Shown: one piece after another, positions 1 through 64,000 of the stretch
How positions within the stretch are numbered: the first letter of the stretch is position 1
How the letters are laid out: each line of letters starts with the position of its first letter
Assembly (NCBI GenBank): GCA_030390025.1
Contig: CM059438.1
Location: 7,502,001-7,566,000, forward strand
Length of the DNA stretch: 64,000 nucleotides
Origin: Squalus acanthias
Taxonomy: Eukaryota
Direction of reading: 5' to 3'
The notes under the pieces: model-generated
Told to the model about the DNA's origin: nothing
The model's input: the letters and a program-made list of their open reading frames with translations, nothing else
The model's database searches: none
Position numbers and translations under genes: made by a program

Positions 1-185
1 CTGTCTATAAAATAACTTGACAACTTAATAGTCTTTGGAATTAAAGGTACTATATCCTTTCCAAACAGCTCACAATGCCTGCATTTTTGAGAGCAATTAA
101 AGCCCGTGGAATAATATAATAGCCGGCACTGTGTCCATTTTTAATCATTTGTTTTAAATGTGACATTGCTGCAATGTATTTCCCT

Positions 186-1450
186 GAATAGTATAATAGA
201 ATTTCTACAGCACAGAAGGAGGCTATTCGGCCCAACGTGCCTGTGCTGGTTCTTTGAAAGAGTTGTCCAATTAGTCCCACTCCCCAGCCTCTTCCTCATC
301 ACCCTGAAAATTAATCCTCTTCAAGTACATGTCAACTGCCTTTTGAAAGTTCCTATGGAATCTGATTCCACCACCCTTTCAGGTAGTGCGTTCCAGATCT
401 TAACAACCCTCTGTGTGAAAAAAAATTCTCCTCATTGCCCCTCTAGTTCTTTTGCCAATTATTTTAAATCTATGGACTTCTGGTCCGAGGAAACAGTTTG
501 GGGTAAAAATTCAGTTGGTTGCGCCTCCCGTTAGCGCCTTAAGAGGGCGCTAATGGGGTGCAAAGCCGCTAACGCCCGGGCGCAGCGATGTTTGCGCCGC
601 TCGAGAACTTAACTTGAGATTGTGCGGCGGCGCTAAAACTTACCGCTGCGACCACCTGCGCGCGCAGATTGTGACGTCATTCCATGGTGCAACGCCCTTG
701 TGGCGCCCCGGAGCGGAAATTGAGTGGCGCCCCCTGCCTTACCGCCTGGCGCATCCAACGACCAGAAGACTGGAACGCTATCAATCGCTGTGGGGCTGGG
801 GGGGGCGCTATTTAAAGGGGGCCTCTTCCTGTCTTTTATTGTTGGTGGCATTTTTGAACTACGCATTCTGAGAGAGAGAGGGAGAGACTTCTGGAGAGAT
901 TCAACGTTGTGGGAAGGAGTTTTGGGTACTGAGCAGCACTTTGCAGGTTCATTTTGATTTGCCATTCCTTGTATCGATTTAGCAGAGACTGTGGGAGCTG
1001 CACTCTGAGCTCCTTGCCTGGTACTCTCCATTGTTCTTTCCAGCACATTTGATGTGCAAGTCTCTCCAGGCCGAGATTCAAGGCTGCAATGAACAGGATG
1101 TGGATGGAAAGCAAGATTAACCATCCCCTTTAAGAACTGGCCCGTGCCATTGTGTGTGTGTTCCATTGCTGACTGACATTACATGAGCTTCGCCAGCGCT
1201 CTGAGTTAGCGCCTCACTCCTTGGCCTTTGCGCCTTAAGACAGGTGTGCAGCGCCTGCTTTAGCGCTCCACTCACCTCCCGGGGTGGTAAAAGTGAAGTT
1301 TCCAGTCAGTGCCGATAATTAGCGCCAGGCGCTAATATTTGCGTCCAGACGATATTTGCGCCCCAAATGGGGCGCGACCTAATTTCTACCCCTTTCTCTC
1401 TACTTGCTCTATCAAAACCCCTCATAATTATAAATGTCTGTGTTAGTCAC
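186..1450 (-). mobile_element. CR1 LINE 3' fragment, split by the element at 500-1392
   Basis: Matches the CR1 3' end at 33885-34200 (acagcacagaaggaggctattcggccc...). CR1 sequence resumes at 1393 after the insertion. Confidence 0.8.
500..1392. mobile_element. Non-autonomous PIF/Harbinger-type element
   Basis: TIRs ggggtaaaaatt / aatttctacccc. 3-bp TSD TTT at 497-499 and 1393-1395. Interrupts a CR1. Confidence 0.8.
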
Positions 1451-1539
1451 GCCCTATTATTTGTACACTATCTTTTTCCTTTTGTGACTACGTTTCCAAA
1501 AGATCCTTTGTGAAAAGTGCCCCGTTTTCATCCATGGGC

Positions 1540-1815
1540 CTAGACAGTGAGTGTCAGCAGGCTATTCAACCAAGGGTGGATATCAGAGCTGAGCCCACAC
1601 CTAACGCCTGCACACTTTCCAGAGGGACGGGAGAGAGAATACCCTGGGTGATTGGTTTGCTTCCAGCTAAAAGGGTGTTGAGCCCAATTGACGCTCACTT
1701 TCCATTGCCCTGGCTAAGATGAGCTCACTCAGCACAGACTGGGGGTGAAAGCCAGCGGAGCGTTCCTGGTATCAGTAATCAAGTAGCACATCAGCCAGTG
1801 TATTTATCAACCAAG
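1540..1815 (-). repeat. Old dispersed SINE-like repeat
   Basis: Degenerate similarity to 12715-12970 and 54780-55440 (ctgtgctgagt...cagccaggg blocks). Confidence 0.4.
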
Positions 1816-2121
1816 CCTCGTCCTCTGTACTCTTAAAAGTTATTTAGGTCCCCACTGTGGCGTCTTTCATTCCCAGGCCGGTGGCTCACGGTTAGAGCTC
1901 TCCCCATTGCTGTAATAGGCGATGTGTAGGGGTGGTCTGGTTGCTCACTCTCTGATTTTCCTTGCTCCTTCCATAGGGACGTGAAATGAGTTGGCTGAGT
2001 ACATCTGCCCTGACAAAGAATTAGAACTAGCCACGTAGGAAATCGTGGTGCAAACCCAAAGCCTACCATTCCATGATGAACTCATTGGTGCATCAAAATA
2101 CAACACTCGATGTGCAGTTAG

Positions 2122-2468
2122 GAAAGAAGAAAGACTTGCATTTATATAGCGCCTTTCATGACCAATGTGCTACTGACCAGATAATCTGGTTTTCTTTTTT
2201 TAATGTTGATTGAGGGATAAACGTTGGCCAGCACTCTCCTGCTCTTCTTCGAGAATAGTGCCGTGGGATCTTTTACGTCCACCTGAGCGAGCAGACATAG
2301 TTTCGGTTCAACATCTCATCTGAAAGACGGCACCTCCGACAGTGCAGCCACTCCCTCAGTACTGCACTAGGAGTGTCAGTCTTAGATGCTCAAGTCTCTG
2401 GAGTGGGATTTGAACCCGCAACCTTTTGACTCCAGAGACCAGAGTGCTACCCGCTGAGCCACGGCTGA
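2122..2468 (-). mobile_element. Deu-domain tRNA SINE (SacSINE1-like), internally deleted
   Basis: Reverse complement of the full copy at 21486-21951, with tRNA-like head and aaggcgctatataaatgcaagtc tail. Confidence 0.85.
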
Positions 2469-4239
2469 GGTGAGGAGGTCGGTGTTGGGGAAACAACACT
2501 TTTCATTTTACACACCCAAGGCTAGATCTCCCTCTTCCCATCCCTACAGGGTTGAGCGGGACTTCTACCCACTGCCCCAGCCCCACCATTACCTCAACCC
2601 AGTTTCTTGGGTTGTGGGGTGGGGGACGGGGGGGAGGGGGGGGGCTTGGGTCATTGAGCATTCATAGCAGAGTCCCGGTGGAATGCAGCAATGAGAGTCT
2701 CACAGTGGCCCTGAGCGCAATCCTGGCAGTGCTGTTGCGGGTCGGTCGTTGCAGATCCAGAAGAGACGGGAGCTACAGTGGAGCAGTAGAGCCCTGAAGA
2801 CTGCAGGAAATATCTCCACTGAAGGCCTCGGCCAAGACTGAAGCCTTCAGCAAGCAAGTGCTGGAAGGGGAGGGGCAGGCGTAGGGGGCGTGACATAGAA
2901 GAAGAGGAGGTCGCTACACAGCCCTCCGCCTCCATCAAGGCCTTCACGTTGTTACCCCAGTGACCACTGCCAGGCTTTGTCTGGCAGTCGCAGGGAGCAT
3001 CAGAAACAGGAGCAGTCAGGAGGGAGATGGGCCAGGAGCCTGGGCGCTACCCACTTGCTGGCAGTGCTGCTGGTAGGAAGGAAGGTGGAAAGGCTGGTCA
3101 GGGCAGGGAAGCAGCGATAGGCATTGCTGCTCAATTTTGCCCCCTTTTCTGCCACTATAGTGAGCTGAAATCCAGCCCCCAGTGTCAAAAGCAAGCCATC
3201 AGGTCAGGTGTGGCATGCTCCGACCCCAATAACACGGCTCACCTCCAACCACAGAAGAGTGACCCCTACAGTACCAGTGTGACATTTTCCATTCTACACA
3301 CCATGGGTCGTTTATGCTACAGGCTTGTGCCCATTAAGAACTGGGCCGACACTGCCAAAACTCCTTTGCACATGGTATTCATCTCATCAGCTTGGATTGG
3401 ATTTGAACCAATATATCTGAAGCACTTCCTAGCCCCTTCCAAACAAATGGACACCATTTCGCAGTTGTCAACTAGAGATCATTTCTCCATGAACCTGGGC
3501 TCAAAATTGCTAATTCTCTTGTCTAAACGTCATTGCACTTGAAGGACATCGAGCGCAGAAACACTGTGTGTGCCTCCGTCAGTGTGAAAGCCGTCTCCAG
3601 AATGGAGTAAGACTCCACATATAATCTGTACATAAGACAAGTCACAAAGTAGCTTGGAATGGTTTTCTGACTAATCCAATCTCAGCTTTCAAATGACATT
3701 TAGAAGCCATTCAGGCTTTGGTCTCAAGGTTTATGGCCTCAACTTCGCCCTTGATTGAATCATTGCCTTATAATCACTTTGAGATAACCTTTATTTTCTA
3801 GATAATTCCATTTATTTACAATTTAATACTAACAGGAAACTACTTCTGCTGCATGTTAGATCACAATCCTTTTACTTCTCTGACCTGGGATTGAATTAAA
3901 CCCAAGCAGATGAGCTGGAGATCCCTCTTCCTCCCTGTGGTGTCAATCCATTTCTCAGTACTTAGATCGTCAACACCAATTGATGCCAAGTTCATCGAAA
4001 CAGGCTACTTTTAATTCAAAGTCGCTTCATTCAAATTATCTGATCATTTGCTTTTTAAGCACTAAATTCCTGTGTTTCTGACTGTGTTATTTGTGTTGCG
4101 TCCTTTGAATTATTGAATAATACAGTTTTTTTTAGTGCAGTAAATTATTTTGGAATAATCAGGATTGCTTAGAGAGGCCACAGTCATGGAGAGTCTAGAG
4201 CAATGGGAATGTCACGATGGTACTGTTGACACCTAGCTC

Positions 4240-4825
4240 CACATCTCCACTTCCTCCATCGATCCCACAACTGTCACCACCATCGCCAACAGCCAATTCA
4301 ACAATAGGACCTGGATCTGCCAAAAAAAACTCCTCCAGTTTAATGTTGATAAAATTGAAGTCCTCCTCTTCGACTCAAATACCTGTGTGCCTCCAATCTC
4401 GACTATATCTACCTCTCTGGCTGCCACCTCTGGCTAAGCTGAGAGGTGTGAAGCGTTTATGGCCTGCTCAACCCCAAGGTCAACTTCCTGCCCCACGTCC
4501 AGCCCTGCTTTCTTTCACCTCCAAAACTTTGCATGCCTCCACCCCTCCCTCTCTCCCTCTGAAACCCTAATCCATGCTTTTATCACTTCCACCATCATCA
4601 GAGGCTGTTCTTTGCCCCTGCCCTCTGGATTTCTCGTCCTCAACATCTCAATGTCTTGCTACGTTCTTCCCTGTCTTCCAAAACCTCCTCAAGACCTTCC
4701 TCTGTCGCCATGCTGTTTCACCTTTCTAATCTTCCCTTCCCCTCCAGCTTGTTAACCATTGCCCTGTAAAATGATCAAGACATCTCATTGTAAATAACAA
4801 ATGCCATAAAAATGTAAGTTGCTGA
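4240..4825 (+). mobile_element. Old L2 LINE 3' fragment
   Basis: Degenerate similarity to the L2 at 7540-8401 (SETLIHAFITS, taaaaatgtaagttg tail). Confidence 0.6.
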
Positions 4826-4887
4826 TGCAAGACAATACATGTGGTTTGAGGTACCTTGCTAGGGCCCTGTAAACACACTGTAAACAA

Positions 4888-5272
4888 GTGTCAGCTGTGG
4901 CTCAGTGGGCAGCACCCTCACCTGCATCAGAAGGTTGTGGGTATCAAGTCCCACTCCAGAGACTTGAGCACAAAAATCTAGGTTGACACTCCAGTGCAAT
5001 GCTGAGGGAGCGCTGCACTGTCGGAGGTGCCATCTTCCGGATGAGATGTTAAACCGAGGTCCCGTCTGCTCTCTCAGGAGGACGTAAAAGATCCTATGGC
5101 ACTATTTCAAAGAAAAGCAGCTGTTTGTGGGAGCTTGCTGTGCACAGATTCGCTGCCATGTTTCCTACATTACAACAGTGACTACACTTCAGAAGTACTT
5201 CATTTGCTGTAAAGTGCTTTGGAAAATCCTGAGGTTGTGGAAGGCGTTATATAAATGAAAGTCTTTCTTTTT
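4888..5272 (+). mobile_element. Deu-domain SINE
   Basis: gtgtcagctgtggctcagtgg head, ggatgagatgttaaaccgagg Deu core, ctttcttt tail. Confidence 0.88.
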
Positions 5273-5409
5273 TTTGCATTCCATCTGCAGTAGAAGACTT
5301 TATGAGGCTCTCACTGAGCAAATAAAGTTGATCAAAGTCACTTGAAGACATGAGGCAACTGCTACACTCTGCCTTTGAGTATTTTGATGTAACAATACAC
5401 TAGGTAATA

Positions 5410-5729
5410 TAAACAGTAATGTGATAATGACCAGATGATCTGTTTTAGTGATGCTGTTTGAGGGATAAACATTGGCCAGGACACTGGGGAGACTCCCTGC
5501 TCTTCTTTGAAATAGTGCCATGGGATTTTTTAAGTCCACCTGAGAGAGCAGATGGGGCCCCGGTTTAACGTCTCATCCGAATGACAGCACCTCCGACAGA
5601 GCTGCGCTCCCTCAGTACTGCACGGGAGTGTCAGCCTAGACTTTTGTGCTCAAGTCTCTGGAGTGGGACTTGAACCCACAACCTTCTGACTCAGAGGTGA
5701 GAGTGCTACCACTGAGCCATGGCTGACAC
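5410..5729 (-). mobile_element. Deu-domain SINE, 3'-truncated
   Basis: Reverse complement of the head and core of the same family. Confidence 0.88.
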
Positions 5730-6443
5730 CTATTATCAATGGGGCAAGTGATTTGGCACAGCGCGATATTTCATAACACAGCCGGCAGGTTTCTCCACTT
5801 AAGGTGAGTAGCGTGACTTGTACCGCGATCGTACATAAAAAACCCAAAGGGAGTGAAATTGGTGGATCTGAGGAATACGAATCATTCAGTGAAATAAATC
5901 TTGTTGTAGTTATTGAAGGTATATGGGGATATACCATGAATTTTCATCTTCAGCTGACCTATCCGAACTCCTGTTATGATGCTACTCATGCCATACCCCG
6001 ACTCGACCTCCCATCCCGTTTATGAAATTGGTTAATGGTGGCAATCCTATCAGCCAGACTTGTCACAGTTGACAACCTCAGTGTTTGTAAAGGCCTATCT
6101 GTCCAATAATTCAATATTGCAGCCTGGTTTGGTAAACTGACAAGAAAATAGATCTCTTGCTTTTCAACTCAAACCAATTAAAACAGATGGATTAATCCAT
6201 GTCTGACCATGTTCCTTTTGACATTACAAAGCTGTGCACAGCGTGTCAGTTGTCTATAAGTTCATGACGGAAACAGCGGGCGATATAAATGCCAGGTCAC
6301 CCTGTCTCTACCAGCAATGTAAGATCTTCCGCTGCTGCACTTCAACGTTCTGTATCAATCCAAACATTTGCACGGATTGACAGCAGAAGTTTCCTCGCCC
6401 CACTCCAATTTTCTGTCTTTATCACTCCTCTCCTGAAGGTATT

Positions 6444-7238
6444 GGCCGAGAAATTGGACCTCCTAAGCCCCCAAACTGTTGGGCAGGAATCGCGCGCTCA
6501 CTTCCCACCAGAAGTGCAATACCCGCTGACATAAGAAAACTACTAGGCACTTGGTCTAAGCGTTAAACAAAGCTTTAATCAACTGTTTTACAACATGGAG
6601 ATCTAGTTGTGTCCTTCCTAGTTCCTATTGAGAAATGTCCTAAGCAAGCTGGGCCCATGCCCGAGTATTTATACTCTCCCTGGACAGCGCCACCAGCAGG
6701 CCACCCAGTATTACTTCATACATGAATGACAAGATTCATGTCACCCGCGATATTAGGTAAGGACAAACAAGAGGCGCCCTGTACCCACGCCTGAAGCAGG
6801 TGTTAAGCCCGTTGCATATGCAAATAAGGGACCTAATGCCTGCTCGAGGTCCTTTCTGGAAGGTTAGTTCGCCCTGAGGCAGCCATCGTCATCGCTGGCT
6901 GCACGCAGGGAAATCAACCCTACGGAACACCTGCAACAAAATAAGTAAGTTACTTACCTCTGAATGTGGAGCTGGGTGCTCCTCCCGACCGTCCACTAAA
7001 CTACCCTCCCGATCGCGCCGCCCCCAACCCTGAGATCCATGACATCCCCTAGCTCCAGGCTCTGATCCCGCGGACTACTGCTGGCTGACACAATTCCACC
7101 CCCCCCCACAACAAGCTATCGATCTCCCCATGCTACCTGTCTCCCCAACCCCAAAACCTAATCTCCTTCCCACCCGGCCCCGAGATCCCCGACCCTCAAT
7201 CTCCAGGCGCCCCGGCCCCGATCCCGTATCTCACCCCC
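6444..7238. mobile_element. Harbinger-type MITE remnant hosting a solo LTR
   Basis: Starts ggccgagaaattg. Shares the ggcgttaggcccc-ttgcatatgc-aat hairpin block with 16346-16823. Right end lost at a CR1 junction. Confidence 0.55.
6527..6743 (-). mobile_element. Solo LTR (217 bp)
   Basis: TGACAT...ATGTCA termini. Exact 5-bp TSD CCCGC at 6522-6526 and 6744-6748. TATAAATA followed by ATTAAA on the minus strand. Confidence 0.8.
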
Positions 7239-7239
7239 C

Positions 7240-7528
7240 ACTCAGGATACGGGGTAGGACATTTAGGACTGAGCTGAGGAGAAATTTCTTCACTCAGAGG
7301 GTGGTGAACCTGTGGAATTCTCTACCACAGAAGGCTGTGGAGGCTCAGTCACTGAATGTATTTAAGAAGGAGATAGATAGATTTCAAGACACAAAAGGCA
7401 TCAAGGGGTATGGGGAGAGAGCGGGAATATGGTATTGAGATAGAGGATCAGCCATGATCATATTGAATGGCGGAGCAGGCTCGACTGGCCGAATGGCCGA
7501 CTTCTGCTCCTATTTTTCTATGTTTTTA
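7240..7528 (+). mobile_element. CR1 LINE 3' end
   Basis: ORF2 C-terminus RRNFFTQRVVNLWNSLP followed by the 3' stem-loop and tail. Confidence 0.9.
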
Positions 7529-7539
7529 CTACCCCCCGG

Positions 7540-8401
7540 GACAGATTTTCTGCAATTAAATATTGTGAAGACTGAAGCCATTGTTTTCGGTCCCCGCCAC
7601 AAACTCCGTTCCCTAGCCACAGACTCCATCCCTCTCCTTATCATCTGTCTGAGGCTGAACTACACTGTTCACAACCTTGGTGTCATATTTGACCCTGAAA
7701 TGAGCTTCCGACCACATATCGCAGCATAACTAAGACCGCCTATTTCCACCTCCGTAACATCGCCCGTCTCCGCCCTTGCCTCTGCTCATCCGCTGCTGAA
7801 ACCCTCATCCATGCCTTTGTTACCTCTAGACTTGACTATTCCAATGCACTCCTGGCTGACCTCCCACATTCTACCCTACGTAAACTTGAGGTCATCCAAA
7901 ACTCGGCTGCCCGTGTCCTAACTCGCACCAAGTCCCGTTCGCCCATCACCCCTGTGCTCGCTGACCTACATTAGCTCCCGGTTAAGCAAAGTCTCGATTT
8001 CAAAATTCTCATCCTTGTTTTCAAACCCCTCCATGGCCTCGCCCCTCCCTACCTCTGTAATCTCCTTCAGCCCCACAGCCCCCCGAGATATCTGCGCTCC
8101 TCTAATTCTGCCCTCTTGAGCATCCCCGATTACAATCGCTCAACCTTTGGTGGCCATGCCTTCTGTTGCCTAGGCCCTAAGCTCTAGAATTCCCTCCCTA
8201 AACCTCTCTGCCTCTCTACCTCTCTTTCCTCCTTTAAGACGCTCCTTAAAACCTGCCTCTTTGACCAAGCTTTTGGTCACCTGCCCTAATTTCTCCTTAT
8301 GTGGCTCGGTGTCAAATTTTATGTCTTATAACACTCCTGTGAAGCGCCTTGGGATGTTTCACCACGTTAAAGGCGCTCTATAAATGCAAGTTGTTGTTGT
8401 T
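7540..8401 (+). mobile_element. L2 LINE 3' fragment
   Basis: FLQLNIVKTEAIVFG...NLGVIFD and ETLIHAFVTSRLDYSN motifs, (TTG)n tail. Confidence 0.9.
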
Positions 8402-8414
8402 GAACTCTTTCGCT

Positions 8415-8629
8415 TAATAGTTATTGGAGATGGCAAAAACAGGTTATTTGGCTGAGAGTGAAGAATCATCCAATTGGGAAATGAAGAGTCCTTTCCTTTT
8501 CCAATTGGCGTGGGAAGGAGGTGCGGCACGAGGACGGATGTATTGGGTGACCAGTGGCGGGGCGGGCAGAGGCAGGAGGTCATGTGATGAAACATCCAGG
8601 AATACGTCCAACCCGAGCTGGCAATCCAA
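8415..8629. mobile_element. Partial hAT-type MITE, family of 54993-55355
   Basis: Colinear with 55150-55355 (ttccaattggcg...ggcaggaggtcatg...tccaacc). Confidence 0.7.
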
Positions 8630-8689
8630 GTGTTGGAAGTAGGTTTGCGCCCCAAGTTCCCTCATGCCCAAGTAGTAAGCCAAGTGCCT

Positions 8690-8945
8690 ACGTTCTCTAG
8701 TGCCCTAGTTATAGATGTGTCTTGTGATCCCCAGTGCCCTAGTTTTAGACAATGTGTCCCAGTTATAGATGACGCCGCTATGTTTCCTGGTATGCTGATT
8801 ATAAACCATGCATCTGTGATCCACGGTGCTCTAGTTGGAGAGGATGTGCTCCTGATCCCCAGTGTCCTGTTTATAGATGATGTGTCAGTGTCTCCTTGTG
8901 CCCTAGTTATGAAGCATGAATTCCCTTGTGTCCTAGTTTTAAAAT
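8690..8945. repeat. Degenerate ~36-bp minisatellite, about 8 units
   Basis: Recurrent gtgccctagttatagatga... blocks, mostly at 36-bp spacing. Confidence 0.75.
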
Positions 8946-9359
8946 GGTATCCCTTCAGATTTTTGGATTTTGATTTGAGTCGTCCGAACACCATTTATCA
9001 CGAGTTGGAAATCTTCAGGATGCCCTTTGTATCTGTGAAATACTGGTGAAGAAAGCAAGGAGGGCAATGCTGAAGTGACGGCTTTAGAGGTATTTTATTT
9101 AACTGCTGTCTCTGCCCCAATAGTTTACCCATTGTTTTCTGAAGCAATTGTATCATCGGGAACAGAATCTCATAAAGCAAAAAACCCTCTTGTGTCAGAC
9201 CTGATGGCACTGTCAATGCATTTTTGAACACTATTAAAATAATAGCTTAAAAGGAGTCAGGTCCCGAGAGAGGGCAGGAAAAACATACTGGGTATAAAAC
9301 ATCTGAAAGTAAGGTTGATTTTGATGTGTGTGTTATTGTGTCTCTTGGAAATGTCTCAA

Positions 9360-10085
9360 AGCATTTAATATAGCATATATTACTTGGAAGTGCAGGAACT
9401 GCTGCAGGCAATGGTGGCAGCCATTTTGCACACAGCAAGATCCTACAAATAAAGGAAGACTCGCATTTATAGAGCACCTTTCCTGCTCGCAGGACATCCT
9501 GAAGCATTTTACAGCAAATGAAATACTTTTTGAAGTGCAGTCACTGTTGCAATGTGGGAAACACGGTAGCCAATTTGTGCACAGCAAGCTCTCACAAAGA
9601 GCAATGTGGTAATGACCGGATAATTTGTTTTAGCGATGTTGGTTGAGGGATAAATATTGGCCCAGGACACCGGGGAGAACTCTTCGAAATAGTGCCACCG
9701 AATCTTTTAAGTTCACCTGAGAGGGCAGAGGGGGCCTCGGTTTAATGTCTCATCCGAAAGACGGCACCGCCGACAGTGCAGCACTCCCCCAGCACTGCAC
9801 TGGGAGTGTCAGCCCAGATTTTGTGCTCAAGTCTCTGGAGTGGGACTGTGAACCCACAATGAAAGCAATGAAATGAATGATGAGCTAATCAGTTTTCAGT
9901 GCTGTTGGTTGAGGGAGGAATGCTGGCCAAGGCGCCACAAGAACTCTTTACGCTTCTTCCAATAGTGCACTGGGGCCTTTAACATCCAGCTGAAACACGA
10001 GAGCAGAGCTGACGGGCACTCTATTTAATGTCTCATTTGAAAGAAGGCACCTCTGACAGTACAGTGCTCTCTCAGTACTGGATCT
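9360..10085 (-). mobile_element. Cluster of Deu-domain SINE copies
   Basis: Near-complete copy at ~9450-9860 plus older partial copies on each side. Confidence 0.8.
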
Positions 10086-11069
10086 GAACTGGAGTGAATA
10101 GCAAATATCACTGCGCAAAATCCTCCCGTGGAGTCATCCTCGCAGCGGCTTGATAGTCACTCTGATTTTGCCCCATTACCCCCATCTCAATCCATTCAAA
10201 AATGCTCAACATATAGTCACTTTAACTCACATTTTTCTATGTTTCTATGTTATGCTGCACATTTTATTTTAAAGCTGTGTACCATTCTCCGTGCGACGTG
10301 CTGTTTAGGTGGGGGGAAATTCCCTGCCACATAAAGGTGAAACTGGGAAAGGAGAAGATTCAGCTGCCGTATTGTGCTGCATGCCAAGGCAAAGGTCGAA
10401 TTGGCCACCAGTGCAACGTTACGGAGGAGTCCTGAGACTTGACTTTGGGCCCTGTAACAAATCAGGCTGCGGAGTTTCTCATTTCTCCGTGTCTACACTG
10501 ATGAGACTGGGGAAGCTTTGAATGGTTTATATTTTTTCTCCACCGGAAAAACGTCTGAAGTACATGAAACACTGGGGAGCTCATTTTCACCGAAAGCATC
10601 TTTCTCAGGTTGTCTTTAAGGCTCTTCAGATCTCTTGGTTGCGACAAAGCAGTAAAGTAAATTATGCAATAGAATTCCGAATGAACTGGAACGTTTTTTT
10701 TTTAAATCTCTCCTGCTCGTGTGGACGTCTATAATGTATTAAATTATAGATTTAATTAGAACCAGGATAGCTCTTCCCTCGACTGTTTCATGTGTGTTCT
10801 TTCCTCATTCAAATGGTAATTTGCTGGCTGCGAACACGTTACTTTCTAAAGTCTGCTGGTTCCTTGGAAGTGGCTGTGTAAGTGGATCTAGTTAATTCCC
10901 ATGTTAGTTGTGTTTTGCTTGCGTGACATCGCCTTTTGGGGAACTTCGCGTCGTCCAAATGCATCGGGCATTGTTTCGCCACCTCTGGTTGGACGTATTC
11001 CAGGAGGTTTGATCATCTGACCGTTGCTCACATGACATTTAATCACACGACGGTTGTAGCACTGCCCAT

Positions 11070-11471
11070 GGGAACGGTAGCGCAGTGGTTATGTTACTAG
11101 ACTAGTAATCCAGAGGCCTGGACTAATAATCCGGAGATGTGAGTTCAAATGGCAGCTGGAGAATTTAAATGTAGTTAATTAAATAAATCTGGAATAAATA
11201 ATCAATGTATCAGTAATGGAGACCATGAAGCTACCGGATTGTTGTAAAAACCCATCTGGTTCACTAATGTCCTTTAGGGAAGGAAATCTGCCGTCCTTAC
11301 CCGGTCTGGCCTATGTGTGACTCCACAGCAATGTGGTTGACTCTTAACTGCCCTCTGAAATGGCCTAGCAAGCCATTCAGTGCATCAGCACCTTCTCAAG
11401 GGCAATTAGGGATGGTCAATAAATGCTGACCTTGCCAGCGACACCTACTTCCCATGAACAAATAAAATAAA
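11070..11471 (+). mobile_element. Second tRNA-head SINE family
   Basis: A/B-box-like head (tagcgcagtggtt...gagttcaaat). Second copy at 60440-60772. 3' tail shared with the LINE at 56832-57760. Confidence 0.8.
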
Positions 11472-13924
11472 CCCCACCCACCCCTCCATAGTTCAACGGG
11501 GTCACGAGCAGGGGTCATTGGCGCATTGCAATTATCACTCTTCGGCATTTACGACCAGAGAAAGGTAGGCCTGGGGTGGGGTGGGGTCCTTTCTCAGCAG
11601 CAGGGTGGGGCCCGGGTTTGTTTGTGTGGAGCCCAGAGGAGCACTCCTGCTCCTACCTACCCCACAAAAATAAATAGGAACTTACATTCTGGGCTCCTCT
11701 TTGGCTGGAGCACCAGCGGAGAGTACATAGCACGCACTACCACCGCAATCGGGATCCCCTGCTCTTTCCCCATAGCCCTGTGCATTTTCCCGGTGCAGCT
11801 CACCAGATTGCGGCTTCAAAATCGGGCCGGGGCATCCCCCAGCAAGGGGGGGGGGGGGGTCGGGACCACGGAGTGTGAGGGCCTCCTGGGGTAGCAGCAG
11901 CCCCAGTTATTTTGATGGGTTCCAGAGGAGCGTCCAGTCTACGATGGGTGACATATGATACTATTCTAGGGAGAATTGCCTTTCGTGACTTTATTGACTT
12001 TGAGCCATATCGTTTCTGAAGCCCCTTGGCAGACTTGCTTCAGTTTTCGTCAAGGAATTGGACAAAGCCGTGGGTTGCCTCGAAACACGAATGAAACATG
12101 CAACAGTGTTTCAATGGCTTTGAGGTCAGACATCTTTCACTGGTGATAGTCCGGATTGTACCTTTCGTTCCACTCTTAAATTGCAATTCTTCCCTCCCAG
12201 GAAGAGAAGCCAGGACCCTCTTTCTGGGCGATGACTTTGGTCCAGAAAATTCCTGTGTGAATTTTGAGATGAGATCGATGCCTCTGCCTAATGTGTACTT
12301 GGCAAAGCAGATTGAAAGTCACTGGCTCATGAAACAAAAGAAGAGTTTTTCATCTTCAGTGAAGATCTTCCCTGTTACATACTGCCAACAATTAGGAGAC
12401 TTTGTGGGGACAATATATTCAAGCATTTAGACGCCTTCCATGCAGAAAAGAGAAATGTATTCAAAGGAAGATTTATATTCTAACCTATTGGCTGACTGGT
12501 TTCCTAATATCATAGGGCAGTCAGACATAATGAGGAAGCAGGTGGAAGACAGACCACTGTGGAAAAATGTTAACATTAAGTCAGGGAGCTGGAACCAAGG
12601 CAAACCTTGATTTCTATTTTAAGGTTGATCTTGTCGCATGCAGGGCTGACGTTAAGCGCCTGCTCAGCAGAGTGAGCCATGTAAAACTAAAGACAGAGGT
12701 TGTCATTGCTTAACCCCCTCGTCTGTTCTGAGTTAACTGATTTCAGCCAGGGTTACAATCGGGATGGCTCACCTGGTATGCACGGCCCAGGATAGAGGCG
12801 GCGGAGAATCGGCCAGGGCTCCGGCTCACTACTGCTGACAAAAGCTGCATGTGTGAACGTTGGGTGAGGACCAGACCAACCTCACCTGTGATGCCCATCA
12901 TGCCCAAATATCCGGCCAACACTTACTGTCAATGTTCACACAAAAAGAATGGTCACTTGAATGAGTGGGGGGAAGGGGTATGTGTGTGGGGGGAGGGGGG
13001 CGGGGGTTACCTTACATTTGTCCATACTAATTTACTATTCTCTGTCACCACCTCCAGTAAATGAGGGGAGAAAACGCAAACAGAAATTTCTCAAAACCTG
13101 CCATTTTACTTCGTGGGGCATTCATTAAGGGTGCGGAGTTTGACCATTTCACAGGATATTGTCAGCATTAAACTGCTGCGTGTCGTTGCAGACTGTGCAG
13201 TTAACCTCTGTTGGGCAGTAAACTGTGTAGTATTTTGTTTCCTAAATAGGAATTTGTTTTGCGAAGCTACAGCACCAATGGCCTGAGTTGCCTCTGCTTC
13301 TGCCGTGTCCCTAAGACTGTTGTGAGTTTTGACAAACACAACTAAAACACCGCTTTAACAAGCGAAAGCTCCTTGTCTGTTGGAAGGATGGAAATTCAAT
13401 ATTTAATTGCCTTGCCAATAGTACAGACCACAAGCTACTTTCTATACCTGAAATATTCAATTCTGCAATGTCTGATGTAAAGGGGGAATAGACAAGGGAA
13501 ATGGCAGAGTCCAGGGGATTTTTGTCTTTTTTTGCAGACTCAATTTTAAAAGAAAGCAGCGTTGCAAATGAATGAATATTGGAATTGGCTAGTTGTGTCA
13601 AAAGGGCAGCAGACCAACATCAAGACAGTTCCTGCAGAATTTAGAAGAGTTTCACATTTGCGACGTTTCTGCAACGGACTCATAACTTCAAATCATTAGT
13701 ACCAGTAATTAAATAATTTTAACTCTATGTCCGTTCATTCATCTCTGTTACATTGTCCGGGCAATAAATCCTCCCCCATTTATAATGTGAGAAATGGTGG
13801 AATCTATTATAAAGAAAGTAATTCAAACACACACTTAATGAGCATAAAGGCAATGAATCAGTGCGCTGGGATTTTTGAAAGATGGCTCATTCGAGCAAAC
13901 TTCACTAGAATTTGAAAGATGAAT

Positions 13925-14060
13925 CAGGAAGTGCTGGAGAAGCACAGTAGGTTGGTCAGCGTCTGAAAAGAGGAAAGACAGGTTAACATTCTGAGTGTGA
14001 CACTACTTCAGATGCTGAAAGATTTGCTGTGTACTTTATTTCAAATTTTCAGCAATTACA
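13925..14060. mobile_element. Degenerate Penelope-like remnant
   Basis: Resembles 49096-49196, with a decayed hammerhead-like segment. Confidence 0.5.
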
Positions 14061-14746
14061 TTTAAAATGAAATCTCTAATGGAACTTGAAGAGGTAACAG
14101 AACAGATGGACGATGGAGTTGGAATATTATAGGATAACCTTTTGCAAATATATGCTCCCAGCATGGACCCTTACCTGTGGGCAGCGTATATCAGGAATGC
14201 GGATGAGGAGGCCAATGCAGAATGAATAGATGGACAGTCCTGTACGACCCACTGACCACTGGCTGAATTCCCAATACAGGTCTCTGACAGGAGTAGCTCT
14301 GTTCTGGGAGCATAAGTTCATCAAATAGCCCTTTACATAGTCAGAAGGTTGGTTTCGGGCCTCACTCCAGACAGCCCTGGCGAGTGGATACCGGAGCGCT
14401 GGCTCTGAATACCGCACTGATGTGCAGCAGGGGTCCCTGTGTGTCAGCCGGGTGTGGGTCACCCACTCCCTCCATCGTAAAGGGGAGGCGGGGCGCTTTA
14501 GCCTTGGTTGCAGCTCACCTTTAGGAGTAATTGTGGTTTGTACCGAAGCTTAAAACTGTGAGGAAGGCAACAGGGAAACCACCTCAGCTCCTCTTCCCTG
14601 GGAAGTGGCTCAAGAATCTCAAGTGAGACTTGAATTAGGACCTGCAGAACACAATGGATGGTTGGCCTCTTGCATATCTTTTGGAAAGCGTCTCATAAGG
14701 TCCATTACAATAAAGATACAGCAGAAGTGAAAGCTTTTGAGATTCA

Positions 14747-15496
14747 GGGCTGGATTTTGAATGACCCATGGAGTCGGGTTTGGAGGCGTGTGGGGGGTTA
14801 AATTTGCGGGGTCGGGGTTTCCGACCCCATCCCGACCCCACGCAATTTTGACAAAATCAATCGCGGGGTTCCCGACTTCGTCCTGCCTCCAAGAGGCGGG
14901 AGAGGCCATTAAAGCCCTTAACAAGCTCTAAATTGGCTCTGTAATGCCATTTTGAAACGTTTTAGCTAGTTTAACCCCTTTCCGACGTGAAGTACGCCTG
15001 GTGTGAAACACTCCAGTGAAACCTGGCGGGAGCACAAGTGGACAGCTGACTATCAGCTGCAGGTCCACTATTACAACGGAGATGTGATGAAGGTAGTAGT
15101 AGTATTAGGTCTGAAAGTCGCCGCTGCTGCATTGAATGTGTTCAGAGACTGCCTGGCCTTTGCTGTGAGAGGACTTGGATGCAAAAAAAATTCTCTCTCT
15201 CTCTCTCTCACTCACTCTCACATATTTTGCATCCAGGTCCACTCACATCAAAAGCAAGCCAGGCAGGCCCTCTCTCACCAACAGTCTCTGAGACTAGGCA
15301 GTCAGCAATGATGACATCATCAGAGGCGACTTTCAGACTGAAACCACTAATTGGTTCATGGGTTCCCACATGCTGGAACTCAATTGCCCAATTCAGTGAA
15401 AATTGCATCATTCATCCACATTAATCTGGAGTCGGGAGGGAAACACGAAATGCGGATTACACGACCCCAACCCGACCCCAAGACAAAATCCAGCCC
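14747..15496. mobile_element. Harbinger-type MITE, deletion relative of 34478-37713
   Basis: TIRs gggctggattttg / caaaatccagccc. Both subterminal regions align by eye with the 3.2-kb element. TSD not preserved. Confidence 0.8.
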
Positions 15497-16345
15497 AAAG
15501 TGTTCTTATTTATAGGAATTTCCGTGATAAATGGAAAAATCAAGGTTCTTAATTGTAGAGGAATAAAGGAGGCAAAAAAAAGGGGGGGGGGATCAACAAA
15601 AGATGAAGAACGTAAAAAGAGCAAAAAGAAAAGCACTTGGGTATCATAATTCAAAATGAGGGGCAAGCATAGTGGCACTTCTCCCACACCTGATACCTTA
15701 ACAGTGAGGGGAATTGATTCTGTGTATCTCATTGCATTTCCAGTGAGGAATTCTCAGGTGGCAGTGGTATTCCTCTTTATGGAAGGAGAGAAAACCAGGC
15801 CGACTGCAATCCTTAGGCAGGTTTCACAGTCGTGCTGCTCAAGGCCTGGGTTCAGGACAAACCCCCCGTCCTACTTGGTCGCAGGTGGTGAGTAGGGCCG
15901 GAGAACGGGAGAGAAAATCTAGGGATATATTTTGCTCTTTTAGCTGGTAAAGATCTCTCTTGTACTTTGTTCTAGATTTAAATGCCCTAAAATCAAAATG
16001 GAAGCTGGCAGTTCCTTTCCTGTTGTTGAAGCACAATTTGTATGTCAGGAGCGGCAGTAAATTGGCCAATTATGACGCACTTGTAAAATGCTGGTTTCAC
16101 AATCTTCTAAATTGCCTCAATCGGTATGAATGCTAAATGTTTAGGTGAGCCTAGCTGTGAAGTATGCAGATGATAGCAAAACTTTGCATTCATAGCTGGC
16201 CCCCAAATTTGAAAGAAAACAATTTGCAAACTGGGACATGGAGACAATGATAAATTTCATTATGGAGATACTGAGGTAGAAACTGGTCATCGTTGCACCC
16301 GTTTCCCGGAAGGGAAAGCAGGGCAAAGTGACTAATTTCACAGAG

Positions 16346-16823
16346 CCAGGCCCCAAGGACATTTTGGCCCTGGACGATTTTCAGGCGTCTAGGGTGGCCG
16401 CCTATATTGGGCGTTAGGCCCCTTGCATATGCTAATGAGGGGCTAACGCCTGTTTTAGGACTCCTCGGGGGAAATTGGGCTGCCCTGAACACAGGCCTGC
16501 TCCAACGTAGTATTGCAGGCATGGATGCGGCCCAGCAAGTGGCCCCCCCCACCATAAAGTAAGTTTAATTGTTTCTTAAAATTCATGTGGAGCCAAGTTG
16601 CGCAGGAGCGTGCCTCCCAGCTCCACAGCATTCCTGCTGGTCGCAATCGCCCGCTGTCCTCCCACCACCCCTCGGCACTTAACCTGGGGCATGCAGCCCA
16701 AAATTCATCTTCTGAAATGGGCCTGTGGAGGCCTGAGGACCGAGGCCCAATTTTGGGCTGGCCTTGGGCCTTCTGGTTGGGGCCCGCGCTACTTCCGAAA
16801 CCAGGCCCGGACGAATTTCTGGC
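16346..16823. mobile_element. Harbinger-type MITE, approximate limits
   Basis: GC-rich block ending gaatttctggctc, sharing its hairpin block with 6444-7238. Confidence 0.5.
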
Positions 16824-18224
16824 TCACTGTATTTACGCTGACGTATGAATGAATTTCCAAGTCTGACAAATAATCCTCCTTTCTGTGTGTGGTTTTGAAG
16901 GCATTCGATGAAGATTGATGTAGGCATTTATTGGCAGAGAGAATTCTTTAAACAGATGTAGCATTATTCAGTGCAATTAATTAACACTTTAAAAAAAAAA
17001 TTCAAAAGTCCCATTTTAAATATATGTAAGTGGAAAAATGTTATTAACATATCAGCAATTAAACTTATGCTATAACAAAATCTATAGTGTAGCTGTTAAT
17101 TCATTAAGGTTGATGCAAGCCATGTCATCTTTTTAATATAACGAAAATCTAGCAATCAAATTAAAGGATGCATAACTATAACTGTCAGTGAGGATTTGAA
17201 AGGTAACCATTCTAAACGAAGAAGTGCAAAGTACCTTTCATGCTGATTACAGGCACAAAGGGAAAACATAGACCTGGAATCATAGAACGTTACAGCACCA
17301 AATCAGGCCATTCAGCCCATCTCGTTTTCACTGGAGTTTTTCACCACACGAGCCACTCGCTCTCCTGCTCGCTCCCTATATCCTTTAATATTTCTTTTTT
17401 TAAAAAAAAACAAAGCTCTGATTTGCTTTTAGAAGAATTAATGAACTTTTTCTTGGAACTGCTGAACCAAACAAACCTCACGGGTACCAGCTGCCCTCGG
17501 GCAATACCTCATTTCCAGGGCAGGAGAGTCAAATAGAAACCAAATCTCGCCCTACTCCCTTAACCCCACAATTGGCTGCCGTGCCTTCAGCCGCTTAGGC
17601 TCCACGCTCTAGAATTCCCTCCCTAAACCTCTGCATCTCCCTCTCCTCCTTTAATACTCTCCTTGCCACATTAATGGCGCTCTATAAACGCAAGCTGTTG
17701 TTGTTGAACTGGAGAATCTGAGGGAAGGAGAGTCAAATGGAAACAGACCTGGAGAATCTGAGGGCAACGAATGATAAATCAGTAGAAGGGCTGAGAAAGT
17801 TGTCCAAAATATATAAGGAGCAATAAAACAATAGTCTCTAAATTTCCTTATGTGGGTAATTAGTTCTAAGCTAATAGATTTTCAATCAATTTATCACAAT
17901 TAACCTATGTTCCTCCAGAACTCATCTTCTGCATATAAGTTATGATTTATTGTAGTCTGAATTGTAATTAATCTGATTTTTGACTCGATTGCGGTATTTA
18001 ATGTGACTTTATTAGGGAAGATATTAATAAAAGTTAATTTGTTTCCAAAAAAAAAATACTGACGCTGATAAATGATTAAATGGATTTGCACGACAGGCAA
18101 ATTTTCCTCCGGGCTGTAAGTGGATGGTGATTTGGGACTGGCACCGAGTCGTGTTGATGAGGAGCTGCAACTAGTTACTCCAGGAAATCTGGCATTTAGT
18201 ATTTTAAATAGTACTACAAACACT

Positions 18225-18648
18225 TTCCCATCTTCCACCCTCCATAAACTTAGCTCATCCAAAACTCGCATTCTAACTCGCACCAACTCCCTCCGTGGCC
18301 TCGCCCCTCCCTATCTCTGCAACCTCCTCCAGCCCTACAACCCTCCGAGAACTCTACATTCCTCCAACTCTGGCCTCTCGTGCACTCCCACTTCCTTCAC
18401 CCCACCCTAAGCTCTGGAGTTTCCTCCCCAAACCTGTCCGCCTCTCTCCCTCCTTTAAGACCCTCCTTAAAACCTATCTCTTTGACCAAGTTTTTTTGTC
18501 ACCTGTCTCAATGTCTCCTTCTTTGACACAGTGTCAATTTTTGTGAGATTATGCTGATCAGGATTTCTGTACTCAAGTCCCTGGAGTGGGCCAACAACCT
18601 TTTGACTCAGAGGTGAGAGTGCTACCAACTGAGCACACAGCCGACACC
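18225..18648. mobile_element. L2 3' fragment (+) followed by a SINE head (-)
   Basis: Similarity to 7870-8330 and to the SINE head consensus. Confidence 0.75.
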
Positions 18649-18671
18649 ATAGAATACGGGCAGATACATAT

Positions 18672-19202
18672 GGGCTGGATTTTCATTGACCCGTGGAGGC
18701 GGATTTGGAGGCGTGTGGGGGGTTAAAATTGCGAAAACTGGCGGGCGGGCACAAGTCCGCCTCCATCCCGCCTCCACGCAATTTTCATTAAATCGTGTCT
18801 GCTGGTCCCGACTCCGTCCCGCCTTTAAGAGACGGGATAGGCTGTTAAGGCTCTTAACAAGCACTAAATTGGCTCTATAATGCCATTTTGAAAGGCCTTT
18901 GTGATTTTAACCCTTGTTCTACGTGAAGCACGCCTGTTCTGAACCACGATTGTGAAACCTGGCGGGAGCATGGCTGCTGGCTGGCTGGCTATGGGGATGC
19001 ATATATGGATGGATGTATATATGGATGGATAGAGAGGAGACATATCTGGGAGTGGTGGTGTAAAAATATCTGGGAGCAGACTTAGGGCTGCTGCTTATTT
19101 TGCAGGTCCTCTCACAGCAAAGGCCAGGCAGTCTTTGAAGACCTTCAATGCAGCCGGGTGGATGACACGACCCCAACCTGCCCCAGTATAAAAATCCAGC
19201 CC
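18672..19202. mobile_element. Harbinger-type MITE with an internal (ATGG)n tract
   Basis: TIRs gggctggatttt / aaaatccagccc. Left ~300 bp is colinear with 14747-15040. Confidence 0.8.
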
Positions 19203-19209
19203 ATAGATC

Positions 19210-20330
19210 AGAAGTGATACTGACTTTCTATGAAACACTGATGAGAGCACACCTGGAGTAAAGTGTCCATTTAGGCCCATTGTATGAACCAAAAGATATA
19301 CAGGTAGCAGAAACCATTAAGAGGAGGACAACAAGGATGGTTCTGTGTTTCAGACCATTGAGCTAGAGAGAAGTCTGAGCAAGATAAATGTGTCCTCATT
19401 GGAAAAAAAGATTATGCAGGGAACACGACCTAACTTGTTACAATAATGAAAGGAATCAATAAGATGGATGAATTTTGTGTAGAATTAGGAGATGAGAAAC
19501 GAGGGACATGATTCTAAACTGGAAGGGCCACAAGTGGAGCCTAATTTTGAGGGCAACTTCTTCACAATTAAGAATTGTTCATCTAGGGGACTGACTGCCA
19601 CCCAATGCATCGCATGCAGAGTCATTTAGCTCATTCAAAAAGGAACGGAACAGAAACCCAATTAAGTAGGGACTAGGTCTAGGATATGAAAGAGGTGCAA
19701 AAAGGCCTAAATAGCAATGCATAGCTGATGCACCCAATAAAGTTTTCTTGCTCCTGCCATCTTGTGGTTTTAAGTCAATGTTTTGCGTGCAGATAAAATT
19801 GAAACCCTGGTCCATGCCTTCGTCACCTTGAATGTTCTCCTGGCCTCAACCCTCCACAAGCTTCAGCTCATCCAAAGCACCACAACCCACATAAAGCCCC
19901 ACGCATTCCTCATCCCTGTCCTCGCCATGCTCTAATGGGTTCCGGTGGCCAAGGGATTTAAGTTCAGAATTTGGGGGTTTACTTTCAAATCCCCCTATAA
20001 CCTCACCCCATCCTCCCTTGATAATCTCCCCCTGCCTTTTATCACCACGTCCACCCTCTGATGCTGTGATACTGACCTTCGCCTTGTCCCTTGCTCCCTC
20101 TGGTTTACCATTGGTGGCTGCTCATACAGCCACTGTTGCTGCTGCCCTCGAGAACTGGTTCCCTCCATCGTGCCACCACCCTCCTTGTTTTCAAAAACTT
20201 ATGAAAATCCATCATTTCTACCATGTTGTTGGCCTTCTCACCCCCCCTTACTTCTCACCATTTTTCCCTTTTGCTTTCCTGCGTGACATCTACTGTTTCA
20301 ATTTTTCTTTAACAAAAAGTGCTTTGAGAT
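19210..20330 (+). mobile_element. Old CR1 (19210-19700) and L2 (19810-20330) remnants
   Basis: Degenerate cacacctggagta and aacttcttcaca (CR1) and cttcagctcatccaaa (L2) motifs. Confidence 0.55.
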
Positions 20331-20395
20331 GTGTTCCTGCAAGTGAGGAGCATTTTAACCAGAGGAATCGAGCACAAATTCCAGGAGGTGATGAT

Positions 20396-21060
20396 GGCCC
20401 TGATATTTACGGGGAGGCGGGGGAGGGAGCAGGGGCAACTGTCAGCGGCTGGGAAACTCGGAAATACAGGGAAAGGCAGGACCTGCGTTTGAATATTTTT
20501 ACTCAGTTTCCCGCACGGCAGCCAGCCAGATTGAGAGACTGGTTGCCGGGCGGGAAAGCCTGAAGTTCAAAGCCGCAGCTAGGGACCGGAGAGGAGGGAG
20601 GGAGAGATCGCGGGGGAGGCGATGGCGGGGTGCGGGGGTGGCTTGCGGGGGATGGGGGGGCGGGGTGGCGGTGGGTGGATTGCGGGGGGGGTGGGGGGGC
20701 AAGACCTCAGATCGGGGGGGGTCGGCCGATCGCAGCAGGTTAGCTTGGGGGAAGCACTCCTGCTCCTCCTGGCCCAAAAGCAGTGCTGGAAACGCACTTA
20801 CCTGCTGCGGCCATCAGTTGTCACCCCCCTTTGGCTGCCGGGTTTTCCAAACCCTGGGAAACCTGACTCACAACCGTTATAGCCACACGGCCGCTACAAT
20901 CTGAGGCACGCAGCCTCGTTTAAATATTATAATTACAGACCCGCCTCTCGAGAGCAGGTCACTCACCTGACCCCCAACCCGCCCCGGTTAAACCGGACGT
21001 AGTCACGTTCGCGGTGGGTTAGGGTCGGGTTTCCCATTTTTAACAACTTTCGATCTCGCC
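20396..21060. mobile_element. GC-rich Harbinger-type MITE, right end unclear
   Basis: Starts ggccctgatattta. Shares gcactcctgctcct with the fragment at 11510-11930. Confidence 0.5.
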
Positions 21061-21485
21061 GTTGCGAACTTACTCCGAAATTTCCTGGATTTACAATTTG
21101 AATGCGCCTCAGCGAGCACCGCGGCGAATCAGAAGTGGCGCGGCCAATGTCCAAATAAGTTCTAGAGAGTTTGGCGATTTACTTCATCTAGAACGCCCTG
21201 AAAGAGTCCAGGATCTTTATCAGAGAGGATCTTCCAAAGTCATTTTGTCCGTCCGTTTCTTACTAAAATGAATGTGAAACAGAAGAATTCCCAGAATATA
21301 AGATTTTAATGAAACCGTCCTTTTGTAGTTCTTACTAAACATGTGAAAGGTTAACAGCACGAATATAAGAATTGGCTGGATGAAATTTGTACCTCTTATA
21401 ACTGTCCATTTTCTGTCCTCCAAGAACACTATTGGTTAAATCTAGTTTATGCAGGTTTTTCTAGTGCTTCTCTTTGCTGATCTTA

Positions 21486-21951
21486 GTGTCAGCCATGGCT
21501 CAGTGGGTAGCACTCTCACCTCTGAGTCAGAAGGTTGTGGGTTCAAGTTCCACTCCAGAGACTTGAGCACAAAAATCTAGGCTGACACTCCAGTGCAGTG
21601 CTGAGGGAGTGCTGCACTATCGGAGGTGCCGTCTTTTGGATGAGATGTTAAACCGAGGCCCCGTCTGCTCTCTCAGGTGGATGTAAAAGATCCCATGGCA
21701 CTATTTCGAAGAAAAGCAGGGGAGTTATCCCCAGTGTCCTGGCCAATATTTATCCCTCAATCAACATAACAAAAACAGATTATCTGGTCATTATCACATT
21801 GCTGTTTGCGGGAGCTTGCTGTGCACAAATTGGCTGCTGCGTTTCCTACCTTACAACAGTGACTACACTTCGAAAGTACTTCATTGGCTGTAAAGTGCTT
21901 TGGGAAGTCTGGTGGCCGTGAAAGGCGTTATAGAAATGCAAGTCTTTCTTT
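21486..21951 (+). mobile_element. Full-length Deu-domain SINE (SacSINE1-like)
   Basis: tRNA-derived A/B boxes, Deu core ggatgagatgttaaaccgagg...aaagatcccatggcact...gtgtcctggccaa, L2-like tail. Confidence 0.9.
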
Positions 21952-23406
21952 ATCTACATTGTCTGTATTGAACAGTTTATTTATTGATTAGCTGTATCAT
22001 GGAGACTGTTGCTAAATAGGCAAAGGCATCACTCCCTGTGTAGACCTTTTCATTAGCCTTAACCCTAGCCATTTCACAAAAAAATGGAGGCAAGACTAAA
22101 ATACAGCTGGTACATTTACAAGACTGGGTGATGAGGGGTAGATTTCAATGTGTACAGGCTGTTGCGAATTGGTTTTTGCATTACACTTTCACGCATAGAT
22201 ACAACACCTATTTGGTCTATTTCCAATAGGATGTCTTATTGCAGACGACACCGCTGCAGTTTATCCTCAGGCCGTGGTTATTCAGTATACAGCTTTTAGG
22301 AGTACACGTACATTTCTGATAAGCCGTATATAAGCCTTAGACTTGAGCTAGGCTTTTCGGCTATTGCCGAGGCTGTGGAGAATTGTGGGAGTAGGATTCA
22401 GGACGGAAAGGCCTTTAATCTGGATCAATGGGCAAAAGGAGCTGTCAGTTTAAAAAAAAACCTCCTTTGCTTCAATCAACTGACAATCCCTTTAGTTCCG
22501 CAAACAAATCTGGCAAACTTTGTTGCATGGTTTGAAACGTTACGGTCACAAGCCACATTTTAAATGTGTTCATTAAATCAGACTACAATAATAAACCGCT
22601 GACTAATTTCCCAAGGTAATGAAATCCTGATAAATCTCCCAGCTGGTAGCCAAAGTAATTTCCTGTAGTTTTACTTGAAAACTCGTAAATTGAACTGCAG
22701 ATGGATCCTTTAAGTCCATAAATCAGGCCGCTGCAGGGTCACCGGGGGTCCACCAGCCCCATCAGTTTACTGACTAAGTGGAAGCAGCGATAGTAGTAGC
22801 GTTAAATTCAGGAAATTTGCGATTGCCTTGATTTTAATGGGGATTCACTGTGTCTATTAACACCACTGTGTCAGCCAAAGAGTTGCACTGTGTCAGCTGG
22901 TGAGTTGGAGGCGGGGCGGGACTAATGACAAACAGAGTCTATTTTACAGCAAACCAAGCCTATTTAATCAGCAAACAACAAACAGAGTCTACTTAAATAG
23001 AGTCTCTACAAACTACAGTAAATAGAACTCATGACTGAAAGTCTCCCGATAAAAGCAGAGTGATTTCTCCAGTAAAATACAGTGAGTGGAGGATAGTTAC
23101 ACAATACAAATTATGTGCGTCAAGTCAATCCCGGTCACTTACAGCAGTGATTGACGGGGGAATTACCCAATCATCTCCATTCTAGCTGGGACTTGTGGTA
23201 TCACTATATGCAGCCGTGTAAATTAACCTCTCACTGTTTTGGCGAGCGTAATGGCAAAAGTCCCAGGAAATAATGCCATAAGTAATGGTGTAGGTCACTT
23301 ACGCCACAACATCCTTTCTCTTTTGCATCATAAACTAGATCCTGTGCAGTAGATGCGCCAAGTCACCAGGAAATTCTGGGCCATGCTTGGCTCCTTGTGC
23401 TCTAAT

Positions 23407-24037
23407 ACATAAGAACATAAGAAATAGGAGCAGGAGTCGGCCATTTGGCCCTTCGAGCCTTGTCCACCATTCAATAAGATCATTGCTGGTCTTCTACTTC
23501 ATCTCCACTTTCCTGCACTATCCCCATATCCCTTGATTCCCTTAATATTCAAAAATGTATCGATCTCTGTTTTGAATATACTCAACGACTAAGACTCCAC
23601 AGCCCTCTGGGGTAGAGAATTCCAAAGATTCACCACCCTCTGAGTGAAGAAATTTCTCCTCATCTCAGTCCTCAATAGCTGACCCCTTATTCTGAGACTG
23701 TGACCCTGGTTCTAGACTCTCCAGCCAGGGGAAAAATCCTCCCTGCATCTACCCTGTCAAGCCCTGTAAGAATTTTGTATGTTTCAATGAGATCAACACT
23801 CATTTTCTCAACTCCAGAGAATATAGGCCTAGTCTACTCAATCTCTCCTCATAGGACAATCCCTCCATCCCAGGAACCAGTCTGGTGAACCTTCGTTGCA
23901 CTCCCTCTATGGCAAGTATATCCTTCCTTAGGTAAGGAGACCTAAACTGTACATAATAGTCCAGGTGTGGTCTCACCAGGGCCCTATATAATTGCAGTAA
24001 GACATCTTTACTCTTATACTCAAATCCTCTTATAATA
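23407..24037 (-). mobile_element. CR1 LINE 3' fragment
   Basis: (catAAGAA)n tail and the ORF 23800-24048 motif LYRALVRPHLDY. Confidence 0.92.
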
Positions 24038-24549
24038 ATTAAATACATTTAATTTAAAATCTTATTTAGTGTACTTCTAATGGGGACTGATACACAGTTG
24101 AATGACAGACATTAGGGAAGCATAGAACATTCCTGCATTCACAATGTTTTCAAGATTAACTGAACTATTGTTTGCTTGCTTGTTTTGTTAAAGGATTATT
24201 TTTTACATTTCCAAACATAGAGGGGCAATTTCATGGTGTGCATTGGTGGTGAGCAAGGTTCCTTGCCACCAGGGTCTCCTTGGAAAATCTAGGCCATCTT
24301 ATTTTCTCTCTGAGCCCAACCATGAAGGCGGCCAGCCACTTGGAGGAAGGCAGGGATGGGATCATGCCCATACCCACGGAATTGTACCCCATCACAAGTC
24401 ACTGCCTATGGGAGAGGGGGACGAAAAGAACATCCAAATCCATGTGACCTTTATGCAGCATTGATCATTAAAGTTAAGAAAGTAACTTTACCCAATAAGT
24501 ATATTTTTAATTTGAATAATAATTGAATGTGATTTAACATTGGTAGTGG

Positions 24550-25790
24550 CAGCTTGGCTCAGTGGGTCGCACTCTTGCCTCCGAGTCAGAAGGTTGTGGC
24601 TTCAAGTCCCACTAGAATTGAGCGTGTGAGAAAGAGAAGCTTGCATTTACATCGTGCCTTTCACACCAACTACAACAACAACAACAACTTGTATTTATAT
24701 AGCACCTTTAACGTAGTAAAACGTCCCAAGACGCTTCACAGGAGTATTATAAGACAAAAAAATGAAGTACTTTTGGAGTGGAGTCACTGTTGTAATGTAG
24801 GAAATGCGGCAGCTAATTTGCGCACAGCAAGCTCCCACAAACAGCAATGTGATAATGACCAGATAATCTGTTTTTAGTGATGTTAATTGAGGGATAAATA
24901 TTGGCCAGGACACCGGGGATAACTCCCCTGCTCTTCTTCGAAATAGTGCCACGGGATCTTTTACGTCCACCTGAGAGAGCAGACGGGGCCTCGGTTTAAC
25001 GTCTCATCCGAAAGACAGCACCTCCTACACTGCAGCACTCCCTCAGCACTGCACTGGAGTGTCAGTTGGATTTTGTGCTTCGAGTCTCGGGAGTGGGACT
25101 TGAACTCATTGACCTGCTGACTCAGAGGCGAGAGTGCTGCCCACTGAGTCAAAGCTGACAATGTAATCTAGGCCTCACACTGGTGCTGCATCATTGGATG
25201 TGGTAGCTTTCAGATAAGATGTTAAAATGACGGTCTGTCTGTTGAAGATCCAATGGTGCTATCTGAAGAAGAGTGTGGGAGATCTCCCAATGTCCTGGCC
25301 AACATTTATCCATCAACTAACACCCCCAAAAAACAGATTAAATGGCTATTTATCTCATTGCTCTTTGCAGCATGCAAAATAGCTGCTGTGTTTACCTGCA
25401 AAACAGCAGTGATTACACTTCAAATTGGCTATAAGGTGCTTTGGACCAACAGCAACTTGCATTTATATAGCACCTTTAATGTAGTAAAATGTCCCAAGGT
25501 GTTTCGCAGGAGCGTTATCAGACAAAATTTGACACCGAGCCAAAGAAGGTGACATTAGGATAGATAACCAAAGGCTTGGTCAAAGAGGTAGGCTTTGAGG
25601 AGAATCTTAAAGGTAGAGAGAGAGGTGGAGAGGTTAAGGCAGGGAATTCCAGTGCTTGGGGCCCAGACAGCTGAAGGCATGGTGGCCAATGGTAGAGTGA
25701 AGAAAGTGGTAGGTGGGGGGGGTGCACAAGAGGCCTGAGTTGGAAGAATGCAGAGTTCTCCGAGAGGAAAAGGGTGGTAGGGAATAGGGA
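24550..25790. mobile_element. Nested Deu-SINE copies on both strands plus an L2 3' fragment (-)
   Basis: SINE (-) 24630-25160, older SINE (+) 25170-25445, L2 tail (-) 25446-25790. Confidence 0.8.
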
Positions 25791-26636
25791 GTGCAACATT
25801 GAGGATGCAGGTTAAGGCGCATTGGTGGGGCGCAGAAGTGGAAACTTTACTCTGGATGGGACCTGTGCTACACCCTGGCGGTGCTTGATGCAGACATCTG
25901 GTGTGAAAAGTATTCAACTCTCCTGTACTGATGGTCTCTCATCTTGACGAGAACAAAATTCACTGCAAAAAAGGGACTATAGAAAAAAAAATCGACATTG
26001 CATCTACAGAAGTTTGTGTTGATGCCATTGTGTAGCCACCACCCCGTCACCTGTCCCCCTATTCCGAGCACCGAGAGGGGATTGTGTGACAAAATAACAA
26101 CGCTTCTTCATCTTTAGAAAGCTAGGCTGAAAAGAACAGGTAAACGATTGGAAAAGGGATAGCGCAGCTTGGAGCAAATGACTTTCAGTTCATTTTATAA
26201 AAACCTTAATTAAGTTGCTGTGAAATGAGGGACTCGCAGAGCGATGGCAATTTATTATACAGGCTGTCTTTGTGCTCAATGAGAAGCGATAAAAGTGACT
26301 GGGCAAATGGCAGACAATCATTCTGCAGTTGTTGTTCGTTCTTTCTGCAGGATCTGCTGTGACTGAATTGGGTGTTTTCTACTTTGTGGGGAAGCAAACT
26401 GGTGCATAAAAAACACCAGCTCTGATTAACAGCGATCCTCCTACATTAGATTAGCATGAAGAATGCATATTTTATACAACAGTTAATGCTCCAGAGAGCT
26501 AGAACATTATTGCGAATATGAATTACCCAGTGTTACAGCTCCGCGTTATAAATTACTTTCTCGTAAGTAAACATATCATACGTCAGGGCTAAAATGCTGA
26601 AACCATTTCATTTTACTTTTTAAATTTTAATTTCAG

Positions 26637-26736
26637 GTCGACTGACTATGGGACGACCTATGAAAAGCTCAATGACAAAGTGGGCCTCAAAACCGTGCTG
26701 AGCTACCTGTACGTCTGTCCCACCAACAAGAGGAAG
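26637..26736 (+). CDS. SORCS1: Internal exon of a VPS10-domain receptor SorCS (SORCS1-like, SORCS3 not excluded)
   Basis: Pyrimidine tract and tttcag acceptor, AAG|gtaaaa donor, 100 bp, phase 2 to 0. Encodes (R)STDYGTTYEKLNDKVGLKTVLSYLYVCPTNKRK with an Asp-box SxDxGxTY. From memory, YVCP fits SORCS1 and TVLS fits SORCS3. Confidence 0.9.
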
Positions 26737-27009
26737 GTAAAACAATCCATTCGCAAGACAAGAGATGCCGTTCAGGGGAGGGAGGCCAGGGGTCTCCCCT
26801 TAAATCAATATAAATAGAGAATGTCCTTGACACGCTGAGAAGTGAAGTCACTGTCATTAATTTACGTTGCTGGTTTCCAAGGCAGAGCAGCTATTGTGTA
26901 TTCTCTTTACTGCCTGTCTTATTAGCGGCGATTGTCAAAGGAAACAGACTGGTTGCCCACCTTCTGGACAAAGTTGTCTGCAGTAGATCTATTTCTATTA
27001 GCAAAAACA

Positions 27010-27530
27010 TATGCTAGAATAGTACCTCTTTGAAGAACAGTGTATTATTACCTGGGGGGGTAGTATGTCTTTATGAAACAGTGTATGGCAGTATTAATAA
27101 AATCTTCGAGTACTGTACTTCTAAAACAGGGTGTGTTATTATCTAAAGGAGTCATATATCCCTTCATGAAATGCAGTGTGTTATATAGAAGTGTAGTATA
27201 CCTTTGTGATAAGGAGGCCGAGATTATGCTAGGGGATCAATACGAACGCTTAATGCATTTGACTGAAGTCCTCTCTTTGCTCTTTTAGTTATACAAATGA
27301 ATCGAAACTAAATTAGCAGAAAGAAGACTTTGAGACAAAAGTGCTACCAGTTCGAGTAATCTGAATGGCCAGAGTGTGTTATTCTATAATGTCAAGCACA
27401 GTGTGTGATTATATACTCGACACAGGAGTGTTGTATATCTGTCAAACACAGGGTATAATTATATAAAATACACGGGTGTATTATACATCTGGAAAAGGCA
27501 GCATGTTATTGTACAAAAGTGTTATACAAC
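27010..27530. repeat. Highly degenerate tandem repeat (acagtgtgttatata-like units)
   Basis: Recurrent acagtgt/gtgttat/tatac blocks at roughly 25-45 bp spacing. Confidence 0.5.
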
Positions 27531-27764
27531 TGCAGCTGTAAAGTTCCGGTACACTTGGACTGAGAGAGGCACACCGCACCTTGATTGCACTGCTCCTGTC
27601 CACGGCAGGGAAAAACAGCTGCTCAATGTTTAGGAGTGCGTCGCGTACTCTAGAGTTCAGTAATAGATGTAAATCACTGGAGCTTCACTCTTGTGGGCTA
27701 TGAGACCAGTCAGAAACTGGTGTATATGTCAGAACCTATGAAACATGCATTTGCTGTTTAATTA

Positions 27765-28205
27765 GTGTCGGCTACATTCAGTTGGTAGCGCTCTCTCACC
27801 TTTGAGTCAGAAGTCACACACCACTACGGATTTGAGCACATAATCTAGGCTGACACTCCAGTGCAGTACTGAAGAAGGGTTGCATTATTGAGACTTGCCA
27901 TCTTTTGGAGGAGATATTAGACTGCGTGCTTGCTCAGGTGGTTGTAGAAGATCCCACGGTACCTTTTCAAGAAGAGCTCTCCCTCCGACTTGGGCAACGT
28001 TCTTCCCACAAATGTCACACCATCAAAAACAGATGAACTGGTCATTTATCTCGCTGCTGTTTGCAGGACCTTACTGTGTGCGAATTGACTGACTTGTCAG
28101 CCTGCGTAATAACAATGACTGCACTTCAAAAAAGTAATTCATGGGCTGCAAACTGCCTCTAGATATTCCACGGCCATGAAAAATGCAAGTTTGTTCTTCT
28201 TTCTT
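27765..28205 (+). mobile_element. Older Deu-domain SINE
   Basis: Diverged head, core and tail. Confidence 0.8.
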
Positions 28206-28560
28206 AAGGAGTTGCATGGATTTCAGTTGTTCCATTTGAAGTCCACTATCAGATCTGTGAAATGTGAATTTCAGAAGGTCAGTTGGGATCAGGCCATCTA
28301 ATAGATGTTGTATAGCTGGGGCTGAAGTGCTCCACAGTTGGGTAGTCCCAGAAATCACCAGGGTCTGTTTTGGAATTTCCCCCTGCCATTGTTTCCCTCG
28401 TTTTCCTTCCCCAAATAGTTTACCCCATTGTCACTATTGAAACCAATACCTGTCTCTAATCGCCAATGGTGTTAGATGACACAAATCCTCTGATCCCCAT
28501 TGATATACACCTCGTTAATTTCCGCGCATTTCACACACGCAGATGAAGTGTGTAAACAAT

Positions 28561-29322
28561 GGCCCAGAAATTAGGCTCCCTGGCTTCCCGCGGGTGCAAG
28601 GATCCCATGCGCACATACCTACCGCGCCTGCCGTTGACCTCTGGGCCCACGGGGACTTCAGCTCCTGGGCCTTCCCCAGCTGCCGGCGCGCAGTGCTTGT
28701 GTATCCCAGGGGCGTATTTAGTGTGATGCGTCCCCTGGGATCACGTGGACCATGGAGAGCCAATGGCAGCAGACCATCTTTCATTCATAGATTTGACAGG
28801 ACCTGTCAAATCGATGAATTGAAATCGGCCCCAAAACAACTCCTAAACTTCAAATAATTTTTTTTAAAAACCATCCCATTTTTAAAATAACTATAAGTTA
28901 AATAAATTAACTACTTTAAACAAAAATTAAAATTTTTGAAAAATTTAAAATACTTTTTAACAGTGCTAAAAATAAACTTACCTTTCTTTAAAATATCTAA
29001 AAAAGATAAACCTGTTGAAATTTTTTTTAAATTGTAATTAATTAACCACTTACCTTGTTGAAAACGGGTCTTGCGCCTCCTTTTTAAAAGCGCAGCTTCT
29101 TCAATACTTACCTCCCGGAGAAACCTGAAAAAAACCCTAAGTTTGCTGTGTGCGCGCAGCCTCTACCGCGCACGCGGTTCACCTCTGAACCGCTCCCTTC
29201 ACCAGACCGGAAGTTCCGGTTTCCCGTGCATGCGCAGTGCATGCAGGAAACCGGCACTTCAGGAGGCCTTACGGGTGAGTACAGAGCGCGTACTCACCCG
29301 GGAAGGGCCGAATTTTTGGCCC
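28561..29322. mobile_element. Harbinger-type MITE (762 bp) with AT-rich centre
   Basis: TIRs ggcccagaaatt / aatttttggccc, TSD AAT/AAT. Close second copy at 53679-54445. Confidence 0.88.
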
Positions 29323-29459
29323 AATGAGATGCAAAGGGATTTCGTAACTGAACTCATCTCAATTCCTTGATCAGAGAACTTTGCTGAAGCTCTAAATACA
29401 GACGAGAGGTTAAACACAGTGGACTGCTTTTCAACAGTTTAAAAGGCACAGTTTTTACA

Positions 29460-30845
29460 AAGAAAGAAAAAAAATTGTATTTATATAGCACCTTTCACAA
29501 CCTCAGGACACTCCAAAGCGCTTTACAGCCAATGAAGCACTTTTGAAATGTAGTCACTGTCACAATGGATTGTGGGTTCAAGTCCCACTCCAGGGACTTC
29601 AGCCCAAAAATCTAGGCTGACACTCCAGTGTAGTGCTGAGGGAGTGCTGCACTGTCGGAGGTGCCGTTTTTTGGATGAGACGTTAAACCGAGGCCCTGTC
29701 TGCTCTCTCAGGTGGACGGAAAAGATCCCATGACACCATTTCAAAGAAGAGCAGGTGTCATGGGGTCTACATTACAGCAGTGACTACACTCCAAAAGTAC
29801 TTAATTGGCTGTAAAGCACTTTGAGATGTCCGGTGATCGTGAAAGGCGCTATATAAATGCAAGTCTTTCTTTCAATGTAGGATATGTGGCAGCGAAATTG
29901 CACACAGCAAGCTCCCACAAACAGCAATGTGATAATGACCAGATAATCTGTTTTTAGAGATATTGGTTGAGGGAGAAATATTGACCAGGACACGAGAGAG
30001 AACTCTCGTGCTCTGCTTTGAAATAGTGCCATGGGATCTTTTACATCCACCTGAGAGAGTAGACGGGGCCTCGGTTTAACATTTCATCCGAAAGTGCAGC
30101 ACTCCCTCAGCACTGCACTGAAATGTCAACCTAGATTAAGGACTCAAAGGGCGCGAAATTCGGTAGCGGCCCGTTTCGGCCGCAAAATTTGCCTTACCGC
30201 CCCACGCAGGAAGTGGAGCGCCATGTCGGGCATGCCACTTCCTGGTGGGGCGGTAACCAAGGCGATGTCGGGGCACGATCGGCAGCGTTCCGCGGCGCAC
30301 TGCCGCATTTCAACGCCCCTCCCCTTCAGTTAAAGGGGAGGGCCGCTGCGCCCTCTGCAGGGCCTCCGATGGCCCCAACTAGGCCACCAGGGCGGCGTGG
30401 TCCCATGGCAGCAGCCCAGCACCGAAACGTGGTGCCGGGCTGCGTGGTGGTGGCCAGGACCACGCCACGGCACACCACGGAGGGCCGACCTGGAGGTCGG
30501 ACAGAAAAAGAAAATGGCGGCGCGGGTCGCGGCCGCACCTCCCCTTTAACTACCGCCCCTCGAGTGGAAGTCGGCCTGGCTCGCGACACCGGCGCTGATA
30601 CCGCCCGCGGCAGCCTCGCGGGGTGCAGCCGAATTTCTGCCGTGGGGCGGTAAGGGGACGCGGCGGGGCGCTAAGGGGTGGCCGCGCACGGTGATGATGT
30701 AATCGGCGGAGCCATGGCGGACTGGGGCACTACCGGTGGGGGCGCGGCGCTATCGGGTAGCGCCTCAGCAATGCCCCGCCGAATTGAACGCACAACCTTC
30801 TGACTCTGAGGCATGAGTGCTGTCAACTGAGCCACGGCTGACACC
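29460..30845. mobile_element. Nested Deu-SINEs in both orientations
   Basis: Tail (-) 29460-29565, copy (+) 29570-29875, copy (-) 29875-30845 interrupted at 30149. Confidence 0.8.
30149..30786. mobile_element. CpG-rich Harbinger-type MITE inside a SINE
   Basis: Left end gggcgcgaaattcgg, partial right end ccgaatt. SINE sequence resumes afterwards. Confidence 0.65.
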
Positions 30846-31129
30846 TTAACAAAGACTGTCAGTTTCGCACAAGTATTTTAAAAATGTTTATTATATTGAA
30901 TTCGAGATGACCCCAAACTTTGGGTGGACTTGCCGCAGAATCTACATTCTCATATTGCAGACTCTGTAGAAATTGGCCTTGAGGTTCCACAGAAATCATG
31001 TTTCCCTGTACAGCAGATATAATCCAATCAAATGAAAAGGGGATGAAAATAATTCCAGAGAAATTTGGGGACTCCATTATTCAAATGGCTTTTAGGCCTG
31101 CTGATGCTCATGAGGTTAAAAAGTATCCT

Positions 31130-32575
31130 GTTCTATAGGAACAGGAGTAGGCCATTCAGCCCCTTGAGCCTGTTCCACCATTAAATTAGATCATGGATGA
31201 TCTGTAACTCAACTACATCTGCCTACCTTGATTCCCTAACCTTTAATACCCTTGTCTAACAAAAATCTATCAATCTCGGTTTTTACATTTTCAATTGACC
31301 TAACTTCAACAACTTTTTGGGAGCAAGAGTTCCAGATTTCCACTACGCTTTTTTGTGAAGAAGTGCTTCTTTGACATCACCCCTGAACAGCCTAGCTCTA
31401 ATTTTAAGGGTATGCCCTCTTGTTCTGGACTCCCCCCACCAGAGGAAACAGTTTTTATCCACGTTATCAAATCCTTTAATCGTCTTAAACATCTCAATTA
31501 GATCATCCCTTAATCTTCTGTACTCAAGGGAATACAAGCCTAGTCTACGCAACCTGTCCTCATAATTTAACCCTTTTAGCCCTGGCTTCATTCTGGTGAA
31601 TCTGCGCTGCACCCCCTCCATGGCCAACCTATCCTTCCTGAGGTAAGGTGCCCAGAACTGGACGCAGTGCTCTAAATGGCGTCTAACCAGAGCTTTATAT
31701 AACTGTAACATAACTTCTACCCTTTGTATTCCAGCAGGATGAAGGCCAACATTCCATTAGCATTTGAAATTATTTTTTTGTATCTGTCCACTAGCTTTTA
31801 GTGATTTCTGTACTTGAACCTTTATAATCTCTCTGGTCCTTCACAGTTCCTAGCTTCTTGTCATTTAGAAAATACACTGATCTATCTTTCTTAGGTCCAA
31901 AGTGCATGACCTCACACTTCCCCACAATGAACTCCATCTGACACAGTTTTGCCCACTCACTTAATCTATCAATGTCCCTTTGCAAATTTCTACTCCCATC
32001 TACACTATTTACAGTGACACCTAATTTAGTGTCATCAGCAAACTCGGATATATGGCTCTCTATTCCTTCGTCTAAGTCATTTATAACTATAGTGAAAAGT
32101 TGAGGCCCCAGTACAGATCCCTGAGGGACACTGCTTGTCACATCCTGCCAATTGGAATACATACCCATTACCCCTACTCTCTATCTCCTACCTCCTAACC
32201 AGTTCCCTGCCCATGTCAATAGATTGCTTCCAATTCCATGTGCTCTCATTTTTGTTAATAGTCTCTTACGTGTAACCTTCTGGAAGTCCATATGAATAAC
32301 ATCCATAGACACTCCCTTATCTACCACGTTAGTGACATTCTCAAAAAATATAATTAGGTTATGCATGACTTATCCTTTACAAATTCATGCCAGCTCTCTC
32401 TGATCAGTTCATATTTATCCAAGAGTTCAGTCCATGTGTCCCTAATAACAGGTTCTATTAACTTCCCCACAACAGGCGTTAGACTAATAGGCCTATATTT
32501 TCCTAATTTATCTCTCCTACCCTTCTTAAATAATGGAGAGACAATGGCAATTTTCCAATCCAAGGGGACAATTCC
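31130..32575 (-). mobile_element. CR1 LINE with degraded RT
   Basis: YRPISLT, QGSVLGP, FADD and LYKALVRRHLE motifs in frameshifted ORFs. Confidence 0.93.
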
Positions 32576-32774
32576 AACCCTTTGTCAGTGGCACTCTTTG
32601 AACAGCAGTAGGAGGTGCAAAACAGTAGGTGGCAGTGGGGGTGACTGAGTTTTGTATCAATCCCAATGCGACTAGCTAAGGGAGGAAGACGAGTATAAAA
32701 AGATGAAGATGAAAGATTGGGCAAGCAGAAGAAATGCTTACAGAGCTTTGTATATAACTGTGAAAGCGACAAAA

Positions 32775-33395
32775 AAGGAATCATAAATAGAGGTATTGAG
32801 TACAAAAGTAGAGAAGTTATGCTGAACCTTTATAAAGCGCTGGTTAGACCACAACTGGAGTATTGCGTCCAGTTCTGGTCACCACACTTTAGGAAGGATG
32901 TGAAGGCCCTTGAGAGGGTGCAGAGGAGATTTACCAGAATGGTTCCGGGGATGGGGGATCTTAGCTACAAGGACAGGTTGGAGAAGCTGGATTTGTTTTC
33001 ATTAGAGCAAAGGAGGTTGAGGGGTGAGTTGATAGAGTGTACAAGATTATGACGGGTTTGGATAGGCTAGACGGGGAAAGGCTGTTCCCACTAGTTGATG
33101 GCACAAGGACTTGGGGACACCGATTTAAGGTTTTGGGCAAGGGATACAGGGGGGGATGTGAGGAAAAACTCTTTTACGCAGCGAGTGGTGAGGACCTGGA
33201 ACTCGCTGCCGACGGAAGTGGTGGAAGCGGAGACACTCAGTGTTTTCAAGGGGAGACTGGATAGGCACGTGAGGGAAATAAACTTGCAGGGCTATGGGCA
33301 TAGAGCGGGGGAATGGGACTGACTGGATTGCTCTACAGAGAGCCGGCACGGACTTGATGGGCCGAATGGCCTCCTTCTGTGCCGTTAGGACTCTA
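32775..33395 (+). mobile_element. CR1 LINE 3' fragment
   Basis: LYKALVRPQLEYCVQFWSP and [13 protein letters not shown]. Confidence 0.93.
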
Positions 33396-35002
33396 AAGCT
33401 TCCCTACCCGAACAGCTGTGCTTAACATCTCGAAGTAAATCAGGGAGATTTGTAGGACAATGATTCTGACAGGGGAAGCCTTTGAATTGTTAGACCACGC
33501 GCCTGGTCTTGCTGGGAAAATAGCACCGTATTTCAGTCTTCCTTCCAATGTGGTTGAGAAATGAAATTTCAGAGGCGAATACCTCAGGGAGGAGATTACA
33601 TGCTTTGAAAAGGCTAACTTGTCTCCTCGAGTTCTGGAAACAAGCATCAAATTGCTGTTGCCATAATCCTTCTCTTTGACTGTATACTACACTGGATTAT
33701 ATTGCCTTTATAGCATTTTAAACATGTGCATAATACATAGCAAGCACTCCATAAATGGCTTTTTCAAAACCTCGCCTGAAACTTATTGCAACTCAGCTGC
33801 ATAATAATACCAGAATAATGAATGTCAGAGCAAAATATACATACATACTGAAATGGTCTGGAACGGGAGCTATTCCTTGTATAATCATAGAATGATACAG
33901 CACAGAAGAAGGCCATTTGGCCGATCGTGCATGTGTCGGCTCTTTGAGAGAGCTATCCAATTAGTCCCATTGCTCTTTCCCCATAGTCCTGTAATTTTTT
34001 TCCCTTCAAGTATTTATCCAATTCCCTTTTGAAAGTTACTATTGAATCTGCTTCCACCGCCCTTTCAGGCAGCGCATTCTCGATCGCAACAACTCGCTGC
34101 GGAATCATTTTTGTCCTCATGTCGCCTCTGGCTCTTTTGCCAATCACCTTAAATCTGTGTCCTCTGGTTACCGGCCCTTCTGCCACCGGAAACAAGTTCT
34201 CCTTATTTACTGTATTGAAACCCCTCATAATTTTGAACACCTCTATTAAATCTCCTCTTATCCTTCTCTGCTCTAAGGAGAACAGCCCCAGCTTCTCCAG
34301 TCTCTCCACATAACTGAAGTCCCTCATCCCTGGTACCATTCTAGTAAATCTCTTCTGCACCCTCTCTAAGGCCTTGACATCCTTCCTAAAGTGTGGTGCC
34401 CAGAATTGAACACAATACCCAAGGTCTAACCAGTGCTTTATAAAGGTTAAGTATAACTTCTTGGTTTTGCACTCTGTGGGCTCGATTTTGCCAGGCCCGA
34501 GGAGGCGGAATTGGAGGTGTGTGAGGTGGTAAAATCGCAAAAAGTGGCAGGCGGGCTCGATCCCGCCTCTATCCCGCCTCCGAGCAATTTTCCCAAATGC
34601 GTGTTTTCTGACCCCATTTCCATCCCGGCTCCAAGAGGCGGGATAGGCCCTTCAGGCCCTTAACAACCAGTTAAGTGCCTCTATAATCCCATTTTGTGAG
34701 GCTTTTCTGATTTTCCCACTTTTCCCACGTCCTGCACGTCTCCTCTGGAACACGCCAGTGAATCCTGGCGGCCTCACAAGTGGACTGCTTACTAACAGCT
34801 GCAGCTCCACCATTACAAAGGAGTTTTCAGCAATCATCATTTGCAGGTGGCAGAACTTTGTTGTCTCAGGTCTGGGGGAACTTTTAGCAGGCCATTGTTG
34901 TGGAAGTTTGGAGCCTGACACCCATCTCCAGTGTGACCTCCTGGGAAACCCCTCTCGCCACCTTGACTGAGCGCTTCCTCAACTGAGGCATATACCAGAA
35001 GC

Positions 35003-35229
35003 ATGGGAACCATTTATTTCCTTTCCTCCTGGACATCAGATTCGGACCAAGACCAGCCGCAGCAGCAGCAGAACCATGAACAACAGCACCACCAACAGCA
35101 GCAGCAACAACAGGAGCGCCAAGCTGCTGCTCACCCACCTGAAGCTGCACAGGCCAGAAGGCGCCAGCGCGCGACCACATTGCTGCCCGGGATGCAAGGG
35201 ACACACTCATCTTGGCCAGATTTGCTTAG
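35003..35229 (+). pseudogene. Harbinger transposase remnant: N-terminal leader joined to the C-terminal tail
   Basis: MGTIY...Q-rich leader followed in a shifted frame by DHIAARDARDTLILARFA*, which resembles HARBI1-like C-termini (from memory). No DDE core between them. Confidence 0.6.
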
Positions 35230-35487
35230 CCTGCACAATCAAACACTTTTGCCTCACACCTTCTTATCAGACCATCGACAATGGCCAAGAACCTGCAGAT
35301 TCCTATCACTCTGACCACCATACTGACAATTGCAAGTTGCCCTAAGCCCTCAATGTGGAAGTCCCATTAGCGAAATGACACACGCCACAACTGCAACAGT
35401 TTGCCATCTGAATTTTTTATGACAATAAGCAACTGATGGCTTTTCAAAATTAAACACAACATTATACCCAAGTGACTACCCTTGTGA

Positions 35488-37456
35488 CTACTTGTGCATT
35501 ATCTTCCTCTTACGCATGCTCCTACGTGGTGCTTCCCCTGTGGCTTCAGCAGATGTGGAGGCCCCTTGCTCACTTTCTTGCTGCTCCTGTCTTGACACCT
35601 TTGGTGGACGTCCTCTGGGGTTGCGAGCCTGTGAGGGCTCGCCAACAGTCTGCTGCTCCTGCGGCTGTGCAGGGGTTGAGATGCCGATCTCAGTTGGATG
35701 GGGACTCTGGTGGGGCTCTGACCGAGGGCTCTGCAGTGGCATGGTCGTGTGAGCGCTTGGAGAGGAGCCCCCACTTCCTTGTTGTATGCCACCAACATCC
35801 CTCTCATGGGTCAGCCCCACTTCAGAGCTAGCAAGTGGCTGGACAGCTCCTTGCTGCACTGCAGGGGGGCCATGAGGACCCGTTTCTGCACTGGAAGCCC
35901 TACTCCAGAGGACTTGCATGAAGGTCTGGTTTGTTTGCTCAATAGCTGACCATCGCTCCTCAAGAGATGTCAGTCTATTCTGAACAATTACCATGTTTTC
36001 CATACCCTGGCGACTAAGCTCCTCCATGGACGTAGCCATCCTGTCCTCTACCGTAGCCATCCTGTCCTCTATGGTAGCCAGCCTTACCATGGAAGTAGCC
36101 ATCCTTTCCAAGGAGGTTGCCATCCTTTCCGCGGTGATGCGTTCATGCGCCAACACCTCCACAAAGGCTCTGCTCATGTTAGCGATGGACTCCTCCATTT
36201 GCTCCACACTCGCAGCGACCCTGGAGACAAAACCTGCCAGAGACTCCTGCACCTGTTCCTGGAGTTCCAGCACTGCTCTCCTTCTGGATGGACCCGGAGG
36301 CACAGGGTCGACATGCAGCGGAGCCGAGCTGGGAGCGTCCTCTCCAGTGCGATGAAGACTGTCTCCACCATCTGCTGATGCTCACTTGTGAGCTGTGATA
36401 CACCAGGTGACAACTCTACTCTATGTCCCGAAGGTCCCACCGAGGTGTGAGTGTCTGCGCTGGTGCTGGGTGCGCTTAATTCTGCTGACGGAGCGCCCTC
36501 AGAGGTTGCAGCTTCCTCTGAGGAGTCTGGAAGCTCAGGCTCTTTCTCCTGGACAGTGGGGATGGGGGCTCTCGATGTTCCTGTGGGGGAGTAAAGGAAA
36601 GAGTTAGAGATGTGAGGTAAAGGTTGCATGCACATTGAATTGTGCAGATGATCATAAGTCAATCTGTTAGAGCATCTGAATCATTATCAGTCACTCATGC
36701 AATGTCAATGAGAGAGATGCCAAACTATTCTGTCACCAGCTTGCTGTGATGCGCCCGCCTGTCGGTCCCCCACTTGGGAATCCTCCTCGATCCCGGCAAT
36801 TTCCAGGGCCGCCTCCTCCGAGGTGGTGAGCTGGGCTACTGAGGGTGGCCCTCCTCCTGTCCTCGCTCTTTCCCTCTTATTGTGGGCTCTCTTTTCCTGC
36901 AATGAGGGACACAAGTGGAGTTTGAGTGAGAATGAAGGAGTGAGTTTAGAGAATGCATAGCATAGATGCTTAGAAGGAGACAAAGGGCCCTCTCTGTGTG
37001 TTGTAAGTTGTTGTCATTGCGTCACAGTGATAGGGAGTGTGAGGGCTGCATGGTCGAATAGTTAAGTGAATGTGACCATAGAGAGAGAGGGAATGGGTAA
37101 GGGTGCAGGGATGTAAGTGTCAAGTGGCATGTGGAGGAAGAGGTTGGCAAAGCTGAGTGCTGGTGAGGAGAGGCGATGGGGATCAGATTGAGGGTGATGG
37201 GAAAGTCATACTCACTTTTCCTGTGCGGAGAAGGTCATGAAACCTCTTCCTGAACTGCAGCCAGGTTCTGCGGCACATAGAGATGGCATTGACTTCCTGG
37301 GCCACTTGTAGCCACACAGCTTTAGTCTGTTGTGGTGGCTTTTTTTCTCCCTGAGGAAGGGAAGAGCACCTCCTTATTAGATCTTGCTCCCTGCACCAGA
37401 GCTTGGAGGGAGGGCTCATCAAAGCGAGGTGCACACTTTTGCTAGCTGGTGGACAT
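35488..37456 (-). pseudogene. Three-exon Myb/SANT-like (MSANTD/NAIF1-type) DNA-binding gene of the Harbinger element
   Basis: Exons 37456-37216, 36896-36737 and 36580-35488 with GT-AG introns. Motifs APRF...W..VA..VNA...RTW.Q.RKRF.DL and RERARTGGGPP, a coiled coil and a basic RRSMRKRK end. One early stop and two frameshifts. Confidence 0.85.
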
Positions 37457-38082
37457 GGTCGGTAAATGAAGTCCTTCATACAATGCGTTTCCAGTCTCCA
37501 GAAGAAGCAAGGCTGCTTGCAGGCCTTAAATCCAGCAGCACTGATGACGTCATCGGAGGCGACTTTCTGTATGAAAAGACTCATTGGGCCAGTGGTTCCC
37601 ACACACAGGAAATCAATTGCCCAATTAGGGGAAAATCCCACTTTTTCAACACATCACTTAGGAGTCGGGGTCCTGACACGCCCCAGCCCGCCCACACTGA
37701 CAAAATCCAGCCCTGTGTCTCTATTAATAAAGCCAAGGATTCCATATTTTTTTTTAACAGCCTTCTCAACTTGTCCTGCCACCTTCAAAGATTTGTGTAA
37801 GTACACCCCCAGGTCTCTCTGTACCTGCACCCACTTTAAAACTGTACCATTTAGTTTATATTGCCTCTCCTCATTCTTCTGACCGTAATGTATCACTTCA
37901 CACTTCTCTGCGTTAAATTTCATCTGCCCTGTGTCTGCCCATTTCACCAGTCTGTCTATGTCCTCCTGAAGTCTGTTACTACTCTCCTCATTGTTTACTA
38001 CATTTCCGAGTTTTGTGTCGTCTGCAAACTTTGAAATTATGCCCTGTATACCCAAGTCCAGGTCTTTAATATATATCAAAAG

Positions 38083-38189
38083 TGAGAAGTCGCACAACAC
38101 CAGGTTATAGTCCAACAGATTTATTTAATTTTACAAGCTTTCGGAGCGATACAGAACGTGACTTGACATCACGGCCGGTCTTTCCAGCC
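38083..38189 (-). mobile_element. Short Penelope-like insertion
   Basis: 12-bp TSD atatatcaaaag at 38071-38082 and 38190-38201. Contains the 3' half of a hammerhead motif (ccGAAAgctt on the minus strand). Confidence 0.65.
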
Positions 38190-38212
38190 ATATATCAAAA
38201 GAGCAGTGATCC

Positions 38213-38568
38213 GAATAGGTCCTAAGCAGAGCCTGTTTCCTCTGGCTGGGGAGTCTAGAACTAGCAGTCATAGTCTCAGGATAAGGAGTCGGCCATTTAG
38301 GACTAAGATGAGGAGAAATTTTTTCACTCAGAGGATTGTGAATATTTGGAATTCTCTACCCCTGAGGGCTGTAGATGCTCAGTTGTTGAGTATATTCAGG
38401 ACTGAGATCGATAGACTTTTAGACACAAAGGGGATCAAGGAATATGGAGATGGGGCTGGAAAGTGGAGTTGAAGTAGACGATCAGCCATGATCTTTTTTA
38501 ATGGCGGAACAGGCTCAAGGGGCCGTATGGGCTACTCCTGCTCCTATTTCTTATGTTCGTATGTTCTT
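38213..38568 (+). mobile_element. CR1 3' end nested in a CR1
   Basis: RRNFFTQRIVNIWNSLP followed by the ttatgttc tail. Confidence 0.9.
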
Positions 38569-38824
38569 ATACCAACCCCTGGGGAACACCACTGTATACT
38601 TCCCTCCAGTCTGAAAAATAACCATTCACCATTACTATCTGCTTTCTGTACCTTAGCCAATTTCGTATCCACCCTGCCACTGTCCCTTTAGTCCTTTAAT
38701 TTGTCTATTCTGTGGTACTTTATCAAACGCCTTTTGAAAGTCCATACACACAACATCAACTGCACTACCCTCATCAACCCTCTCCATTACTTCATCAAAG
38801 AACTCAATCAAGTTAGTCAAACAC

Positions 38825-39838
38825 TAAATGAGCAATGGTGGGCGTTCAAGACGGAGATAGTTCGGGTACAAACCAAGCATATTCCCATAAGGAGGAAAGA
38901 TAGGGCATCCAAAGTTAGAGCTCCCTGGATGACAAAGGAAATAGAGATTAAAATAAAACAGAGAAAGGAAGCTTATGACTAATGTCAGGTCCAGAATACA
39001 GTAGAAACCAGGCAGAATACAGAGTGCAGGGGTATATTGAAAAAGGATATAAGAAGGGAAAAGAAAGAATATGAGAATAGATTAGTGACATAAAAGGGAA
39101 CCTAAAAATCTTTTATAAACATATAAAAAGTAAAAGGATAGTTAAAGGAATGGTGGGGCCAATTAGGGACAAGAAGGAAATTTTGTGGAGGAAGAGGGTG
39201 TGACTGAGGTACTGAATGAGTACTTTACATCTGTCTTCACAAAAGAAGAGGATGAAGTTAATGTCACAGTAGAGGAGGGGGGTGTAGAGATAATGGATAG
39301 GATAAAAATAGATAGAATTGAGGTGCTAAATAGGTTGGCATCACTCCCAGTTAACAAGTCACCCAGTCCAGATGGGATGCATCCTAGGTTGCTGAGGGAA
39401 GATAGGGTGGAGATAGCAGAAGCTCTGACCGCAATCTTTCAATCCTCCTTGGATATGGGTGTGGTGCCAGAGGACTGGAGGTTAGCAAATGTTGTACCCC
39501 TTTTCAAAAAAGGGGAGAGAGATAAACCTGGTAACTACAGACCAGACAGTCTAACGTCAGTAGTGGGGAAACTACTAGAGACCAGTGTCAAGGACAAAAT
39601 TAATTCTCACTTGGAGAAGCATGGGTTACTAAGGGGGACAGCCAGCACAGATTTGTTAAAGGCAAATCATGTCTGACTAACCTGATTGAGTTCTTTGATG
39701 AAGTAACAGAGAGGGTTGATGAAGGTAGTGCAGTAGATGTTGTATATACAGACTTTCAAAAGGCATTTGATAAAGTACCACATAACAGAACTATTTGGGA
39801 AATAGCAGTACATGGGATTAAAGGGACGGTGGTAACTT
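38825..39838 (+). mobile_element. CR1 ORF2 internal fragment
   Basis: KSPSPDGMHPRLL, DWRLANVVPLFKKG, NYRP and DFQKAFDKVPH motifs. Confidence 0.92.
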
Positions 39839-42765
39839 AGGGTCTAGGCAGCTGAAGGCATGGCTACCAATGGTAGAGCAATGAGGTTCAGGGATAAGTC
39901 AGTGTCCCATGTAACATTACATTGTAAAAAAACTTTCAACTCATTGTGTACAGTGGCACAGGAGAATTACGAGTAATATATTAAAACCTTACCTCTGCAT
40001 GCATTTCCAGTCAACATTTTCCATTATAAATTCCTGTGGCCACATTTATAATGGAACTACCCATGTAAACTTGTCACGCTGTAATTACACCCTCCTGCCA
40101 ATGGAGGCACTGCAGAGCCACCAGATGACAAGTTTGCATAGGCAGTTTCTATCATAAATGTGGACATAGGAATTTGTAATAGAAATATAAAAAATAAAGA
40201 CAGAATGTACAACTTTGAAATGGGGACTGCGTGCTCTGGCCCAATTATTCCCCTGACCTCAAACCCCAAACTTTACCTGAAAATCACACTTGGTCTTAGA
40301 CTCCTCATGTGCAATACTCTGAGGGATTGACTAGGTAATTAACACTTTTGCTGTCCACAATGTACCTTTCACATACACAAACTAATGATTCACTCACTCA
40401 AAATAACGCACAGTGGCCTCCAGTGGTATGTAGTACCCTGCAATAAATCTTAATGAGGTCTTTAAGCTGTCCCAAGAAACTATGCACCTGTGGAATCCAA
40501 AGCTCAGCTTACCAGTCAGATTGAGTCATAGAAAATACAGCACAGGAGGCCATTCAGCCCATTGTTCCTGTGTCAACCCTTTCAAAGAGTTATCCAATTA
40601 GTTCTACTCCCCAACTATTTCCCCATAGCCCTGCAATTTTTTCCTTTTCGAGTATATATCCAATTCCCTTTTGAAAGCTACTATTGAAAGTGAGTTCCAT
40701 GTTTTCCCTCCCACTTACATCCAAGTCCTTCATAACTCACTGTGCAGCCCTTGAGAAATAAGAGTCTGCCGCCCTTATAACTCATAACTTGCTGCCTCGA
40801 TAGCTTTGATGTCTAGTTTGAGGATTGAAGGCTGTAATTTAATTCAAAAGACTATTTAAAAGTCACAAATTCCATTGGGCTTAATAAAAGCAAAACAAAA
40901 AGAAGCCAGATGGGTGCATATATGGACGCGATAATAAATATGTACATGCGGATGGAGTGGTATATTGAGAATTGTTTTTAATTGTTCTTGAGATGTAGAC
41001 TCCATCCCTTACAAGGCTAACCTCAAAATCCCAATGTAGACCAGGAGCGGTGAATCTGGGTCCCTGTTTATTTCTGTGCCGTTCTTCTGGACTCCCGCTG
41101 GAGTTACAATGGGAGTCCGCCAGAATGGCCACATAAATTTGGCGCCAACAATGGGGGTTTGGTATGCCAAACCCAATCCTGTCCTCCTTCTGTGTACACC
41201 CACTCTCCAGCAGGAGTCCCTGGACAACGATCAGAAGCAGCACCACTTGACCCCACGTTAATTAAAAGCCAAGTAAACATAAGAACGTAAGAAATAGGAG
41301 CAGGAATAGGCCATACGGCCCCTCGAGCCTGCTCCTCCATTCAGTAAGCTCTTCCACCTCAACTCCACTCTCCCGCCCTATCCCCTAAAGTAAAGAAAAT
41401 GGGATCCGCAGAGAAACAGACAAGGAGTTCAGACTCGCATATAAATAAGCTCGAAGTTCTAGTGGAAGGATGTTTGAAAGTAAAGGTTTTTAGTTCTGTT
41501 GCAATCGTCTCAACCTCTGCCAAGCATTAAAAAGCCTGGAGGGAAGCGACAAAGGAAAAGGTCAGTAAAAACCTCCCATAGCAGCAGTGACAGAGACGTA
41601 AATGAAAAACATTTTATTGATGGGACAAAGGATTGTGTGACTGAAGGTGGCACACAGTGAGCACTGGATACAATTTACTGAAAATTGAGTCATATTCCCC
41701 GCAAATAGATCCTTAGAATGGGGGGGGGGGGCAAGGGGGATAGTCATCTTCAGAAGGTTATCATTCACTGTGTTTATTTGTCTAACACATATCATTCGTG
41801 TTAACTTTATATGATTGGCAACGTAATATTGTTGAGCATATTTCCATATGTTAGCTGTCCTCTCTGCAGTCTATAAATTTGATTAATAGTTTTTTCTTAA
41901 ACAATCTTTAAAAATATCAGCTCCCAGAGGATGATCTTTTGAAAGTCTTCATTGCTTCAATCTTCACAGTTAATTCATCTCCAGTTATCAGCTTGGCTCA
42001 GTGGTATCGCTCTCACCTCTGGGTCAGAAGGTCAAAAGTACTTCATTGGCTGTGAGGCACTTTTGGGAGTTTCTGAGGAGATGCAGGGGGCTAAAGTTGT
42101 ATTGCTGTGCAGAAGCTTCAGCCAACTTGTGAAAGTGATGCTGTACAGTCAGTGATAATGTGTTACAATCGCCGGCAAATGTGGGATAATAGGTTACAGC
42201 CAGGCTGCCAACTCTCTTTATTCACGGACCCAGCAAAGTGCAATTTCTGTGGTGGATTCCATCTTCTATGATCTGAATTATTAACCCCCTTGTGCGCCAC
42301 TGTGAATGGGAGCCGCCCGCAACAGGATAACGATGACCCTTTTTATCGAGACCTTTCTCAGAGGAGGCGGCACTGGAGCGCAGCATGTGCTCCTGTCCTT
42401 TCCAAAGAACAATATCGCGGCCAGACCATCTCATTGCGTCAACAACCAATGGTCAAACTTATTTACAGAATATTTAGTTGCACAGATGCAAAATGTGTAC
42501 ATCAGAATAATCAGCAAATAGATGCTTAACTTAAACACGACCTTTACATTGAGAATGTTAGAGACCTTCCCATAATCTTTTAACTGAGTCTTTGACAATC
42601 ATACCGTGAGCACTTCTTTGTTTCATGAAGTTCTGTCTTATCACCTGCGTACAAATTGGCTGTCATGTTTCCTACATTGCAACAGTGACTACACTTCAAA
42701 AATGATTTCATTGGCTGTAAAGCGCTTTGGGACGTCCCGTGATCGTGAAAGGCGCTATATAAATG

Positions 42766-44390
42766 CATAAGAACATAAGACGTAGGAGCAGGACTCGGTC
42801 ATTCGGCCCCTCGAGCCTGCTCCGCCACTCAATAAGATCATGGCTGATCTGATCTTGGCCTCAACTCCACTTTCCTGCCTGCTCCCCATAACCCTTGACT
42901 CCCTTACCTTTCAAAAATCTGTGTATCTCCACCTTAAATATATTCAATGACCCAGCCTCTACAGCTCTCTAGGGAAGAGAATTCCAAAGATTCACGACCC
43001 TCTGAGAGAAGAAATTCCTCCTCATTTCCGATTTAAAAGGGTGCCCCCTAATTCTGAAATTATGCCCCCTAGTTCTAGATTCCCCCACGAGGGGAAACAT
43101 CCTCTCTGCATCTACCCTATCAAGCCCCTTCAGAATCTTATATGTTTCAATAAGATCCCCTCTCATTCTTCTAAACTCCAATGAGTATAGGCCCAACCTG
43201 CTCAACCTTTCTTCATAAGACAACCCCTTCATCTCCGGAATCAACCTAGTGAACCTTCTCTGAACTGCCTCCAATGCAAGTATATCCTTCCTTAAATAAG
43301 GAGACCAAAACTATACGCAGTACTCCATGTGTGGTCTCACCAACGCCCTGTACAGTTGTAACAGGACTTCCCTACTTTTATACTCCATTCCCTTTGCAAT
43401 AAAGGCCAACATTCCATTTGCTTTCCTAATTACTTGCTGTACCTGCTTGCTACCTTTTTGTGATTCATGTCCAAGGACCCCCAGTTCCCTCTGTACCTCA
43501 GCATTTTGTAATCTCTCCCCATTTAAATAATAATTGGCTTTTTTTTTCCTACCAAAGTGGATAACCTTGCATTTTCCCACATTAAACTCCATCTGCCAGA
43601 TTTTTGTGCACTCACTTAGCCTATCTATATCCCTTTGGAGATTCTTTGCGTCCTCCACACAATTTGCTTTCCCACCTATCTTTGTATCATCAGCAAATTT
43701 GGCTACATTACACTCAGTCCCTTCATCCAAGTCATTAATATAGATTGTAAATAGTTGAGGCCCCAGCACTGATCCCTGCGGCAGCCCACTAGTTACAGTT
43801 TGCCAACCTAAAAATGACCCATTTATCCCGACTCTCTGTTTCTGTTAGTTAGCCAATCCTCTATCCATGCTAATATATTACCCCCAACCCCGTGAGCTGT
43901 TATCTTGTGTAGTAACCTTTTATGCGGCACCTTATCGAATGCCTTCTGGAAATCCAAATACACGACATCTACTGGTTCCCCTCTATCCACCCTGCTCGTT
44001 ACATCCTCAAAGAATTCCAGCAATTTTGTCAAACATGATTTCCCTTTCATAAAACCATGCTGACTCTGCTTGACTATATTATGATTTTCTAAATGTCCTG
44101 CTAACACTTCCTTAATGATGGACTCCAGCATTTTCCCAATGACAGATGTTAGGCTAACTGGTCAATAGTTGCCTGTTTTCTGTCTCCCTCCTTTCTTAAA
44201 TAGGGGCGTTACATTTGCGGGTTTCCTGTCCGCTGAGACCTCTCCAGAATCCAGGGAATTTTAATAGAAACATAGAAACATAGAATCTAGGAGCTAGATT
44301 ACAACCAATGCATCCACTATCTCTGTAGCCACCTCTTTTAAGACTCTAGGATGCAGGCCATCGGGTCATGGGGACTTGTCCACCTTTAGT
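42766..44390 (-). mobile_element. CR1 LINE with RT domain
   Basis: QHGFMKGKSCLT, YLDFQKAFDKVPH, FADD and the C-terminal WNSLP motif, plus tail. Confidence 0.95.
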
Positions 44391-44837
44391 CTTTTTATCA
44401 TTGCTATATGCAAACATGTGGTTAAAGCAGGGGAACTTGGAATTGCAGAATACTTATACTGCTCCACATAAGCATTTGCCACTCCAGATCAAAGGAATAT
44501 TTACCCCAGGCAAGCAATTTGTTATTAATCAATATTAACTTATAGGTAGATAGAGTGAGCAGTGCTCTCCTTTATCTGCTTAATTGCAAGATAAATCACC
44601 CTGGCCTATATTTTCTAGACTGGCTGACTTGTGTATCAAATAGCTTGCTTATCCTCAAATGGAAAGATTGGCACCTACGAGAGAACGCAAATACACTACT
44701 ATTTAGTATTTCAAAAACATGAGCTAATCGCCGATACAATTCATTTGTAAGAATAAGACTGGCTACTCTCCATTTCCGGTACCAACAGTTATATCTAGTC
44801 CAACCTTATGTACATTACTTTACTTTCCCCACACAAA

Positions 44838-46569
44838 GGGGGGAATTTTGCAGGGGGTCAGCGGGCGCGATCGGTGGTGGGTCGGGTGGGAAAATGTATT
44901 TTTTTGACACCGGGTCAGGACCCCGCTGTCAACCCGCCACCACGAGCCTTTACCAAGTGTCGGGTCTGTCAGCGCTGAGCAGACCCGACACGCAGCGGCG
45001 GGGGAGGCAATTAAAATCATTAGTGGCTTGTTTTACAGCCACTTAACAACTCTTTTTTCCCAGCTTTTTGATTTTGACGTGTCGCCCACCGGTTTCCCGC
45101 TGTGCCCAGGCCTCGTCTGTGAAGCTGAGGCGGGAGGTTACTTGCCATTGTTTCAGCTGATGAGTTGACAGCTTCAAATGTCAAGTCAAAACTCCCAGCT
45201 GAATCAGATATCTTCCCTTAGCCATTAGCTTCTCTAAACTGCATTTCCACAGGTTAAGAATGCTGGAAGTCGTTACACAAAGCTCCATCCAGTCTGACCT
45301 CATTACCTCTTCCACCATTGACAGATCGCTTCTGTCATCTCTACTTCACCTGCCATCTATTCCATCAGCATCGGTGCCCTTAAAACTATCTCACCTTGGT
45401 CCTCAGAATCCCACCACAATCAGCTCCAACACCAGCATCACCAGGCACACCAGCAGCACCAACAACAACACCAACCTTTTCCGCAATCAACTGATGCTGC
45501 ACAGGACACAGGGCATCAGCACCCGACCACATTGCTGCCCAGGAGTCCAGGAATGGCCGCCCCATAGCCAGATTAATTCACTTGACGCTGTACACCCTGG
45601 AAGCCACATGATGCGCTAGGTTGTCGCCACCCCATGTCAACACCATAAAGCATCCCTACAATGCCCAAGCCATTCCTTTCACACTCATCACCATTGCGGG
45701 GGGTACTGTTATGTCTCACCATTCACTGCAACTCACTAAGCCACTTCCAACGGTGCGCACAAATCTGTCCAAGAACACAAAGTGTTGAAAATATAGGTTT
45801 CAATGTTTGACAGCACATTAACAGAAACTTTACATGAACATTTACATGAACACCCAAGTGCCTACCCTTGTGTGTTGTTAGTTAGTATGATTGGACTAGG
45901 ATGAGGGTGAGTGTGAGGGGTGGCTAGTGAGATGGGGAAGTGATAATGTAGATAGAGAGGGATAGGTGGAGGTGCAAGGTAAGTTGGTGTGAGTAAAGAT
46001 GTGCAGGAGTAGGGTAGGAAAGGCAGAACGATGGGGATATGATGAGAGGCACAGCAGGATGAAGTTGAGTGTGGCTTTGTACTAACATTTCATGATCTAC
46101 TGAAATCATTGAAACGTTTGCGCCACTGCACCCAGGTCCTCCTGACAACATCCCTACTTGTGTCCTCCTCTGCAATGTGCAACTAGACTGTGTTGATCTC
46201 CCAGGGAGGTCTTCTCCGCCCGTGGGAAGGGAAGAGGACCTCCCTGTGTGGGAGAACCTGGGTGCAGGCATGCACCTCTGTGCAGTGCTTATCAGTGTTT
46301 GCAGCACCTCAATGCTGTAGAGCACTGACAGCAGAACTGTCAAATGAAAGCTGGCCATGGTCCCTTTAAGGAAACCGGCTGATGACGCGTCATCAAATGA
46401 TGTCACCAGACCCGCTTCCTTCAATGGGCCGGGAAACTCGCTGGGCGGGCCTAACAAGCCCAATCACGGTAAATTCATTCTACACAGCGGGCTGGAGATG
46501 GCAGCGGGGCCGGGACCCGCCACCGACCTCGTCCGCCACGGACCCGCCGAGGTTGGTAAAATCCAGCCC
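44838..46569 (-). mobile_element. Harbinger element (1732 bp) with Myb exon 1 and a core-deleted transposase remnant
   Basis: Ends ggggggaatttt / aaaatccagccc, TSD AAA/AAA. Myb exon at ~46271-46087 (APRFS...RRTWVQWRKRFND, donor gttagt). Remnant at 45370-45575. Confidence 0.8.
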
Positions 46570-46589
46570 AAATAACAAGAACCTACTTT

Positions 46590-47875
46590 TATTGCTTAAG
46601 ATAAAAAATCACGGGATTGGGGGTAATATTCTGGCATGGATAGAGGATTGGCTATCTAACAGAAGGCAGAGAGTTGGGATAAATGGTTCATTCTCAGACT
46701 GGCAATCAGTAACTAGTGGTGTTCCGCAGGGGTCAGTGCTGGGTCCCCAACTCTTTACAATCTATATTAACGATTTGGAGGAGAGGACCGAGTGTAACAT
46801 ATCAAAGTTTGCAGATGATACTAAGATGGGAAAGTAGTGAGTGAGGAGGACATAAAAAATCTGCAAGGGGACATAGATAGGCTAAGTAAGTGGGCAGAGA
46901 TTTGGCAGATGGAATACAATACTGGAAAGTGTGAGGTTATGCACTTTGGCAGGAAAAATAGTAGAGCAAGTTATTATCTAAATGGCAAGAAACTGGAAAG
47001 TACTGAAGTACAAAGGGATCTGGGGGTCCTGGTGCACGAAACTCAAAAGGTTAGTATGCAGGTGCAGCAAGTGATTAAGAAGGCCAATGGAATGTTGGCT
47101 TTCATTGCTAAGGGGATAGAATATAAAAATAGGGAGGTATTGCTTCAGTTGTACAAGGTATTGGTGAGACCGCACCTGGAATACTGCATACAGTTTTGGT
47201 GTCCATACTTAAGAAAAGACATACTTGCTCTCGAGGCAGTACAAAGAAGGTTCACTCGGTTAATCCCAGGGATGAGGGGATGGACATATGAGAAGAGGTT
47301 GGGTAGATTGGGACTCTACTCATTGGAGTTCAGAAGAATGAGAGGTGATCTTATTGAAACATATAAGATTGTGAAGGGGTTGGATCGGGTGGATGCGGGG
47401 AGGATGTTCCCGATGATGGGTGAAACTAGAACTAGGGGGCATAGTCTTAGAATAAGGGGCTGCTCTTTCAAAACTGAGATGAGAAGGAACTACTTCACTC
47501 AGAGGGTGGTAGGTCCATGGAATATGCTGCCCCAAAAAGCTGTAGAAGCTACATCATTACATAAATTTAAAACAGAAATAGACAGTTTCCTAGAAGTAAA
47601 GGGAATCAAGGGTTACGGGGAGCGGGCAGGAATTTGGACATGAGTCTAGGTTCAGATCGGTCATGGCCCTGTGGGTAGCGGAGCGGGCCCAGGGGCCGTG
47701 TAGCCTGATTCTGCTCCTATTTCGTGTGTCCAATTCTGTTAGATTCAGGAGATGGTTCTGTGATAGTAGATTGGCGGTTAGGATCAGATCAGCTATGATC
47801 TTATTGAATGGCGGAGCAGGCTCGAGGGGCCATTTGGCCTATTCCTGCTCCTATTTCTTATGTTCTTATGTTCTT
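46590..47875 (+). mobile_element. CR1 LINE 3' portion, well preserved
   Basis: QGSVLGP and FADD, then a 268-aa open ORF2 C-terminus (46837-47643) and a (ttatgttc)n tail. Confidence 0.95.
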
Positions 47876-49095
47876 ACCTCTTTGACCAAGCTTTTGGTCA
47901 CCTGTCCTAATATCTCCTTGTGTGGCTCGGTGTCAAATTTTGGTCTGATAACGCTCCTGTGAAGCGCCTTGGGACGTTTTACTGTGTTAAAGGCGCTGTG
48001 TAAATGCAAGTTGTTGTGGTGCCGAGCCAATTACTCACATTCTTCAGAAAGGCAGCGCTGGAACGGGAAATGCATCATTGTTTCCTGGCACTATAGCGAG
48101 ATCAGGAGCGGGATCAGATCTTCAGCTGCTGCTGTGCAATTATCTGGACTCAATGTCAGAAACCTGACAAAAACAAAAGGTGCTATTCATGCTACAGAGC
48201 CATTATAATCTCAAGGCTGAGAATGTTATGACGTCGTGATCCAACAAGTGAAGCTACATTTGCCTTCCTGTTGTAGAGTTTGAAGTATAAAAGTTGCCTC
48301 CAGGATGAAAGAGTCTCAGTGATCTGCAGACTAAAATCTCAGTTCAAAAAGGAACTCTGTTCAACTTTCAGAGGCTGGTCTTCAAAGCCTGCTATCAACA
48401 TAGAAGGTGTGTGGATTTCCATGTGCCTTCCATCAGCTGCCCGCAAATGGCTTCATCAGCTAAGTGATGTTATCAGCTTACGTTTTCTTTTACATTTTCA
48501 GTGAAGTTTTCAACATAATTAAATTGATGGATCTCATCGGTTGTGGGGGGGGTGAGCAGAATATTTCACCACCTTTTGCACCAAAGACGCGATTCCGGGC
48601 TCCCGATCGGGAGCCGCACTGGCAAGGAGCACAGGCCGGAGATAAAGCTGAAATATAGCCCCGATTCTCCGATCCGTGATCCCTGTGTGGCGTGTGGAAT
48701 TACCCATCAAGCGGCATTGTCAAGCATTCGGGCACAACACATTAGCTCGGTCTTAATTCCAGCTTCATAAGAGCACTTGCTGCTGCACCAGTCTGACCTC
48801 TCAGTCTCCCAGTATTCTTAAGGCCTCTCAGAGTGCCATTGCTGATTCGGTGCCAATTAGTGGCCCACATTGTGAACAGTATTGTTCTGTGCACTCATGC
48901 TTGCCAGCAACTATGTTGAGACTCCCATGTGCATTTCACATAAGAGTTTTACAACTGATAGAAGAAGATTACCTGATGGGCTGAACTGGTTCTGAACCCA
49001 TATCTCTGAGGTTAAAAAAAAATACGCTGTTTAAAATTGCTATACCCACTTGTTACAAATTATTCGCTGCTGTAAAATGAACAAGTATATTTAGC

Positions 49096-49495
49096 AATAA
49101 CAACAGAAAACGCTGGAAAAACTCAGCAGGCCAGGCAGCATCCGTGGAGAGAGAAAGAGAGTTAACGTTTCAGGTCGATGACCTTTCATCAGAACTGGGA
49201 AGAGCCGGAAATCAAATAGATTTAAGGCCAGGGTAAAGCTGGGAAAAGGGGGAGGGGATAAAGGAACAAAGGGGGAGATGAAGAGACATTAAGAGACATT
49301 AAGAGATATGCAAGGCTAGAGGTGGTGTTAATGTGACAGATTAAGGCTGAATGAAGTGTGAAATCCACTGGCAGAATGAAGGACAGCTGCCAGCTTCTAG
49401 GAGGAAAAAAAAAAGGTGGGGGGGCGGAACAAATAAAAATAAAATATAAATGTGATTGGAGCTGAGGTTATGATCTAAAATTGTTGAACTCGATT
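49096..49495 (-). mobile_element. Penelope-like retroelement end
   Basis: Terminal sequence of the type seen in shark Penelope elements, containing a hammerhead core. Flanking duplication atatttagcaat at 49087-49098 and 49506-49517. Confidence 0.75.
49160..49196 (-). ncRNA. Minimal type I hammerhead ribozyme motif
   Basis: Minus strand reads AGUU-CUGAUGA-A-AGGUC-auc-GACCU-GAAA-C-GUU-AACU: core boxes, stem II, stem I AGUU/AACU and a palindromic stem III. Confidence 0.8.
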
Positions 49496-49529
49496 ATTTG
49501 AACACATATTTAGCAATTATGTGTCTTTG

Positions 49530-50555
49530 TGTTCAGCCATGGCTCAGTGGGTAGCACTTTCTCCTCTGAGGTCGTGGGTTCAAATCCCACTCCAGAGACA
49601 TGAGCACAAAAATCTACACTGACACTCCGGTGCAGTACTGAGGGAGGGCTGCACTGTCGGAGGTGCTGTCTTTTGGGTGGGACGTTAAACCGAGGCCCCG
49701 TCTGCTCTCTCAGGTGGACGTAAAAAAACCCATGGCGCTATTTCGAAGAGGAGCAGGGGGAGTTCTCCCCGGTGTCCTGGGCCAATATTTATCCTTCAAT
49801 CAACATCACTGAGACAGATTATCTGGGTCATTATCACATTGCTGTTTGTGGGAGCTTGCTGTGCGCAAATTGGCTGCCTGCGTTTCCTACATTGCAACAG
49901 TAACCACACTTCAAAAAGTACTTCATTGGCTGTAAAGCGTTTTGGGAGGTCCGAAGGTCGTGAAAGGACCCTTCAAGACAGTAGGAGAGAAAATGGTGAG
50001 AAAAAGATATTTAGAATTTCTGAAAAGCAACAATGTAATATTTCCTCTCCTCTGTCATTTTAAAGTTACCTTCCCCCTTCTCTTTCGTTCTGCTAGTATA
50101 AGTATCAGCCTGACTCCGCTGGTACATCCTCTCCGATCAGAGTCAAAGAGCTATGGGTTCAAGCCTCACTCCAGGACTTGAATACATAATTGAAGCTGAT
50201 ATGGCAGAGCAGTCCTGGGAGAATGCTAAATTGTCAGATGCTAAATTGTCTTTTGGATATGATATTAAATCAGGAAGAAGTAGAAGATCCCACGGTACTA
50301 TTTGAAGAAGAGCCAGGGATTGGTCAGTCCTGGTGAATTGGCCAACATTCCTCACCTCAACCAATGCTACCAAAAACAGATGAACTGGTCATTTGTATCA
50401 TTTGCTGTTTATGGGAGCTTGCTGTGTGCATATTGGCTGCCGTGTTTGCCCACATAACAATAGTGACTGCGCTTCGAAAGTAAATCATTGGCAGTAAAGT
50501 ACTTTTGGAACATCCTGAGGATGTAATGAGGTGCAACATAAATGTGAGTTCTTAC
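49530..50555 (+). mobile_element. Two Deu-domain SINEs (49530-49975 and 50100-50555)
   Basis: Both colinear with 21486-21951. Confidence 0.85.
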
Positions 50556-50624
50556 TTACCCCACAAACATTCATTGTAAATGACTTTTGCCCAGGGATAT
50601 GACAGTGACGCTTTATAACCAACC

Positions 50625-51420
50625 TATTGTGAGGTTATTCACTTTGGTAGGAAGAATGGAAAAACAGAATATTTTTCAAATGGTGAGAAACTATTAAATA
50701 TTGGCATTCAGAGGGATTTGAATGTCCTTGTTAATGAAACACAGCAAGTTAACATGCAGGTACAGCAAGCAATTAGGTAGGCAAATGGTATGTTGACCTT
50801 TATTGCAAGGGAGCTGGAGTATAAGAGTAAAGTAGTCTTGCTGCAATTGTACAGGGTTTTGGTGAGACCACACCTGGAGTACTGTGCACAGTTCTGGTCT
50901 CCTTACCTAAGGAAGGATATACTTGCCTTAGAGGGGGTGCAACAAAGCTTCACTAGATTGATTTCTGGGATGAGAGGGTTGTCCTATGAGGAGAGATTGA
51001 GTAGAGTGGGCCTATAATCTCTGGAGTTTAGAAGAATGAGAGGTGACCTCATTGAAACATATAGGATTCTGAGTGCGCTTGACATGGTAGATGCTGAGAG
51101 GCTGTTTCCCTGGGCTGGAGAGTCTAGAACGAGGGGGCATAGTCTCAGGATAAGGGGTCGGCGATTTAGGACTGAGATGAGGAGAATATTCTTCTCTCAG
51201 AGGCTTGTGAATCTTTGGAATTCTCTACCCCAGAGGGCTGTGGATGCTCAGTCGCTGAGTATATTCAAGACAGAGATCGATAGATTTTTGATCTCTAAGG
51301 GAATCAAGGGATATGGAGATCGGGCAGGAAAGTGGAGTTGAGGTTGAAGATCAGCCATGATCTTATTGAATGGCAGAGCAGGCTCGAGGGGCCGTATGGC
51401 CTCCTCCTTGCTCTTAGTTC
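50625..51420 (+). mobile_element. CR1 LINE 3' fragment
   Basis: LYRVLVRPHLEYC and LWNSLP motifs. Confidence 0.93.
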
Positions 51421-52057
51421 TTCCCTGACTTTTCCTCTTTCAACCAGCGCAGAAAAGAGTGATAAAAGGTGATTCCTTGCACTTTATTCCCTGATCTCAA
51501 TTGTGGCCAACTGAAAGGGGCGATGAACAGAGATCAAGTCAATCAAGATGCTTCTATTCACCCTCTAACAGACCCCTTACTGAGACCTGCAAATAAGTTC
51601 CATATTGCCCTCCTCGCTGTACAGTGCTATTGAATTGCTGGCACAGGTTCTACTTGGATGCTGCAGTAACCAAACCTAACCCAGTGGAACTCCTCGCATG
51701 AGGAGTTAGCAGCTCCTGCAATCAGTGTTACAAACCATTCTTTCAGGAGTTGACAACTGGCTGCAAATGGGCCTGTTAGATAATGTTCAGGCATCATCTC
51801 AATGCAGTTGAAAAATATCAGTTATTAATGATAATTGTATAGCATTATTCATTAAAAGATCAATCCTTAGTTTGCATATATATCAGCCTTTCTATGATTA
51901 ATGATTCACTCACCAACATCTATTAACATATCTGTGGGAGAAAGGGAAAAGGACATTTGTATTTGTGAAATTTGTGATGTATGAGGCACAGCTAATACGA
52001 CATGAAGACTTTTTCTCTTGCAGTGCTTTGTTTCAACTGTCTATTTCTTTTCCAAAG

Positions 52058-52242
52058 TTTTTTTAATATTTGTTCCTGGGATGTGGGCGTCGCTGGCAAG
52101 GCCAGCATTTATTGCCCATCCCTAATTGCCCTTGAAAAGTTGCTGGTGAGCAGCCTTCTTGAACCGCTGCAGTCCGTGTGGTGAAGGTACTCCCACAGTG
52201 CTGTTAGGTAGGGAGTTCCAGGATTTTGACCCAGCGACGATG
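52058..52242 (-). mobile_element. 3' tail of a CR1-group LINE, family of 56832-57760
   Basis: Colinear with 56832-57020. Confidence 0.85.
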
Positions 52243-52489
52243 AATAATAAATCTCAAGGTTAACTCCACATAAAACAAAAACCATTTCAACACCACAGTG
52301 TACAAACACATAGCACCATCATAATCCAATTAAATGCTACTGATAACACTTATGCCAATAAACCAAGAAAAAACCCGTTTTACGCCAGTCCTATTGGCAT
52401 TGTGCCTTAAAGGAGGTGAGAGAGGTGGAGAGGCCTTTGTTAATTGCTAATTGTTAATTGACCCTTCATTAAATCTAGGTTTGCAGTCT

Positions 52490-52572
52490 TCGACCTGAAA
52501 CGTTAACTCTCTTTCTCTCTCCACGGATGCTGCCTGGCCTGCTGAGTTTTTCCAGCGTTTTCTGTTGTTATT
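52490..52572 (+). mobile_element. Penelope-like 83-bp insert
   Basis: Exact reverse complement of 49096-49178. ttgcag flanks both sides (52481-52486 and 52573-52578). Confidence 0.8.
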
Positions 52573-53678
52573 TTGCAGCCAACTATGTTGTTAATGTTAG
52601 TTTAGATTAAAATAGATGATCTTGAACACTTACAAGTTGCACACTGTCGATAAAGGATTAAGTTTGGGACTGAACAGCATTGGGGGGTAGGAATAAACAC
52701 TTTCACCTCTCAGATTTGGGATTAAATGCAGTCTAGACAGAGGTGATTAAGGTAAGTGGATGGCTTTAAAGATAAGTCAAACGAGCCTAACTGGTCTCAA
52801 ATGAGTTTCTATTGATCATAAGTCTAGAGCACAAAATAGGCCACAAGTTGGCACTTGACATTAAATTGGAAGCCTCATTCACACAGGGAATGGTCACGTG
52901 GAAAATGGAAGCGTCATACTGGTGCAGTAGAAACTGCTTCTCTGAGGTTGAGGCTGAAGCACGTTGTTAGTACAGAATAGGGGGGAAATTACTTTGCATC
53001 TGTGTGTGTGAATTGTGACTTGGGAATACTTGACACTGACGCTGGCTACTAATTCCCCAGCACCTTCCGCATTGACGAGCACAGAAGTTCTTCCAAAAGA
53101 AAAGGATTGTTTTTATTAAATTGAGGACAAGCTACTTCTTACACACTTCGATGGGCACAGGCACGTCTTGTGTTGGGTGCCTGTTACACTTTGTGGTCAT
53201 CACAGGCACTCATAGACATGTCAAAGACCAAGCGCATCATGCAGACTGATCATCTGACAGCTAGATCTGCATCCATCGAGGTACTGAATTCCTAATAACC
53301 ACTCACTGTCCTGTCAGCCCTCATTTGCCACGGTTGCTGGGCTGTGCTTGTCTCTCGGGTGCCTAGACGGACTTCTTCACCGTTTTAAGTGATACTCGAT
53401 CGCTACTTCTGCTTTTTGTTTTAATTTTCCAACATTACATGGAGGTACTTACCTCCACATTGAACGGGACCTTCTCAATACTCATTTCTGCAAAATAATT
53501 TGGTGAACAGTCTAATAAATGGGAGTAAGTGTGTGGGGGAAAAAAACTCACTCAACGTGGAAGCAATTACCTCTTTAAAAAAAACCTTTATGAATTTGTA
53601 GTTTTTTTTTACTTATACTGGCACTTATTTATTTAAATCACCATGCATTGAGAAGTAGTTATACACAATTGTAACAGT

Positions 53679-54445
53679 GGCCCTGAAATTCGCCTCTCCG
53701 GCTTGCCGCGGGGGTAAGGATCGCGCGCACACTTACCTACCGCGCCTGCCGTTGACCTCTGGGCCCACGGGGACTTCAGCTGCTGGGCCTGCTCCAAGTG
53801 CCGGCGCGCAATGCGTGCGTGTCCCAGGGGCGCAGTTAGTGCGATGCATCCCCTGGGATCACGTGGGCCATGGAGAGCCAATGGCAGCAGACCATCTTTC
53901 ATTCATAGATTTGACAGGAAGACCTGTCAAATCTGTGAATTGAAATCGGCTCCAAAAGAACACCTAAACTTCAAATAAATTTTTTAAAAAACCATCACAT
54001 TTATAAAATAACTGTAAGTTAAATAAATTAACTACTTTAAACAAAAATTTAAATTTTTGAAAAAATTAAAATACTTTTTAACAGTGCGAAAAATAAACTT
54101 ACCTTTCTTTAAAGTATCTAAAAAAGATAAACCTGTTGAAATTTTTTTTAAATTATACTTAATTAACCACTTACCTTGTTAAAAACGGGTCCTGCGCCTC
54201 CTTTTTAAAAGTGCAGGTTCTTCAATACTTACCCTCCCGTAGAAACCTGAAAAAAACCCTAAGTTTGCTGCGTGCGCGCAGCCTCTACCGCGCACGCGGT
54301 TCACCTCTGAACCGCCCCCTTCACCAGACCGGAAGTTCCGGTTTCCCGCGCATGCGCAGTGCATGCAGGAAACCGGCACTTGAGGACGCCTTACGGGGTG
54401 AGTGCACAGCGCGTGCTCCCCCGGGAAGGGACGAATTTTTGGCCC
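53679..54445. mobile_element. Harbinger-type MITE, second copy of 28561-29322
   Basis: End-to-end colinear with the first copy. Flanks AGT/AAT. Confidence 0.88.
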
Positions 54446-54992
54446 AATGTTCTCAGCATCACAAGCCCAACTTTGAATGTTCTAATGACAGTTGCCATGG
54501 AGAGTGGAAACTCATTGGCTGACAGAGTACAGTCCAGGTCAGTTAAGAATGCTTTCCAATTACCAGAAACAAGGCTCCTGGTTCGTGTGAGGCTTAATGC
54601 ACAGAAAAAAATAGATTTTAAGACTGGGAAAGGTAAAGTAAGAGGACAAAAAGGGAAACTTTTTAAAATGTTGTTCTTCCTTTAAAGGCTTTGCTGCTTA
54701 ATTCTAACCTGCCTTGTACTTTCACACTTTTTTATCAACTCAAGCCCCTTTGCCTTTATTGGAGGTTTTACAAAGTTGGAGTGGTTCAGTGGGTAAGTGC
54801 AAAGAATGAAGTGGTATTCAAGCATACACATTAAGATGGCACCAGGATCGATCCCCGATCTGTGCTGAGTCAACCAACTTCAGTTTGGGTGTCGGGGGGG
54901 GGCTTCTATAACTGGCCTCATCGTACACGCGCTGCAGGAGGGAAGAAATCAGCCCTGGTTCCTGCTCCTGACTGCTGATCAGCGATCGCTAC

Positions 54993-55355
54993 TCGGGTCG
55001 CCAACCCTCCAGGATTGCACTGGAGTCACCAGGAATTAACGATTAATCTCCAGGATGCCGCTACAAGCAACCCAGGAGAACAATCATGGGGGGCATTAAA
55101 AAAAATTTGCGTGTGGTGTTTTCATTTTCCTTGAACATTTATTAGTTATAGAAATATTGGAGACGGGATTAAAAAGTCTGTTTGACTGGCAGTCAAGCAT
55201 CAGCCAATGGGGTAATTAAGAGCCTGTTTGCTTTCCAATTGGCGGGGGAGGGGAAGGATGTGTTGTGTGACCAATGGCGGGGACGGGGTGGCTGGAGGCA
55301 GGAGGTCATGGGGTGAAACCTCCAAGTATACATTCAACCAGAGTTGACGACCCTA
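54993..55355. mobile_element. hAT-type MITE (363 bp)
   Basis: TIRs tcgggtcgccaac / gttgacgacccta. 8-bp TSD atcgctac/atcactac with one mismatch. Confidence 0.8.
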
Positions 55356-55788
55356 ATCACTACTGGAAGTACATGTGATGTGGATATGTAGTCAAGGTGA
55401 GATCAAGCTCAATTATGGTGACCCTCATGGTTACTGACACTCGCAATTCATGACTCAAAAAGTGTTTCTCCCTTTCCTTCTCTGTTTAGATCCTTGTCCT
55501 TTCCTTCTGTCTATGTTTCTCTTCCTCTGTGTGTTGTTTTACTGTCTTTCAGCTTCAGTCATTCTCAATCTTTGTTTTGCTCGGTTCCTCTGTCAGTCTG
55601 CTTTACTTCCCTCCCTTTCTGTTTTGGAGAGTAGTATCTAGCTTGCTGGTTTTTATATCAGATCCTTTTCTCACAAGGGCAACTGTGTCTTTACCATTTG
55701 TTTGTTGAACATTAGTTGACAGGCTTACAACTGCAAGGCTTCCAGGGTGATACGGTGTCTCACATGGCACAGTTTTATCAGAGATTTA

Positions 55789-58350
55789 GGCCGCAAAATT
55801 TGGCACCTTAGCGCCAGCGGCTATGGCCTGGAAATCATGGGCTGAAAGCTCCGCGCAGAGCCCCGGGTAATGTTGGAGTCGGACTCCTCCATGCTCCTTG
55901 TTCGTGACAAGAGGCTCTCTGGCAGGCCTGCCATTGCACCAAGCATTTCTGTGTGTATGCCCATCGCCCTTCTTCTGAAGGCTGCCCCATCGCAGTCCTC
56001 ATCTGACTCCTCTGCAGCAGAACTCATGTGCGACCTTGCCCTCCGGGGAGCTGGCACCCGAGCTATCCTTTCCTCATGGCCTGGCTGCAGCCCACTTATG
56101 CCCAGTGACTCACCACGTGCGGATCTTGCCTCCCTATTACCCTCTAAAGTTTGCACAGAGCCATTTTCTGAGTTGGTGTCTGGGAGTGTCAGATCAAGCG
56201 ATGGCGTCTCTTCTTCTCCATCGCTCGCCTTCTCTACTTCTTCCTGCACAGGCTGGGCTGGTGGCAGTTCTTGGGTATCTGAAAGGAGAAAGGCACAAGG
56301 GTCGGGTTGTGGTGAGGGGAGGGGGGGAAAGCAAGATGTGCATGCTTACACCATCAGCAACTTGTAAGTGAGAAGAGATTGTGGGTTGAGCAGGAAGTAG
56401 GATGAGAGGAAGGATTAGGTATGAGCATACCGTCATCATCAATGCTTTCAGCCTCTCCGATCGCCATGGCCTCAGTGACGGCCCCTCCAGTGATCTCCAG
56501 CACAGTCTCCTCCAGCTGAGTCAGGTTCTGCAGCCGTGCTTGTCCCCGCCTGTTTGCTCCTGGTCACACCGGTTGTGAGCCACCTTGGCCTGCAAGAGAA
56601 AGGGAAGTGTGTCGGTGAGTGTGGTGCAATGTGTTTAGGTGATGAGCCTGTCACGGTAGGATAGCTGGCATTATGTGTGAGATGTGGGTGTGAGGCTTGC
56701 AACAGTGGTAAGTGTGTGAGGGTCAGGTGAAGCTATGATTGTGAGGTATGAGTCGTAATTGCTAGAGATTGTTGGTTGGTGAGTGATGGAGGAGTGGTGC
56801 ATTGAGCAGTGTGTGAGGCTAGTAGTGCAGTTTTTTTTAATATTTATTCCTGGGATGTGGGCATCGCTGGCAAGGCCAGCATTTATTGCCCATCCCTAAT
56901 TGCCCTTGAGAAGGTGGTGGTGAGCTGCCTTCTTGAACCGCTGCAGTCCGTGTGGTGAAGTTGCTCCCACAGTGCTGTGAGGGAGGGAGTTCCAGGATTT
57001 TGACACAGCGACGATGAAGGATTGGCGATATACTTCCAAGTCAGGATGGTGTGTGACTTGGAGGGGAACTTGGAGGTGGTGGTGTTCCCATGCGCCTGCT
57101 GCCCTTGTCCTTCAAGGTGGTAGAGGTTGCGGGTTTGGGAGGTGCTGCCGAAGAAGCCTTGGCGAGTTGGTGCAGTGCATCTTGTAGATGGTACACACTG
57201 CAGCCACGGTGCGCCGGTGGTGGAGGGAGTGAATGTTTAAGGTGGTGGATGGGATGCCAATCAAGCGGGCTGCTTTGTCCTGGATAGTGTTGTTGGAGCT
57301 GCACTCATCCAGGCAAGTGGAGAGTATTCCATCGCACTCCTTACTTATGCCTTCTAGATGGTGGAAAGGCTTTGGGGAGGCAGGAGGTGAGACACTCGCC
57401 GTAGAATACCCAGCCTCTGACCTGCTCTTGTTGCCACAGTAATTATGTGGCTGGTCCAGTTAAGTTTCTGGTCAATGGTGATCCCAAGGATGTTGATGGT
57501 GGGGGATTCGGCGATGGTAATGCCGTTGAATGTTATGGGGCGGTGGTTAGAGATAGTCATTGCCTGGCACTTGTGTGGCGCGAATGTTACCTGCCACTTA
57601 TCAGCCCAAGCCTGAATGTCGTCCAGGTCTTGTTGCATGCGGGCATGGACTGTTTCATTGTCTGAGGAGCGGCGAAAGGCACTGAACACTGTGCAGTCAT
57701 CCGCGAACATCCCCATTTTTGACCTTATGTTGGAGGGAAGGTCATTGATGAAGCAACTGAAGTTGGTAGTATTTGGCATTTGAAGATGCATTCACTCACC
57801 TTAACCACTCATGTGAGGTCATTAAACTTCTTGTGGCATTGATCCATATCCTGGCAGAAAGACTGGTGGCACTGACCGCATCAGCAATCTCCTCCCACTG
57901 CCTTCGAACAGTGTGCCTGGAAGACCTCCTGGCCCCCTGTGAGTAGAGGACCTTTCTCCTCCTATAGACACCCCGCACCAAGGCCTCCAGTGCAGCATCG
58001 GAGAACCAAGGTGCCCTTTCTCTGTCCTGTTGTGACATTTCTTACTTCCCCTTTGTGTATCTCGAGTCAGAATGATATACTCACAAAGCACCTCCCCTTT
58101 AAGAAGTGCAGGCAGCCTTTCACCCTGCAGGCAACCTTTAAATATAGAGCAGACTTCCCACGATATTGGGCCCCCTGTTGAGCGCTGAGCCAACCAGCAG
58201 CATGTTTAGCGCTGGGCTCAGTGTTACAATCATGTTAATGAGCAGGCAGCACGAATTTCGCGTGCTGCCTGCACGACTTTCAACGGGGGTGGGCAGATCG
58301 CGCATCACGATCCCCGCGCCCGTTTTCGGACCTCATTCAATTTAGCCACC
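55789..58350 (-). mobile_element. Harbinger element with a three-exon Myb/SANT pseudogene and no transposase
   Basis: TSD TTA/TTA, ends ggccgcaaaatt / aatttagccacc. Exons 58038-57800 (RERAPWFSDAALEALV...QWEEIA), 56589-56431 and 56278-~55821 with GT-AG introns. Confidence 0.82.
56832..57760 (-). mobile_element. CR1-group LINE 3' fragment inside intron 1 of the Myb gene
   Basis: FINDLP...MFADDC...WADKWQVTF...LGITIDQKLNW, with an A-rich tail. Confidence 0.9.
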
Positions 58351-58969
58351 TTAGTCACCACGACAGAATGATGGAAGTGCAAACATTACAGACACAATTG
58401 AATTTGTACGGTGTCTGCTGCCTGTTTAGCCTATTCAAATAAATGGCATTTTGAGTTATAAAATGCAAAAAAAAACAATTATTTTTCTCCTGCTCCAAGT
58501 CTTGTGTTCTAAATAACCTGTTTGACCAGCTTAATTATTCTAAGTGAATTCGAGGCTTGAAGTTTGAAAGCAGCAAGGTGAAACAATGCCTCATACAAAT
58601 TCATGTGCTGCGCACATCTCTCCCATGTTAAGCAGGATTGCTGTCCATATCTGTTTGCATACCTGGACATCTCCCTGCTTTACATGGAACCTTATAATAC
58701 TGAAGGACGATTAACTTAAAGTGAGAATGTGAAGTGGCTGAGCATAGCTACAGTGATGGTTTTGAATAAATACCGAGGACGCCAATTCACATTAGCCAGC
58801 TGCCGGGTTGATTAATCCGCCCGGTTTCCTTCCGGTCCGGTTTCCTTTCCTTCTTGTAGTAGACGTGTCCTGATGGCCCCACTGTGTGAAGAATTGGAAA
58901 CGGATTCCTGAGTTTTATAACTTACCACTTTGATGCACCAACAAGCAAGTGCTTGACTGAAAATCTAGC

Positions 58970-59410
58970 AAAGAAAGAACCTGCATTTATATAGCACCTT
59001 TCACCACCTCAGGATATCCCAAAGTGCTTTACAGCCAATGAAGTATTGTTACTGTTGTAATGTAGGAAACGCAGCAGCCATTTTGCACACAGCGAGGTCC
59101 CTCAAACAGCAATGTGATAATGACTGGATAATCTACTTTTAGTGATGTTGATTGAGGGATAAATATTATCCAGGACACCGGGGAGAACTCCCCTGCTCAT
59201 TTTCAAAATAGCGTCACAGGATCTCTTACGCCTACCTGGGAAGGCAGAAGGGGCCTTGGTTTAACATCTGCAAGATGGCACTTCCGACCGTGCAGCACTC
59301 CACTGGAGTGTCGGCCTAGATTTGGTGTTAGAAATGTCTGGAGTGGGACTTGAACCCACAACCTACTGACTCGGGGCGAGTGTGCTACCCACTGAGCCAC
59401 GCCTGACACT
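58970..59410 (-). mobile_element. Deu-domain SINE
   Basis: Near-full reverse copy of the family. Confidence 0.88.
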
Positions 59411-60439
59411 CTAATACTCACTATCTGACTGCCTTTTATTGCATTGTAACTTAACTATGTTTATAAAAGTCTTAATTAACTTTCTTCATTCTGATCTTTT
59501 AATGACCTCCAAAATTACCCGTTGAATAATTGAGCTTTCAATTAGACCATAACAATTTTTAGGAACAGGAAGAGGCTACTGGGCTTAACAAATCCATTCC
59601 TTAATCAATATGTAACCTGGCCCTGATAAAGTGGGGGGGAGCAAAGTTTTGCCAAACTTGCTAGGATAGACTCAAGACTTGATGTCGTTTCTACCAAAGA
59701 AACCACAAGGTATTTAGTTGCTAAAAAGTGGAGTTTTCCCCTTGTTATGGAAGTAAAAATGCAAACTGCCTTGTCACGGGTGCATTTAAATTACTTTTGA
59801 GAGAGATAGTGGTGAGCATTGTTTCAGTAGCTGTATTGTATACTCTGTGAGGGATGGCTGTCTAGATTCATGAACCATGGGAATAGAACCAAGATCTGGT
59901 AGGTCCCATAAACTCCAAACAAGCCCCGGACGGAATGACCCACAGGGGACCAGAAGATAGAGCGGAAACCAGTTCTGCCAGGATCCTGCCAATTGGAAGA
60001 GTTGAGCCATTTTCCGGTTGGCTGGGGAGAGGGTTAATCCTAGATCAAGCGGGGGTGGAGGGGGGGGCGCGTTCTTGGGGTACCCCAGGAACTCTGGCCA
60101 GTATGCCCTTGGCAGGACTCAGCGGAACTCTCAGCAGCCGAGAGTTGGAATGAGTCTTGCTGAGGCCCGAGGTCTCTTGATCCTGAATGGATCAATGACC
60201 TTAACTTCAGTGGCCCAGCACTCCCACAGGAGCAGTCTGAAAAATGTTGGCCTGCCTTGCTTTGGGACTTCCCAGGCCACTGAGTCACCATCAGAATAGC
60301 TTGGCGCTGCTCTGATTATTTTGGGCTGTTGTCGGGGCCGCCTGTCCCAAATATGCAGATCACCCTGTCCCTGCAATTTGGATCGGGATCTGGGGCTCCC
60401 TGTATCGGCAGAATTAGGGCCCACTTCGCTGCTCTTGTA

Positions 60440-61222
60440 TGGGGTGCAGTAGCATAGTGGTTATGTTACTGGACTAGTAAGCTAGAGGTGTGGACTCATA
60501 ATCCAGTGAAGGTGAGTTGAAATACCACCATGGCAGTTTGAGAATTTGAATTCAGTTTAAAAAAAATCTGGAATGAGAAACCTCTCGGATTGTTATAAAA
60601 ATCCAACTGGTTCACTAATGTCCTTTAGGGAATGAACCCTTCGCCCTTGCCCGGTCTGACCTATATGTGACTCCGGTCCTACACCAATGCGGTTGCCTCT
60701 TAAGTGGCCAACAAAACCACTCAGTTATATCAAACTATTACCGGTGGTTTAAGAAGAAGGTCTTACCACCATCTTTTTTTTTATTCGTTTATGGGATGTG
60801 GGCGTCGCTGGCAAGGCTAGCATTTATTGCCCATCCCTAATTGCCCTTGAGAAGGTGGTGGGGAGCCGTCGCCTTGAACCACTGCAGTCCGTGTGGTGAA
60901 GGTACTCCCACAGTGCTGTTAGGGAGGGAGTTCCAGGATTTTGACCCAGCGACGATGAAGGAACGGCGATATACTTCCAAGTCAGGATGGTGTGTGCCTT
61001 GGAGGGGAACTTGGAGGTGGTGGTGTTCCCTTGCGCCTGCTGCCCTTGTCCTTCTAGGTGGAAGAGGTCACGGGTTTGGGAGGTGCTGCCAAGGAAGCCT
61101 TGGCGAGTTGCTGCAGTGCATCTTGTAGATGGTACACACTGCAGCCACGGTACGCCGGTGGTGGAGGGAGTGAATGTTTAAGGTAGTGGATGGGGTGCCA
61201 ATCAAGCGGGCTGCTTTGTCCA
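60440..61222. mobile_element. Second-family SINE (+, 60440-60772) tail-to-tail with its partner LINE (-, 60773-61222)
   Basis: Similarity to 11070-11390 and to 56832-57285. Confidence 0.85.
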
Positions 61223-61670
61223 GGGAGATTGAGAGAACCCTGTGGAAATTCTCCCCCACTATGTTTAAGGTTTTTCCACAAAATGTGACAATGTAATGTT
61301 CCTGTCAGTCACAGGTACAGTCATTGGTGAATCACCTGTGCCAGAACATGATGGGCCCAAAATTCCAAACGGACCATTACACCAACTTTTATTGTTATTC
61401 TGGGTGGTGGAGGTCATGGGTGTGGGAGGTGCTGTTGAAGAAGCCTTGGCAAGTTGCCGCAGTGCATCCTGCCGGTAGTACACTCTGCAGCCATGGTACG
61501 CCGATGGTGGAGGGACTGAATGTTTAAGCCAGTGGATGGGGTGGCTAAAGCTGGATGTGCCAGCATTTTTTTCCAATCCCATTTTTGCTACATTCTTAAC
61601 TTTTTTCAAATCATGCCCGCCCTCTCCCAACTGAAGTTGTCTGAACATAAGAATGTCTGGAACCCTGCAC

Positions 61671-62814
61671 TTCAGACCCATCAGGATTCTAATCACTACA
61701 TCACATTTCTTCTACTGTCGGAACGCCCGTGTATTTTCATTGCTTTTTAATCTCTTAACGGGTGATTGTTTTGTTCACTTTCCACAAAAGTCTGCCTCTA
61801 ACGCGCTGGTTACATCTTGGTTACACAGGACGTGAGAAGAGAGGGAAGACCTCAATGTCTGCGCCGTCCACATTCAGCTCAGATTCACGGCTCCGGAGTC
61901 TTCCCACATGTTGCAATAAGGGAAGCAAACCCTGGGCATGGACTGACTCCAGATGATGAGCTGGAAAGAGTTGTTTATCCAGCTGTCCAAAGGACAGGTA
62001 ACTTTCCAATTAGATACAATAGGAAGGATTCAAGTTCTCTGAAAATTTGACGGCCTGCCACTTTGATAATAAGAAGTCGGTGTGCTATTGATATTGTGTC
62101 ACTAAATACCACTGGACCATTAGTAACAATTGTATCGTATCATACTTACAAATCAGCCGATAGACACCCGGGAGCAGAATATCATTACAGCACCAACTTT
62201 GACAAAACTTTGACTCTCTCAATACCCAATATTGGATTGCAGTAAATTGGGCCCCAAGAGTGCAAGCAGCCTTTCTACTATAAGAATTCTGGATCTTGCG
62301 TTGTTTGGGAGTGCAGTGCATATGATGCTCGCTTCTCATTGCCAGAACCACTCTTTCGAGTGTCAGTACGGGCTGACACTAATAAATCAATCACTGTCAG
62401 TTTTGTTGGTGCCCAGCTGACACTTGAATCTGCTAACTACATATGTAATGAAACCCTTGTCAGTCCTCCAGACAGGCTGCGCGGTGGGACAACTCACAGA
62501 AATAGAGCGCCGGAGTCTGATGGGGGAATTGATATGCTGTCTAATTACAAGCTCCCACTCCCACTCCCCCCCTTAGGCCAGAGGCAGGCATCTGTCCTTC
62601 CGACTAAACAAGCGAGAAACCTTTTTAGGCTTTTGAATCTTACGGAGGAGCCTGTGCTTCTGCTACCGCTGCGAAGCTGGATACGTGACGAGAATGCACA
62701 ATTGTGGCAGGTGAACAAAACAATCACCCGTTAAAAGATTAAAAAGCAATGAGAATACATGGGCATTCTGACTGGAGTACACAGTTTACTGATTCGACTA
62801 TTGATGGATCTGAA
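61671..62814 (+). mobile_element. Unclassified inverted-repeat-bounded element with a decayed reading frame
   Basis: ~115-bp inverted repeats, with core 61731-61778 vs 62711-62758 identical at 46/48. A single frame 61802-62734 has only two internal stops. Confidence 0.6.
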
Positions 62815-63082
62815 TTGTAACTGTAGTGAGTCAAACTAGCAGGAGACTCTTTGTTTAAGTGTCTCCTTTAGACAGGAAGCAGGTGGGTGGATTCGTCCTA
62901 ATGCATTTCAGAGGCTTAATTTTTTTTTACGGTTCCCAACGGACCTTTCATCCATTACCTCAGCAAATAATAGTATTTTTCAATCAAAACATCATGTTCT
63001 GAAAAATTGCATTATCTATCAGGCTATTGAGTCATATCTTGAAGTGCAGTCCATTTATTAGAAAACTGGAAGGAAAGATAAT

Positions 63083-63760
63083 GGGCCATAATTTGCGACC
63101 CCCCCTCCACGGGTGCGTATGCGCCTGTAGGGGCCGCGCAAGTTCCGGGTTTAGGCAGGCGCATGCGCGCAAACCCAGAACTTGTGATCTGTCAAGAATT
63201 CTCTTGACAGATGATCCGCATCCCCGGGAGAAGGGACCCCGCGGGCAGCCAGTTGCGCTATTTGCCCAACTTCCGCCTATTGAATGCCCATGAAATTCTT
63301 ACGCCTGGCGTAAGGCCTGCTTTTACCAGCATAAGAGTTCTAAAAAATAGAAAAATAGAAATTTATCACTCATTTATACTTGAAAAACCCTGTCCAACAA
63401 GGTAAGTTTATTTTTAGCCCCGTTAAGACATAAAAAAAAATCCTCAAAAAATTAAATGTTTGTTTAAAATATTTAATTAAATGGCATTTTAATTAATTTT
63501 AAATATATCCGTTTGTACGGGTCTCCCATAAGTATGAATGGGGATTCCCTTCTTTTATTGGTTGGGCCGGCCCACGTGATCCCTGGAACGCTTGCGAACC
63601 GCGTGCGCCCCTGGGATACTTGGGCCTCTGCCCACGGGTACCCAGAGAGAGCCAGCAGCGCGATTCTCCGTACCTTCTGGACCACCAGGTAAATTCGTAG
63701 ATTTTTTTACAGGTCGGAGGCATCCGCCCGCAGGAAGCCTCCGACTGCAAATTTTGGGCC
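63083..63760. mobile_element. Harbinger-type MITE (678 bp)
   Basis: TIRs gggccataatttgc / gcaaattttgggcc, TSD AAT/AAT. Related in reverse orientation to 28561-29322. Confidence 0.85.
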
Positions 63761-63769
63761 AATATAGTT

Positions 63770-64000
63770 ACAACAATAGCAGCAACAACAACTTGCATTT
63801 ATGTAGTGCCTTTAACATAGTAAAACGTCCCAAGGCGATTCACAGGAGCGTTATCAAAAAGAATTTGACACCAAGCCACAGAAGCAGATATTAGGACAGG
63901 TGAGCGAATGCTTGATCAAAGAGGCGGAGAGGTTTAAGGAGGGAATTCCAGAAATTAGGGCCTAGGCAGCTGAAGGCACGGCCGCCAGTGGTGGAGCGCT
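63770..64000 (-). mobile_element. L2 LINE 3' end
   Basis: (CAA)n tail and reverse similarity to 8150-8400. Confidence 0.85.

Follow-up and report, generated by a model that had tools for sequence, protein, structure and literature searches.

The twin priming model and 5′-inverted retrocopies of mRNAs are both covered in the available text of PMC2912911. In humans, twin-priming insertions with duplicated inversion breakpoints have been reported, as have short inverted duplications with a median length of 284 bp (excerpts of PMC12350158). The locus described here lies at 61668-62817 of a window of 64,000 nucleotides, the window being the whole stretch of DNA that was analysed. It resembles the retrocopies of these two sources in its inverted junction pair about 1 kb apart, its truncated 5′ end and its lack of a terminal motif. 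However, the same excerpts describe such copies for mammalian L1 and its cargo, whereas the locus has no visible poly(A) or target duplication, its second piece is untraceable past the arm, and its cargo has no known parent. Template-switch inverted duplications, in the same portion of PMC12350158, likewise place 100-300 nt in reverse near the source without flanking repeats; these are young human variants, whereas the copy at the locus is 8-21% diverged and any junction microhomology is unreadable.

Pack-TIRs and Pack-MULEs also carry non-transposase DNA inside inverted repeats, often as single copies, but their definition in the accessible part of PMC8277862 calls for the ends of a known TIR family, a parental cargo copy and target duplications, and the locus showed none of these. 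Endogenous viral elements, as presented in extracts of PMC11089739 and PMC11521997, share with the locus an intronless decayed frame, orthology in related hosts and occurrence at several loci; the present frame shows no similarity to sampled viral proteins, and the screens behind such elements, which start from known viruses, would miss it. Compared by description with the lokiretrovirus Env (PMC7947760, in part), the frame stops in both arm copies and lacks a fusion body and LTR. Finally, the hallmarks that the available portions of PMC3846280 and PMC11167929 give for Penelope-like elements, namely a pLTR hammerhead, a reverse transcriptase (RT) and GIY-YIG, were not found at the locus.

There is about an even chance that the locus is an old coding fossil whose mobile or viral family has not been sampled, together with a local inverted duplication of the fossil's 3′ end. 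The features on which the argument draws are as follows:

61668..61787, minus strand: left arm, an inverted copy of the frame's last 11 codons, stop, ATTAAA and about 80 nt of 3′ sequence.
61802..62734, plus strand: decayed frame of 310 codons without a start codon, with stops at 62048 and 62243 and probably a third break near 61936.
62162..62200, plus strand: best-conserved stretch of the source family, shared by two further contigs of organism A and one of organism K.
62261..62446, plus strand: Ig-like signature, a motif only, with Cys154, Trp169 and E-S-A-x-Y-x-Cys215 (Cys gap 61).
62702..62817, plus strand: right arm, holding the frame end, final stop and 3′ sequence; in organisms D and K it runs on unbroken into both the interior and the right flank.
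62738..62743, plus strand: ATTAAA, which we take to be a polyadenylation-signal variant, 3 nt past the final stop, with a second copy in the left arm.
62819..62825, minus strand: TA then CAGTT, presumably akin to a Tc1-type end, at the right end only and with no counterpart at the left end.
38704..39789, no strand assigned: CR1-type LINE whose inversion junction carries a 120-nt inverted duplication, an internal control outside the locus.

The initial annotation had described inverted repeats of about 115 bp around some 920 bp, and this description holds: the arms at 61668-61787 and 62702-62817 align over 120 columns at 79% identity (blastn, E 4e-24), enclose a 914-nt spacer and contain an ungapped core of 76 nt at 88%. 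An assembly artefact is ruled out by a contig of organism A that spans 61545-63085 with 4 differences (the run may be the assembly's own sample). The window contains 19 inverted pairs of at least 60 nt lying within 5 kb, three of which, including the present one and the pair in the CR1 LINE, have no third copy there. Matches between the arms number 58/63 in the inner 63 nt and 24/31 in the outer 31 nt, with a weak middle; identity falls outward, and the matching outer ends of a TIR were not found. Outside the arms the sequences do not align (140 of 500 shuffles score equally well), and no poly(A) or LINE tail was seen on the minus strand in 61544-61667, left of the left arm. The frame ends 33 nt inside the right arm, and the left arm is therefore a reverse copy of the gene's own end. 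At position 62735, in the right arm, organisms D and K carry the left-arm base, which indicates that the left arm was copied before lineage A changed there and that the arms are not being homogenised at that position.

The arms could also be true TIRs of an old DNA element (long-TIR Tc1-type, MULE-like or Polinton-like), in which case the locus would be an internally deleted copy with the stop and poly(A) signal of a passenger or accessory gene inside the repeat. Arms of about 120 nt, a frame that fills the interior almost exactly, the TA-CAGTT at the right end and the relatives at other loci all fit such an element. The arm divergence of 8-21% is, moreover, near the A-K divergence of 12%, as expected of one old insertion, and Pack-TIRs exist in animals according to the part of PMC8277862 at hand. 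Yet no target duplication of at least 5 nt was seen at any candidate end pair (5-11 nt searched; age could erase one), the outer ends are unmatched and less alike than the inner ones, and neither a transposase or other family domain nor a parental host gene was matched. The first two of these points, together with an arm that is the frame's own 3′ end, also tell against the earlier idea of a gene captured between transposon ends, and a CR1 LINE of equal geometry within the window weakens both views. True TIRs are thus possible but doubtful.

The frame itself bears out much of what was first said of it. Three open reading frames form a single frame of about 310 codons, broken only by TGA at 62048 and TAA at 62243, and it runs into the right arm as claimed. 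About 15 stops had been expected by chance; the computed figure is 16.2, against 2 observed (P of two or fewer = 1e-5), and the last 265 codons alone show the deficit at P = 8e-5. None of 2000 dinucleotide shuffles reached 310 codons (mean 158, maximum 303), and among 6017 window spans with two internal stops 11 are equally long, the other 10 lying in five loci that are mostly LINE- or Harbinger-type. Codon-position bias is weak (p = 0.025), and the amino-acid composition is not clearly protein-like (p = 0.12), although its per-residue score of -0.05 resembles the -0.004 to -0.055 of the decayed LINE and Harbinger frames of the window. The frame has no introns, and neither a transposase domain nor a target duplication of at least 5 nt was found.

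A chance stop-poor non-coding stretch beside a local inverted duplication would be compatible with the lack of a homologue or fold, the composition and the absence of selection, and rare frames do get picked when about 250,000 windows are scanned. The stop deficit and codon-position bias argue otherwise, as do the relatives in register and an Ig-like motif held in the same frame, one of two such motifs among 127,996 six-frame residues; chance has a very slim likelihood, and the frame is supported as a genuine coding fossil. Its five N-x-S/T sequons (residues 102, 194, 216, 279 and 305) exceed a shuffle mean of 2.1 (p = 0.04). The first Met does not occur before residue 245, and no hydrophobic stretch that might be a signal peptide or membrane anchor is present in the frame (the most hydrophobic 19 residues score 1.33); the gene has lost its 5′ end. 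The term glycoprotein, applied to the frame at the outset, is thus favoured by the sequon excess and disfavoured by the lack of a signal peptide.

The age of the locus follows from other genomes. Sequencing runs with part of the stretch (20 of 23 listed, from 9 studies) include five coded organisms with a word share of at least 0.24; contigs of four runs were compared, and organisms F, G, I and J, with word shares below 0.2, were left out of the counts. In organism D, a 1368-nt contig covers 61789-63085 with 51 substitutions (3.9%) and 32 gap letters, 25 letters are added, and dips in depth suggest that one nucleotide is absent from 61909-61960 and three from 62533-62584. In organism K, a 1636-nt contig keeps the order of the window from 61900 to 63046. 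It differs by 93 substitutions in 783 nt (11.9%), carries indels of non-triplet length at 61936-61938, 62220 and 62289-62320, and has other sequence in place of three stretches. Because the A, D and K contigs are colinear, the interior, right arm and right flank make up one old locus, and the insertion into the germ line predates the divergence of A, D and K.

Within the frame, 35 changes between A and K appear among the 40 of 115 substitution rows shown, distributed 14/12/9 over codon positions 1/2/3; 7 are synonymous, 27 missense and 1 nonsense, giving a dN/dS of about 1.2-1.6. There is no sign of selection on the protein in the A-K comparison, the pattern is one of neutral decay, and the locus has no present coding function in that comparison. 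The initial annotation had suggested dN/dS among copies as a check, and the values reveal no purifying selection. It had also staked its proposal on a fold or homology match and on a frame kept in other copies; no match was obtained and the most distant copy, that of K, breaks the frame, so that one of its own grounds for refutation largely applies.

Simulated decay at 6% substitutions produces a mean of 1.85 stops, compared with 2 observed. The simulated chance that 930 nt remain without a frameshift at this divergence is only 0.015-0.12, which sits badly with the preferred reading of a decayed fossil. Near 61936, D and K each differ in length by a number of nucleotides that is no multiple of three, which probably points to a hidden third frame break there. 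The almost frameshift-free frame of lineage A, unlikely under neutrality, could instead mark a living or recently living host gene or exon, but two in-frame stops, the missing start codon, the frameshifts and a dN/dS above 1 relative to K leave that reading a minimal probability.

The left side is less readily followed. The D contig switches to 23 unlike letters at 61789, two bases off the inner end of the left arm; this loose end has no match within the window, and a repeat inserted at 61789 in D would explain it. Neither D nor K has a contig on the left arm, a coverage gap that is no proof of absence, and organism A (55% of the run read) has no other contig on either arm, a gap that proves nothing. 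The loose end of K before 61900 resembles 61622-61669 by eye, and another K contig fits that flank better; if the loose end is that flank, K would be without the left arm. No empty insertion site was seen in the contigs of the compared runs. A 185-nt contig at 62430-62614 has no differences at a depth of 2.3, but its run is RNA by guess only and was left out of the evidence; no RNA runs are listed as carrying the stretch.

The conserved stretch at 62162..62200 extends the comparison beyond this locus. Past 62200 its three contigs continue in register with 16/30 ungapped matches (p = 0.002, by eye), and their upstream ends resemble one another and the window. On these sequence matches, the cargo is part of an old dispersed family with distant relatives at other loci.

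Searches for the source of the frame were negative across a wide range. Pfam gave 0 families for 7 queries (the frame and its pieces), NCBIfam gave 0 for the frame and pieces, and family-profile searches found no transposase, RT, GIY-YIG or recombinase domain in the frame. A word-indexed protein search confirmed none among 3126 longer and 1810 near-length candidates and 11 longer candidates for a 64-aa piece; viral and metagenome contigs gave 10 and 135 pattern matches, none confirmed; and no viral protein similarity was found, in searches that miss unsampled families. In the literature, no apt paper was found on an Ig gene in a shark mobile element or on such a locus. With phmmer, 1.84 billion representatives returned a single match, P0001 (E 1.6e-4, 25% identity), which was rejected as a homologue: it is a singleton repeat protein of bacterial look that matches through four repeats, so that its score is repeat-inflated. 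Likenesses to motifs of parvovirus capsids and of gamma-type Env were also set aside, since their order and spacing misfit and they had no search support. No parental host copy of the cargo was matched at the protein level. A host parent should be an easy match, yet no host protein matches, and other loci hold distant relatives; the source is therefore likely to be mobile or viral and unsampled. To that extent the original suggestion of a virus- or transposon-derived fragment survives; its assignment to the Ig superfamily has a motif-level signature in its favour and negative family, PDB and fold searches against it.

Ig domains show a B-strand Cys, a C-strand Trp and D/E-x-A/G-x-Y-x-Cys, with the two Cys spaced 55-75 apart. 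The two Ig-like peptides and five sequons first reported are all present as quoted. The Cys-Trp-Cys pattern arose in 0 of 20,000 shuffles, for a pattern chosen after seeing the sequence. Its F-strand motif alone arose in 55 of 20,000, and the window has two instances of it among 127,996 six-frame residues. A loose E-F pattern is matched by residues 139-154 (14 of 20,000 shuffles, with the break as a wildcard and the pattern set post hoc). Both Ig-like readings need Cys154, which cannot serve both, and the residues preceding it are not B-strand-like; a Pro-rich stretch follows the possible module. AlphaFold2 without an alignment gave models at pLDDT 31 and 36, too poor to test the fold, and Foldseek and VIA matches to these poor models were meaningless or absent. 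Among PDB sequences the best match was Dscam (E 0.51, whole frame), the others ranging up to E 1.9, and a 76-aa piece had no match. The encoded protein is inferred to be beta-rich, and whether it is Ig-like is an evenly balanced question. Confirmation of the Ig fold would make the locus an example, in this fish group, of a mobile element that captured an Ig gene.

Two readings give the Ig-like character a larger part. In the first, a host Ig-superfamily gene would have left a processed pseudogene or a stray fragment, and the inverted duplication would have arisen at or after insertion. The lack of introns, the stop followed by ATTAAA, the Ig-like motifs and the Dscam match agree with this, and 5′-inverted mRNA retrocopies are known (PMC2912911, in part). 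However, a parent at 10-15% DNA divergence should match easily and none was found, Cys154 is unable to serve both Ig readings, and no host exon was recognised among 150 of the window's 157 non-repeat ORFs of at least 70 aa, in which only RT and Myb/SANT domains exceeded the curated Pfam cut-offs (the two ORFs of the frame were covered by its own Pfam search); a host origin is unlikely. In the second, the frame would be a captured Ig accessory gene, immune-modulating or for attachment. It would stem from a virus or virus-like transposon of cartilaginous fishes, itself unsampled, that reached the germ line more than once, with the arms as its termini and its last gene ending inside the repeat; this is rather improbable.

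Inverted ends around captured cargo could also be the pseudo-LTRs or terminal repeats, in opposite orientation, of a Penelope- or DIRS-like derivative. The accessible part of PMC3846280 describes Penelope copies that lie between inverted pLTRs and lack a target duplication, as well as the capture of host DNA. None of the window's 7 hammerhead-core matches lies inside the arms, though, Rfam has 0 matches in 60500-64000, and RT, GIY-YIG and recombinase domains are lacking, so that such a derivative is quite improbable. Elsewhere in the window, an 87-nt inverted pair at 49096-49182 and 52486-52572 (99% alike, 3.3 kb apart), whose left copy is overlapped by a hammerhead-core match at 49168-49192, probably represents two young Penelope-type ends facing apart.

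The CR1-type LINE offers a control for the geometry. Its arms at 38704-38823 and 39670-39789 are 120 nt long, lie 847 nt apart and are 89% alike, compared with 73-79% to most other CR1 pieces and 73-74% to a third copy. Numbered by an in-window yardstick, its plus piece is nt 312-833 and the abutting minus piece nt 666 to 1327. Judged by this sequence layout, the CR1 at 38570-39837 is a 5′ inversion with a duplicated junction. The split LINE as a whole occupies 37696-39837, its plus piece running from the linker to the start of the RT and its minus piece from the RT onward; a separate plus-strand CR1 3′ end sits within the minus piece at 38227-38579. The control cautions against taking every pair of 120-nt inverted arms about 1 kb apart for the ends of a transposon. 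It would also be a small finding itself, a 5′ inversion with duplicated junction in a non-L1 LINE, a class with almost no inversions in cell culture in the available text of PMC4245944.

By likeness to this CR1, an inversion geometry is argued for the present locus. The arms would be a by-product, given that there is no target duplication, that inner identity exceeds that of the ends, that no third copy occurs in the window and that the arm is the frame's own end. In the preferred reading, the locus would be an old, fixed fragment of a protein-coding gene whose family, of mobile elements or of viruses, is absent from protein databases; the piece lacks its 5′ end and would terminate in the stop and ATTAAA, and its last 120 nt would have been copied once, reversed, beside its 5′ break. 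This may have happened in a twin-priming-like way, when reverse transcription inserted the piece with its 5′ part inverted and the junction duplicated, or through a later replication template switch. Culture experiments obtained 5′ inversions from hardly any source but human L1 in human cells, with none from the L2 element ZfL2-1 (PMC4245944, in part); twin priming is thereby weakened for fish, and a later template switch is as likely. The fossil-and-duplication reading has further difficulties: the parent element or RNA was not found, no tail was seen left of the left arm, the sequences beyond the arms are unalignable, and the CR1 control could be two adjacent insertions of one subfamily. The composition (p = 0.12), D's unlike letters at 61789 and the Tc1-like right end also count against it. 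As a dead locus it is useful mainly as a pointer, as the frame and its in-register relatives would provide a handle on an unsampled family, since homology-led screens for viral fossils are blind to families without a sampled relative.

The window is otherwise repeat-rich. A 152-codon plus-strand frame at 8591-9049 overlaps a 110-codon minus-strand frame, with no second copy in the window and no Pfam match. On the minus strand, 35491-37653 and 55824-58041 are two remnants with Myb/SANT domains (PF13873), presumably of Harbinger type. Just right of the locus, 63083-63763 looks like a MITE: it is GC-rich, its inverted ends are short, and related sequence lies at 28878-28984 and 54026-54105; the D contigs end about 30 nt inside it. 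The left flank at 61546-61635 has homologues on three separate short K contigs and may be an old low-copy repeat. Finally, 61046-61197 and 61392-61543 form a 152-nt direct repeat, 84% alike, of a LINE-type family that also occurs at 56831-57283.
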